A DNA stretch of 24,000 nucleotides. It comes from Oceanobacillus neutriphilus. GTDB lineage: Bacteria; Bacillota; Bacilli; Bacillales; Amphibacillaceae. Location of the stretch: positions 334,805 to 358,804 of the forward strand of contig NZ_BMLW01000004.1 of assembly GCF_014645515.1 (NCBI RefSeq), given 5' to 3'. Positions 1 to 24,000 of this stretch are shown here, piece by piece. Within the stretch, counting starts at the first letter, position 1. Every line of letters begins with the position of its first letter. The notes under the pieces are model-generated. The model did no database searches. It saw only the letters and a program-made list of their open reading frames with translations, and had not been told where the DNA came from. Position numbers and translations under genes: made by a program.

Positions 1-117
1 ATGCAGCTCTCCTCGCTTTTATTTTTTTAATATAAGCTTACCTTTATTTCATATAGCTTTTTTATCAAAAGTGAAGCAGAGTGAACGATCATATTTTGCT
101 AATCATCCTCTATTAAA

Positions 118-1920
118 TTATTCTGCTGCCCCTTCTTCCAGCAAGCTCTTTGCCTGCTCCGGATCTGCTTTCAGCTCCAATCCGGTATCCACCAATGAAC
201 TAAGGGTAGAAACAGCCGGTAATTTATTACCTTCATAGAAGGAGATAAATTCTTCCTGATTAATAGAATATAGTACTGCTTGGCGCAATGCTACATTATC
301 AGCAAGCTCGCTATCTTCCAAATTAAAGCTCAGATAGGAAACACCGTTACTCTCGTTTTGCTGTAAGGTTAAACTATCATCCTCTTCCACTGTGTCATAA
401 CGATTCTCAGCCACACCATTCAGAATGTGAATCTCATTATTACGCAGTGCAGATAATGCACTCTCCGGATCCTGAATAAATTTCACGACTACTTCACTTA
501 TTTTAGGCTCATATTCAGATCCAGGCATATACCCGGGATTCTTCACAAAATCCGCTTCATAGTCATTTTTAGAAACCATAATGTACGGACCGCTTGCATA
601 AAGCGTGTTTTCTTCATTACTATCTTCCAGTACAGTCCGCTGATCACCGTAGGCTACATCTTCATTAACATCATAGTCTTCTACATCAAACGTATTGATA
701 CTCTCCACCTGATCCTTTGATACAATACCAGCTGACTGATGCGCAAGATAGTTTAGTACCTGCGGGAACGGATTTGCTGTTGTAATTTTTACAACCTGAT
801 AGGTTCCTGCATCATTATCCGCTTCTGTTTTATCTGTTGTTAATGAATCAATCTCTGTATCTAGTCCTTCTTCTAACGCTTGTTTAATTGTATTTCCATC
901 TACAGAAGAGGTGTCTTCTAATTCGGAAAGATCATCTACAATTTCAATTGTTTCCATACTTTCATGCAGACTGTAAGTACGATGATCCGGAACAGAATTT
1001 GGATCCTTTGCCCGTTCTAAACTGAATTGGACATCCTCTGCACCTACACGTTCACCTGTATCAGCTGCTGTATCACCATCTACCTCTGCAAAATTAATAT
1101 CGTCACGGAGTAAGAAATAAAAATCCTGGCTGCCATCCGCAATCACATGATTTAAAGAAAGCGAACCATCAGAAACGACCTCATCATCATCCGTTAAATT
1201 GACTAACCGGACATACATGTTTGTATTTAACGTGTTAATAGAACCATCATTTCCTTTAATTGGGTCTAATGATGTTAAATCACTGATTGCCTGGTGAACA
1301 AGTAAAGGCTCACTATCACGTAAGGATGTATCATTATAATCTACATTCTCCCATACTGCCGCACGTGATTTTGGCAGGCGGACTGTTTCTTCATTAATGA
1401 TATCGTGATTCACACCCTGTGCTTTTAATGAAATATAAAGCGGTGCAATATACGCCTGATCAAAAACAATTTGTTCCTCTAATTCTTTATAGGTTTCTTC
1501 ATATTCGCCCGGCAATTCGGTACTTGCTTTATCTACAAGTTCATCTGCTTTTTCATCTGCAAATAACGAATTATCACCGTCTGAGGTGAACAGAGAACGG
1601 ACAGCATAATCCGGGTTTCCGGTAACCGTTGTCCAGCTGTTAAGGGCGATATCATAATTTCCAGCATCGCGCTGTGTTGTAAAACTGCCGTAATCCGGCT
1701 GGATGTTTAATTCTACGTTAAAGCCTGTGTTTGTTAATTGATCACGTAGAATATTTACGTCATTTTCCTGTGTACTTGTTGCTAATATTTCGATGGTCGG
1801 CTGGTCTGTACCTCCACCACCGCCGCCTGAACCTTCTTCCTGAACATCAGATTCTGTACTTACACACCCTGCTAACAGTAAAGCAAGTACAAGCAGAAAA
1901 GAAAAACTCCATTTCTTCAT
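118..1920 (-). CDS. ABC transporter substrate-binding lipoprotein, peptide/nickel/opine type (SBP family 5, DppA/OppA-like); domain order appears circularly permuted
   Basis: 600-aa ORF. Signal peptide with lipobox LLAG|C (Cys19) followed by a GSGGGGGG tether. Family-5 motifs are present (..LTSLDP.., ..AEDVQFSLERAKDP.., ..ASGPYIMV.., ..DPEQAKSLLEEG) but in rotated order (see findings). Acidic residues are visibly abundant. GGGGGA RBS upstream. Lies directly downstream of two Dpp-type permease genes. Confidence 0.85.
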   Translation of the reverse strand: MKKWSFSFLLVLALLLAGCVSTESDVQEEGSGGGGGGTDQPTIEILATSTQENDVNILRDQLTNTGFNVELNIQPDYGSFTTQRDAGNYDIALNSWTTVTGNPDYAVRSLFTSDGDNSLFADEKADELVDKASTELPGEYEETYKELEEQIVFDQAYIAPLYISLKAQGVNHDIINEETVRLPKSRAAVWENVDYNDTSLRDSEPLLVHQAISDLTSLDPIKGNDGSINTLNTNMYVRLVNLTDDDEVVSDGSLSLNHVIADGSQDFYFLLRDDINFAEVDGDTAADTGERVGAEDVQFSLERAKDPNSVPDHRTYSLHESMETIEIVDDLSELEDTSSVDGNTIKQALEEGLDTEIDSLTTDKTEADNDAGTYQVVKITTANPFPQVLNYLAHQSAGIVSKDQVESINTFDVEDYDVNEDVAYGDQRTVLEDSNEENTLYASGPYIMVSKNDYEADFVKNPGYMPGSEYEPKISEVVVKFIQDPESALSALRNNEIHILNGVAENRYDTVEEDDSLTLQQNESNGVSYLSFNLEDSELADNVALRQAVLYSINQEEFISFYEGNKLPAVSTLSSLVDTGLELKADPEQAKSLLEEGAAE

Positions 1921-1947
1921 TTTGTGTATTTCCCCCTATTTGTAAAA

Positions 1948-3441
1948 TTAATTTATTTTTGGATCTAACGCATCCCGCAGGCCGTCGCCTAAAAAGTTAA
2001 AGGCTAAAACCAGCAAAATAATCGCTATCCCCGGAAAAATTGCTAAATATGGTTCGGTTTCTAAATAAGCACTCCCGATACGGAGGACATTCCCCCACTC
2101 TGGAACATGAGGCTCTACGCCAAGTCCCAAAAAGCTTAAACTGCTTGTTGCAATAACCGCCCCGCCGATTGTTAAGGTAGCTTTGACAATCATCGGAGCA
2201 AAAGCATTTGGAATAGCATGCTTCGTCAGAATCTTCCAATCCGATTCTCCCAATGCTTTGGCTGCTTCAATATATTCTAAATTCGATACCATTAAAATAT
2301 TGGCCCGCATCGTTCTTGCATAAATCGGAATCGATCCAATGCTTAGAGCAATGATTAAATTGATCGTACTGGAACCAAATGCTGCGATAATGGCAATTGC
2401 TAATAAAATCCCGGGAATGGCATACAAAGCATCCATCACACGCATAATGACCTGATCGGTAGCTTTATAATAATAGCCTGCCAGTGCCCCTAGCAATCCG
2501 CCAATAATCATTGGAATAATCGTTGTCAATAAACCAATGACTAAGGAAATCCTTGCTCCGAAAATAATTCTGGAAAATACATCACGGCCGAAATTATCCG
2601 TTCCAAATGGATGCACAAAGCTTGGCCCCTGCAGCAGAGAGCTATAATCATTTGCTGTTGCAAAGCTTGTTACAAACGTACCAAAGCTGGTAATGGATAT
2701 TGAAAAGGTAAAGATAACAAATAATAAACCAATCATTGCTGTAAAGCTTTTACCCAGTTTTATCCAGAAAAATCGCCATTTATCAATAACTGACTGGTCT
2801 TTCTTAGATATTTTTAACAGGATACTGTAAGCAAGAATTAAACGGAATATATTTCCTGTTAACGTGGCAATAAATAAAAATACAGCTAGCAGACGCAATG
2901 ATTTTTTCTCTTCTAATGAAGCATCATCCTGCCGATAAAAGAAAATTACCAAGGCAATATCAATAATTAATAATGCCAGTAAAATACCCATAGATAACAT
3001 AAAATGATTAGATACATAGGCTTTAAATAAATTCAACGATGTAACCGCAATAATAAGAAAATCTGTAATGAGCATATAATATGCAAATGTATATTCAATA
3101 GATGTGTTCTTCTTTAAAAGCCGAAAAGCAAATGTTGCTGTAAAAACATTTCCGCAGACTAACGACAGAACCTGTACTGCAGCCAGCATACGTGTACGAT
3201 TCCTGATTTCTCCTGTTTTCAATAAATCTTTACGTAATAAAAGCACGATGAAAAGCTGATATAAGCTGTTTATCAAAAAGATAACGGTAAAAATGCTAAA
3301 AACAGAGTGAAATGTATTCGTGCTAAAATCATAGCTGTTGAACAGAAAAATCAACGTTAATACGATCGATATAACAAATGCAAAGTGACCGTGTTTATAC
3401 AGGTCGGATCGCTTTAAAGACTGTAGATTAGCATAATTCAT
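1948..3441 (-). CDS. ABC transporter permease, DppC/OppC-like, with ~215-residue multi-TM N-terminal extension
   Basis: 497-aa ORF. The C-terminal ~280 aa are a canonical DppC-type core (HPFGTDNFGRDVFSRIIFGARISL, YIEAAKALGESDWKILTKHAIPN, FNFLGDGLRDALDPK). The preceding ~215 aa contain about six hydrophobic helices. GAGAGG RBS 5 nt upstream of the ATG. Confidence 0.85.
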   Translation of the reverse strand: MNYANLQSLKRSDLYKHGHFAFVISIVLTLIFLFNSYDFSTNTFHSVFSIFTVIFLINSLYQLFIVLLLRKDLLKTGEIRNRTRMLAAVQVLSLVCGNVFTATFAFRLLKKNTSIEYTFAYYMLITDFLIIAVTSLNLFKAYVSNHFMLSMGILLALLIIDIALVIFFYRQDDASLEEKKSLRLLAVFLFIATLTGNIFRLILAYSILLKISKKDQSVIDKWRFFWIKLGKSFTAMIGLLFVIFTFSISITSFGTFVTSFATANDYSSLLQGPSFVHPFGTDNFGRDVFSRIIFGARISLVIGLLTTIIPMIIGGLLGALAGYYYKATDQVIMRVMDALYAIPGILLAIAIIAAFGSSTINLIIALSIGSIPIYARTMRANILMVSNLEYIEAAKALGESDWKILTKHAIPNAFAPMIVKATLTIGGAVIATSSLSFLGLGVEPHVPEWGNVLRIGSAYLETEPYLAIFPGIAIILLVLAFNFLGDGLRDALDPKIN

Positions 3442-3458
3442 GTAAGCCTCTCACCCTC

Positions 3459-4871
3459 CTAACTATTCTTCATTTGCGAACGGATACGCGGATTCAGCAT
3501 CGCATAAACAAGATCTACAATTAAATTAACAATCGAAATGGTAATAGCGATATAAACGACTCCCGCAAGAATTGCCGGTGTGTCAGGAATAAATTGTTTA
3601 TCTACAATATAGCTTCCTAAACCGCTGATATTAAAAACTTTTTCCGTTACGGCTGCTCCGCCGAGCATCCCGCCAAACTGCAGCCCAATAACTGTCAAAA
3701 TAGGAATCCAGGCATTTCTCAGCGCATGACCGATAAATGTCTCTCTTCCAGTTAACCCTTTTGCTTTTGCCGTAATCATATAATCCTCATTCATGACCTC
3801 CAGCATAGAGGAACGAGTCATTCTGGCTATCGCTGCAGCGAGCCCTGTTCCTAATACAACAATCGGCATAATCAGCGATAAAAAGTTCCCCGGTGAATAA
3901 CTTGACGGCAGGAGATCTCCCTGAATCGAAAAGGTGAGAATAAAAATAAGACCTTGCCAAAAGCTCGGGATAGATAAGCCGATCAGAGCAATGAACATAA
4001 ACGTATAATCCCAAAATGAATTAACACGTGCTGCCGAAATCATTCCTACCGGCACAGCGATAATAACTGCCAGAATAAGAGAAGAAATCGCTAAAGTAAG
4101 TGTCACTGGAAAACGGTTTGAAATACTATTCATAATCACTTCATTACCTGTATAAGAATGCCCTAAATCAAATGTCAGAATACCGCTTAAAGCATGCCAT
4201 AACTGCACGAAATAAGACTGATCCAGGCCATACTGGATATTAAAAGCATCCCGCTGCGCCTGTGTAGCAGACTCACCCAATATATTGGCAGCCGCATCGG
4301 ATGGCGAAATATACAGAATGGTAAATACAATCACGATAACAGAAATAATTACAAAGAACGTCATAACAACTCGTTCAAATACAAAACGCCTAAAGGCACC
4401 TTGATAAATAAAGTACATACTATAAGCTAAAATCCCCGGAATGAACGTAGGTATGAGGAAACGCTTATCCAGTAAAAGACCGTGGAAAAATTCCATATAA
4501 TTCATCGGCTTTCTTGCCTCTGACCCAAGTTCATTTTCCACCATTGCTTCTGAACGCTTCCTGAGCTGCCGCTGAACAATTTTTTCTTTTTCTGTCTCTT
4601 TTATCGGGCGCCGGAAGTAAGCCTGCTTTTTATCATATTGTTTTTCATAATCGCTTTTTAAAGCTGCATATGCTTTTGATTTCATAAAATTATGCATTTT
4701 TTCCTTAAACAAAGCATCATATGTATTAGACTTTCTTTTACTGAAATAGATACAGAGAGCAATTATATGAATTGGAAACCCGATTAAAAATTGAATCCAT
4801 CTCAGAAAGACCTGACGATGAACAATCAAAAAACCGCGGGATAACACATTCTCGGATATTGAATTTGACAA
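3459..4871 (-). CDS. ABC transporter permease, DppB/OppB-like, with ~150-residue N-terminal extension
   Basis: 470-aa ORF. Canonical DppB-type core from about residue 150 (..ISPSDAAANILGES.., ..ITAKAKGLTGRETFIGHALRNAWIPILTV.., C-terminal ..DLVYAMLNPRIR). TTG start with a GGGAG RBS about 11 nt upstream, so the start is less certain than the frame. Confidence 0.8.
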   Translation of the reverse strand: MSNSISENVLSRGFLIVHRQVFLRWIQFLIGFPIHIIALCIYFSKRKSNTYDALFKEKMHNFMKSKAYAALKSDYEKQYDKKQAYFRRPIKETEKEKIVQRQLRKRSEAMVENELGSEARKPMNYMEFFHGLLLDKRFLIPTFIPGILAYSMYFIYQGAFRRFVFERVVMTFFVIISVIVIVFTILYISPSDAAANILGESATQAQRDAFNIQYGLDQSYFVQLWHALSGILTFDLGHSYTGNEVIMNSISNRFPVTLTLAISSLILAVIIAVPVGMISAARVNSFWDYTFMFIALIGLSIPSFWQGLIFILTFSIQGDLLPSSYSPGNFLSLIMPIVVLGTGLAAAIARMTRSSMLEVMNEDYMITAKAKGLTGRETFIGHALRNAWIPILTVIGLQFGGMLGGAAVTEKVFNISGLGSYIVDKQFIPDTPAILAGVVYIAITISIVNLIVDLVYAMLNPRIRSQMKNS

Positions 4872-4941
4872 TAGGTTTCTTACTCCCTTCTTTAAATCTT
4901 GATAATTCCTACCTTCTTAGTATAGAATATGCTTAATAGGA

Positions 4942-4970
4942 ATTATAGAAAGGAATGATGTAATTGTCAA
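4942..4970 (-). promoter_or_regulatory. Sigma-A-type promoter for the permease/binding-protein operon
   Basis: On the minus strand: TTGACA (4970..4965), 17-nt spacer, TATAAT (4947..4942). Perfect consensus hexamers, about 65-70 nt upstream of the TTG start at 4871. Confidence 0.6.
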
Positions 4971-5249
4971 ATTAATTTTACTGACTTTGAGTGCTCTTCC
5001 GGACAGATTTCATAGAGTAAGAGCTTACTAATTTTAAAGTCTTAAAATTAATTGTAATAACATTACATACTTCCTGTTATATATATGTATATATTCAGAG
5101 TCTTGTTTATTCACCCTGAAAAAAATTATTCACACATATTTTATCGAAATGGCAATTTTTCTTATATTTTTATCAGGCTAAATGTTCTGCTGCTCTGGTG
5201 TACAGGGATATATAATAAATCAAATATTTAATTAAATGGAGATATGATA

Positions 5250-6959
5250 ATGAAAGACATATTAAGCGTTAAAAATTTATCTGTTCATTTTCAGACTACG
5301 GAGCAGAAGGTTCAGTCCGTTAATCAAATTTCTTTCTCCGTGAAAAAAGGAGAAACATTAGGTATTGTCGGCGAGTCCGGCTCCGGAAAAAGCGTTACCG
5401 CAAAAGCAATTATGCAATTACTTCCCGGCCAATCCGCGCACCTTCAAGCGGATACAATAGAATATGAAGGAAATAATCTGGCAAATTATTCTGATCATGC
5501 TATGCAGAAAATTCGCGGTCAGGAAATCAGTATGATATTTCAGGATCCAATGAGCTCCTTTAACCCGACAATGAAAATCGGTAAGCAAATTGATGAAGTA
5601 GTCAGCAAACACCGCAAGCTTTCTGCACATAAAGCAAAAGAAGAAACGATTGAAATGCTGAAGCTGGTCGGAATAACCTCACCCGAAGAACGGTATCATC
5701 AATATCCACATGAATTCTCAGGTGGTATGCTGCAGCGTGCCATGATTGCAATGGCCTTAATCTGCCGGCCGAAGCTATTAATTGCTGATGAACCGACAAC
5801 GGCATTAGATGTGCGTATTCAGGCACAAATTCTGCAATTAATGAAAAATCTGCAGGAGAAATTTGATATGAGCATCATCTTGATTACGCATGATTTTGGG
5901 GTTGTTGCCGGTATGTGCGACCGGATTGTTGTCATGAAAGATGGAAAAATTGTTGAACAAAACGACACAGCATCCATTTTCACACAGCCCGAACACCCCT
6001 ATACACAACGGCTGCTTCATGCCCTGCCACGGATTGATCAAAAAAAGGCGAGCAGATACACGAAATCATTTCAAGATACCGAGTCCTTAATTAACGTAAA
6101 GGATTTGAAAAAGATTTTCCCATTAAAATTAGGCGGACTTGTGCATGCAGTGGATGATATTGACTTCCACATCAGACCTGGTGAAACATTAGGATTAGTA
6201 GGAGAATCCGGCTCTGGAAAATCGACGACCGGACGCCTTATTCTGCAACTGCAGCAGGCAACAGAAGGAGAAATTCTTTTCGGAGGAATGGGAATCCATG
6301 ATTTTAATCGCAAGGAACTCAAAAAGCTCCGCAGAGATGTTCAAATTATTTTCCAGGATCCGCAGGCCTCTTTAAACCCGAGAATGAAGATTCTTGATAT
6401 TATTGGTCAGCCGCTGGACATTCATAAGCTATGTAAAACAAAATCAGAAAGAAGAGCCCGGGTCGAGGAATTATTAGAGCTGGTAGGCCTGACAAAGGAA
6501 CACGCCAACAGGTATCCGCATGAATTCTCAGGAGGACAGCAGCAGCGTATTGGTATCGCCCGGGCGCTGGCTGTAAAACCGAAATTTATTGTTTGTGATG
6601 AACCGCTATCCGCTTTGGACGTTTCCATTCAATCACAGATTGTGGATTTATTAGAGGAATTGCAGGAAAAGCTTGGCCTAACCTATCTATTTATTGCACA
6701 TGACCTGGCAATGGTAAAGCATATATGTGACCGGATTGCAGTCATGTATTCCGGCAAAATTATTGAGGTGGCAGAGAGTGAAGAGCTCTATGAAAATCCA
6801 CTTCACCCATATACCAAATCACTGCTTGATGCTGTACCTATTCCAGATCCGGGGATTGAAGCGAAAAAGATCCGGGAGCATGATATTAAGACAGAAACCT
6901 ATCATTTTGAAAAAAATCGGTTAGAGGAAGTAAGACCGGAGCATTGGATGCTTGTGTAA
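5250..6959 (+). CDS. Fused double-domain ABC transporter ATP-binding protein (DppD/DppF-type, GsiA-like)
   Basis: Two complete nucleotide-binding domains: Walker A GESGSGKS twice, signatures SGGMLQR and SGGQQQR, Walker B LLIADEPTTALD and FIVCDEPLSALD. The oligopeptide-type C-terminal motif (HPYT) follows each domain. The ORF track starts at 5244, but GGAG at 5238-5241 is spaced 8 nt from the ATG at 5250 and only 2 nt from 5244. Confidence 0.9.
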   Translation: MKDILSVKNLSVHFQTTEQKVQSVNQISFSVKKGETLGIVGESGSGKSVTAKAIMQLLPGQSAHLQADTIEYEGNNLANYSDHAMQKIRGQEISMIFQDPMSSFNPTMKIGKQIDEVVSKHRKLSAHKAKEETIEMLKLVGITSPEERYHQYPHEFSGGMLQRAMIAMALICRPKLLIADEPTTALDVRIQAQILQLMKNLQEKFDMSIILITHDFGVVAGMCDRIVVMKDGKIVEQNDTASIFTQPEHPYTQRLLHALPRIDQKKASRYTKSFQDTESLINVKDLKKIFPLKLGGLVHAVDDIDFHIRPGETLGLVGESGSGKSTTGRLILQLQQATEGEILFGGMGIHDFNRKELKKLRRDVQIIFQDPQASLNPRMKILDIIGQPLDIHKLCKTKSERRARVEELLELVGLTKEHANRYPHEFSGGQQQRIGIARALAVKPKFIVCDEPLSALDVSIQSQIVDLLEELQEKLGLTYLFIAHDLAMVKHICDRIAVMYSGKIIEVAESEELYENPLHPYTKSLLDAVPIPDPGIEAKKIREHDIKTETYHFEKNRLEEVRPEHWMLV

Positions 6960-6980
6960 ACACAGATAATACTCAATAGA

Positions 6981-7022
6981 AAATCTCCAGCTATTCATTT
7001 CAGAGTAGCTGGAGATTTTTTT
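6981..7022 (+). terminator. Rho-independent terminator after the ATPase gene
   Basis: AAATCTCCAGCTA (6981-6993) pairs perfectly with TAGCTGGAGATTT (7006-7018). 12-nt loop, followed by a T-run. Confidence 0.8.
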
Positions 7023-7216
7023 GTTTTCATGAATTTATAAAGCCAGTGATGATTTTTTATGAAGTATTTTTTTATATCATTCAACTTTTTTAGAAAAATA
7101 GGTCTAAAAAGCATCAACAAAAAATAAAAATTACTATCACGGTACAAAACACCTCATGTTCCTGCCATATAAAATCATAAACAATCAAATGAAATCATAC
7201 ATTATACAAGGAGTGG

Positions 7217-8008
7217 ATGGAGATTTTACCAGCAGAAAGATTAGAGTTATTACTGGAATTTATAGATGATAAGGGAACAGTAAACATCATCGATTTAACA
7301 AATCAATTTAATGTTTCCAAGCCAACTATTTTACGGGATTTAAAAGAGTTAGAGAAACAGAATCTTATTATCCGGGTTCATGGAGGAGCTAAAAGTAAAA
7401 AATTGAAAGGGACCCGATTTGAACCCCGCCATGTTATCAAAGAACAGGAAGCCATTCAGGAGAAAGAAGAAATTGCGGAATTGGCTTTCAAACATATCCA
7501 GCCTGGGGAAACCGTTCTTCTGGATTCCGGTACAACAACCTTGCTGCTTGCTAAAAAACTCGCATTACAATGCACTGAAAATATAACAGCCATTACAAAT
7601 GACATTAAAAATGCCATGGTACTCAGTGAAAATGACCTCATAGACATCGTTGTTATCGGCGGGCAAAAGAGAAAGGGGGTGTATAGCTTAAATGGACCAT
7701 TTGCAGAAGATATGCTGCGCCAGCTCAATGTAGATAAAGTATTTTTAGGAACGGATGCTATTGATGCGGATAAAGGATTAACCAATTCCAATATTGATGA
7801 AACCAACATAAAAAAAACAATGATAGAAATTGCCAATGAAATTATCTTATTGGCGGATGACAGGAAGTTCAACCAGGTAGCATTTTCATCCGTCGCCGGG
7901 ATAGACACACTAGATAGAATTATAACGAATAAATCCTTATCCGATACGGAAATGAAAGATTACAAAAAAGCGGGGATCTCCATAGATACCCCGAAAGTAA
8001 AAAACTGA
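7217..8008 (+). CDS. sgcR: DeoR-family transcriptional regulator (SgcR-like)
   Basis: 263 aa. N-terminal HTH (VSKPTILRDLKELEKQNLIIRVHGGA) and a DeoR C-terminal sugar-phosphate sensor domain. First gene of the sgc-like operon. AAGGAG RBS, though only 3 nt from the ATG. Confidence 0.85.
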   Translation: MEILPAERLELLLEFIDDKGTVNIIDLTNQFNVSKPTILRDLKELEKQNLIIRVHGGAKSKKLKGTRFEPRHVIKEQEAIQEKEEIAELAFKHIQPGETVLLDSGTTTLLLAKKLALQCTENITAITNDIKNAMVLSENDLIDIVVIGGQKRKGVYSLNGPFAEDMLRQLNVDKVFLGTDAIDADKGLTNSNIDETNIKKTMIEIANEIILLADDRKFNQVAFSSVAGIDTLDRIITNKSLSDTEMKDYKKAGISIDTPKVKN

Positions 8009-8026
8009 AAAGAAAGGAAGTTATTG

Positions 8027-8848
8027 ATGACTTGGTTAAAAGAAGTTATTGGAACAGAAAAAGCAATTATCGCAATGTGTCACCTGCAACCCTTGCCCGG
8101 AGATCCATCCTATGACTATAAAAAAGGAATGGATTATGTCATAGAAGAGGCCCGTAAAGATTTAAAGGCATTACAGGATGGCGGTGTAGATGCAGTTATG
8201 TTTTCCAATGAATTCAGTCTTCCTTATTTAACAGAAGTAAAAACCGAAACAGTTTCTGCGATGGCCAGAGTAATCGGGGAGCTGATGAATGATATAAGAA
8301 TACCTTATGGCGTTAACGTATTATGGGATGCAAAGCGATCACTTGATTTAGCTGCTGCCACCGGGGCTCAATTTGTCCGGGAAATATTTACCGGCGTGTA
8401 TGCCAGCGACTTTGGATTATGGGATACAAACGTTGGCGAAACCGTCAGACACCAGTATCATCTGCATGCCCAGGATGTGAAGCTTCTGTTTAATATCTTG
8501 CCTGAAGCAGCAAAATATGTGGCTGATAGAGATATCAAAGATATTGCCAAGTCTACTGTATTTAATAATCGGCCCGATGCGCTTTGTGTTTCTGGATTAA
8601 CTGCCGGAGAACAGACAGATTCTCAAATCTTGAAAAAAGTAAAGGAAACTGTGCCTGATTGCGTGATACTGGCAAATACCGGAGTACGTATTGAAAACTT
8701 GGAGCAGCAGCTGGCAATTGCGGATGGTGCAGTAGTTGGAACAGCATTCAAATATGATGGAAAATTTGAAAACAGGGTTGATCAGAAACGTGTAGAAGAA
8801 TTTATGAATAAAGTAAAAGCCTTTCGCGAAACAGCTATTCAAGCTTAG
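8027..8848 (+). CDS. sgcQ: BtpA/SgcQ-family TIM-barrel protein
   Basis: N-terminus MTWLKEVIGTEKAIIAMCHLQPLPGDPSY and GGVDAVMFSNEFSLPYL closely resemble E. coli SgcQ as I recall it. ATG 8027 (or the adjacent TTG 8024) follows an AAGGAAG RBS. Confidence 0.85.
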   Translation: MTWLKEVIGTEKAIIAMCHLQPLPGDPSYDYKKGMDYVIEEARKDLKALQDGGVDAVMFSNEFSLPYLTEVKTETVSAMARVIGELMNDIRIPYGVNVLWDAKRSLDLAAATGAQFVREIFTGVYASDFGLWDTNVGETVRHQYHLHAQDVKLLFNILPEAAKYVADRDIKDIAKSTVFNNRPDALCVSGLTAGEQTDSQILKKVKETVPDCVILANTGVRIENLEQQLAIADGAVVGTAFKYDGKFENRVDQKRVEEFMNKVKAFRETAIQA

Positions 8849-8894
8849 CAATAGAGAATAACAAATCAATCTCAATTAAAGGAGAGGTCAATAT

Positions 8895-9173
8895 ATGAAA
8901 AAAGTAATCGTAGCATGTGGCGGTGGTATTGCAACTTCAACATTAATAGCGGATAAAGTCCGCCAGACACTGGATGAAGCAGGAATCGACTATCGGCTCA
9001 CACAAACCACCTTATCTGAACTAGTTTATGAGAATAGTGATGCAGACTTAATCGTGACAAGCATGAAGGTAGAATCTGACTTCGGAGTTCCTGCCCTTTC
9101 AGGAGCCGGATTCTTAACGGGAATTAACGAGGAGGCTATTAAAGAGCAAATTATAAGCGCTTTATCCGACTAA
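8895..9173 (+). CDS. sgcB: PTS galactitol-family EIIB component (SgcB/GatB-like)
   Basis: 92 aa. Active-site Cys in the VACGGGIATST motif near the N-terminus. GGAGAGG RBS. Confidence 0.9.
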   Translation: MKKVIVACGGGIATSTLIADKVRQTLDEAGIDYRLTQTTLSELVYENSDADLIVTSMKVESDFGVPALSGAGFLTGINEEAIKEQIISALSD

Positions 9174-9193
9174 AGCATAAAGGAGAGCTTAAC

Positions 9194-10537
9194 ATGCAAA
9201 GTGTTGTCGATTATATATTATCGTTAGGAGCAACCATTTTTGTCCCTATTGTTCTTTTTATAGTTGGTTTAGCATTCCGTTTAAGCATACTGAGGGCGAT
9301 TAAAGCTGCTGTAACTGTCGGTGTTGGATTTTTAGGTCTTAACTTAGTTGTCAGCTTAATAGGTGATTACCTTTCACCATCTGTCCAGACCATGGTTGAG
9401 CGGTTTGGCTTAAATTTATCTGTTATTGATTTAGGATCAGGGACCTCTGCAGGTATTGCTTTTTCAACTACTGTAGGAGCTCTTATCATCCCGATTATTT
9501 TTGGCCTAAACGTTCTTCTATTAATCAGCAAGCTTACCAAAACAATGAATATTGATATTTTCAACTACTCCCATTATGCACTGACGGGATCTGTAGTTGC
9601 CCTTATTACCTCAAATTTATTTTATGGTATTATGGCTGCAATTTCTCACGCTATCTTCTCACTTATCGTTGCTGATTTAACAGCCAAAAAAGTTCAAAAG
9701 GTTATTGGCATTGAAGGGATATCCATCAGTCAAGGGTTTGCTACTTCCACTGTCCCCTTCTATGCTTTGATGGATAAGATATTCGATAAAATACCAGCTC
9801 TGAATAATAGGAAAATGGATACAAACTTTATTCAAAAGAAATTTGGTATGTTTGGTGATCCAGTGATTATCGGAGTTATCCTGGGTGTAATCATTGCTAT
9901 ATTAGCAGGCACAAGCTTTGTGGATGGCAGCCAGCTGGTCATTGTAATCACGGGTATTATGATCCTTTTCCCGCGTGTTATCCGGATTATTGTAGAAGGA
10001 CTGATGCCCATTTCAGATGCTGCGAAAAAATTCTTTCAAACAAAATTTAAAGGCAAAGAATTTTTTATAGGATTAGACTCAGCAGTTACACTAGGCCATC
10101 CGACAACTATTACAGTAGGAATATTAATTATTCCTATTACGCTCGTCTTAGCTGCCATTCTGCCGGGCAATAAAGTGCTCCCTCTCGCAGATTTAGCCTT
10201 TGCCCCTTTCTTTATCTGTATGGCAACGATCATGCATAAGGGAGATGTTATCAGAACGCTTATCAGCTCTACAGTCAATATGGTATTAGTGCTTTATATA
10301 GCTACTTTCTTTTCTTCTTATTATACAGACTTAGCCAGCGCTGGAGGATTTATCGAATCCGCGGGGGGAACAGAAGTATCTGCATTATATATCGGGAATG
10401 TGTTTAACTTTATTATTACCATCTTAATGAGAATGGAAGTATTAGGATTTATTATCCTGGCACTATTTATTATCGTATTGTACTACTTCGTATTTAAAAA
10501 GATAAATAGAAAAGAAGAGCCTGAAAAGACATCCTAA
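9194..10537 (+). CDS. sgcC: PTS galactitol-family EIIC permease (SgcC/GatC-like)
   Basis: 447-aa polytopic membrane protein immediately after the IIB gene. Size and hydrophobic pattern match GatC/SgcC-type EIIC. AAAGGAGAG RBS. Confidence 0.85.
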   Translation: MQSVVDYILSLGATIFVPIVLFIVGLAFRLSILRAIKAAVTVGVGFLGLNLVVSLIGDYLSPSVQTMVERFGLNLSVIDLGSGTSAGIAFSTTVGALIIPIIFGLNVLLLISKLTKTMNIDIFNYSHYALTGSVVALITSNLFYGIMAAISHAIFSLIVADLTAKKVQKVIGIEGISISQGFATSTVPFYALMDKIFDKIPALNNRKMDTNFIQKKFGMFGDPVIIGVILGVIIAILAGTSFVDGSQLVIVITGIMILFPRVIRIIVEGLMPISDAAKKFFQTKFKGKEFFIGLDSAVTLGHPTTITVGILIIPITLVLAAILPGNKVLPLADLAFAPFFICMATIMHKGDVIRTLISSTVNMVLVLYIATFFSSYYTDLASAGGFIESAGGTEVSALYIGNVFNFIITILMRMEVLGFIILALFIIVLYYFVFKKINRKEEPEKTS

Positions 10538-10572
10538 AATCGTTATCTAAAAGCTCTACTGGAGGTTCTGGA

Positions 10573-11061
10573 ATGAATCACAATAAAAACAGAAACAAAT
10601 TAAAATTTGATAAAGATATGATTATGCTGAATATCTGTGCTAGTTCATCGGATGAATTATTGAAGGAATTAAGTCAACTATTCTATGACAAAGATTACGT
10701 GCATGATTCTTTTAAACAAGCAATCATAAAACGTGAAGAAAAATATCCGACCGGACTGAGGACGACTTCCGCAGGCGTCGCTATTCCACATGCAGATCCA
10801 GTCCATGTGAAGCAGGAAAGCTTAGCTGTAGGAATCTTAAAAGATGCAGTTACCTTTCATGAAATGACTTCAGGTGAACCTCTAAACGTGGAAATCGTTT
10901 TTATGTTAGGAATTACTGATTCGGGTCAGCATTTAATCATGCTGAAAGCACTTTCTGAAATATTGAGAGACAAAGAAAAATTAACGAGCATTCGAAATGC
11001 AGCTACAAAAGAGGAAGTCTTTCAATGTATCCTTCCTTATATAAATGAATTATTAGAATAA
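10573..11061 (+). CDS. sgcA: PTS EIIA component, fructose/mannitol (EIIA-2) family (SgcA-like)
   Basis: 162 aa. Phosphorylatable His in the ..GVAIPHAD.. motif. GGAGG RBS 7 nt upstream. Confidence 0.85.
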   Translation: MNHNKNRNKLKFDKDMIMLNICASSSDELLKELSQLFYDKDYVHDSFKQAIIKREEKYPTGLRTTSAGVAIPHADPVHVKQESLAVGILKDAVTFHEMTSGEPLNVEIVFMLGITDSGQHLIMLKALSEILRDKEKLTSIRNAATKEEVFQCILPYINELLE

Positions 11062-11085
11062 ACAGGCAGGAGGCTTTGAATAAAG

Positions 11086-11769
11086 TTGAAAAAACGAATC
11101 CTGGCTCCGTCCATTTTAAACGCTGATTTTTTACATTTAAGCAGTGAAATTGATATCGCTGAAAAAGGCGGAGCGGAATTTTTACATTTGGATGTGATTG
11201 ATGGTGTATTTGCGCCCAGTATTTCATTTGGTGCTAATATAATCTACTCGATAAGAACCTATACAAATCTGTTTTTGGATGTTCATTTAATGATTGAAAA
11301 TCCAAGCCAATATATAGCTGATTTTGTCCGTGCCGGTGCAGACAGCATTACTGTTCATGCAGAGGGAGCCATTCATTTGCACAGGCTAATCAATCTAATA
11401 AAAGAGCATGGTATAAAAGCAGGCGTTGCTTTAAACCCTGCGACACCCATTTCTTTGATAGAACCTATCTTATCAGACATTGATATGGTACTCCTAATGA
11501 CCGTAAATCCCGGTTTCGGAGGACAGCCCTTTATTAAAGAAGTTTTATCAAAGTTAACAATGCTGAGCCATTTAAAATCCAGCAGAGAATATTCTTTTGC
11601 TATCGAAGTCGATGGCGGAATTACCCCGCAAGAAGCATTATGGTGCTCTCAGCGGGGAGCAAATATCTTTGTTGTCGGATCGTATATCTATTATAAAGAA
11701 ACCGAAACAAAAAAATTACAAGCAATGAAAAATATAAAAAAGTCTTTAGAAACAGGTGATTCAAAATGA
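11086..11769 (+). CDS. sgcE: Ribulose-phosphate 3-epimerase family protein (SgcE-like paralog)
   Basis: 227 aa. Rpe motifs APSILNADF, HLDVIDGVF, LDVHLM, MTVNPGFGGQ, EVDGGI. TTG start with an AGGAGG RBS 12 nt upstream. Confidence 0.85.
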   Translation: MKKRILAPSILNADFLHLSSEIDIAEKGGAEFLHLDVIDGVFAPSISFGANIIYSIRTYTNLFLDVHLMIENPSQYIADFVRAGADSITVHAEGAIHLHRLINLIKEHGIKAGVALNPATPISLIEPILSDIDMVLLMTVNPGFGGQPFIKEVLSKLTMLSHLKSSREYSFAIEVDGGITPQEALWCSQRGANIFVVGSYIYYKETETKKLQAMKNIKKSLETGDSK

Positions 11770-12860
11770 ATATGAACGAACATCTGAAGGCATTATCCAT
11801 GATAAATGCTGTCAGTTCACAAGAAGATCCAGTCATTGATTATATGTATAATTATTTTTCTAAACAAATGGAGTACGTTGAAGTGGATACAATAGGCAAC
11901 GTGATCGGATTCTTACCTTCTAACAATCCAAATAGCAAAAGAATAATGATTTTTGCCCATATGGATGAAGTAGGATTTATAGTAAGACATATTGATGAAA
12001 ATGGTTTCTTATTTTTTGAACGAATCGGCGGCGCTAATGTGAATGTTCTTCCCGGTAATCAGCTTCAGGTACTCGGAGATAAAGGAACAGTCACCGGAGT
12101 TATTGGAACAAAGGCATATCATTTCTTAAAACCCGAAGAAAAAGGGAGATTTCCTGCACAAGATCAGCTATATATTGATATTGGCGCTGCCTCTAAAGAA
12201 GAGGCACATCAGAAAGGCGTACAGGTTGGAAGCACAATCTGCTTTCAGGCAAACTATCTTGAAAGAGAAAATGGATGGATAACAGGAAAAGCGATGGATA
12301 ATCGGGTTGCCTGCACTATTTTATTAGAATTAGCAGAACAACTAAGTTCATCTCCAGCACCCTTAGAATGGGATATATATCTGGTTGCATGTGTTCAGGA
12401 GGAATTTAATATCAGAGGTGTCCTGCCGGCAGTAAGGAAGATAAAACCGCATGTCTCTATCGGTTTAGATGTAACACCAGCTTGTGATACACCCGAACTG
12501 ACAAATTATTCTGATGTTGGCTTAGATAAAGGTCCCGCACTTACATTTCTTAATTATCATGGAAAAGGAACACTTGCCGGCGTGTTGCCAGATTCAAATT
12601 TAATACAATCTCTGATAAAGACCTGCCAAGTAAATAGAATTAACTACCAGAGAGAGGTAGCTGTAGGGGTCATCACAGAGAATGCTTATATTGTTTTCGA
12701 AGAAGCCGGCATCGCTACCGCAAACGTTTCCATCCCGACACGCTATACACATACACCGGTAGAAACAGTCAGCCTTCAGGACGTGAAACAAACCATTCAC
12801 TTACTATATGAATTTTTGACAAGCTTAACAGAAGAAAGCACTTTTGGAAAAGCAAGGTAG
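11766..12860 (+). CDS. sgcX: M42-family metallopeptidase-like protein (SgcX/FrvX/YpdE-like; sometimes annotated as endoglucanase)
   Basis: 364 aa. M42 metal-ligand motifs are intact by eye: HMDEVGF, GKAMDNR, VQEEFNIRG, GLDVTPA, RYTHTPVE. The start overlaps the epimerase stop (ATGA, 11766-11769). AGGTGA RBS. Confidence 0.85.
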   Translation: MNMNEHLKALSMINAVSSQEDPVIDYMYNYFSKQMEYVEVDTIGNVIGFLPSNNPNSKRIMIFAHMDEVGFIVRHIDENGFLFFERIGGANVNVLPGNQLQVLGDKGTVTGVIGTKAYHFLKPEEKGRFPAQDQLYIDIGAASKEEAHQKGVQVGSTICFQANYLERENGWITGKAMDNRVACTILLELAEQLSSSPAPLEWDIYLVACVQEEFNIRGVLPAVRKIKPHVSIGLDVTPACDTPELTNYSDVGLDKGPALTFLNYHGKGTLAGVLPDSNLIQSLIKTCQVNRINYQREVAVGVITENAYIVFEEAGIATANVSIPTRYTHTPVETVSLQDVKQTIHLLYEFLTSLTEESTFGKAR

Positions 12861-12869
12861 GTTATAGAT

Positions 12870-13661
12870 ATGCAGATAAAGAACCATGATTATAAAGTTT
12901 GTTTTCTGGATATTGATGGCACACTGGTTGATAACAATAAGCAAATTTCTAATCAAACCAAGAAATCTCTGGATCAAATAAGAAATAAAGGCGTAGAAGT
13001 GATTATTGCTACCGGACGTCCTCCCTATCACTTTTTCAGCATTGCAGAGGAACTAATGATTAATTCATTTGTCAGTTTTAACGGTGCTTACTCTGTTTAT
13101 AAAGGAGAAGTCGTTCATAAGCATGGAATGGATACATCTGCTCTGCAGGAACTCATTGAATATGCTGGTATGAAGCAACATCCATTAGTTTTTTCAAGTG
13201 AAAAGAAGTCTGTCAGTAATACACTTAATCATCATGAAATTATCCAGACCTTTAAAGACTTGCATTTGAATTATAAACCAGAATATAATCCTGATTATTG
13301 GAAGAAATCACTCCTGTTCCAGGCTATGGTATATTGCAAAGATGAAGAAGAAATCGATTATATTCAAAAATTTCCTGAGTTATCTTTTGTCAGATGGCAT
13401 GAAATTGCCATTGATGTCATGCCTCAATCCATTTCAAAAGCATATGGCATTAAAGAAATGCTTCAGTTTTTAAATGTTGCTCCTGAAGAAGCTATCGCTT
13501 TTGGAGATGGACTGAATGATAAGGAAATGCTGGATTTTGTAGGTGTAGGAATTGCGATGGAAAATGCACATGAGGACCTCTATCCTTATGCAGATATCAT
13601 TACAAAATCAAATGAAAATGATGGAATTACACATGGTTTGAAGCTGTTAAATCTGCTATAG
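12870..13661 (+). CDS. Cof-type HAD-IIB sugar phosphatase
   Basis: 263 aa. HAD motif I FLDIDGTL, motif IV GDGLNDKEML, and a Cof-type cap region. Starts 9 nt after the M42 gene, behind an AAGGTAGG RBS. Confidence 0.85.
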   Translation: MQIKNHDYKVCFLDIDGTLVDNNKQISNQTKKSLDQIRNKGVEVIIATGRPPYHFFSIAEELMINSFVSFNGAYSVYKGEVVHKHGMDTSALQELIEYAGMKQHPLVFSSEKKSVSNTLNHHEIIQTFKDLHLNYKPEYNPDYWKKSLLFQAMVYCKDEEEIDYIQKFPELSFVRWHEIAIDVMPQSISKAYGIKEMLQFLNVAPEEAIAFGDGLNDKEMLDFVGVGIAMENAHEDLYPYADIITKSNENDGITHGLKLLNLL

Positions 13662-13672
13662 GTGGTATATAT

Positions 13673-13711
13673 AATAATCCCTGTCAACGATGCTGACTCG
13701 GATTATTTTTT
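13673..13711 (+). terminator. Rho-independent terminator of the sgc-like operon
   Basis: AATAATCC (13673-13680) pairs with GGATTATT (13700-13707). Inner GTCA/TGAC pairs extend the stem, followed by a T-run. Confidence 0.7.
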
Positions 13712-13911
13712 CTGCTTTTATAATTGCTTGTTTCAAAGATTTATATTGAAGTCTGGAAATTACTTTTTCCAGTTACTATTGTTATAACTTTTCAGTCAAG
13801 TCGTTCACTAAACACATTACATCTGTGAATATCATTTCCAATTACACTTCCAATAAAAGATATCATTCATTTAGAAATCTATATATTTATCAGGGTATGT
13901 TTAAAATCATA

Positions 13912-13940
13912 TTGACAACCTTCTATTATATTGGTAAGTT
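13912..13940 (+). promoter_or_regulatory. Candidate sigma-A promoter for the purine permease/adenine deaminase operon
   Basis: TTGACA (13912-13917), 17-nt spacer, TAAGTT (13935-13940), preceded by TGg (extended -10-like). Confidence 0.35.
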
Positions 13941-13948
13941 TATTTATA

Positions 13949-13992
13949 AATCACGAACGAAAAACAGCTCTAAACATATAATGTTCGGATTT
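13949..13992 (+). promoter_or_regulatory. Candidate PurR operator (pair of inverted PurBoxes)
   Basis: 13980-13992 AATGTTCGGATTT is the exact reverse complement of the B. subtilis PurBox consensus AWWWCCGAACWWT. A weaker forward box, AATCACGAACGAA, lies at 13949-13961 (9/13 matches), with an 18-nt spacer. The pair sits between the candidate promoter and the RBS. Confidence 0.45.
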
Positions 13993-14030
13993 AGCTTATA
14001 AACAAGTGCAACATGAGAGGAGCCTATGAA

Positions 14031-15344
14031 ATGAAAGGCAAAATCACAGAAAAGTTATTCAAATTAAATGCTAATCAAACAAATGTCCGAACAGAATTTA
14101 TAGCAGGACTGACTGTATTTATGACAATGCTGTACGTATTGATCGTGGTACCGGGTATGTTGGAGGAAGCAGGGATGCCCAAAGGTCCTGTAACAGTTTC
14201 CGTTATTCTGATGACTGGTGTTATTACAATAATAATGGGATTATACAGCAACAGGCCTTTTGCGCTTGCGCCGGGTCTCGGGTCTGTCGCCTTTCTCGCA
14301 ATAACCTTGGCTAGCGCAGAAGGAATTCCATGGCAAGTAGGCATGGGAATGGTTTTTATTTCCGGAGTTATATTTGTATTATTTACAGTTCTGGGGCTGC
14401 GACAGCTTATTGTAAAGTTAATGCCTCCTGCAATTAAACTATCCATTGGTGCAGGTGTAGGGTTATTTATTGCATTAATTGGTTTTCGAAATGCCGGACT
14501 AGTTGTGGCAAGCGAAGATGCTAATGCACTCCAGCTTGGGGATATTGGATCACCGAATGCGATTTTGGCTTTAATCGGATTTTTAATTATGAGTGTACTA
14601 TTAGCAAGAAATGTCCGCGGCCACTTACTGATAGGTATGGTAATCGTCACAATTATTGGTATACCAATGGGAGTTACAACGGTTCCGGATAAGATTTTTT
14701 CTTTGCCGGAAAGCGTCTCTCCAATTGCGTTTGAATTAGATATTATGGGAGCATTAAAATTAGCATACTTCCCATTAATCCTGGCCTTTTTTATCCCGGA
14801 TTTCTTCTCCAGTCTGGGTACGATGCTCGGAGTTGGAAGTAAAGGAAATATGCTGGATAAGAACGGAAACCTGCCAAATATTGATAAACCTTTCTCTGTC
14901 GATGCTGGCGGTACGGTGCTAGGTTCCCTGTTCTCTGTACCAGTCATGACAACTTATGTTGAATCAGCAGCTGGAGTAGAAGCCGGCGGACGAACTGGAT
15001 TAACTTCCGTAACTACAGGATTTTTATTCTTATTAACATTGTTTATTACACCTGTCATTATGATTATTCCAACAGAAGCTACTGCACCAGCCTTAATATT
15101 AGTTGGTTTGACGATGCTCTCTGCAGTACGCAATATAGATTTCAGTGATGTAACAGAATCACTGCCAGCATTTATGACAATCGTTATTACTATCTTTACC
15201 TTTAACTTTGGTAACGGAATTGCTGCCGGCATTATCATCTTTGTTGTACTTAAGCTTCTTTCCGGAAGACATAAAGAATTACATTGGGGTCTATATATTT
15301 TACTGATACCGCTAATTTTATATTTCATATCATTAGCAAATTAA
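14031..15344 (+). CDS. NCS2/AzgA-family purine permease (adenine/hypoxanthine/guanine; PbuG/PbuO-like)
   Basis: About 437-aa polytopic protein of the PbuG/AzgA type, next to adenine deaminase. The ORF track starts at 14013, but the GAGAGGAG RBS (14015-14022) lies inside that extension and is spaced 8 nt from ATG 14031 (MKGKITEK..). Confidence 0.85.
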   Translation: MKGKITEKLFKLNANQTNVRTEFIAGLTVFMTMLYVLIVVPGMLEEAGMPKGPVTVSVILMTGVITIIMGLYSNRPFALAPGLGSVAFLAITLASAEGIPWQVGMGMVFISGVIFVLFTVLGLRQLIVKLMPPAIKLSIGAGVGLFIALIGFRNAGLVVASEDANALQLGDIGSPNAILALIGFLIMSVLLARNVRGHLLIGMVIVTIIGIPMGVTTVPDKIFSLPESVSPIAFELDIMGALKLAYFPLILAFFIPDFFSSLGTMLGVGSKGNMLDKNGNLPNIDKPFSVDAGGTVLGSLFSVPVMTTYVESAAGVEAGGRTGLTSVTTGFLFLLTLFITPVIMIIPTEATAPALILVGLTMLSAVRNIDFSDVTESLPAFMTIVITIFTFNFGNGIAAGIIIFVVLKLLSGRHKELHWGLYILLIPLILYFISLAN

Positions 15345-15368
15345 TCTATTACGTCGGGAGTTGGTCAT

Positions 15369-17129
15369 TTGTTTACAAGAGAAAAAATTGTATCCGCAGC
15401 AAGAGGCGATACTAATATGGATACAGTCATACGTGAAGTAAATCTGGTGAATGTATTTACCGCAGAAATATATAAAGCAGATATCGGTGTAAAGGAAAAC
15501 CGGTTTGCAGCTGTAGCACAATATAAAGATAATAAGCCTTCTTTCCAAATGAATGGAGATAATGAAATTGATGCGAAAGGAAAATATGCGATTCCGGGAT
15601 TAATCGATTGTCATGTCCATATTGAAAGTACAATGATTACGCCAGACATGTTTGCACGGGAAGTTCTCAGGCACGGGACAACCGTCGCTGTCATTGACCC
15701 GCATGAAATCGGTAATGTAATGGGTACAGAAGGGGTAAAATACATGATAGACGCAAGTAAGGATTTACCCGTAGATATTCTTACTACCATTCCATCCTGT
15801 GTACCTGCAGTTCCTGATCTGGAAACAGCCGGAGCTGAATTCCATCCGGAGGATATTGAAGAAATGCTGCAATTGCCCAATGTAGTCGGCATTGCTGAAT
15901 TAATGGACTATGTCGGTGTAATCAAACAACACCCAAGAATGGCCGGCATTGTTCAAAAAGGATTAGAAGCAGGCGTGCGAAACGAAGGGCATCTGCCAAG
16001 AGTATACGGCAGTGACCTCGCCGCTTACTTAGCAGCCGGAGTCGATTCAGACCACGAAAGCCGGGCGACCGATGAAATTTTAGAAAAGCTGCGAGCTGGG
16101 ATGCTAATTTATATCAGGGAATCCAGCATCAGCCAATTTGCTGATATCGCGGCAGAAGCTTGGAAGGAAGTACCTTATGTCAGCAACATTGCTATGTGTA
16201 CGGACGATGTAGAACCAAACGATATGTTAAAAAATGGTCAAATGAACCGTGTCGTCAGACGTTGTATTGAAGAAGGAATTCCGGCACCATTAGCAGTCCG
16301 TTACGGGTCCCTGAACGGAGCAATACGCTATGGTTTAAGAGACCGGGGAGCAATTGCAGCCGGATATCGTGCTGATTTTTCATTAGTTGATTCTATAGAA
16401 AAAATGGATGTTACAGATGTGTTTGTAGAAGGCAAGCAAATGGTGAAAAATGGAGAACTGACGGAGACAATTACCAGCAGTGTCCCTCCATTATTAAGAA
16501 ACACCGTACAAATTCCAGTGTTAACGGAAGAGGATTTATTAATCAAGGCACCGTTTGAACAAGGTACTGCCACCTTAAATACTATGGAGATGCAGCTAAA
16601 TGGTACAACCGCAAAAGGAACAGTAAATGTTAATGTTGCAGACGGTATGATTCAGGAGCTTCCTGATAATTACGCGTTTGTAAGTGTCATCGGCAGACAC
16701 GGTCAAAATAAGAAACCATTTGTAGGTGTCATTAAAAATTCAGGACTTCGTCATGGAGCATACGCAACAACCATTGCTCATGACAGTCATAATTTAGTTG
16801 TAGCCGGTACAAATGCAAAAGATATGTTAATTGCTGTCAAACAGCTTGAGCAGTCAGGCGGCGGATTATGCCTTGTAAAGGATACAGAAGTACAGGCACA
16901 ATTAGATCTTCCATTAGCAGGCTTGATGTCACCAGAACCCGTAGAAGAAATTGCTGTAAAAGTAGAGCATTTCAATGAAACGGCAAAATCAATGGGAGTA
17001 AAAGTTGGAAGGCGCTCTCCTGCAATGGCCTTTTCATCACTCACGCTAACTGTTATACCTGAAATTCGGATATCTGATGTAGGTTTAGTTGATGTGTATC
17101 ATCAGGAATTGCTTCCTTTATTTGTTTAG
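15369..17129 (+). CDS. ade: Adenine deaminase
   Basis: 586 aa. Amidohydrolase metal-binding motifs DCHVHIES, DPHEIGNV and AHDSHNLVVAG typical of Ade/AdeC. TTG start 8 nt after GGGAG. Begins 24 nt after the permease gene. Confidence 0.9.
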   Translation: MFTREKIVSAARGDTNMDTVIREVNLVNVFTAEIYKADIGVKENRFAAVAQYKDNKPSFQMNGDNEIDAKGKYAIPGLIDCHVHIESTMITPDMFAREVLRHGTTVAVIDPHEIGNVMGTEGVKYMIDASKDLPVDILTTIPSCVPAVPDLETAGAEFHPEDIEEMLQLPNVVGIAELMDYVGVIKQHPRMAGIVQKGLEAGVRNEGHLPRVYGSDLAAYLAAGVDSDHESRATDEILEKLRAGMLIYIRESSISQFADIAAEAWKEVPYVSNIAMCTDDVEPNDMLKNGQMNRVVRRCIEEGIPAPLAVRYGSLNGAIRYGLRDRGAIAAGYRADFSLVDSIEKMDVTDVFVEGKQMVKNGELTETITSSVPPLLRNTVQIPVLTEEDLLIKAPFEQGTATLNTMEMQLNGTTAKGTVNVNVADGMIQELPDNYAFVSVIGRHGQNKKPFVGVIKNSGLRHGAYATTIAHDSHNLVVAGTNAKDMLIAVKQLEQSGGGLCLVKDTEVQAQLDLPLAGLMSPEPVEEIAVKVEHFNETAKSMGVKVGRRSPAMAFSSLTLTVIPEIRISDVGLVDVYHQELLPLFV

Positions 17130-17329
17130 GTAATTGTTGTTTAAGGCAAAAATGAAAAGATAATTCAAATGCTTAAAGTTAAATGCTTAGTGGACAGCTT
17201 TCCATTTCCGCTTTAAATAGCGAGTAAAATCGAAATAGAGAAAAAGATACGGAAATAAATATTTACTAAGTTTTTGATTTAACAAATTAAACTTTGAAAT
17301 AATTATATTATCCAGGAATTTCAAGATAG

Positions 17330-17385
17330 ACTGTATAAGTAAGAAGGAATTTGGTTCAGCCCCTTCGCACTTATACAGTTTTTTT
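17330..17385 (+). terminator. Rho-independent terminator about 200 nt downstream of the adenine deaminase stop
   Basis: Perfect 11-bp stem ACTGTATAAGT (17330-17340) / ACTTATACAGT (17369-17379), extended by GAAGG/CCTTC, followed by T7. Confidence 0.75.
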
Positions 17386-17733
17386 ATTAATTATATCCTC
17401 TCATGTGTAATACTTCTTAAAATGGGTATTAATTCTATAGGCAGATTTTTTCAGCAGCTTAATTAGGTATTCATGCATACAGTTGTTTGTATGCTGAACT
17501 AACCTAAGGAATGGTCTGAAAATAGACAGTAGATGCTCTCTCTATAAAAAAGCATACATAGAACTTCAGTAAAAAAGATCACTATCTTACCGAAAAAATC
17601 TCTATACACTTTATTTTAAATTGAAGCTATTTGACTTACAATAAGATATATTGAAAGGGACACGTATGACAAATGAAGGCTACGTATGACATAATAGATT
17701 TATTTGAAGAATGTAACTAAAGTGGGTGTGGAA

Positions 17734-19497
17734 ATGATAAAAATTTTGTTAATAGCACCGTATACCGGAATGACACAGGTTGTTAAGCAATTAGATATTC
17801 CAAAGGATTTTCAACTGGACATAAAGGTAGCAAACCTGGAGGAATCTATCTCGCTCGCAAGGAAAGCAGAAGATGAAGGATATGATTTAATTATCAGTCG
17901 TGGCGGGACGGCAAGTCTAGTAGAGAAGAATGTTTCGATCCCTGTTATACATATTGATATTACAGGGTATGATATGCTGCGCGTTTTTACATTGATACGG
18001 GGCGCGCAAAATACCGTCGCTTTTATCGGATTTGAAAATATATGTCGTGGTGCAAGAACTCTGAATGATATATTGGACTATGACGTAAAAATGTTCACCA
18101 TTCATAAACGTGATGAGGTACGATTATTATTAAATAAACTAAAAAATGAAAATTACGAAATTGTAATTGGAGATGTAGTGACCGTTGAAGAGGCTCAAAA
18201 AATCGGTTTGCGTGGTTTTTTAATTACATCTGGTAAAGAGGCTATTTTTGATGCGTTTGATGAGGCAAGAAGAACATATCATATGTTTCAAAAAGTTTCT
18301 TATAAAACAGATCAATATCAGCAAATCCTCCAATCCCTACCAACAGATATCATTGTTATTAACCAGCAGGAGAAAGTTCTTTTCAATAACCTTTCCCCGA
18401 ATAAAGAAAGAATAGTAAAGAAATTGCTCTATGATAAAGAATTGGGAAAGAACATTCATCAGGCTCTGTCACTAAATGAAAAACAATGGGCACATATAAG
18501 CTCAGAGAATGAGGATTTTGAGTTACAAATATTCCCTGTTACAAGCAGAGAAACTAAGCTAGCCGGGATACATTTATGTTCATACAAAAGGAAAGATGAA
18601 TCAGCAGCATTTCGCATGATAACAAAAAAGATACATCAGCCTATCCTTGGTGGCAGCACCTATGCCCAAAGTATTAAAAATAAAATATATGCGTTTGCAA
18701 ATACAACTGATAACTTGTTTATTTCAGGTGAATTTGGAACAGGTAAAATGACCATCGCCCAATCGATTCACTTTCAAAAATTTGAAAGCAATCACCCTTT
18801 ATTTATTTTGAACTGTGAAATCATAGATTCTGATGATCTGAAAACTCTAAAAGACAGGTGGGTTTCTGTTCAAAAAGGAACAGCAATTTTTGAACATGTT
18901 GAAAGTTTATCACCGACAAATCAAAAGCTTCTGATTGAGCTGTTTCATCAAATTCCGGAATCCTTACAACTCATTTTTTTAGCCAATGAACAAGCATCAT
19001 CCTTAATAGAGAAGAAACATATTTTTGTCTCATTAATTGAAAAAATCGATCCGATTTTTATTCATACACAGCCTTTACGCAATCGAAAAGAGGATCTAAG
19101 AGAATTTATCTCTTACTATTTATCCGAATTCCACACCAGATTCGGCAACGAAACGTTAGGAATTCGTTCGGATGCGCTAGAAATACTTATGCGCTTAGAC
19201 TGGCCGGGAAATTTGGTTGAATTAAAAAAGAAAATTCGGGAATTAAGTCTTCGTGCCGTCGGATATTATATTGAAAACAAAGACGTGAAAGAAATTTTAC
19301 ATGAAGACGCATTGAAAGAACAAAATAAGCCTCTTGAAAATAAAGGCTTCTATATTCCACCTGGTTTGACTTTAGAGGAAATGGAGCAAAGAATTATCCA
19401 AAAGGTGTTAGAAGAGGAAAAAGAGAACCAAACACGTACCGCCAAAAGACTGGGAATGAATCGTACAACTTTATGGAGAAAATTAAATGATAAATAA
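17734..19497 (+). CDS. PrpR_N-domain / PAS-like / degenerate AAA+ (sigma-54-interaction-like) / Fis-type HTH transcriptional regulator
   Basis: N-terminus MIKILLIAPYTGM..ISRGGTA..IPVIHIDITGYD matches the PrpR N-terminal sensor domain. The central region has a GEFGTGK Walker A, PLRNRKEDL and WPGN. The C-terminus NQTRTAKRLGMNRTTLWRKL is an HTH_8. The GAFTGA loop is absent. The start is placed at ATG 17734 rather than TTG 17704 because the homologous domain begins there, but the RBS is weak. Confidence 0.8.
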   Translation: MIKILLIAPYTGMTQVVKQLDIPKDFQLDIKVANLEESISLARKAEDEGYDLIISRGGTASLVEKNVSIPVIHIDITGYDMLRVFTLIRGAQNTVAFIGFENICRGARTLNDILDYDVKMFTIHKRDEVRLLLNKLKNENYEIVIGDVVTVEEAQKIGLRGFLITSGKEAIFDAFDEARRTYHMFQKVSYKTDQYQQILQSLPTDIIVINQQEKVLFNNLSPNKERIVKKLLYDKELGKNIHQALSLNEKQWAHISSENEDFELQIFPVTSRETKLAGIHLCSYKRKDESAAFRMITKKIHQPILGGSTYAQSIKNKIYAFANTTDNLFISGEFGTGKMTIAQSIHFQKFESNHPLFILNCEIIDSDDLKTLKDRWVSVQKGTAIFEHVESLSPTNQKLLIELFHQIPESLQLIFLANEQASSLIEKKHIFVSLIEKIDPIFIHTQPLRNRKEDLREFISYYLSEFHTRFGNETLGIRSDALEILMRLDWPGNLVELKKKIRELSLRAVGYYIENKDVKEILHEDALKEQNKPLENKGFYIPPGLTLEEMEQRIIQKVLEEEKENQTRTAKRLGMNRTTLWRKLNDK

Positions 19498-19512
19498 GTC
19501 TACTTTTTAGAA

Positions 19513-19574
19513 AATACCGTACATGCCACCAACCTTTTTATGAATAGGTTTGGTAGCATGTATGGTATTTTTTT
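19513..19574 (+). terminator. Rho-independent terminator after the regulator gene
   Basis: About 23-bp stem (19513-19535 with 19546-19569; one mismatch, one bulge, one G-U pair), 10-nt loop, T-run to 19574. Confidence 0.8.
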
Positions 19575-19592
19575 CAAAAACAGCAAGCTTAG

Positions 19593-19611
19593 TTGTTTCA
19601 TAATGAAACAA
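19593..19611. promoter_or_regulatory. Palindromic operator/UAS candidate 1: TTGTTTC-ATAAT-GAAACAA
   Basis: Perfect 7-N5-7 inverted repeat (perfect over 9+1+9) in the regulator-kdgT intergenic region. Same half-sites and spacing as the site at 19716-19734. Confidence 0.6.
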
Positions 19612-19657
19612 ATAAACGAATATCGGTATTTAATATGTACAAACTTCAAAATAATTG

Positions 19658-19686
19658 TTGCTTTTTTATTCATTTAGTATTATTAT
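19658..19686 (+). promoter_or_regulatory. Candidate sigma-A promoter of the kdgT/kinase/pdxA2 operon
   Basis: TTGCTT (19658-19663), 17-nt spacer, TATTAT (19681-19686). No TGGCAC-N5-TTGCW element found in this intergenic region. Confidence 0.4.
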
Positions 19687-19715
19687 TTTAATTGCAAACG
19701 CTTCACTTCATTTTA

Positions 19716-19734
19716 TTGTTTCAATAAGAAACAA
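19716..19734. promoter_or_regulatory. Palindromic operator candidate 2: TTGTTTC-AATAA-GAAACAA
   Basis: Perfect 7-N5-7 inverted repeat (8-N5-8 counting flanking A/T), between the candidate -10 and the GGGGGAG RBS of kdgT. Its centre is 123 bp from the centre of site 1. Confidence 0.6.
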
Positions 19735-19762
19735 TAAACTATTATACAAGGGGGGAGAAAGA

Positions 19763-20755
19763 ATGAAGATAAAAGCAACAATCGAAAAGATCCCTGGGGG
19801 AATGATGGTTGTACCGTTGTTGATTGCTGCAACATTAAATACTTTCGCACCGGATTTATTAAGAATTGGTAACTTTACACAGGCTTTGTTTGTAGACGGT
19901 TCCAGCACTTTGATTGCATTGTTCTTATTATTTACCGGGGCACAAATTAACGTAAAAAATGTAGGGGTAAGCCTGGGCAAAGGAGCAACTTTATTAGCTA
20001 CAAAATGGGTAGTAGGTGCACTTGTTGGATTACTGGCATTTTCGATGATGGGCGATAATGGACTGTGGCTTGGTCTGGCTCCAATCGCAATTATTGCTGC
20101 TATGACAAACAGTAATGGCGGTCTCTATGTAGCACTCGTAGGACAATACGGAGATAAGACAGATCGTGCAGCTTATTCTTTATTAGCATTAAATGATGGT
20201 CCCTTTTTAACCATGGTAGCATTGTCAATATTTGGTGTCATGGGATTTGTTGAAGGGATGTTCTCTTTCGTTTCCTTCCTGTCTGTATTACTGCCAATTC
20301 TAGTCGGTATGATTTTGGGTAATTTAGATGAAGACTTGAGAGAATTTTTCCAATCAGGAAGTTCCGTACTTATTCCATTCTTCGCTTTTGCGTTAGGTAT
20401 GGGTATTGATTTTTCTAGCATCATTGAAGGCGGGTTAGGCGGCGTGATTTTAGGCTTGTTAACAGTGTTCGTGACTGGTACAGCCGGGTATTTCATCTTT
20501 AAAGCAATGAAATGGAATCCAATCGCTGGTGCTGCGGAAGGGTCTACTGCTGGAAATGCGGTAGCTACACCAATGGCAATTGCTTCTGCAGGTCCTGCCT
20601 TTTCAGCTAATGTAGAGTTAGCGACTGTTCAAGTTGCTGCAGCAGTTGTTACAACAGCAATTCTACTGCCATTTTACGTAGGGTTTCTAGTAAAACGGCT
20701 AGAGAAAAAAGGCATCAAGGTTCCTGACCATTATATAAAAGTAAATGAAAAATGA
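19763..20755 (+). CDS. kdgT: KdgT-family (2-keto-3-deoxygluconate permease family) acid-sugar transporter
   Basis: The N-terminus MKIKATIEKIPGGMMVVPL.. and motifs SNGGLY, LNDGPF, LIPFFAFALG and STAGNAVATP match B. subtilis KdgT as I recall it. GGGGGAG RBS upstream of ATG 19763. The 36 codons the ORF track adds from 19655 cover the promoter/operator region. Confidence 0.85.
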   Translation: MKIKATIEKIPGGMMVVPLLIAATLNTFAPDLLRIGNFTQALFVDGSSTLIALFLLFTGAQINVKNVGVSLGKGATLLATKWVVGALVGLLAFSMMGDNGLWLGLAPIAIIAAMTNSNGGLYVALVGQYGDKTDRAAYSLLALNDGPFLTMVALSIFGVMGFVEGMFSFVSFLSVLLPILVGMILGNLDEDLREFFQSGSSVLIPFFAFALGMGIDFSSIIEGGLGGVILGLLTVFVTGTAGYFIFKAMKWNPIAGAAEGSTAGNAVATPMAIASAGPAFSANVELATVQVAAAVVTTAILLPFYVGFLVKRLEKKGIKVPDHYIKVNEK

Positions 20756-20781
20756 TTGAGATAGTAAAGTAGGTGTTATAA

Positions 20782-22080
20782 TTGGTGAAACAAATCGCTA
20801 TAATTGCAGATGATTTAACTGGAGCAAATGATAGCGGCATTCAATTAACAGAAAAAGGAATTAATACTTCTGTTCTATTTGAAATTCCAAAACAGATGAA
20901 TCTTCTCAGCGAAGGTGTCGTAATAGATACAAATTCAAGAGCATTATCAAGAGAAAAAGCAATATCCATCACAATGAAATCAGCGAAATTTATCAAAGAT
21001 CTTCATTATAATCATGTCTATAAAAAAATGGATTCGACACTTAGAGGTCATATCGGCCACGAGCTGCAAGCAATGAGCAGTGTATTGAATCCAGAATTTC
21101 TTGTAATTGCTCCGGCGTTTCCTGGTATGGAGCGGGTGACAAAACATGGGTATCACTATGTCCATGGACAATTAATTGCAGAGACAGAAATTGCAAAAGA
21201 TCCAACTCACCCTGTGACAGAGTCCTATATTCCTGCCCTGATAGAGCAGCAAACAGGAGAACGAGTCGGACTGCTCACAAAAGAGGATTTACAAAGTGAT
21301 GAGCATTTCCAAAAAAAGCTAGCCATCTTGAAAGCAGATGAAATTAGAATGATTTGTTGTGATGCCGAAACAGAACAGGACTTAAAAGTGCTCACACATA
21401 AATTTTCAAAAGAAACGAACCGTATCATTTGGGCAGGATCTGCTGGACTGGCAGAAGTTCTCCCACAAGTATTAGGAATTGAAAAGAAAAAGCAACATAT
21501 TTCCTACAAACATTCTAGCGTAGCCATGACAGTGTGTGGCAGTTTATCTGAAAAAACACAGGCACAAATTCGTTATGCAATCCAGCAAAAAAATGTAGCA
21601 GGCATCGAGTTGAACCCGCTGCAAATGTTTCAGGCTGATTGGAAAACACAAAAAAAAGAATATAAAAATACATGTATAAAAATGATTACTCAAAATAAAG
21701 ACGTTGTCCTCTATGTGCCATCAAATGAAAATATTCGCACACAGGTAAAGGAATTAGGCAAGAAAAAAGGACTTTCCAATAATGAAATAGGAGAAACCAT
21801 TTCAGATAGAATTGCAGAATTGGTAGTAGGTGTTAAAAATCAGCTTCCGAATCTGAATCGTTTTGTCCTAACTGGCGGCGATACAGCGAAGTCCATTACA
21901 AAAAGTTTAGGAGCAGTCGGGATGCATCTTATTAAGCAGCTTGAGCCTGGTATTCCGTTAGTATCGTTAGTCGGCAAGGATGGAAGTCTGGTAGTGACAA
22001 AAGCTGGAGCATTTGGAAAAGAGGATTCTATTTATCATGCCATGCAGGAGTTGAAAGGAGAAGCGACGACATATGAGTAA
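20782..22080 (+). CDS. Four-carbon acid-sugar kinase (DUF1537 family; DtnK/DenK/OtnK-like)
   Basis: 432 aa. N-terminal IAIIADDLTGANDSG and C-terminal VLTGGDTAKS motifs of the DUF1537 kinase family. TTG 20782 (or GTG 20785) follows AGGTG. Overlaps the pdxA2 start by 8 nt. Confidence 0.85.
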   Translation: MVKQIAIIADDLTGANDSGIQLTEKGINTSVLFEIPKQMNLLSEGVVIDTNSRALSREKAISITMKSAKFIKDLHYNHVYKKMDSTLRGHIGHELQAMSSVLNPEFLVIAPAFPGMERVTKHGYHYVHGQLIAETEIAKDPTHPVTESYIPALIEQQTGERVGLLTKEDLQSDEHFQKKLAILKADEIRMICCDAETEQDLKVLTHKFSKETNRIIWAGSAGLAEVLPQVLGIEKKKQHISYKHSSVAMTVCGSLSEKTQAQIRYAIQQKNVAGIELNPLQMFQADWKTQKKEYKNTCIKMITQNKDVVLYVPSNENIRTQVKELGKKKGLSNNEIGETISDRIAELVVGVKNQLPNLNRFVLTGGDTAKSITKSLGAVGMHLIKQLEPGIPLVSLVGKDGSLVVTKAGAFGKEDSIYHAMQELKGEATTYE

Positions 22081-23068
22081 AAAACCGATTATAGGTATAA
22101 CCATGGGAGACGCGGCGGGTGTAGGCCCCGAAGTAATCGTTAAAAGTCTGCAGAAACCAGAAATTTATCAGAATGCACATCCCATTGTTATTGGTGATGC
22201 TAAAATATTACAACGTGCTGCCAAAGATTTAAACTTGGAAGTATCCATTAGCAAAAAAAGAAGTCATGATGATTTAACACAAACGTCATATGGTGAAATT
22301 GCCTGTGTGGATCTAGATCTTATTCCTGAAGATTTAACTGTAGGAAAAGTATCCCCGATAGCTGGTGATGCAGCATTTCAATATTTGCAGACAGCAATTC
22401 AATTAGCCAATGAAAATAAAATCCAAGCAATTTGTACAGCACCATTAAATAAAGAAGCACTGCAAAAAGGCGGACACATGTATCCTGGACATACGGAAAT
22501 TCTTGCTGATTTAACAAACACAGAGGATTTCTCCATGATGCTGTCTTCACCAAAATTAAAGGTGATTCACGTTACAACGCATATTGGTTTATTGGATGCC
22601 ATCCAAAAGATTAAACCGGAACGTGTATTCAATGTGATAAAATTAGCGGATAAAACATTAAAAGGTTCAGGAATCGAACAGCCCAAAATAGGTGTTTGCG
22701 GAATCAATCCACATGCCGGAGAAAATGGCCTTTTCGGTTATGGTGAAGAAGAGGAAAAAATTATTCCGGCTGTTCATTTAGCAAAAGAACAAGATATCGA
22801 TGTAGAAGGTCCTTTACCGGCAGATACCTTATTCTTCCGAGCTCAGCGCGGGGACTTTGACATCGTTGTTGCCATGTATCATGATCAGGGCCATGGTCCA
22901 ATAAAAGTACTTGGTTTGGAAGCCGGCGTAAATATAACGGTTGGTCTGCCAATAATACGTACTAGTGTTGACCATGGAACTGCATTTGATATAGCAGGTA
23001 AAGGAATAGTAGATGAAGGAAGCATGTTGGAAGCACTAAGACAAGCTATTGAACTGGCACCGAAGTAA
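22073..23068 (+). CDS. pdxA2: PdxA-family NAD-dependent dehydrogenase, PdxA2-type (4-phospho-D-threonate/erythronate dehydrogenase-like)
   Basis: 331 aa. PdxA motifs ITMGDAAGVGPEV, PGHTEILA, MYHDQGHGPIK, RTSVDHGTAFDIAGKG. Genomic pairing with a DUF1537 kinase. Confidence 0.85.
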   Translation: MSKKPIIGITMGDAAGVGPEVIVKSLQKPEIYQNAHPIVIGDAKILQRAAKDLNLEVSISKKRSHDDLTQTSYGEIACVDLDLIPEDLTVGKVSPIAGDAAFQYLQTAIQLANENKIQAICTAPLNKEALQKGGHMYPGHTEILADLTNTEDFSMMLSSPKLKVIHVTTHIGLLDAIQKIKPERVFNVIKLADKTLKGSGIEQPKIGVCGINPHAGENGLFGYGEEEEKIIPAVHLAKEQDIDVEGPLPADTLFFRAQRGDFDIVVAMYHDQGHGPIKVLGLEAGVNITVGLPIIRTSVDHGTAFDIAGKGIVDEGSMLEALRQAIELAPK

Positions 23069-23090
23069 AATTTGGCGAGACTGGGAAAGA

Positions 23091-23131
23091 TCGAGTAGAG
23101 GGGAAAGCTAACTTGCTTTTCCCTCTCTCGA
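23091..23131. terminator. GC-rich hairpin between convergent operons (probable bidirectional terminator)
   Basis: TCGAG-t-AGAGGGGAAAGC (23091-23108) pairs with GCTTTTCCCTCT-CTCGA (23115-23131): about 17 bp with one bulge and one G-U pair, 6-nt loop. No clean T-run on either side, so confidence is moderate. Confidence 0.45.
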
Positions 23132-23205
23132 TACCAATAATAAAATCTATGATTATCTATGAATCATGCATTGGGAGAGTATTAGTATAAAATTCCGCTG
23201 CCGTC

Positions 23206-23853
23206 CTATTCATCCAAGTTATAATGATAGTCCTTCTGAAAATCAATATTCTCACCAACTCTTGAAAGTAAATACATTTTATAAGCAACATAAGCATTAT
23301 ATTCAATTCTTTCAACCATATCGTATGCTTTCTCCAGCGACTTATCTGCCACCACCAGGCCATGTCTTTCTAATAATAGTCCGGCAGGTATTTTATCTGC
23401 ATCCCGTTCTGCAATTGTTTCTCTCACTAAAGCCGCTAATTCTGGAGAAGTTGCCGGTCGATAGTCTAAACATGGAATATCACCGATTTTTTGAGTAGCC
23501 TCTGTTATATTTGGCATATCTTTCCCCATACTCGCCCAAACCATGGATTCTTTTGCGTGCGCATGAATAACACAGTTAATGGCAGGATTCTCTTCATAAC
23601 AAGCCATGTGCATATTGATTTCTCTTGTCAGTCTTCCTTCACCCTCAATAATATTTAATTCCTTATCTACTACTAAAATTTGAAATGGACTTAAATCACA
23701 ACGGTAGTTTTGAGACATTAAAGTAGGCGTCATAATAAAATGTTCATCACTAACCTTTAAACTGAGATTTCCACCGGCTGCATTCGTTTGAAATCGATCA
23801 AACATAGTCTTTACAATCTCACACATTTTCTTTCTCTCTTCTGAATATAGCAT
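23206..23853 (-). CDS. Class II aldolase/adducin-domain protein (FucA/AraD/OtnC-like; specificity unknown)
   Basis: 215 aa. Motifs NAAGGNLS, E..MH, the VIHAHA metal-binding histidines, and LLERHGLVV. GAGGTG RBS. Its start overlaps the stop of the upstream gene (TAATG). Confidence 0.8.
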   Translation of the reverse strand: MLYSEERKKMCEIVKTMFDRFQTNAAGGNLSLKVSDEHFIMTPTLMSQNYRCDLSPFQILVVDKELNIIEGEGRLTREINMHMACYEENPAINCVIHAHAKESMVWASMGKDMPNITEATQKIGDIPCLDYRPATSPELAALVRETIAERDADKIPAGLLLERHGLVVADKSLEKAYDMVERIEYNAYVAYKMYLLSRVGENIDFQKDYHYNLDE

Positions 23854-24000
23854 TATATCACCTCATGTATTTTTAAATTATTTTCAATAAAACCAAAGTC
23901 TTCCTTATTAATTTGACAGCTGCTGTAATGTTGCACTTTACTGGCAGAGCAGAGAATTCCCCACTTAACTCTGTCTGAAATATCATATCCATTTGCAACA
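23853..24000 (-). CDS. 3' end of a CDS truncated by the window edge; possibly a PfkB-type carbohydrate kinase
   Basis: My own translation of the minus strand gives ..VANGYDISDRVKWGILCSASKVQHYSSCQINKEDFGFIENNLKIHEVI*. The pattern loosely resembles the C-terminal helix-loop of ribokinase/PfkB proteins (..fa.aaaa..v...Ga..s.p..ee...f). The frame call is fairly safe. The family call is weak. Confidence 0.4.
   Translation of the reverse strand, partial: VANGYDISDRVKWGILCSASKVQHYSSCQINKEDFGFIENNLKIHEVI

Follow-up and report, generated by a model that had tools for sequence, protein, structure and literature searches.

Conserved N-terminal membrane extensions on both permease subunits of a predicted Gis-type ABC importer in Oceanobacillus neutriphilus and other Bacilli

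Opp/Dpp importers rank with the most thoroughly studied transporters of bacteria, and several cryo-EM structures date from 2024-2025. The binding proteins (SBPs) of the Escherichia coli and Mycobacterium tuberculosis Dpp and Opp systems are not permuted, and their ATPases are two separate chains. E. coli MalF, also a type I importer subunit, has additional membrane helices at its N-terminus, and its binding protein docks on a large extracytoplasmic P2 loop situated between TM3 and TM4. In Staphylococcus aureus, GisABCD imports GSH and GSSG (Lensmire et al. 2023, PMC10355420). That study mentions only 'nine predicted transmembrane regions' and contains no analysis of the N-terminal extensions of the permeases, nor did we find an analysis of the Staphylococcus Gis extensions in the literature.

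We analysed a window of 24,000 nt from Oceanobacillus neutriphilus (GCF_014645515.1, contig NZ_BMLW01000004.1, 334,805-358,804, forward strand) that encodes two permeases, here called B and C, with a lipoprotein SBP and a fused double ATPase (Table 1). The gene layout is shared with S. aureus gisABCD(-ggt) (PMC10355420), in which a divergent gisA-type fused ATPase gene is likewise followed by B, C, and the lipoprotein SBP. The two differ in that ggt is part of the S. aureus operon but not of the Oceanobacillus cassette. At this locus and in three further genera, no PF01019 (ggt) gene adjoined the cassette, and the two ggt genes of this genome are on other contigs; ggt linkage was rejected as a clue to the substrate due to its absence from this locus. 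Identities to the Gis counterpart of S. simiae were 44% for the SBP, 48% for the ATPase, and 55.5% for the C core, with the cores at 42-55%. The S. simiae SBP is collinear with query residues 7-584 and of the same permuted type, and homologues that share its 90%-identity cluster bear the name 'RGD-containing lipoprotein'. The link to the characterised S. aureus importer had been missed in the first-pass annotation of this DNA.

Pfam and NCBIfam placed the permease cores at residues ~213-497 of C (GsiD/DppC-like) and ~161-465 of B (NikB/GsiC/DppB-like). PF00528 (BPD_transp_1) was matched with E values of 2.4e-35 in C and 9.5e-39 in B, and PF19300 (BPD_transp_1_N) with an E value of 1.8e-13 in B; both subunits carry the permease domain of Opp/Dpp (PepT-family) type I ABC importers. 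Their partners fit the same type, with PF00005 and PF08352 each found twice in the ATPase and PF00496 in the SBP, where the domain order is permuted. There was also a likeness to E. coli GsiABCD, as the best NCBIfam models were GsiA (a fused double ATPase too) and GsiD, with GsiC second-best for B, although scores for the Gsi models were all under the equivalog cut-offs. Gsi, which is encoded in a single co-directional operon (PMC10355420), differs in that its permeases lack the extensions, the GsiC and GsiD models having 303-306 positions. We assign B and C as the predicted membrane subunits of a Gis-type ABC importer for peptides or glutathione-like compounds.

Neither subunit has the canonical form of a ~300-aa, six-TM protein with a short N-terminal tail, as they are 497 (C) and 470 aa (B) in length. 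E. coli DppBCDF and OppBCDF and M. tuberculosis DppABCD and OppABCD (8z1v, 8z21, 8wd9, 8j5q) have homologous type I importer cores, and their DppBC and OppBC subunits are 287-339 aa. These solved homologues aligned only from query residue 224-261 in C and 163-171 in B, with E. coli DppC (8z1v_B) aligning to C residues 224-496. The nearest solved structures to B were E. coli DppB, E. coli OppB, and M. tuberculosis DppB; target-normalised Foldseek TM-scores of B against the solved systems were 0.78-0.85, and phmmer E values for the cores were 1e-36 to 1e-60. The solved Dpp/Opp permeases have no counterpart of either extension, and the 12 further DppC paralogues of this genome are all 283-341 aa.

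Both extensions are in a single frame with their respective cores. The promoter of the operon matches the consensus at 12/12 positions. It precedes the B start by 71 nt; this start is a TTG at 4871, and no other start codon lies between it and the preceding in-frame stop. From about residue 7 onward, the N-terminal residues of B are conserved in relatives. The C gene begins with an ATG at 3441, 17 nt downstream of the B stop, which leaves no space for another gene.

Table 1. Features of the importer locus, in positions of the 24,000-nt window
Feature	Position	Strand	Basis or remark
GisD-like partner lipoprotein, a circularly permuted family-5 SBP	118..1920	-	Pfam/NCBIfam coordinates out of usual order
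GisC/DppC-like permease gene, 497 aa	1948..3441	-	PF00528 at 314-496; best NCBIfam model GsiD at 213-497
C extension, residues 1-215, six-helix module	2797..3441	-	Hydropathy, AF2
Repeat unit 1, residues ~10-111, helices 1-3	3109..3414	-	Aligned with unit 2 by hhalign (97-100 columns)
Repeat unit 2, residues ~112-210, helices 4-6	2812..3108	-	Unit retained in Staphylococcus GisC and metagenomic relative L136
Gly97-Asn98, break in helix 3	3148..3153	-	Asn98 100% conserved in 41 sequences
Gly196-Asn197, break in helix 6	2851..2856	-	Both 100% conserved in 41 sequences
Ribosome-binding region of C-like gene, AGGAGGG then GAGAGG	3447..3460	-	Overlaps B stop codon
GisB/DppB-like permease gene, 470 aa	3459..4871	-	PF19300 at 162-261, PF00528 at 272-464
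B extension, residues 1-160	4392..4871	-	In every family member examined
TM-B, second hydrophobic segment, Pro-rich, residues ~138-157	4401..4460	-	Family conservation, AF2
Lys/Glu-rich helical domain, residues ~46-137	4461..4736	-	AF2 helices 50-63, 66-85, 92-117, 125-134
TM-A, first hydrophobic helix, residues ~27-45	4737..4793	-	Alignments A2 and A5; AF2 helices 21-30, 32-48
RBS GAAGGGAG of B-like gene	4883..4890	-	11 nt before TTG start; read from sequence
Sigma-70-type promoter of B-C-SBP operon	4942..4970	-	TTGACA, 17 nt, TATAAT
Fused double ATPase, GisA/GsiA-like, divergently transcribed	5244..6959	+	2 ABC_tran and 2 oligo_HPY; best NCBIfam GsiA

The first-pass annotation had proposed that the DppC-like product carries a ~215-residue extension of six helices before its core, and that a motif common to helices 3 and 6 reflects an internal 3+3 duplication. 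Family-averaged hydropathy of the C extension gave six peaks, and the AF2 model of the module has six helices with a pLDDT of 87.7 and a pTM of 0.78; together with the core boundaries, these results bear out the first proposal. Helices 3 and 6 are broken in the AF2 model at Gly-Asn (97-98 and 196-197). Alignment of the two halves with hhalign confirmed the duplication over about 100 columns (probability 96.9%, E 1.6e-10), with a score of 58.7 that is far above that of 60 local shuffles (14.4 +/- 3.5, maximum 25.3; z about 12). The repeat is established, and we interpret the module, from this alignment, as the product of tandem duplication of a three-helix unit. Invariant residues in C are Asn98, Asn137, Lys140, and Gly196-Asn197, and conserved polar residues lie within the helices of the module (Gln62, Gln90, Asn98, Gln/Asp127, Asn137, Asp161, and Asn197). 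Such a set of intrahelical polar residues exceeds what a passive scaffold would need and counts against the accessory-scaffold role proposed below. The dN/dS of the C extension was 0.11.

The extension of B was likewise found to have the architecture first described for it, a hydrophobic helix, a Lys/Glu-rich helical region of ~90 aa, and a second hydrophobic segment. AF2 pLDDT over this extension was 69-90. Residues conserved at 90% or more include at least Gly31 and Pro33 in TM-A, Lys82, Phe86, and Phe129 in the helical domain, and Phe138, Pro145, Gly146, and Tyr150 in TM-B. The N-tail has a K+R content of 4.8 versus 1.8 for D+E, while residues 61-120 are net neutral (family means of 11.3 for K+R and 11.5 for D+E). 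TM-A and TM-B have marginal hydrophobicity only. In the AF2 model, TM-B is not one continuous helix, with coil at 140-146 and helix at 147-157 followed by the core TM1 helix at 159-188. The suggestion that TM-B duplicates DppB TM1 was not supported, as the hhalign score of 13.7 was within that of shuffles (8.8 +/- 2.3, maximum 17.4) and PF19300 also had no match in the extension. The B extension had a dN/dS of 0.20 compared to 0.024 for the core; both extensions are under purifying selection by this measure and evolve 5-8x faster than the cores.

In the S. simiae counterpart of Gis, the B extension has the same architecture as that of Oceanobacillus, with 24% identity to this locus (E 5e-5). 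The S. simiae C extension matched repeat unit 2 with 33% identity (E 2e-9 by BLASTP, 2.5e-12 by HMM). Staphylococcus GisC thus differs from the Oceanobacillus protein in having one three-helix unit, in 390 aa, where the latter has the duplicated unit, in 497 aa.

We searched for known relatives of both extensions. Pfam and NCBIfam scans returned no match in either one (best Pfam E 9.7), which argues against fusion to a known domain. For the C module, a PDB profile search gave 0 matches at E<=10, and the best Foldseek match in the PDB had an E value of 1.4, with TM-scores of at most 0.29. The top Foldseek matches were 7-TM rhodopsins, which we discarded since TM-scores near 0.25 are noise, and the known 3+3 six-TM folds (aquaporin/MIP, SWEET/PnuC-like) had no sequence or fold match to the module. 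Among 1.84 billion representative proteins there were 71 matches to the C module, all of them family members or weak and unrelated, and the module was never free-standing nor on another protein. Short matches in this search were contig-end fragments, and a further match (P0090) was an unrelated repetitive protein. A free-standing 129-aa match in one genome, encoded by a quinol-oxidase subunit-IV-like gene adjoining cox genes, was treated as spurious and hydrophobic. The lack of known relatives is established by these searches, in agreement with the initial view that the six-TM module is not a named domain.

The cassette, in which a divergently transcribed fused ATPase gene precedes B, C, and the gene for the circularly permuted ~600-aa lipoprotein SBP, was found in about 275 Bacilli genomes at species level, and is kept in Gracilibacillus, Ureibacillus, Staphylococcus, and one metagenome. 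After removal of one spurious match, the C module was counted in 25/246 genomes of the family, 18/401 of the order sample, and 32/401 of the class sample. A B gene of 445-514 aa is directly upstream at every C-module locus. In the class sample (401 Bacilli genomes), the set of 32 with the C module is exactly the set with the collinear permuted SBP, and the two genes were adjacent wherever coordinates were compared. The existence, conservation, and co-inheritance of the extensions are established. Co-occurrence in one clade amounts to a single evolutionary event, and functional coupling is not implied by it.

Half-module variants, with three helices and Lys-rich N-tails, occur in Staphylococcus GisC and in the metagenomic relative. 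The half form of the metagenomic relative is nested among full-length genes (SH-aLRT 93), which indicates that it reflects loss of the first repeat. For Staphylococcus, the tree places the half form in a basal polytomy, on a long branch.

The charge pattern is identical in both C repeats. With even crossings per unit, K+R was 16.5 inside versus 1.8 outside, compared to 11.6 and 6.7 for six spanning helices. From the shared charge pattern and the three-helix variants with Lys-rich N-tails, we infer even crossings per three-helix unit, and hence a probable re-entrant course for helices 3 and 6. Each unit would consist of two membrane-spanning helices and a re-entrant helical hairpin from the cytoplasmic side, so that full and half modules would both leave the core N-in. 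An inverted-repeat topology with all six TMs spanning is disfavoured by the same repeat charges and three-helix variants. These observations weaken the earlier reasoning from even helix counts (6 and 2) to a preserved core topology. In B, TM-B would be hairpinned onto core TM1, and a location of the helical domain outside the cell is favoured. Directly after TM-A, this domain has a Lys-rich stretch that also fits a cytoplasmic location.

Our best explanation as a whole, to which we give about an even chance, is that B and C are Gis-type importer subunits whose extensions, that of B and the duplicated-unit module of C, are real accessory domains arranged in the membrane as proposed above. The most likely role, which we propose tentatively and at less than an even chance, is that of an accessory scaffold enlarging the transmembrane assembly and presenting an extracytoplasmic helical domain. 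The B domain would help to dock or retain the permuted SBP, as MalF does for maltose-binding protein. The likeness to MalF is a functional analogy only, as the fold of the P2 loop differs from the extensions; MalF had no sequence or fold similarity to them, and Foldseek aligned the cores only.

An unlikely alternative that still deserves weight is a cytoplasmic regulatory module, with the B N-terminus outside, the Lys/Glu-rich domain in the cytoplasm, and TM-B at the membrane interface. The B domain would contact the fused ATPase, for instance in trans-inhibition or coupling, and the C module would be a membrane sensor. This arrangement is consistent with the Lys/Arg cluster that opens the charged ~90-aa domain right after TM-A, with the AF2 model, where TM-B is a Pro-rich coil and an 11-residue helix and falls short of a complete membrane span, and with the unusual single fused polypeptide of the ATPase. 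However, the net charge of +3 on the B N-tail argues against its export, TM-B of Staphylococcus is a normal hydrophobic span, and the very short turn between TM-B and core TM1 fits a transmembrane hairpin.

The faster evolution of the extensions compared to the cores, and the loss of the first repeat at least once within the full-length clade, would suit a generic membrane anchor or assembly aid that contributes to insertion, stability, or oligomerisation with no specific partner surface. We consider this rather improbable, since 12 other DppC paralogues in the genome manage without it, and the invariant motifs and strict linkage to the permuted SBP suggest a specific role.

It is more doubtful again that the C module has its own function, in which the polar network and paired Gly-Asn tips would form an ion, lipid, or second-ligand site or pathway, gating or coupled to peptide import. 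The invariant or near-invariant polar residues Gln62, Gln90, Asn98, Gln/Asp127, Asn137, Lys140, and Asn197, the confident AF2 bundle that has no known fold relative, and the low dN/dS point in this direction. Against it, the module was never free-standing or on other proteins among the representatives searched, and two lineages, one of them with a working glutathione importer, do without half of it.

An annotation artefact through internal true starts, upstream-gene fusion, or frameshifts, for which only an internal Met122 in B with a possible GAGG 10 nt upstream could speak, is effectively refuted, given in-frame conservation across the cassette-bearing species, invariant residues, a dN/dS of 0.11-0.20, the presence of the extension in every orthologue beside much shorter paralogues, neither Met nor Val near the C core start, and a promoter and RBS placed at the long starts. 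Both extensions are real, translated accessory membrane domains, and they define the family.

Returning to a docking role, a bolder model, and in our judgement an unlikely one, is that the three-helix Gly-Asn unit would be a new membrane fold that forms, with the extracytoplasmic domain of B, an obligatory docking and gating device for permuted binding proteins. The re-entrant hairpin tipped by the invariant Asn would form a specific intramembrane polar site. If true, this would be a mode of SBP-transporter coupling unseen in any solved ABC importer, operating in the S. aureus glutathione importer.

The Opp/Dpp cryo-EM structures show nothing like these extensions, which are strictly co-inherited with the permuted binding protein across a family of hundreds of Bacilli species. 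The domain limits, repeat, invariant residues, and naturally occurring half modules defined here offer concrete constructs and mutants for structural biology, and material for a new domain-family entry. Through GisABCD, S. aureus can draw sulfur from host glutathione. Since the Gis importer belongs to this family, its permeases hold ~110-160 residues each of uncharacterised membrane domain.

The canonical core of the GisC/DppC-like permease (C) spans residues ~213-497, with GsiD as the top model in Pfam and NCBIfam scans, while that of the GisB/DppB-like permease (B) spans residues ~161-465, where Opp2B, GsiC, and NikB scored highest. The residues ahead of these cores (1-215 in C and 1-160 in B) had no match in the full-protein scans with either database and no useful match when the extensions were scanned alone at E<=10. 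These results, along with low dN/dS ratios, agree with the first-pass annotation, which described large extra N-terminal modules on both permeases and did not recognize the six-helix module of C as a named domain. The solved homologues, DppBC and OppBC of E. coli and M. tuberculosis, are all 287-339 aa, and their alignments begin only at query residue 224-261 (C) or 163-171 (B). Similarly, a Foldseek search with the full-length B model aligned ~300-330 columns, corresponding to the core only.

We rejected the explanation that the long open reading frames are artefacts, the chance of which is negligible, because of their expression signals, the lack of an internal C start, the lengths of paralogues, and dN/dS. 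In the window sequence, the B operon is preceded by a promoter, GAAGGGAG is located 11 nt upstream of the B TTG start, and AGGAGGG and GAGAGG precede the C ATG, which is 17 nt past the B stop. There is no Met or Val near the start of the C core. The same genome encodes 12 further DppC paralogues, all 283-341 aa, with lengths taken from the called ORF or open frame. Compared to congeneric orthologues, the C extension had a dN/dS of 0.11, the B extension one of 0.20, and the cores 0.02.

Features of the cassette in the window
Feature	Position	Strand	Details
Family-5 lipoprotein substrate-binding protein (SBP) gene	118-1920	-	600 aa
DppC-like gene (C)	1948-3441	-	497 aa
DppB-like gene (B)	3459-4871	-	470 aa, TTG start
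Promoter TTGACA-17-TATAAT, perfect	4970-4942	-	sigma-70, B operon
Fused double ATPase gene	5244-6959	+	571 aa, divergently transcribed

The divergent, AT-rich intergenic region between B and the ATPase gene (4872-5243, 372 bp) carries the perfect sigma-70 promoter of the B operon. A strong intrinsic terminator (6978-7021, + strand), with a 19-bp stem and a T-run, ends the ATPase gene ahead of a DeoR/sgc-type operon. The 12 extra canonical-length DppC-type permeases (e.g., L138-L144) represent a large Opp/Dpp complement for one organism.

Family-averaged hydropathy of the C extension (C module) peaks near residues 28, 57, 97, 127, 160, and 194. Using a 41-sequence alignment, AF2 produced a confident model of the module (pLDDT 87.7, pTM 0.78) with helices at 13-36, 46-75, 81-96/99-109, 115-139, 144-170, and 179-195/198-211, in which helix 3 is broken exactly at Gly97-Asn98 and helix 6 at Gly196-Asn197. 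Asn98, Gly196, and Asn197 are invariant in this alignment. The two halves (residues ~10-111 and ~112-210) align with each other over 97-100 columns in hhalign (probability 96.9%, E 1.6e-10), with a score of 58.7 compared to 14.4 +/- 3.5 (maximum 25.3) for 60 local, hydropathy-preserving shuffles, 8-16 for other TM regions of the same protein, and 15.5 for a reversed half. The internal 3+3 duplication suggested by the first-pass annotation is thus borne out, as is its shared motif in helices 3 and 6, the two copies of which hhalign places exactly opposite each other. The alignment also matches Lys-rich 'K-x-S-x-E-Y' leaders and 'N-x-x-(D/K)' helix ends. PDB sequences gave no match to the module profile at E<=10, nor did PDB folds match its model (best Foldseek E 1.4, TM-score <=0.29).

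Mean K+R counts were 3.0 in the N-tail, 0.7, 4.6, 3.05, 1.05, and 2.9 in the successive inter-helix loops L12, L23, L34, L45, and L56, and 3.0 at the C-end. Because the segment counts agree, both repeats have one charge pattern, as would be expected of parallel rather than inverted repeats. Six spanning helices would put a K+R of 11.6 on the inside and 6.7 on the outside; with helices 3 and 6 as re-entrant hairpins from the cytoplasmic side, the inside would have 16.5 and the outside 1.8. Two natural half-module variants place three helices ahead of core TM1, which has to begin on the inside. The Staphylococcus GisC half form (L048:4044-5216, S. simiae) has an N-tail with KKR, and that from a groundwater metagenome (L136:5001-6176), where the B stop is 4 nt ahead of the C start, has KKKK. 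Both are 390-391 aa and keep unit 2 (helices 4-6) alone, and export of their Lys-rich N-tails is unlikely. Due to the K+R counts and these half forms, we favor a topology in which each unit would contain two spanning helices and one re-entrant Gly-Asn hairpin, but helices 3 and 6 may instead have a simple kink at Gly-Asn. In the core tree, the L136 half form sits inside full-length genes, which indicates, for this form only, a loss of unit 1 (helices 1-3) from a full-length gene.

In the core tree, a single clade (SH-aLRT 100) unites the extension-bearing permeases, and a long branch sets it apart from the canonical paralogues encoded in the genome to which the window belongs. Searching with the C extension returned 24 protein clusters of 488-505 aa from Oceanobacillus, Amphibacillus, Gracilibacillus, Streptohalobacillus, and Ureibacillus, with O. 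sojae as the top named matches (92-94% identity). Whole-genome searches detected the module in 25 of 246 genomes of its own family (11 of 57 genera), 18 of 401 in an order sample (at least seven families), and 32 of 401 in a class sample, one spurious match excluded. A 128-aa quinol-oxidase subunit-IV-like protein encoded beside cox genes (L050:4020-4406), whose alignment with the module profile covered helices 1-3 (E 2.4e-6 for a single genome), was judged a hydrophobic false positive. A pattern scan of species-representative genomes gave 275 confirmed loci, always within an open frame of ~483-537 aa, and added Virgibacillus, Viridibacillus, Neobacillus, Sporosarcina, Psychrobacillus, Paenibacillus, Kurthia, Planomicrobium, and Lederbergia. 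Wherever readable, the upstream gene encodes a 445-514-aa B-type permease (26/26 loci of an earlier set with B readable; 79/80 named loci, both genes being readable in 78), and the family B proteins align across the window's B extension.

In the B extension, the first-pass annotation had described a TM, a Lys/Glu-rich segment, and a second TM, here TM-B, resembling a duplicated DppB TM1; the three parts stand, but homology of TM-B to DppB TM1 is unsupported. The N-tail is net positive (K+R 4.8 versus D+E 1.8), and the first hydrophobic segment, TM-A, has Gly31 and Pro33 each at least 90% conserved. The Lys/Glu-rich domain is helical and net neutral (AF2 helices 50-63, 66-85, 92-117, and 125-134; pLDDT 77-90), with Lys82, Phe86, and Phe129 at least 90% conserved. 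TM-B is Pro-rich and hydrophobic with an FIPG motif, and is modeled as coil (140-146), helix (147-157), and a short turn to core TM1. Given the cytoplasmic start of core TM1 in solved homologues, the positive charge of the N-tail, and the hairpin that TM-B forms with TM1, the most straightforward topology, which we consider fairly probable, is N-in with the helical domain outside the cell. The alternative topology keeps this domain cytoplasmic; a cytoplasmic regulatory domain is an unlikely reading of the extensions.

In S. aureus, GisABCD imports GSH and GSSG, with gisA divergent from gisBCD-ggt (Lensmire et al. 2023, PMC10355420). The whole cassette of divergent ATPase, B, C, and ~600-aa SBP also occurs in Gracilibacillus, Ureibacillus, Staphylococcus, and the groundwater metagenome. 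The S. simiae cassette is arranged likewise, with 48% identity to the window's ATPase, 44% to its SBP (collinear across residues 7-584), 55.5% to the C core, and 42% to B overall (24% in the B extension, E 5e-5). The S. simiae C protein is just 390 aa compared to 497 aa, and its 110-residue extension corresponds to window unit 2 (33% identity, BLASTP E 2e-9, HMM E 2.5e-12). Homologues in the 90%-identity cluster of the S. simiae SBP are named 'RGD-containing lipoprotein', as fits a GisD-like SBP. Later literature mentioning Gis contains nothing further on architecture. Unlike S. aureus gisBCD-ggt, the window cassette has no adjoining ggt, two copies being on other contigs of the genome, and so the Oceanobacillus substrate would be assigned by homology only. 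An M17 leucyl aminopeptidase gene (L136:8051-9550) is convergent to the SBP gene of the metagenomic cassette; because M17 enzymes are capable of Cys-Gly dipeptidase activity, it weakly hints at a glutathione-type substrate. The window has no M17 aminopeptidase neighbor.

SBP matches are out of order, with residues 63-168 corresponding to OppA model positions 410-515 and residues 267-597 to the front of SBP_bac_5, which fits a circular permutation. At 60-66% identity between Oceanobacillus and distant genera, the SBP shows stronger conservation than the extensions of the permeases. In the class sample (n=401), a collinear full-length SBP match and the C module occur in precisely the same 32 genomes, and the two genes are adjacent at loci where coordinates were compared. 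As all 32 genomes belong to one clade, this co-inheritance is one evolutionary linkage and no statistical proof of coupling.

The kind of transporter is known; the extensions are unnamed in Pfam and NCBIfam and without a structural relative, and the literature searched contains no analysis of them. That they are a generic assembly aid is improbable. Slightly less probable still is a C module acting as an autonomous polar site. The module has conserved polar residues within predicted helices (Gln62, Gln90, Asn98, Gln/Asp127, Asn137, Asp161, and Asn197) and an invariant Lys140. When 1.84 billion representative proteins were searched exhaustively with an HMM, it turned up in no other architecture; the 71 matches were members of the family, fragments at contig ends, or weak and unrelated. 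By analogy with MalF, where an extracytoplasmic domain is presented to the binding protein, we tentatively propose that the extensions dock the permuted SBP. On our best reading, they are accessory domains of a Gis-type importer; they would make its membrane assembly larger and probably offer an extracytoplasmic helical domain to the permuted lipoprotein SBP.

What the first reader, a model, noticed from the sequence alone, without database searches (positions are those of the whole stretch)
17734..19497. Enhancer-binding-protein relic: AAA+ domain without sigma-54 contact loops or ATPase catalytic residues
I aligned the central domain by eye to NtrC-type sigma-54 activators. Walker A is GEFGTGKM, versus GESGTGKE. 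The segment between ..FILNCEII.. and ..KGTAIF.. is about 16 residues shorter, and the ESELFGHEKGAFTGA (L1/GAFTGA) loop is missing. Walker B GTLFLDEIG reads GTAIFEHVE, so the catalytic Glu position is His. A second ~14-residue deletion removes the L2/pre-sensor-I insertion (..LIELFHQIPESLQLIFLAN..). The arginine-finger region FREDLyyRL reads HIFVSLIEKI, and sensor II WPGNVREL reads WPGNLVEL. The scaffold motifs PLRNRKEDL and WPGN, the PrpR-type N-terminal sensor domain and the Fis-type HTH are retained. No -24/-12 promoter is visible upstream of the adjacent operon. This predicts a sigma-54-independent, probably ATPase-dead regulator, conceptually like TyrR or GAFTGA-less NtrC variants. Automated pipelines would likely mislabel it as sigma-54-dependent.
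Basis: partly seen in the sequence, partly recalled or inferred. Interest (0 to 1): 0.65.

Follow-up and report, generated by a model that had tools for sequence, protein, structure and literature searches.

The report
Sigma-54-independent regulator with dead ATPase domain
This gene encodes a transcription regulator descended from sigma-54 activators; it has lost every part needed to contact sigma-54 or burn ATP, yet is conserved across many Bacillaceae, where it appears to control an ordinary promoter of a four-carbon acid-sugar operon, making it a new member of a known class that databases mislabel.

Summary
ORF 17734-19497 (587 aa) has the architecture PrpR_N, PAS-like, shortened AAA+, lid and Fis-type HTH.

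- **What is missing.** Against ZraR, PspF, PrpR, TyrR and DhaR it lacks the whole GAFTGA/L1 loop (16-17 aa) and the pre-sensor-I insertion (11 aa, not about 14). It also lacks the Walker B Asp-Glu, both arginine fingers and the sensor II arginine. The P-loop is kept.
- **Not a one-off decay.** All 120 closest homologues share these losses, as do 141 of the 143 best-scoring 50%-identity cluster representatives checked. dN/dS of the AAA+ core is 0.15.
- **Conserved context.** In 77 of 80 genomes the gene precedes a DUF1537-kinase/PdxA2 operon.
- **Promoter type.** No -24/-12 promoter occurs in 74 orthologous intergenic regions. 70 of 74 carry a conserved sigma-A -35/-10 followed by a cre-like box.
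- **Predicted operator.** I found a 17-bp palindrome, TGTTK-N7-MAACA, about 120-fold enriched. It lies at about -91 and +32 of the operon promoter, with a half or full site over the -35. In most genomes it also lies over the regulator's own predicted start site. Spacings change in steps of one helical turn.

The closest known analogue is E. coli DhaR, then TyrR. Whether it represses or activates the operon is unresolved. This is a new member of a known kind, and interest is moderate.

The parts
17666..17695 (+). Sigma-A-type promoter of the regulator gene: ATGACA, 18 nt, CATAAT, with TG before the -10.
   Evidence: Best promoter-like hit in the scan, 10 of 12. The same ATGACA-N17/18-(C/T)ATAAT sits at the same place upstream of orthologues in many genera.
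17702..17718 (.). Decayed autoregulatory operator, ATTTGAAGAATGTAACT, immediately after the -10 and so over the predicted start site.
   Evidence: 46 related loci carry an exact TGTT-N9-AACA palindrome (typically TGTTGAAATATGCAACA) about 32 nt before the regulator ATG. In O. sojae only 11 of 17 positions match.
17734..19497 (+). Regulator CDS, 587 aa: PrpR_N sensor (17806-18294), PAS-like domain (about 18340-18624), shortened AAA+ alpha/beta core (18646-19077), AAA lid (19078-19323) and Fis-type HTH (19369-19488).
   Evidence: Pfam. AlphaFold2 model, mean pLDDT 84.6. Foldseek best matches are bEBP AAA+ domains, e.g. NtrC1 with TM 0.78 and rmsd 2.3-3.1.
18727..18750 (+). Retained Walker A P-loop, GEFGTGKM (residues 332-339).
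   Evidence: Family-wide counts: G332 119/120, E333 112/120, G335 116/120, G337 120/120, K338 103 K + 17 R.
18847..18852 (+). Junction of the L1/GAFTGA deletion, between Leu372 and Lys373. 16-17 residues are absent relative to ZraR, PspF and PrpR.
   Evidence: 0 of 120 homologues carry a G[AS][FY][TS]GA motif. The NC..GT segment is 21-26 aa in the family against 39 in ZraR.
18877..18903 (+). Degenerate Walker B, GTAIFEHVE. The Asp-Glu pair is Glu-His here; in the family the Asp position is mostly Lys and the Glu position is Asn, Asp or His.
   Evidence: at the Asp position K 74, E 12, R 11, N 9. At the Glu position N 51, D 27, H 21, and E in only 1 of 120.
18949..18954 (+). Junction of the pre-sensor-I (L2) deletion, between Gln406 and Ile407. 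11 residues are absent.
   Evidence: The Walker B to sensor I segment is 28-34 aa in the family against 42 in ZraR.
19018..19047 (+). Former arginine-finger segment, HIFVSLIEKI (residues 429-438). Both Arg are replaced.
   Evidence: Arg is not among the eight commonest residues at either finger position in the 120 homologues.
19201..19224 (+). Sensor II motif, WPGNLVEL (residues 490-497). Arg is replaced by Val.
   Evidence: W 119/120 and N 120/120 are kept. Arg is not among the eight commonest residues at the sensor II position in the 120 homologues.
19509..19580 (+). Intrinsic terminator of the regulator gene: a long hairpin followed by a U-run.
   Evidence: RNA fold -33 kcal/mol, z = -8.0, none of 200 shuffles as stable. 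The operon downstream therefore needs its own promoter.
19593..19611 (.). Operator O1, the perfect palindrome TTGTTTCATAATGAAACAA, centred about -91 from the predicted start site.
   Evidence: 0 mismatches, and one of only two such sites in 24 kb. Present upstream in most orthologous loci. Its distance to the -35 takes the values 34, 45, 56 or 67 bp.
19656..19686 (+). Predicted sigma-A promoter of the kdgT operon: TGTTGC half-site overlapping the -35 TTGCTT (19658-19663), 17-nt spacer, -10 TATTAT (19681-19686). Predicted start near 19693.
   Evidence: TTGC, N16-18, TANNNT and a cre-like box co-occur in 70 of 74 orthologous intergenic regions, against 0.55 expected; see the alignments. In the Neobacillus-type subclade a full site, TATTGCTAAATGCAACA, covers the -35 and spacer.
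19693..19706 (.). cre-like (CcpA-type) box TGCAAACGCTTCAC at about +1 to +14.
   Evidence: It lies a fixed 35-36 nt from the -35 TTGC in 38 of the 42 anchored KdgT-type regions. The resemblance to the Bacillus cre consensus TGWAANCGNTNWCA is from my own knowledge and was not tested.
19716..19734 (.). Operator O3, the perfect palindrome TTGTTTCAATAAGAAACAA, centred about +32.
   Evidence: 0 mismatches. In orthologues its centre lies 66-70 nt after the start of the -35 in 30 of 35 loci.
19763..23068 (+). Target operon: KdgT-family permease (19763-20755), DUF1537 four-carbon acid-sugar kinase (20782-22080) and PdxA2-type dehydrogenase (22073-23068).
   Evidence: Pfam and NCBIfam: KdgT E 9e-113; SBD_N plus NBD_C with best NCBIfam hit D-threonate kinase (317 bits, below the 450 cutoff); PdxA. 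The order regulator, [KdgT], kinase, PdxA2 holds in 77 of 80 genomes.

Best explanation
**What it is.** The gene encodes a one-component, ligand-sensing transcription factor that descends from PrpR-type sigma-54 enhancer-binding proteins but no longer works through sigma-54. Its AAA+ domain has lost both surface loops that grip sigma-54 (L1/GAFTGA and pre-sensor-I) and every residue needed for ATP hydrolysis. These are the Walker B Asp-Glu, both arginine fingers and the sensor II Arg. It keeps a compact five-stranded P-loop core and the lid.

**Role of the AAA+ remnant (inferred).** It serves as an oligomerisation scaffold, possibly still binding a nucleotide or phosphate, that couples the PrpR_N/PAS sensor to the C-terminal Fis-type HTH.

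**DNA binding (shown in silico).** The HTH dimer most likely recognises a 17-bp palindrome, TGTTK-N7-MAACA. In this window that is TTGTTTC-N5-GAAACAA.

**Target.** The target is a sigma-A promoter in front of a permease / DUF1537-kinase / PdxA2 operon for a four-carbon acid sugar of the D-threonate or D-erythronate type. That promoter also carries a cre-like box.

**Operator layout.** Operators sit at about -91 (O1), over the -35/spacer (O2: a half-site here, a full site in a sister subclade) and at about +32 (O3). They are spaced by whole helical turns. In most genomes another operator covers the start site of the regulator's own promoter, which implies negative autoregulation.

**Most likely mechanism (inferred).** Without ligand, an oligomer occupies the phased operators and wraps or loops about 125 bp of promoter DNA, shutting it. 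Binding of the acid sugar or a phosphorylated intermediate to the PrpR_N domain remodels the complex so that RNA polymerase with sigma-A can start, possibly helped from O1. This would be a TyrR/DhaR-like dual regulator. Whether the net effect on the operon is repression, activation or both is the least certain step.
For: **Loss of sigma-54 and ATPase determinants**
- Shown: - The loss is family-wide: 0 of 120 homologues have a GAFTGA-like motif, and only 1 of 120 keeps Glu at the Walker B Glu position. Arg is not among the eight commonest residues at either finger or at sensor II.
- The P-loop is retained: G337 in 120/120 and K/R338 in 120/120.

**Domain still folded and selected**
- pLDDT is about 90 over residues 301-448.
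- The best structural matches are bEBP AAA+ domains, TM 0.72-0.78.
- dN/dS is 0.15 for the AAA core, 0.07 for PrpR_N and 0.03 for the HTH.

**Family size**
- 316 word-index hits at E<=1e-10.
- More than 562 genome loci.
- 141 of the 143 best-scoring 50%-identity cluster representatives checked lack a GAFTGA-like motif; a short Walker A-to-WPGN spacing could be measured in about half of them.
- 10 of 10 sampled have the same PrpR_N ... HTH_8 architecture.

**Synteny**
- The gene precedes a DUF1537 kinase and PdxA2 in 77 of 80 genomes.

**No sigma-54 promoter**
- None in the window's intergenic region and 0 of 74 orthologous regions.
- The E. coli prpB promoter shows a textbook TGGCAC-N5-TTGCT.

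**Sigma-A promoter**
- A -35/-10 plus cre-like box is conserved in 70 of 74 regions, against 0.55 expected.
- A strong terminator separates the regulator from the operon.

**Operator**
- Two perfect copies in the window.
- Exact TGTT-N9-AACA occurs 61 times in 18.9 kb of regulator-operon spacers, against 0.5 in shuffles and 0.11 per kb elsewhere.
- The same motif sits about 32 nt before the regulator ATG in 46 loci.
- Spacings are quantised by about 11 bp.
- The GTTTCA half-site is also present in the E. coli prpR-prpB spacer.

**Precedents**
- TyrR, DhaR, HupR, VpsR and YplP are EBP homologues with a defective GAFTGA that act with sigma-70 (Francke et al. 2011, PMC3162934).
Against: - Nothing here is experimental. 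No transcription start site, binding assay, ATPase assay or mutant phenotype exists for any member that I could find.
- The assignment of the palindrome to this protein rests on co-occurrence, not on a footprint.
- The direction of regulation is ambiguous. Four observations fit an activator: a non-consensus -35 (TTGCTT); O1 at class-I-like positions (-69, -80, -91, -102); lineages that keep O1 but lack O3 (Jeotgalibacillus, Rossellomorea); and DhaR being an activator. Three observations fit a repressor: a full operator inside the core promoter in the sister subclade; O3 downstream of the start site; and an operator over the regulator's own start site.
- P-loop conservation does not prove nucleotide binding. 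17 of 120 members have Arg for the P-loop Lys, and 74 of 120 have Lys at the Walker B Asp position.
- Presence of sigL in O. sojae itself was not checked.
- The substrate of the operon is only inferred. Both the kinase and the PdxA2-type hits fall below NCBIfam's cutoffs for the D-threonate enzymes.
Confidence: 0.75

Rival explanations
1. It is a pure activator of the sigma-A promoter, in the manner of DhaR or a class I factor. Liganded protein bound at O1 (about -91), on the correct face of the helix, recruits RNA polymerase to a weak -35. O3 and the own-promoter site serve only to dampen expression or for autoregulation.
For: - The -35 is non-consensus, TTGCWW.
- O1 lies at positions separated by whole helical turns relative to the promoter.
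- Some genera keep O1 and the TGTTGC -35 element but have no recognisable O3 (L039, L040, L042, L050, L052).
- The ancestors are activators, and DhaR is annotated as a dual regulator. DhaR activating dhaKLM from a sigma-70 promoter is from my own knowledge.
Against: - A full-consensus operator lies inside the core promoter between -35 and -10 in the Neobacillus-type subclade.
- O3 lies at a fixed position downstream of the start site in most KdgT-type loci.
- The protein evidently uses start-site-overlapping operators at its own promoter. These are repressor-type positions.
Confidence: 0.3
2. It is a conventional sigma-54 (SigL)-dependent enhancer-binding protein, as the database names say. 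It would use an unusual contact surface and a divergent promoter.
For: - It is homologous to bEBPs.
- NCBI and UniRef use the names 'sigma-54-dependent' and 'sigma-L-dependent'.
- At least O. iheyensis has sigma-54.
Against: - The whole L1/GAFTGA loop and the pre-SI loop are deleted, and the catalytic Glu, arginine fingers and sensor II Arg are gone in all 120 homologues.
- PF00158 matches only profile positions 2-62 of 168.
- 0 of 74 orthologous promoters have a GG-N10-GC core site, while 70 of 74 have a sigma-A -35/-10.
- All known bEBP activity needs ATP hydrolysis and GAFTGA (reviews; Francke 2011).
Confidence: 0.03
3. It is a decaying, functionless remnant: a pseudogene in the making, or a protein whose central domain is an inert linker.
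For: - The AAA core is the second least conserved folded part, with a mean identity to the query of 0.30 against 0.57 for PrpR_N and 0.66 for the HTH.
- The autoregulatory operator has decayed in O. sojae.
Against: - The ORF is intact and synteny is conserved in 77 of 80 genomes across many genera.
- dN/dS is 0.13 overall and 0.15 in the AAA core.
- The P-loop, PLRxR(K/x)xD and W.GN motifs are nearly invariant.
- The fold is predicted with confidence.
Confidence: 0.02
4. The TGTTK-N7-MAACA palindromes belong to a different transcription factor. This protein would bind something else, for example the cre-like box.
For: - No binding data exist.
- The cre-like element is in places a 15-bp palindrome, TGTAAAC-G-GTTTACA, reminiscent of TyrR boxes. 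That comparison is from my own knowledge.
Against: - The palindrome co-occurs with the regulator gene on both sides: at its own promoter in 46 loci and next to its target promoter.
- It is 30-fold rarer in flanking DNA.
- It shares its GTTTCA half-site with the E. coli prpR-prpB control region.
- The cre-like box sits where CcpA boxes usually do and matches that consensus.
Confidence: 0.05

Closest known systems
E. coli DhaR (regulator of dhaKLM)
   Same: - It is an EBP homologue with sensor domains, an AAA+ central domain and a Fis-type HTH.
- It has no GAFTGA.
- Walker B is degenerate: FLEKIE, compared with IFEHVE here.
- The arginine fingers are lost (FSRQLYYAL) and the sensor II Arg is lost (WPGNDFEL).
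- It is listed among sigma-70-dependent, defective-GAFTGA EBPs (PMC3162934).
- It gives the best single-stretch NCBIfam alignment across the central domain.
   Different: - DhaR keeps most of L1 (only about 3-4 residues shorter) and the whole pre-SI insertion. Here both are deleted outright.
- The sensor is GAF/PAS and responds to the DhaK/DhaL proteins (my own knowledge). Here it is PrpR_N plus a PAS-like domain.
- The target is the dihydroxyacetone kinase operon.
- It is not an orthologue: 104 bits against a cutoff of 551.
E. coli TyrR
   Same: - It is an EBP-derived, GAFTGA-less regulator of sigma-70 promoters.
- It binds palindromic boxes, some overlapping promoters. Repression through a hexamer that bridges several phased boxes is from my own knowledge.
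- It is annotated as a dual regulator.
   Different: - TyrR lacks only 7-8 residues of L1.
- It keeps Walker B LLDEIG, the pre-SI insertion, FREDLYYRL and WPGNVRQL, so it still binds and can hydrolyse ATP.
- Its sensor is ACT/PAS.
- Its DNA motif is TGTAAA-N6-TTTACA.
PrpR (propionate catabolism activator, E. coli / Salmonella)
   Same: - It has the same N-terminal PrpR_N sensor fold (E 5e-56; PDB 2q5c and 2pju).
- It has the same C-terminal HTH_8.
- The GTTTCA/TGAAAC half-site occurs in the E. coli prpR-prpB control region.
   Different: - PrpR has GAFTGS, DE, arginine fingers and sensor II, and a textbook -24/-12 promoter.
- The query scores 118 bits against the TIGR02329 cutoff of 499.
- The query regulates an acid-sugar operon, not prpBCDE.
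Pfam PF14532 Sigma54_activ_2 / PDB 3n70 ('transport activator' short AAA+ domain)
   Same: - The short central domain matches the PF14532 profile end to end (1-138 of 138, 51 bits against a cutoff of 25).
- Query residues 304-434 align to residues 3-130 of the 145-residue chain 3n70 without a large gap. A loop-less short form therefore already exists in the databases.
   Different: - PF14532 carries no functional annotation beyond 'sigma-54 interaction domain'.
- I did not inspect the motif status of 3n70.
- No link to PrpR_N sensors or to acid-sugar operons is described.
Other GAFTGA-less EBPs: Rhodobacter NtrC and HupR, Caulobacter NtrC, Vibrio VpsR, B. subtilis YplP
   Same: They share loss of sigma-54 coupling and use of sigma-70-type promoters (PMC3162934; VpsR PMC6158489 and the Caulobacter NtrC preprint).
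   Different: These are mostly response regulators with receiver domains. Several retain ATP binding or hydrolysis. None is linked to a PrpR_N sensor or to this operon.

Membership tests
Sigma-54-dependent bacterial enhancer-binding proteins (PF00158 bEBPs) | GAFTGA motif on the L1 loop that contacts sigma-54 | tested here: not met
   A 16-17-residue gap lies over ESELFGHEKGAFTGAD. 0 of 120 homologues have G[AS][FY][TS]GA.
Sigma-54-dependent bacterial enhancer-binding proteins (PF00158 bEBPs) | Pre-sensor-I (L2) beta-hairpin insertion | tested here: not met
   An 11-residue gap lies over EREVQRVGSNQ. The model shows no hairpin between helix 394-406 and strand 411-417.
Sigma-54-dependent bacterial enhancer-binding proteins (PF00158 bEBPs) | Walker A P-loop GxxGxGK | tested here: met
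   GEFGTGKM. The family consensus is G-E-x-G-T/N-G-K/R.
Sigma-54-dependent bacterial enhancer-binding proteins (PF00158 bEBPs) | Walker B hhhhDE with the catalytic Glu | tested here: not met
   AIFEH here. In the family the Asp position is Lys in 74 of 120, and the Glu position is Glu in 1 of 120.
Sigma-54-dependent bacterial enhancer-binding proteins (PF00158 bEBPs) | Arginine fingers (PspF R162/R168 equivalents) and the sensor II Arg | tested here: not met
   IFVSLIEKI and WPGNLVEL here. Arg is not among the eight commonest residues at these positions in the 120 homologues.
Sigma-54-dependent bacterial enhancer-binding proteins (PF00158 bEBPs) | Target promoter of the -24 GG / -12 GC type | tested here: not met
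   No such site in 19498-19762. 0 of 74 orthologous regions have one.
Sigma-54-dependent bacterial enhancer-binding proteins (PF00158 bEBPs) | ATP hydrolysis and sigma-54-dependent open-complex formation | not testable with these tools
   This needs purified protein and in vitro transcription.
Sigma-54-independent EBP-derived regulators (TyrR / DhaR type) | EBP-homologous central domain without a functional GAFTGA, plus a C-terminal Fis-type HTH | tested here: met
Sigma-54-independent EBP-derived regulators (TyrR / DhaR type) | Target promoter recognised by the housekeeping sigma factor | tested here: met
   Met in silico only. A conserved TTGCWW-N17-TATNAT occurs in 70 of 74 loci, against 0.55 expected. 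No start site has been mapped.
Sigma-54-independent EBP-derived regulators (TyrR / DhaR type) | Palindromic operators near or overlapping promoters, and autoregulation | tested here: met
   Prediction only. O1, O2 and O3 lie at the operon promoter and another operator lies over the regulator's own start site. Binding was not measured.
PrpR orthologues (TIGR02329 / PRK15424) | Score above the equivalog cutoff, and control of prpBCDE | tested here: not met
   118 bits against a cutoff of 499, and 116 against 703. The neighbouring operon is KdgT / DUF1537 kinase / PdxA2. Only the PrpR_N domain is shared.
Pfam PF14532 Sigma54_activ_2 | Full-length match above the gathering score | tested here: met
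   51.2 bits against 25, profile positions 1-138 of 138.
D-threonate catabolic operon (DtnK + PdxA2; Zhang et al. 2016 pathway, from my own knowledge) | DUF1537 kinase and PdxA-family decarboxylating dehydrogenase adjacent to each other, scoring as the D-threonate enzymes | tested here: inconclusive
   The domain pair and adjacency are present. The best NCBIfam hit is D-threonate kinase, at 317 bits against a cutoff of 450. D-threonate 4-phosphate dehydrogenase scores 340 against 583. The substrate could be D-threonate, D-erythronate or a related acid sugar.

The most novel reading that the evidence does not exclude
The dead AAA+ ring has been turned into a ligand-gated DNA-wrapping scaffold. 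A hexamer (a trimer of HTH dimers) would bind three operators spaced by 5-6 helical turns across the promoter. The strictly conserved but non-catalytic P-loop would bind a phosphorylated pathway intermediate, such as 4-phospho-D-threonate, or ATP used purely as an allosteric co-effector. The PrpR_N clade would then record, in living intermediates, the stepwise conversion of a sigma-54 motor into a sigma-A switch.
Probability: 0.15. Interest if true: 0.6.

Novelty: new member of a known kind. Interest (0 to 1): 0.36.

Why it matters
- **Annotation.** Hundreds of genomes label this family 'sigma-54-dependent'. That inflates predicted SigL regulons in Bacillaceae. A simple test corrects it: GAFTGA, Walker B and R-finger columns, or a PF14532-only match.
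- **Testable model.** The family comes with a ready regulatory model: the operator sequence, three phased sites, a sigma-A promoter, a cre box and autoregulation. This concerns the poorly studied four-carbon acid-sugar (DUF1537/PdxA2) pathway in Gram-positives, and could serve as a biosensor part.
- **Evolution.** The PrpR_N clade holds canonical, half-degenerate and fully stripped forms side by side. This is a convenient natural series for asking what a AAA+ domain is still good for once it can neither hydrolyse ATP nor touch its partner.
- **Limits.** The principle (TyrR, DhaR, VpsR and others) is already established, so this extends known biology rather than overturning it.

Tried and rejected
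- **Other -24/-12 candidates.** I looked for a sigma-54 promoter elsewhere in the window. The best near-matches are inside coding regions. For example, 8918-8933 lies inside a small PTS EIIB ORF, and 20656 lies on the minus strand inside kdgT.
- **Alternative sigma-A promoter.** I considered TATTAT at 19740-19745, just before the ribosome-binding site. I rejected it because it is not conserved, whereas TTGC-N17-TATNAT-cre is.
- **TTGCA as a sigma-54 -12 element.** I considered that the conserved TTGCA at the -35 might be a -12 box. No GG lies 10 nt upstream in any locus.
- **Rfam.** A scan of the whole window found nothing.
- **Literature.** Searches for this family, for PrpR_N/PF14532, and for regulators of DUF1537/PdxA2 operons in Firmicutes found no characterised member. 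A paper expected to describe PrpR binding sites did not.
- I did not use the remaining structure-prediction job or homology searches. The family-wide alignments had already settled the questions they could address.


Full report
**1. The observation**

It runs from ATG 17734 to stop 19495-19497 and encodes 587 aa.

Pfam gives the following domains:
- PrpR_N covers residues 25-187 (E 5e-56).
- The short model Sigma54_activ_2 (PF14532) matches end to end over residues 305-448.
- The canonical Sigma54_activat (PF00158) matches only profile positions 2-62 of 168.
- AAA_lid_14 covers 449-530 and HTH_8 covers 546-585.

No NCBIfam equivalog cutoff is approached. PrpR scores 118 bits against 499, and DhaR scores 104 against 551.

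The HMMER alignment to the solved ZraR structure 1ojl agrees with MAFFT alignments that include E. coli PspF, PrpR, TyrR and DhaR taken from NC_000913.3:
- Walker A GEFGTGKM is present.
- A 16-17-residue gap removes ESELFGHEKGAFTGAD.
- Walker B reads GTAIFEHVE.
- An 11-residue gap removes the pre-sensor-I insertion.
- FRQDLYYRL reads IFVSLIEKI.
- WPGNIREL reads WPGNLVEL.

**2. It is a family trait, not local decay**

- The window is Oceanobacillus sojae (L001, 99% identity).
- All 120 best homologues share both deletions. They come from Oceanobacillus, Virgibacillus, Lentibacillus, Gracilibacillus, Halobacillus, Jeotgalibacillus, Neobacillus, Peribacillus and others, down to 35% identity.
- Column counts show the following.
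  - GAFTGA-like motifs occur in 0 of 120.
  - The Walker B Asp position is Lys in 74 of 120.
  - The Glu position is Glu in 1 of 120.
  - Arg is not among the eight commonest residues at either finger or at sensor II.
  - The P-loop is almost invariant: G337 in 120/120 and K/R338 in 120/120.
- An exhaustive HMMER search with the C-terminal half listed 150 representatives of 50%-identity clusters. I checked 143 of them, and 141 lack a GAFTGA-like motif. Where the spacing could be measured (about half), Walker A to WPGN is about 155-165 residues, against 186 in PspF.
- Ten sampled members all have PrpR_N, a short AAA+, the lid and HTH_8.
- Within this PrpR_N clade there is a graded series.
  - Some are canonical (P0184, P0255).
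  - Some lack GAFTGA, the catalytic Glu and the sensor II Arg, but keep the pre-SI insertion and the first arginine finger (P0145, P0220, P0204).
  - Some have a partly shortened pre-SI (P0151, P0203).
  - The query type is fully stripped.
- The AlphaFold2 model is confident (mean pLDDT 84.6, about 90 over 301-448). It shows a minimal five-stranded P-loop core plus lid.
- Foldseek places it with bEBP AAA+ domains, TM 0.72-0.78.
- dN/dS against O. locisalsi is 0.07 for PrpR_N, 0.33 for the PAS-like domain, 0.15 for the AAA core, 0.12 for the lid and 0.03 for the HTH.

The central domain is thus a selected, repurposed module. 'Relic' describes its ancestry, not its state.

**3. Context**

- A strong terminator follows the regulator (-33 kcal/mol, z = -8).
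- Downstream on the same strand lie a KdgT-family permease, a DUF1537 (SBD_N + NBD_C) kinase whose best NCBIfam hit is D-threonate kinase, and a PdxA-family dehydrogenase.
- The order regulator, [KdgT], kinase, PdxA2 is kept in 77 of 80 genomes.
- There are two subclades. One has KdgT and is query-like. The other is the Neobacillus type, without KdgT and with a more distant kinase.
- DUF1537 kinase plus PdxA2 is the known short route from a four-carbon acid sugar to DHAP. That assignment rests on my knowledge of Zhang et al. 2016. The exact substrate is not settled here because the scores are below the equivalog cutoffs.

**4. Promoters and operators**

*No sigma-54 promoter.*
- No -24/-12 site exists in 19498-19762.
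- None exists in any of 74 orthologous regulator-operon spacers.
- The E. coli prpB promoter fetched for comparison shows a perfect TGGCAC-N5-TTGCT.

*A conserved sigma-A promoter.*
- 70 of 74 spacers carry TTG(C/A)NN-N16-18-TANNNT followed by a cre-like half-box, against 0.55 expected.
- In the window this is TTGCTT (19658-19663), 17 nt, TATTAT (19681-19686), then TGCAAACGCTTCAC (19693-19706). This predicts a start near 19693.

*A palindromic operator.*
- The window holds two perfect palindromes of the form TTGTTTC-N5-GAAACAA, at 19593-19611 and 19716-19734.
- Across loci the motif generalises to TGTTK-N7-MAACA.
- Exact TGTT-N9-AACA occurs 61 times in 18.9 kb of these spacers. Shuffles give 0.5, and flanking DNA gives 0.11 per kb.
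- The only other hot spot is about 32 nt upstream of the regulator's own ATG, in 46 loci.
- That site sits directly after a conserved ATGACA-N17/18-(C/T)ATAAT promoter and so over the predicted start site. In the window this promoter is the best sigma-70-type hit, 17666-17695.
- In O. sojae and its closest relatives that autoregulatory site has decayed.

*Geometry at the operon promoter.*
- O3 is centred 66-70 nt after the start of the -35 in 30 of 35 loci, which is about +32.
- The distance from the O1 centre to the -35 takes the values 34, 44-45, 54-57 (the mode, about -91) or 67-68 bp. These are steps of one helical turn.
- The -35 is embedded in a nearly invariant TGTTGC half-site.
- In the sister subclade a full site, TATTGCTAAATGCAACA, spans the -35 and spacer. 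There O1 lies 50, 72 or 83 bp upstream and O3 lies 53-54 bp downstream.
- The GTTTCA/TGAAAC half-site also occurs in the E. coli prpR-prpB control region. This fits a PrpR-type HTH that has kept its specificity.

**5. Mechanism**

*Shown in silico.*
- The sigma-54 contact and ATPase determinants are lost.
- The P-loop and fold are retained.
- Sigma-A promoters are conserved at both genes.
- A cognate-looking palindrome occurs at helically phased positions and over the regulator's own start site.

*Inferred.*
- The protein binds those palindromes through its HTH.
- It autorepresses.
- It controls the operon as an oligomer held together by the AAA+ remnant.
- It responds to an acid sugar or a phosphorylated intermediate through PrpR_N.

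*Direction of control.* My preferred reading is a TyrR/DhaR-like dual switch. An unliganded oligomer would occupy O1, O2 and O3 and close the promoter. Ligand would remodel it to allow or assist initiation. CcpA would add catabolite repression through the cre-like box.
- Favouring repression: a full operator inside the core promoter, O3 downstream of the start, and an operator over the regulator's own start site.
- Favouring activation: a weak -35, class-I-like O1 positions, lineages that lack O3, and activator ancestry.

I put about 0.75 on the sigma-54-independent, ATPase-dead, palindrome-binding sigma-A regulator. Within that, I put roughly 45% on a dual switch, 30% on a pure activator and 20% on a pure repressor.

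**6. Comparison with known systems**

- That EBP homologues with a defective GAFTGA act with sigma-70 and are routinely misannotated is established. Examples are TyrR, DhaR, HupR, VpsR and YplP (Francke et al. 2011, PMC3162934). VpsR and Caulobacter NtrC papers appear.
- My alignment shows DhaR to be the nearest analogue. It too has a degenerate Walker B (EK), lost arginine fingers and a lost sensor II. TyrR keeps them all.
- This family goes further by deleting both loops outright.
- It combines the short domain with a PrpR_N sensor and a C4 acid-sugar operon.
- Pfam already models the short domain (PF14532). A 145-residue solved chain (3n70) aligns without large gaps.
- I found no paper on this family or on regulators of DUF1537/PdxA2 operons in Firmicutes. 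In Brucella a DeoR-type regulator does that job (PMC10580937).
- O. iheyensis has sigma-54 (supplement to PMC3162934). The loss of coupling therefore happened in a sigma-54-positive background.

**7. Verdict**

The finding is a new, uncharacterised member, at the extreme end, of a known kind of regulator. This analysis adds:
- the family-wide scope;
- the evidence for selection;
- the DhaR comparison;
- the graded series of intermediates;
- a concrete operator and promoter model.

Interest is moderate. It is useful for annotation and as a test case for AAA+ domain repurposing, but it would not surprise a specialist.

Noticed in passing
window 19693-19706, and the same position in 42 related loci: A cre-like (CcpA-type) box lies a fixed 35-36 nt downstream of the -35 TTGC, over the predicted start site. 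Halobacillus-type and Jeotgalibacillus-type loci carry a second copy overlapping the -10. In Gracilibacillus loci the box is a perfect 15-bp palindrome, TGTAAAC-G-GTTTACA.
   Followed up: partly
window 19818-19834: A third exact TGTT-N9-AACA match, TGTTGATTGCTGCAACA, lies inside the kdgT coding region, about +125 from the predicted start. It could be a fourth operator, or a by-product of the conserved peptide LLIAAT.
   Followed up: no
proteins P0184, P0255, P0145, P0220, P0204, P0151, P0203: The PrpR_N clade contains a graded series. It runs from canonical GAFTGA/DE/R-finger proteins, through forms that lost only GAFTGA, the catalytic Glu and sensor II, to the fully stripped type. This suggests an order of losses.
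   Followed up: partly
L083 4486-4512 and 4622-4637 (E. coli prpR-prpB spacer): The E. coli PrpR control region reads cTTGTTTCATAATtgttgcaATGAAACg, with the same GTTTCA half-site as the Oceanobacillus operators. It is followed by further TGAAAC repeats and a perfect TGGCAC-N5-TTGCT promoter.
   Followed up: partly
window 17702-17718 compared with L004-L079 at about 5968-5985: The autoregulatory operator present in 46 related loci has decayed in O. sojae, O. sp. J11TS1 and O. locisalsi. Their operon operators use GTTTC/GAAAC rather than GTTGC/GCAAC half-sites. This may be a lineage-specific shift in specificity or a loss of autoregulation.
   Followed up: no
window 17130-17733: An unusually long (600 nt), AT-rich non-coding stretch lies between the adenine-deaminase-like gene and the regulator. 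It holds a hairpin plus T-run at about 17331-17386. No Rfam family matches anywhere in the window.
   Followed up: partly
window 23206-23853 (- strand): A convergent class II aldolase/adducin-family gene lies here (PRK06357, 306 bits). It is weakly similar to 3-oxo-tetronate 4-phosphate decarboxylase (E 4e-25) and could belong to a neighbouring acid-sugar pathway. No operator-like palindrome is visible in the short stretch of sequence upstream of it within the window.
   Followed up: no
window 17704-17733; protein P0001: The database representative (597 aa), like ORF listing, starts at TTG 17704. Alignment with homologues (M-I-K-x-L-L-I-A-P-Y) and the GGTG ribosome-binding site support ATG 17734.
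   Followed up: yes
L039, L040, L042, L050, L052: Jeotgalibacillus and Rossellomorea loci keep O1 (at about -80) and the TGTTGC -35 element but have no recognisable downstream operator O3. The three-site layout is therefore not universal.
   Followed up: partly

What the first reader, a model, noticed from the sequence alone, without database searches (positions are those of the whole stretch)
19593..19734. Two identical-architecture palindromes TTGTTTC-N5-GAAACAA bracketing the kdgT promoter
Within a 265-bp intergenic region, two perfect inverted repeats share the same 7-nt half-site and 5-nt AT spacer. These are TTGTTTC-ATAAT-GAAACAA (19593-19611) and TTGTTTC-AATAA-GAAACAA (19716-19734), with centres 123 bp apart. 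One lies upstream and one downstream of the best sigma-A-like promoter (TTGCTT-17-TATTAT, 19658-19686). The downstream site sits between the -10 and the RBS. A 7-N5-7 dyad is the geometry used by dimeric Fis-type HTH domains of NtrC-family proteins, so the adjacent regulator is the obvious candidate binder. The bracketing arrangement suggests looping or repression, or a switch between repression and activation, rather than classical enhancer action. The downstream dyad could alternatively act as an RNA hairpin in the leader.
Basis: seen in the sequence. Interest (0 to 1): 0.6.

Follow-up and report, generated by a model that had tools for sequence, protein, structure and literature searches.

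The report
Phased operator array at kdgT promoter
The two perfect palindromes are real, genome-unique binding sites that, with a weaker third site over the -35 box, form a conserved, evenly spaced (about 62 bp) operator array. It most likely lets the neighbouring sigma-54-independent "relic" enhancer-binding protein control an ordinary promoter of a four-carbon acid-sugar operon.

Summary
Observation confirmed. TTGTTTC-N5-GAAACAA occurs exactly twice in the 5.44 Mb Oceanobacillus genome, both times here (about 0.06 expected).

The two dyads belong to a larger conserved design found in 48 orthologous regulator-kdgT loci across about 19 genera:
- O1: 19593-19611, about -91 from the predicted start.
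- O2: 19655-19673, weak. Its left half TGTTGC contains the -35 box.
- -10 box: 19681-19686.
- A cre-like box: 19693-19706.
- O3: 19716-19734, about +33.

O1-O2 and O2-O3 are each 60-65 bp in most loci, and most exceptions differ by about one helical turn.

In most genera a fourth operator lies between the regulator's own -10 box and its ribosome-binding site, a position that implies autorepression. It has decayed in this genome.

A matrix built only from relatives has window O1 as its exact consensus. It ranks O1 and O3 first and second in the genome.

The regulator has a PrpR_N sensor, an AAA+ domain without GAFTGA or Walker B, and a conserved HTH_8 domain. No -24/-12 promoter exists in any of the 48 intergenic regions, so classical enhancer action is excluded.

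Best reading: cooperative, TyrR-like strong/weak-box repression of a sigma-A promoter, relieved by a pathway metabolite, with probable CcpA control on top. Binding and its sign are untested. The RNA-hairpin alternative is not supported.

The parts
17666..17695 (+). Predicted sigma-A promoter of the regulator gene: -35 ATGACA (17666-17671), 18-nt spacer, extended -10 TGaCATAAT (17687-17695)
   Evidence: Best promoter-like hit of the scan, 10 of 12 with TG. The same ATGACA ... TGnCATAAT/TGTAATAAT layout is present upstream of orthologous regulators.
17701..17719 (.). Decayed autoregulatory operator (OR relic), TATTTGAAGAATGTAACTA. It matches 13 of 19 positions of the relatives' OR, TTGTTGAAATATGCAACAA, and the invariant G3 is lost
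   Evidence: OR scores at least 14 bits in 34 of 44 orthologous loci, between the regulator's -10 box and its RBS. The window copy scores -7.0 with the independent PWM.
17734..19497 (+). Regulator gene: PrpR_N sensor, degenerate AAA+ domain (no GAFTGA loop, no Walker B DE) and Fis-type HTH_8. An upstream TTG at 17704 is an alternative start
   Evidence: Pfam domains. A 16-residue gap replaces the ESELFGHEKGAFTGAD segment in the alignment to ZraR 1ojl. Of 47 orthologues, none has GAFTGA, Walker A is kept, Walker B is not, and the HTH helix INRsTLWRKL is kept.
19514..19575 (+). Intrinsic terminator of the regulator gene: a long hairpin followed by a U-run
   Evidence: RNA fold -33.4 kcal/mol, z = -7.6. 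It separates the regulator transcript from the kdgT promoter.
19593..19611 (.). Operator O1 (strong), TTGTTTCATAATGAAACAA, centred at about -91 from the predicted start
   Evidence: Identical to the consensus of 82 sites from other genomes; 25.8 bits, best hit in the genome. Conserved position in 39 of 44 loci at 14 bits or more. Invariant columns in alignment A1.
19655..19673 (.). Operator O2 (weak), TTGTTGCTTTTTTATTCAT, centred at about -29. Its left half-site TGTTGC embeds the -35 hexamer TTGCTT (19658-19663)
   Evidence: GTTGC is invariant in 20 of 20 aligned loci. In other genera O2 reads ATGTTGCATTTTATATCAA and scores 13-20 bits. O2 right halves lie far above those of 3327 genomic TGTTGC sites (Mann-Whitney p = 5e-20). 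It lies 62 bp from O1 and 61 bp from O3.
19681..19686 (+). -10 hexamer TATTAT of the kdgT promoter, 17-nt spacer from the -35 box. Predicted start near 19693
   Evidence: TAnnAT columns are invariant in A1.
19693..19706 (.). cre-like box TGCAAACGCTTCAC (TGAAAACGCTTTA in most relatives) over the predicted start; probable CcpA site
   Evidence: TG.AA.CG.TT is invariant in A1. It starts 38 nt after the O2 start in 34 of 44 loci. A CcpA orthologue is present at 493 bits against a cut-off of 442. The right arm lacks the canonical C13, so the assignment is tentative.
19716..19734 (.). Operator O3 (strong), TTGTTTCAATAAGAAACAA, centred at about +33, between the cre-like box and the RBS
   Evidence: 20.4 bits, second-best hit in the genome. 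At least 14 bits in 37 of 44 loci; O2-O3 is 60-65 bp in 35 of 37 loci.
19748..19757 (+). Ribosome-binding site AAGGGGGGAG of kdgT
   Evidence: Read from the sequence. The GG..GA columns are invariant in A1.
19763..23068 (+). Target operon: kdgT-family permease (19763-20755), DUF1537 four-carbon acid-sugar kinase (20782-22080) and PdxA2-type dehydrogenase (22073-23068)
   Evidence: Pfam KdgT, SBD_N+NBD_C and PdxA. The regulator-kdgT-DUF1537 order is conserved in the orthologous loci.

Best explanation
The two perfect dyads are the strong operators (O1, O3) of a conserved three-operator array. The likely binder is the protein of the adjacent gene. That protein descends from sigma-54 enhancer-binding proteins and keeps its PrpR_N ligand-sensing domain, a nucleotide-binding but catalytically dead AAA+ domain, and a highly conserved Fis-type HTH.

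Each dyad (consensus TTGTTkm-AwwAT-kmAACAA, invariant G-N13-C) would take one HTH dimer. The three dyads are centred at about -91, -29 and +33 of an ordinary sigma-A promoter. They are about 62 bp apart, roughly six helical turns, so they face the same side of the DNA.

Proposed mechanism:
- Dimers on the strong outer sites cooperate, through AAA+/PrpR_N contacts, possibly as one trimer of dimers.
- This loads the weak central site that overlaps the -35 box, bending or wrapping about 125 bp and shutting the promoter.
- A pathway metabolite sensed by PrpR_N (a four-carbon acid sugar or its phosphate) breaks the assembly and induces kdgT-DUF1537-pdxA2.
- A cre-like box at the start site adds probable CcpA catabolite repression.

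Shown here: the sites exist, are genome-unique, and are conserved in sequence, position and spacing. The same motif occupies a repressor position in the regulator's own promoter in relatives. There is no sigma-54 promoter and no GAFTGA loop.

Inferred: who binds, cooperativity, stoichiometry, the sign of regulation, and the inducer.
For: - Uniqueness: the exact pattern occurs twice in 5.44 Mb, both times here.
- An independent PWM from 82 sites of other genomes has window O1 as its exact consensus. It ranks O1 and O3 first and second genome-wide. The next hits are single sites inside ORFs.
- Conservation: regulator-kdgT synteny and the O1/O2/O3 layout hold in 44-48 loci from about 19 genera, with regulators down to 28% identity.
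- In alignment A1 only the operators, the -35 and -10 boxes, the cre-like box and the RBS are invariant.
- Spacing: O1-O2 is 60-65 bp in 32 of 41 loci and O2-O3 is 60-65 bp in 35 of 37. Outliers are 40, 50-51 and 72-74 bp.
- Link to the regulator: across 157 kb of loci, 73 hits of at least 14 bits fall in 8.4 kb of regulator-kdgT intergenic DNA. All 22 hits outside are at the regulator's own promoter.
- The HTH helix is conserved although overall identity is about 40%. Every kdgT orthologue of at least 73% identity is beside the regulator or separated from it only by a contig break.
- Distant paralogues next to DHDPS-family genes keep the motif. Site pairs are exactly 62 bp apart in L076, L077, L079 and L083.
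- Sigma-54 independence: the GAFTGA segment is deleted, none of 47 orthologues has it, and no GG-N10-GC promoter exists in any of 48 intergenic regions. Yet rpoN and 18 exact -24/-12 motifs exist elsewhere in the genome.
- Repression: O2 overlaps the -35 box, O3 lies downstream of the start, and OR of relatives lies over the regulator's own start. The promoter has a near-consensus spacing and -10 box and an A-rich upstream tract.
Against: - There is no binding, expression or start-site data.
- O2 in this genome is weak (4.5-7.6 bits), and part of its conservation could simply reflect the -35 box.
- Helical phasing of the spacing outliers is only suggestive. By my count about 8 of 11 independent deviations are in phase, against roughly 48% expected; values of 54 and 65 bp also occur.
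- Relatives are not independent samples.
- Known sigma-54-independent EBP relatives (DhaR, VpsR, TyrR at some promoters) act as activators.
- No regulator-less operon was found that could reveal the sign of control.
- A hexamer is not demonstrated.
Confidence: 0.65

Rival explanations
1. The same protein binds the same sites but acts mainly as a ligand-dependent activator of the sigma-A promoter. It would work from O1 (about -91, a class I-type position), as DhaR, VpsR or TyrR do at activated promoters. O2 and O3 would serve anti-activation or fine tuning.
For: The regulator descends from activators. Sigma-54-independent relatives are often activators (named from established knowledge; VpsR abstract listed). 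O1 is the best site and lies upstream of the promoter. The operon is never found without the regulator, which fits an essential activator as well.
Against: Two of the three sites sit where bound protein blocks RNA polymerase: over the -35 box and spacer, and at +33. The relatives' OR site over the regulator's own start is a pure repressor position. The core promoter looks competent on its own: TTGCAx, 17-nt spacer, TAnnAT, and an A-rich upstream tract.
Confidence: 0.2
2. The dyads are operators for a different transcription factor encoded elsewhere, and the adjacency to the PrpR_N regulator is coincidental.
For: No direct binding data. AT-rich TGTT/AACA dyads are not chemically unusual.
Against: The motif is confined to this locus in the genome. 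It follows the regulator gene through about 19 genera and into paralogous systems with other target genes. It also occupies the regulator's own promoter. No other regulator gene is conserved in the cluster.
Confidence: 0.07
3. The downstream dyad (O3) acts as an RNA hairpin in the kdgT leader, affecting stability, attenuation or RBS access, rather than as a DNA site.
For: In this genome the leader folds with the O3 stem: -13.2 kcal/mol for 19693-19775, z = -2.9. O3 sites are somewhat more palindromic than O1 sites, 5.7 versus 4.7 of 7 pairs.
Against: The same motif occurs at O1 and OR, outside the kdgT transcript. O3 19-mers of relatives fold weakly, mean -2.1 kcal/mol, and only 6 of 25 are perfect. 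No U-run follows the stem and the RBS lies outside it. No Rfam family matches.
Confidence: 0.05
4. Classical enhancer: the dyads are upstream activating sequences from which the regulator activates a sigma-54 promoter.
For: Pfam files the protein under sigma-54 interaction domains. The genome encodes sigma-54.
Against: No GG-N10-GC element with 3 or fewer mismatches exists in any of 48 intergenic regions. The GAFTGA loop is deleted and Walker B lost in all 47 orthologues. One site lies downstream of the promoter.
Confidence: 0.02

Closest known systems
TyrR boxes of E. coli and Enterobacter TyrR (strong/weak box system)
   Same: The binder is an EBP-like protein that works with the housekeeping sigma factor. 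The sites are AT-rich dyads with an invariant G...C pair. Strong sites recruit protein to a weak site that overlaps the promoter, and oligomerisation from dimer to hexamer is used for repression (PMC4374768). TyrR autoregulation is cited from established knowledge.
   Different: The half-site and geometry differ: TGTAAA-N6-TTTACA with G-N14-C versus TTGTTkm-N5-kmAACAA with G-N13-C. The sensor is ACT/PAS rather than PrpR_N. TyrR boxes are usually adjacent, not about 62 bp apart. TyrR runs a multi-operon regulon, whereas this is a single local operon. This system is in Firmicutes, not Proteobacteria.
E. coli DhaR / dhaKLM
   Same: A sigma-70-dependent descendant of enhancer-binding proteins controlling an adjacent small-carbohydrate operon, with autorepression (established knowledge; named as closest known for the protein by earlier finding e1-2491680).
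   Different: DhaR has GAF/PAS sensors and is switched by the DhaK and DhaL proteins. It is described as an activator. I could not retrieve its operator layout for comparison.
PrpR (Salmonella/E. coli) and its enhancer
   Same: The same N-terminal PrpR_N sensor family (2pju and 2q5c hits) and a Fis-type HTH binding dyads next to the controlled catabolic operon.
   Different: PrpR is a true sigma-54 activator with GAFTGA, an active ATPase and a -24/-12 promoter. All three features were tested here and are absent.
NtrC-type enhancers
   Same: A 7-N5-7-like dyad geometry for HTH_8 dimers, with several dyads used to assemble an oligomer.
   Different: NtrC sites lie well upstream of a sigma-54 promoter and act through ATP-driven remodelling. 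Here the sites straddle a sigma-A promoter.
Multi-operator repression loops (LacI, GalR, DeoR)
   Same: Strong outer operators flank the promoter, cooperate through protein oligomers, and require same-face spacing.
   Different: The protein families are unrelated. Here three evenly spaced dyads (62 + 62 bp) would match the three HTH dimers expected of an AAA+ hexamer.

Membership tests
Sigma-54 enhancer (UAS) system | -24/-12 promoter (TGGCAC-N5-TTGCW) downstream of the sites | tested here: not met
   The best match in the window intergenic region has 4 mismatches and lacks GG/GC. None of 48 orthologous intergenic regions has GG-N10-GC with 3 or fewer mismatches. The genome has 18 exact motifs elsewhere.
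Sigma-54 enhancer (UAS) system | Binder carries the GAFTGA sigma-54 contact loop and a catalytic Walker B | tested here: not met
   A 16-residue gap sits at the GAFTGA segment in the alignment to ZraR. None of 47 orthologues has G[AS][FY][TS]GA, and Walker B DE is not conserved.
Sigma-54 enhancer (UAS) system | Organism encodes sigma-54 | tested here: met
   Sigma54_DBD match at 160.5 bits on contig C1. The absence of a -24/-12 promoter is therefore not due to absence of the sigma factor.
TyrR-box type operators | Consensus TGTAAA-N6-TTTACA with invariant G-N14-C | tested here: not met
   The consensus of 82 sites is TTGTTTCATAATGAAACAA with G3 and C17 invariant, giving G-N13-C. TyrR definition taken from PMC4374768.
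TyrR-box type operators | Strong box or boxes plus a weak box overlapping core promoter elements | tested here: met
   O1 scores 25.8 and O3 20.4 bits, against 4.5-7.6 bits for O2, which contains the -35 box. This is met at sequence level only; occupancy is untested.
TyrR-box type operators | Binder is a sigma-54-independent EBP homologue with ACT/PAS sensor domains | tested here: not met
   The protein is sigma-54-independent and EBP-like, but its sensor is PrpR_N (189 bits), not ACT/PAS.
Local transcription-factor operator with autoregulation (comparative-genomics criteria) | Motif conserved upstream of orthologous target genes and of the regulator gene itself, and rare elsewhere | tested here: met
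   The autoregulatory site is present in 34 of 44 loci but decayed in the window.
Local transcription-factor operator with autoregulation (comparative-genomics criteria) | Direct binding of the regulator to the sites | not testable with these tools
   Needs EMSA or footprinting.
cre / CcpA site (for the 19693-19706 box) | Match to the cre consensus TGWAARCGYTWWCA / WTGNAANCGNWNNCW (consensus from established knowledge) | tested here: inconclusive
   By my count against the remembered consensus, the window box TGCAAACGCTTCAC matches 10 of 14 positions. The relatives' TGAAAACGCTTTA(C/T) matches 12 of 14 with a perfect left arm but lacks the canonical C13.
cre / CcpA site (for the 19693-19706 box) | CcpA orthologue present | tested here: met
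   TIGR01481 match at 493.2 bits against a cut-off of 442.35.
Structured leader RNA / riboswitch | Match to a curated RNA family, or a conserved stable structure | tested here: not met
   Rfam returns only spurious miRNA hits on the terminator hairpin. O3 hairpins of relatives average -2.1 kcal/mol.

The most novel reading that the evidence does not exclude
The whole family of PrpR_N / dead-AAA+ / HTH_8 regulators of Bacillaceae may share a fixed 'DNA grammar': dyads TTGTTnn-N5-nnAACAA set about 62 bp apart. One ring-shaped trimer of dimers (a hexamer that may still bind but no longer hydrolyses nucleotide) would engage three dyads at once. It would wrap about 125 bp of a sigma-A promoter into a small repressosome that a sugar-acid ligand dissolves. 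That would be an enhancer-binding ATPase turned into a static DNA-wrapping repressor. The recurrence of 62-bp pairs in distant paralogues that control DHDPS-type aldolase operons would then reflect protein geometry rather than promoter history.
Probability: 0.3. Interest if true: 0.7.

Novelty: new variant of a known kind. Interest (0 to 1): 0.5.

Why it matters
This gives a concrete, testable operator and promoter map for a widespread regulator family that annotation pipelines label "sigma-54-dependent". The family evidently works on housekeeping-sigma promoters. The map assigns the family a 20.7-bit motif and a one-operon regulon for four-carbon acid-sugar use.

It also shows an unusual, evenly spaced three-dyad layout. 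If that layout reflects a hexamer wrapping the promoter, it would show how an ATP-driven activator scaffold can evolve into a passive cooperative repressor.

Practically, the array is a compact candidate metabolite-inducible switch for Bacillus-type hosts. It also warns against inferring sigma-54 regulons from domain hits alone.

Tried and rejected
- Sigma-54 promoter search: nothing in the window or in 48 relatives, so the enhancer reading is rejected.
- Regulon expansion: the next-best PWM hits (20.0, 19.3 and 18.4 bits) are isolated sites inside ORFs. The regulon is taken as local.
- Autoregulation in this genome: no site of 7 bits or more lies upstream of the regulator in the window. Only a 13-of-19 relic remains.
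- RNA readings: the leader hairpin is not conserved in strength, and Rfam gives only spurious hits.
- Phyletic test of activator versus repressor: I looked for operons lacking the regulator. None was found, since kdgT orthologues always sit beside the regulator, so the test was uninformative.
- Literature: searches for DUF1537/PdxA2 regulators, threonate/erythronate plus KdgT, PrpR_N without GAFTGA, and the half-site letters found no description of this operator. DhaR operator details could not be retrieved.
- The search for related loci with the single protein returned only two close relatives. The genome search gave the wider sampling.
- My first automatic cre/O2 assignment mis-anchored five loci. 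It was redone with stricter anchoring, and four loci were still left out for lack of an anchor.
- PadR-type (ATGT-N8-ACAT) and Rex-type (TTGTGAA-N4-TTCACAA) motifs, recalled from memory, were considered and rejected because the spacing and half-sites differ.

Full report
**Observation.** The window reads TTGTTTC-ATAAT-GAAACAA at 19593-19611 and TTGTTTC-AATAA-GAAACAA at 19716-19734, exactly as reported. The centres are 123 bp apart. Both lie in the 265-bp gap between the stop of a regulator gene (19497) and the kdgT ATG (19763).
- At up to 2 mismatches the window gives 4 matches against 0.19 expected; no shuffle reached 4.
- In the whole 5.44 Mb assembly the exact pattern occurs twice, both here. 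From base composition I estimate about 0.06 expected.

**Genes.** Pfam assignments:
- 17704/17734-19497: PrpR_N + Sigma54_activ_2 (only a partial Sigma54_activat match) + AAA_lid_14 + HTH_8.
- 19763-20755: KdgT permease.
- 20782-22080: DUF1537-type kinase (SBD_N + NBD_C).
- 22073-23068: PdxA family.
- 23206-23853, opposite strand: a class II aldolase.

The regulator aligned to ZraR shows a 16-residue gap exactly where ESELFGHEKGAFTGAD lies. A strong terminator (19514-19575, -33.4 kcal/mol, z = -7.6) ends the regulator transcript, so kdgT needs its own promoter. The closest named genome is Oceanobacillus sojae (99% identity).

**Comparative evidence.** Full-length homologues of the regulator occur in 63 of 246 genomes of the GTDB family, in 19 of 57 genera. 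In 48 fetched loci the gene order regulator-kdgT is kept. Regulator identity runs from 99% down to 28%, while KdgT stays at 66-100%.

A 19-bp matrix trained iteratively on the intergenic regions found up to three sites per locus, not two: O1 at about -155 to -165 from the kdgT ATG, O2 at about -94 to -101, and O3 at about -32 to -39.

To avoid circularity I rebuilt the matrix from 82 unique sites of relatives only, leaving out all O2 sites and the two nearest genomes.
- Its consensus is TTGTTTCATAATGAAACAA, identical to window O1.
- G3 and C17 are invariant (G-N13-C); total information is 20.7 bits.
- With it, O1 (25.8 bits) and O3 (20.4) are the two best sites in the genome.
- The following hits (20.0, 19.3, 18.4) are lone sites inside ORFs.

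**Phylogenetic footprint.** In a 20-locus alignment (A1) the spacers are unconserved. The invariant columns fall only in these elements:
- O1.
- GTTGC, window 19657-19661, part of the -35 box.
- TAnnAT, window 19681-19686, the -10 box.
- TG.AA.CG.TT, window 19693-19703.
- O3.
- The RBS and the ATG.

The central site O2 (window 19655-19673, TTGTTGCTTTTTTATTCAT) is weak here, at 4.5-7.6 bits. In many genera it reads ATGTTGCATTTTATATCAA and scores 13-20 bits. O2 right halves score far above those of 3327 genomic TGTTGC occurrences (Mann-Whitney p = 5e-20). O2 is therefore more than a -35 box.

**Spacing.**
- O1-O2 is 60-65 bp in 32 of 41 loci. The exceptions are 40 (three loci), 50-51 (three), 54 (one) and 72 (two), plus 74 in L006.
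- O2-O3 is 60-65 bp in 35 of 37 loci.
- O1-O3 is 122-128 bp in 28 of 34 loci.

Most outliers differ from 62 by one or two helical turns. Counted as independent events this is only suggestive: by my count about 8 of 11 are in phase, against roughly 48% expected. Values of 54 and 65 bp also exist, and related genomes are not independent.

**A fourth site.** Scanning whole loci (157 kb) gave 73 hits of at least 14 bits inside 8.4 kb of regulator-kdgT intergenic DNA, and 22 outside. All 22 lie at one place, between the regulator's own extended -10 box (TGnCATAAT or TGTAATAAT) and its RBS. That is over the regulator's start site, a repressor position.
- This site, OR, scores at least 14 bits in 34 of 44 loci.
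- In the window it has decayed: 17701-17719 is TATTTGAAGAATGTAACTA, 13 of 19 matches, G3 lost, -7.0 bits.

The motif therefore travels with the regulator gene on both of its flanks. Together with the conserved recognition helix INRsTLWRKL, this is the main argument that the neighbouring protein is the binder.

**Sigma-54 independence.**
- The genome encodes sigma-54 and has 18 exact TGGCAY-N5-TTGCW motifs elsewhere.
- No GG-N10-GC element with 3 or fewer mismatches exists in any of the 48 intergenic regions.
- None of 47 orthologous regulators has a GAFTGA-like motif.
- Walker A (GE.GTGK) is conserved, while Walker B DE is neither present nor conserved.

An earlier agent reached the same view of the protein (e1-2491680). 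I re-derived it independently.

**Generality.** More distant paralogues (27-37% identity) sit next to DUF1537 genes, DHDPS-family genes or a Zn-dehydrogenase.
- They keep the same motif, and most of the DHDPS-type ones keep an OR-like site at -18 to -24 from the regulator ATG.
- Site pairs are 62 bp apart in L076, L077, L079 and L083, 121 bp in L081, 51 bp in L084 and 90 bp in L012.
- In the DUF1537-type paralogues the upstream site and the site over the -35 box are about 50 bp apart.

**Mechanism.** Taking +1 as about 19693 (inferred from the -10 box), O1, O2 and O3 centre at about -91, -29 and +33.
- A site across the -35 box and spacer, and one at +33, are repressor positions, as is OR in relatives.
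- The promoter itself looks competent: TTGCAx, 17-nt spacer, TAnnAT, and an A-rich upstream tract.

I therefore favour cooperative repression. Strong outer sites would recruit protein to the weak promoter-overlapping site, as in the TyrR strong/weak-box system, where a hexamer forms on a strong box and reaches weak ones (PMC4374768). Three dyads equal six HTH domains, which is one AAA+ hexamer. The 62-bp period (about 6 turns at 10.3 bp per turn) would put all three sites on one face. This stoichiometry is inference only.

The PrpR_N domain presumably senses a pathway metabolite. The DUF1537 + PdxA2 pair points to D-threonate or D-erythronate type substrates (established knowledge of the DUF1537 pathway work). 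An activator mode cannot be excluded: no operon without the regulator was found, and no expression data could be consulted.

**cre-like box.** TGCAAACGCTTCAC at 19693-19706 (TGAAAACGCTTTA in most relatives) starts 38 nt after the O2 start in 34 of 44 loci. It is also present in the paralogous systems. A CcpA orthologue exists. The left arm is a perfect cre half, but the right arm lacks the canonical C13, so I rate a CcpA site as probable, not established.

**RNA alternative.** The window's leader folds through the O3 stem (-13.2 kcal/mol, z = -2.9). Against an RNA role:
- O3 19-mers in relatives average only -2.1 kcal/mol.
- The same motif occurs at non-transcribed O1 and at OR.
- Rfam finds nothing real.

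The hairpin is a by-product of a DNA palindrome.

**Novelty.** Searches found no description of this operator or of the regulation of this operon type in Firmicutes. The Clostridiales sigma-54 regulon study lists PrpR_N-containing EBPs and a kdgT-uxaA regulator, but as sigma-54 systems (PMC6615313). In kind this is a local operator set for a TyrR/DhaR-like sigma-54-independent EBP relative. The evenly spaced three-dyad array, recurring in paralogous systems, is the unusual part. I rate it a new variant of a known kind, of moderate interest.

Noticed in passing
window 17701-17719 (compare L046, L050, L054 and others, just upstream of the regulator ATG): Most genera carry a strong autoregulatory operator (TTGTTGAAATATGCAACAA) between the regulator's -10 box and its RBS. 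In the Oceanobacillus sojae/locisalsi clade (window, L002, L003, L035, L036) it has decayed, while O1 and O3 in the window and its nearest relative L002 are perfect palindromes. This suggests lineage-specific loss of autorepression.
   Followed up: partly
window 19693-19706: A cre-like box (TGCAAACGCTTCAC; TGAAAACGCTTTA in relatives) sits at a fixed 38 nt from the O2 start, over the predicted transcription start. It is also conserved in the paralogous systems. It is probably a CcpA site, but it lacks the canonical C13.
   Followed up: partly
L012, L076, L077, L079, L083 (DHDPS-family neighbour); L084 (Zn-dehydrogenase neighbour): Distant paralogues of the regulator (27-33% identity) control other genes but use the same dyad motif. 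Site pairs are exactly 62 bp apart in four of these loci, which hints at a family-wide spacing rule.
   Followed up: partly
L009-L011, L073-L075 (regulator followed directly by DUF1537, no kdgT): A second paralogous system has sites TTGATGCAwAATACAACA and ATATTGCTAAATGCAACG (the latter over the -35 box) about 50 bp apart. G008 carries both systems with near-identical motifs (L007 and L073), which raises the question of cross-talk.
   Followed up: no
window 17734-19497 versus 19763-20755, and loci L004-L071: Across genera the KdgT permease stays 77-90% identical while the adjacent regulator drops to 38-48%. Despite this, the regulator's HTH helix and DNA motif stay nearly fixed.
   Followed up: partly
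L072 (G233:C1:3271618-3276198): The regulator homologue here is truncated (matches residues 5-533 and contains a TGA) and has no kdgT next to it. The only kdgT-like gene of that genome is 56% identical and lies elsewhere. This looks like a decaying copy.
   Followed up: no
window 19640-19657 and A1 columns about 60-76: An A-rich tract lies directly upstream of the -35 box in nearly all loci (consensus AAAAAnTnnAAAAAAA). It resembles an UP element and suggests an intrinsically strong promoter.
   Followed up: no
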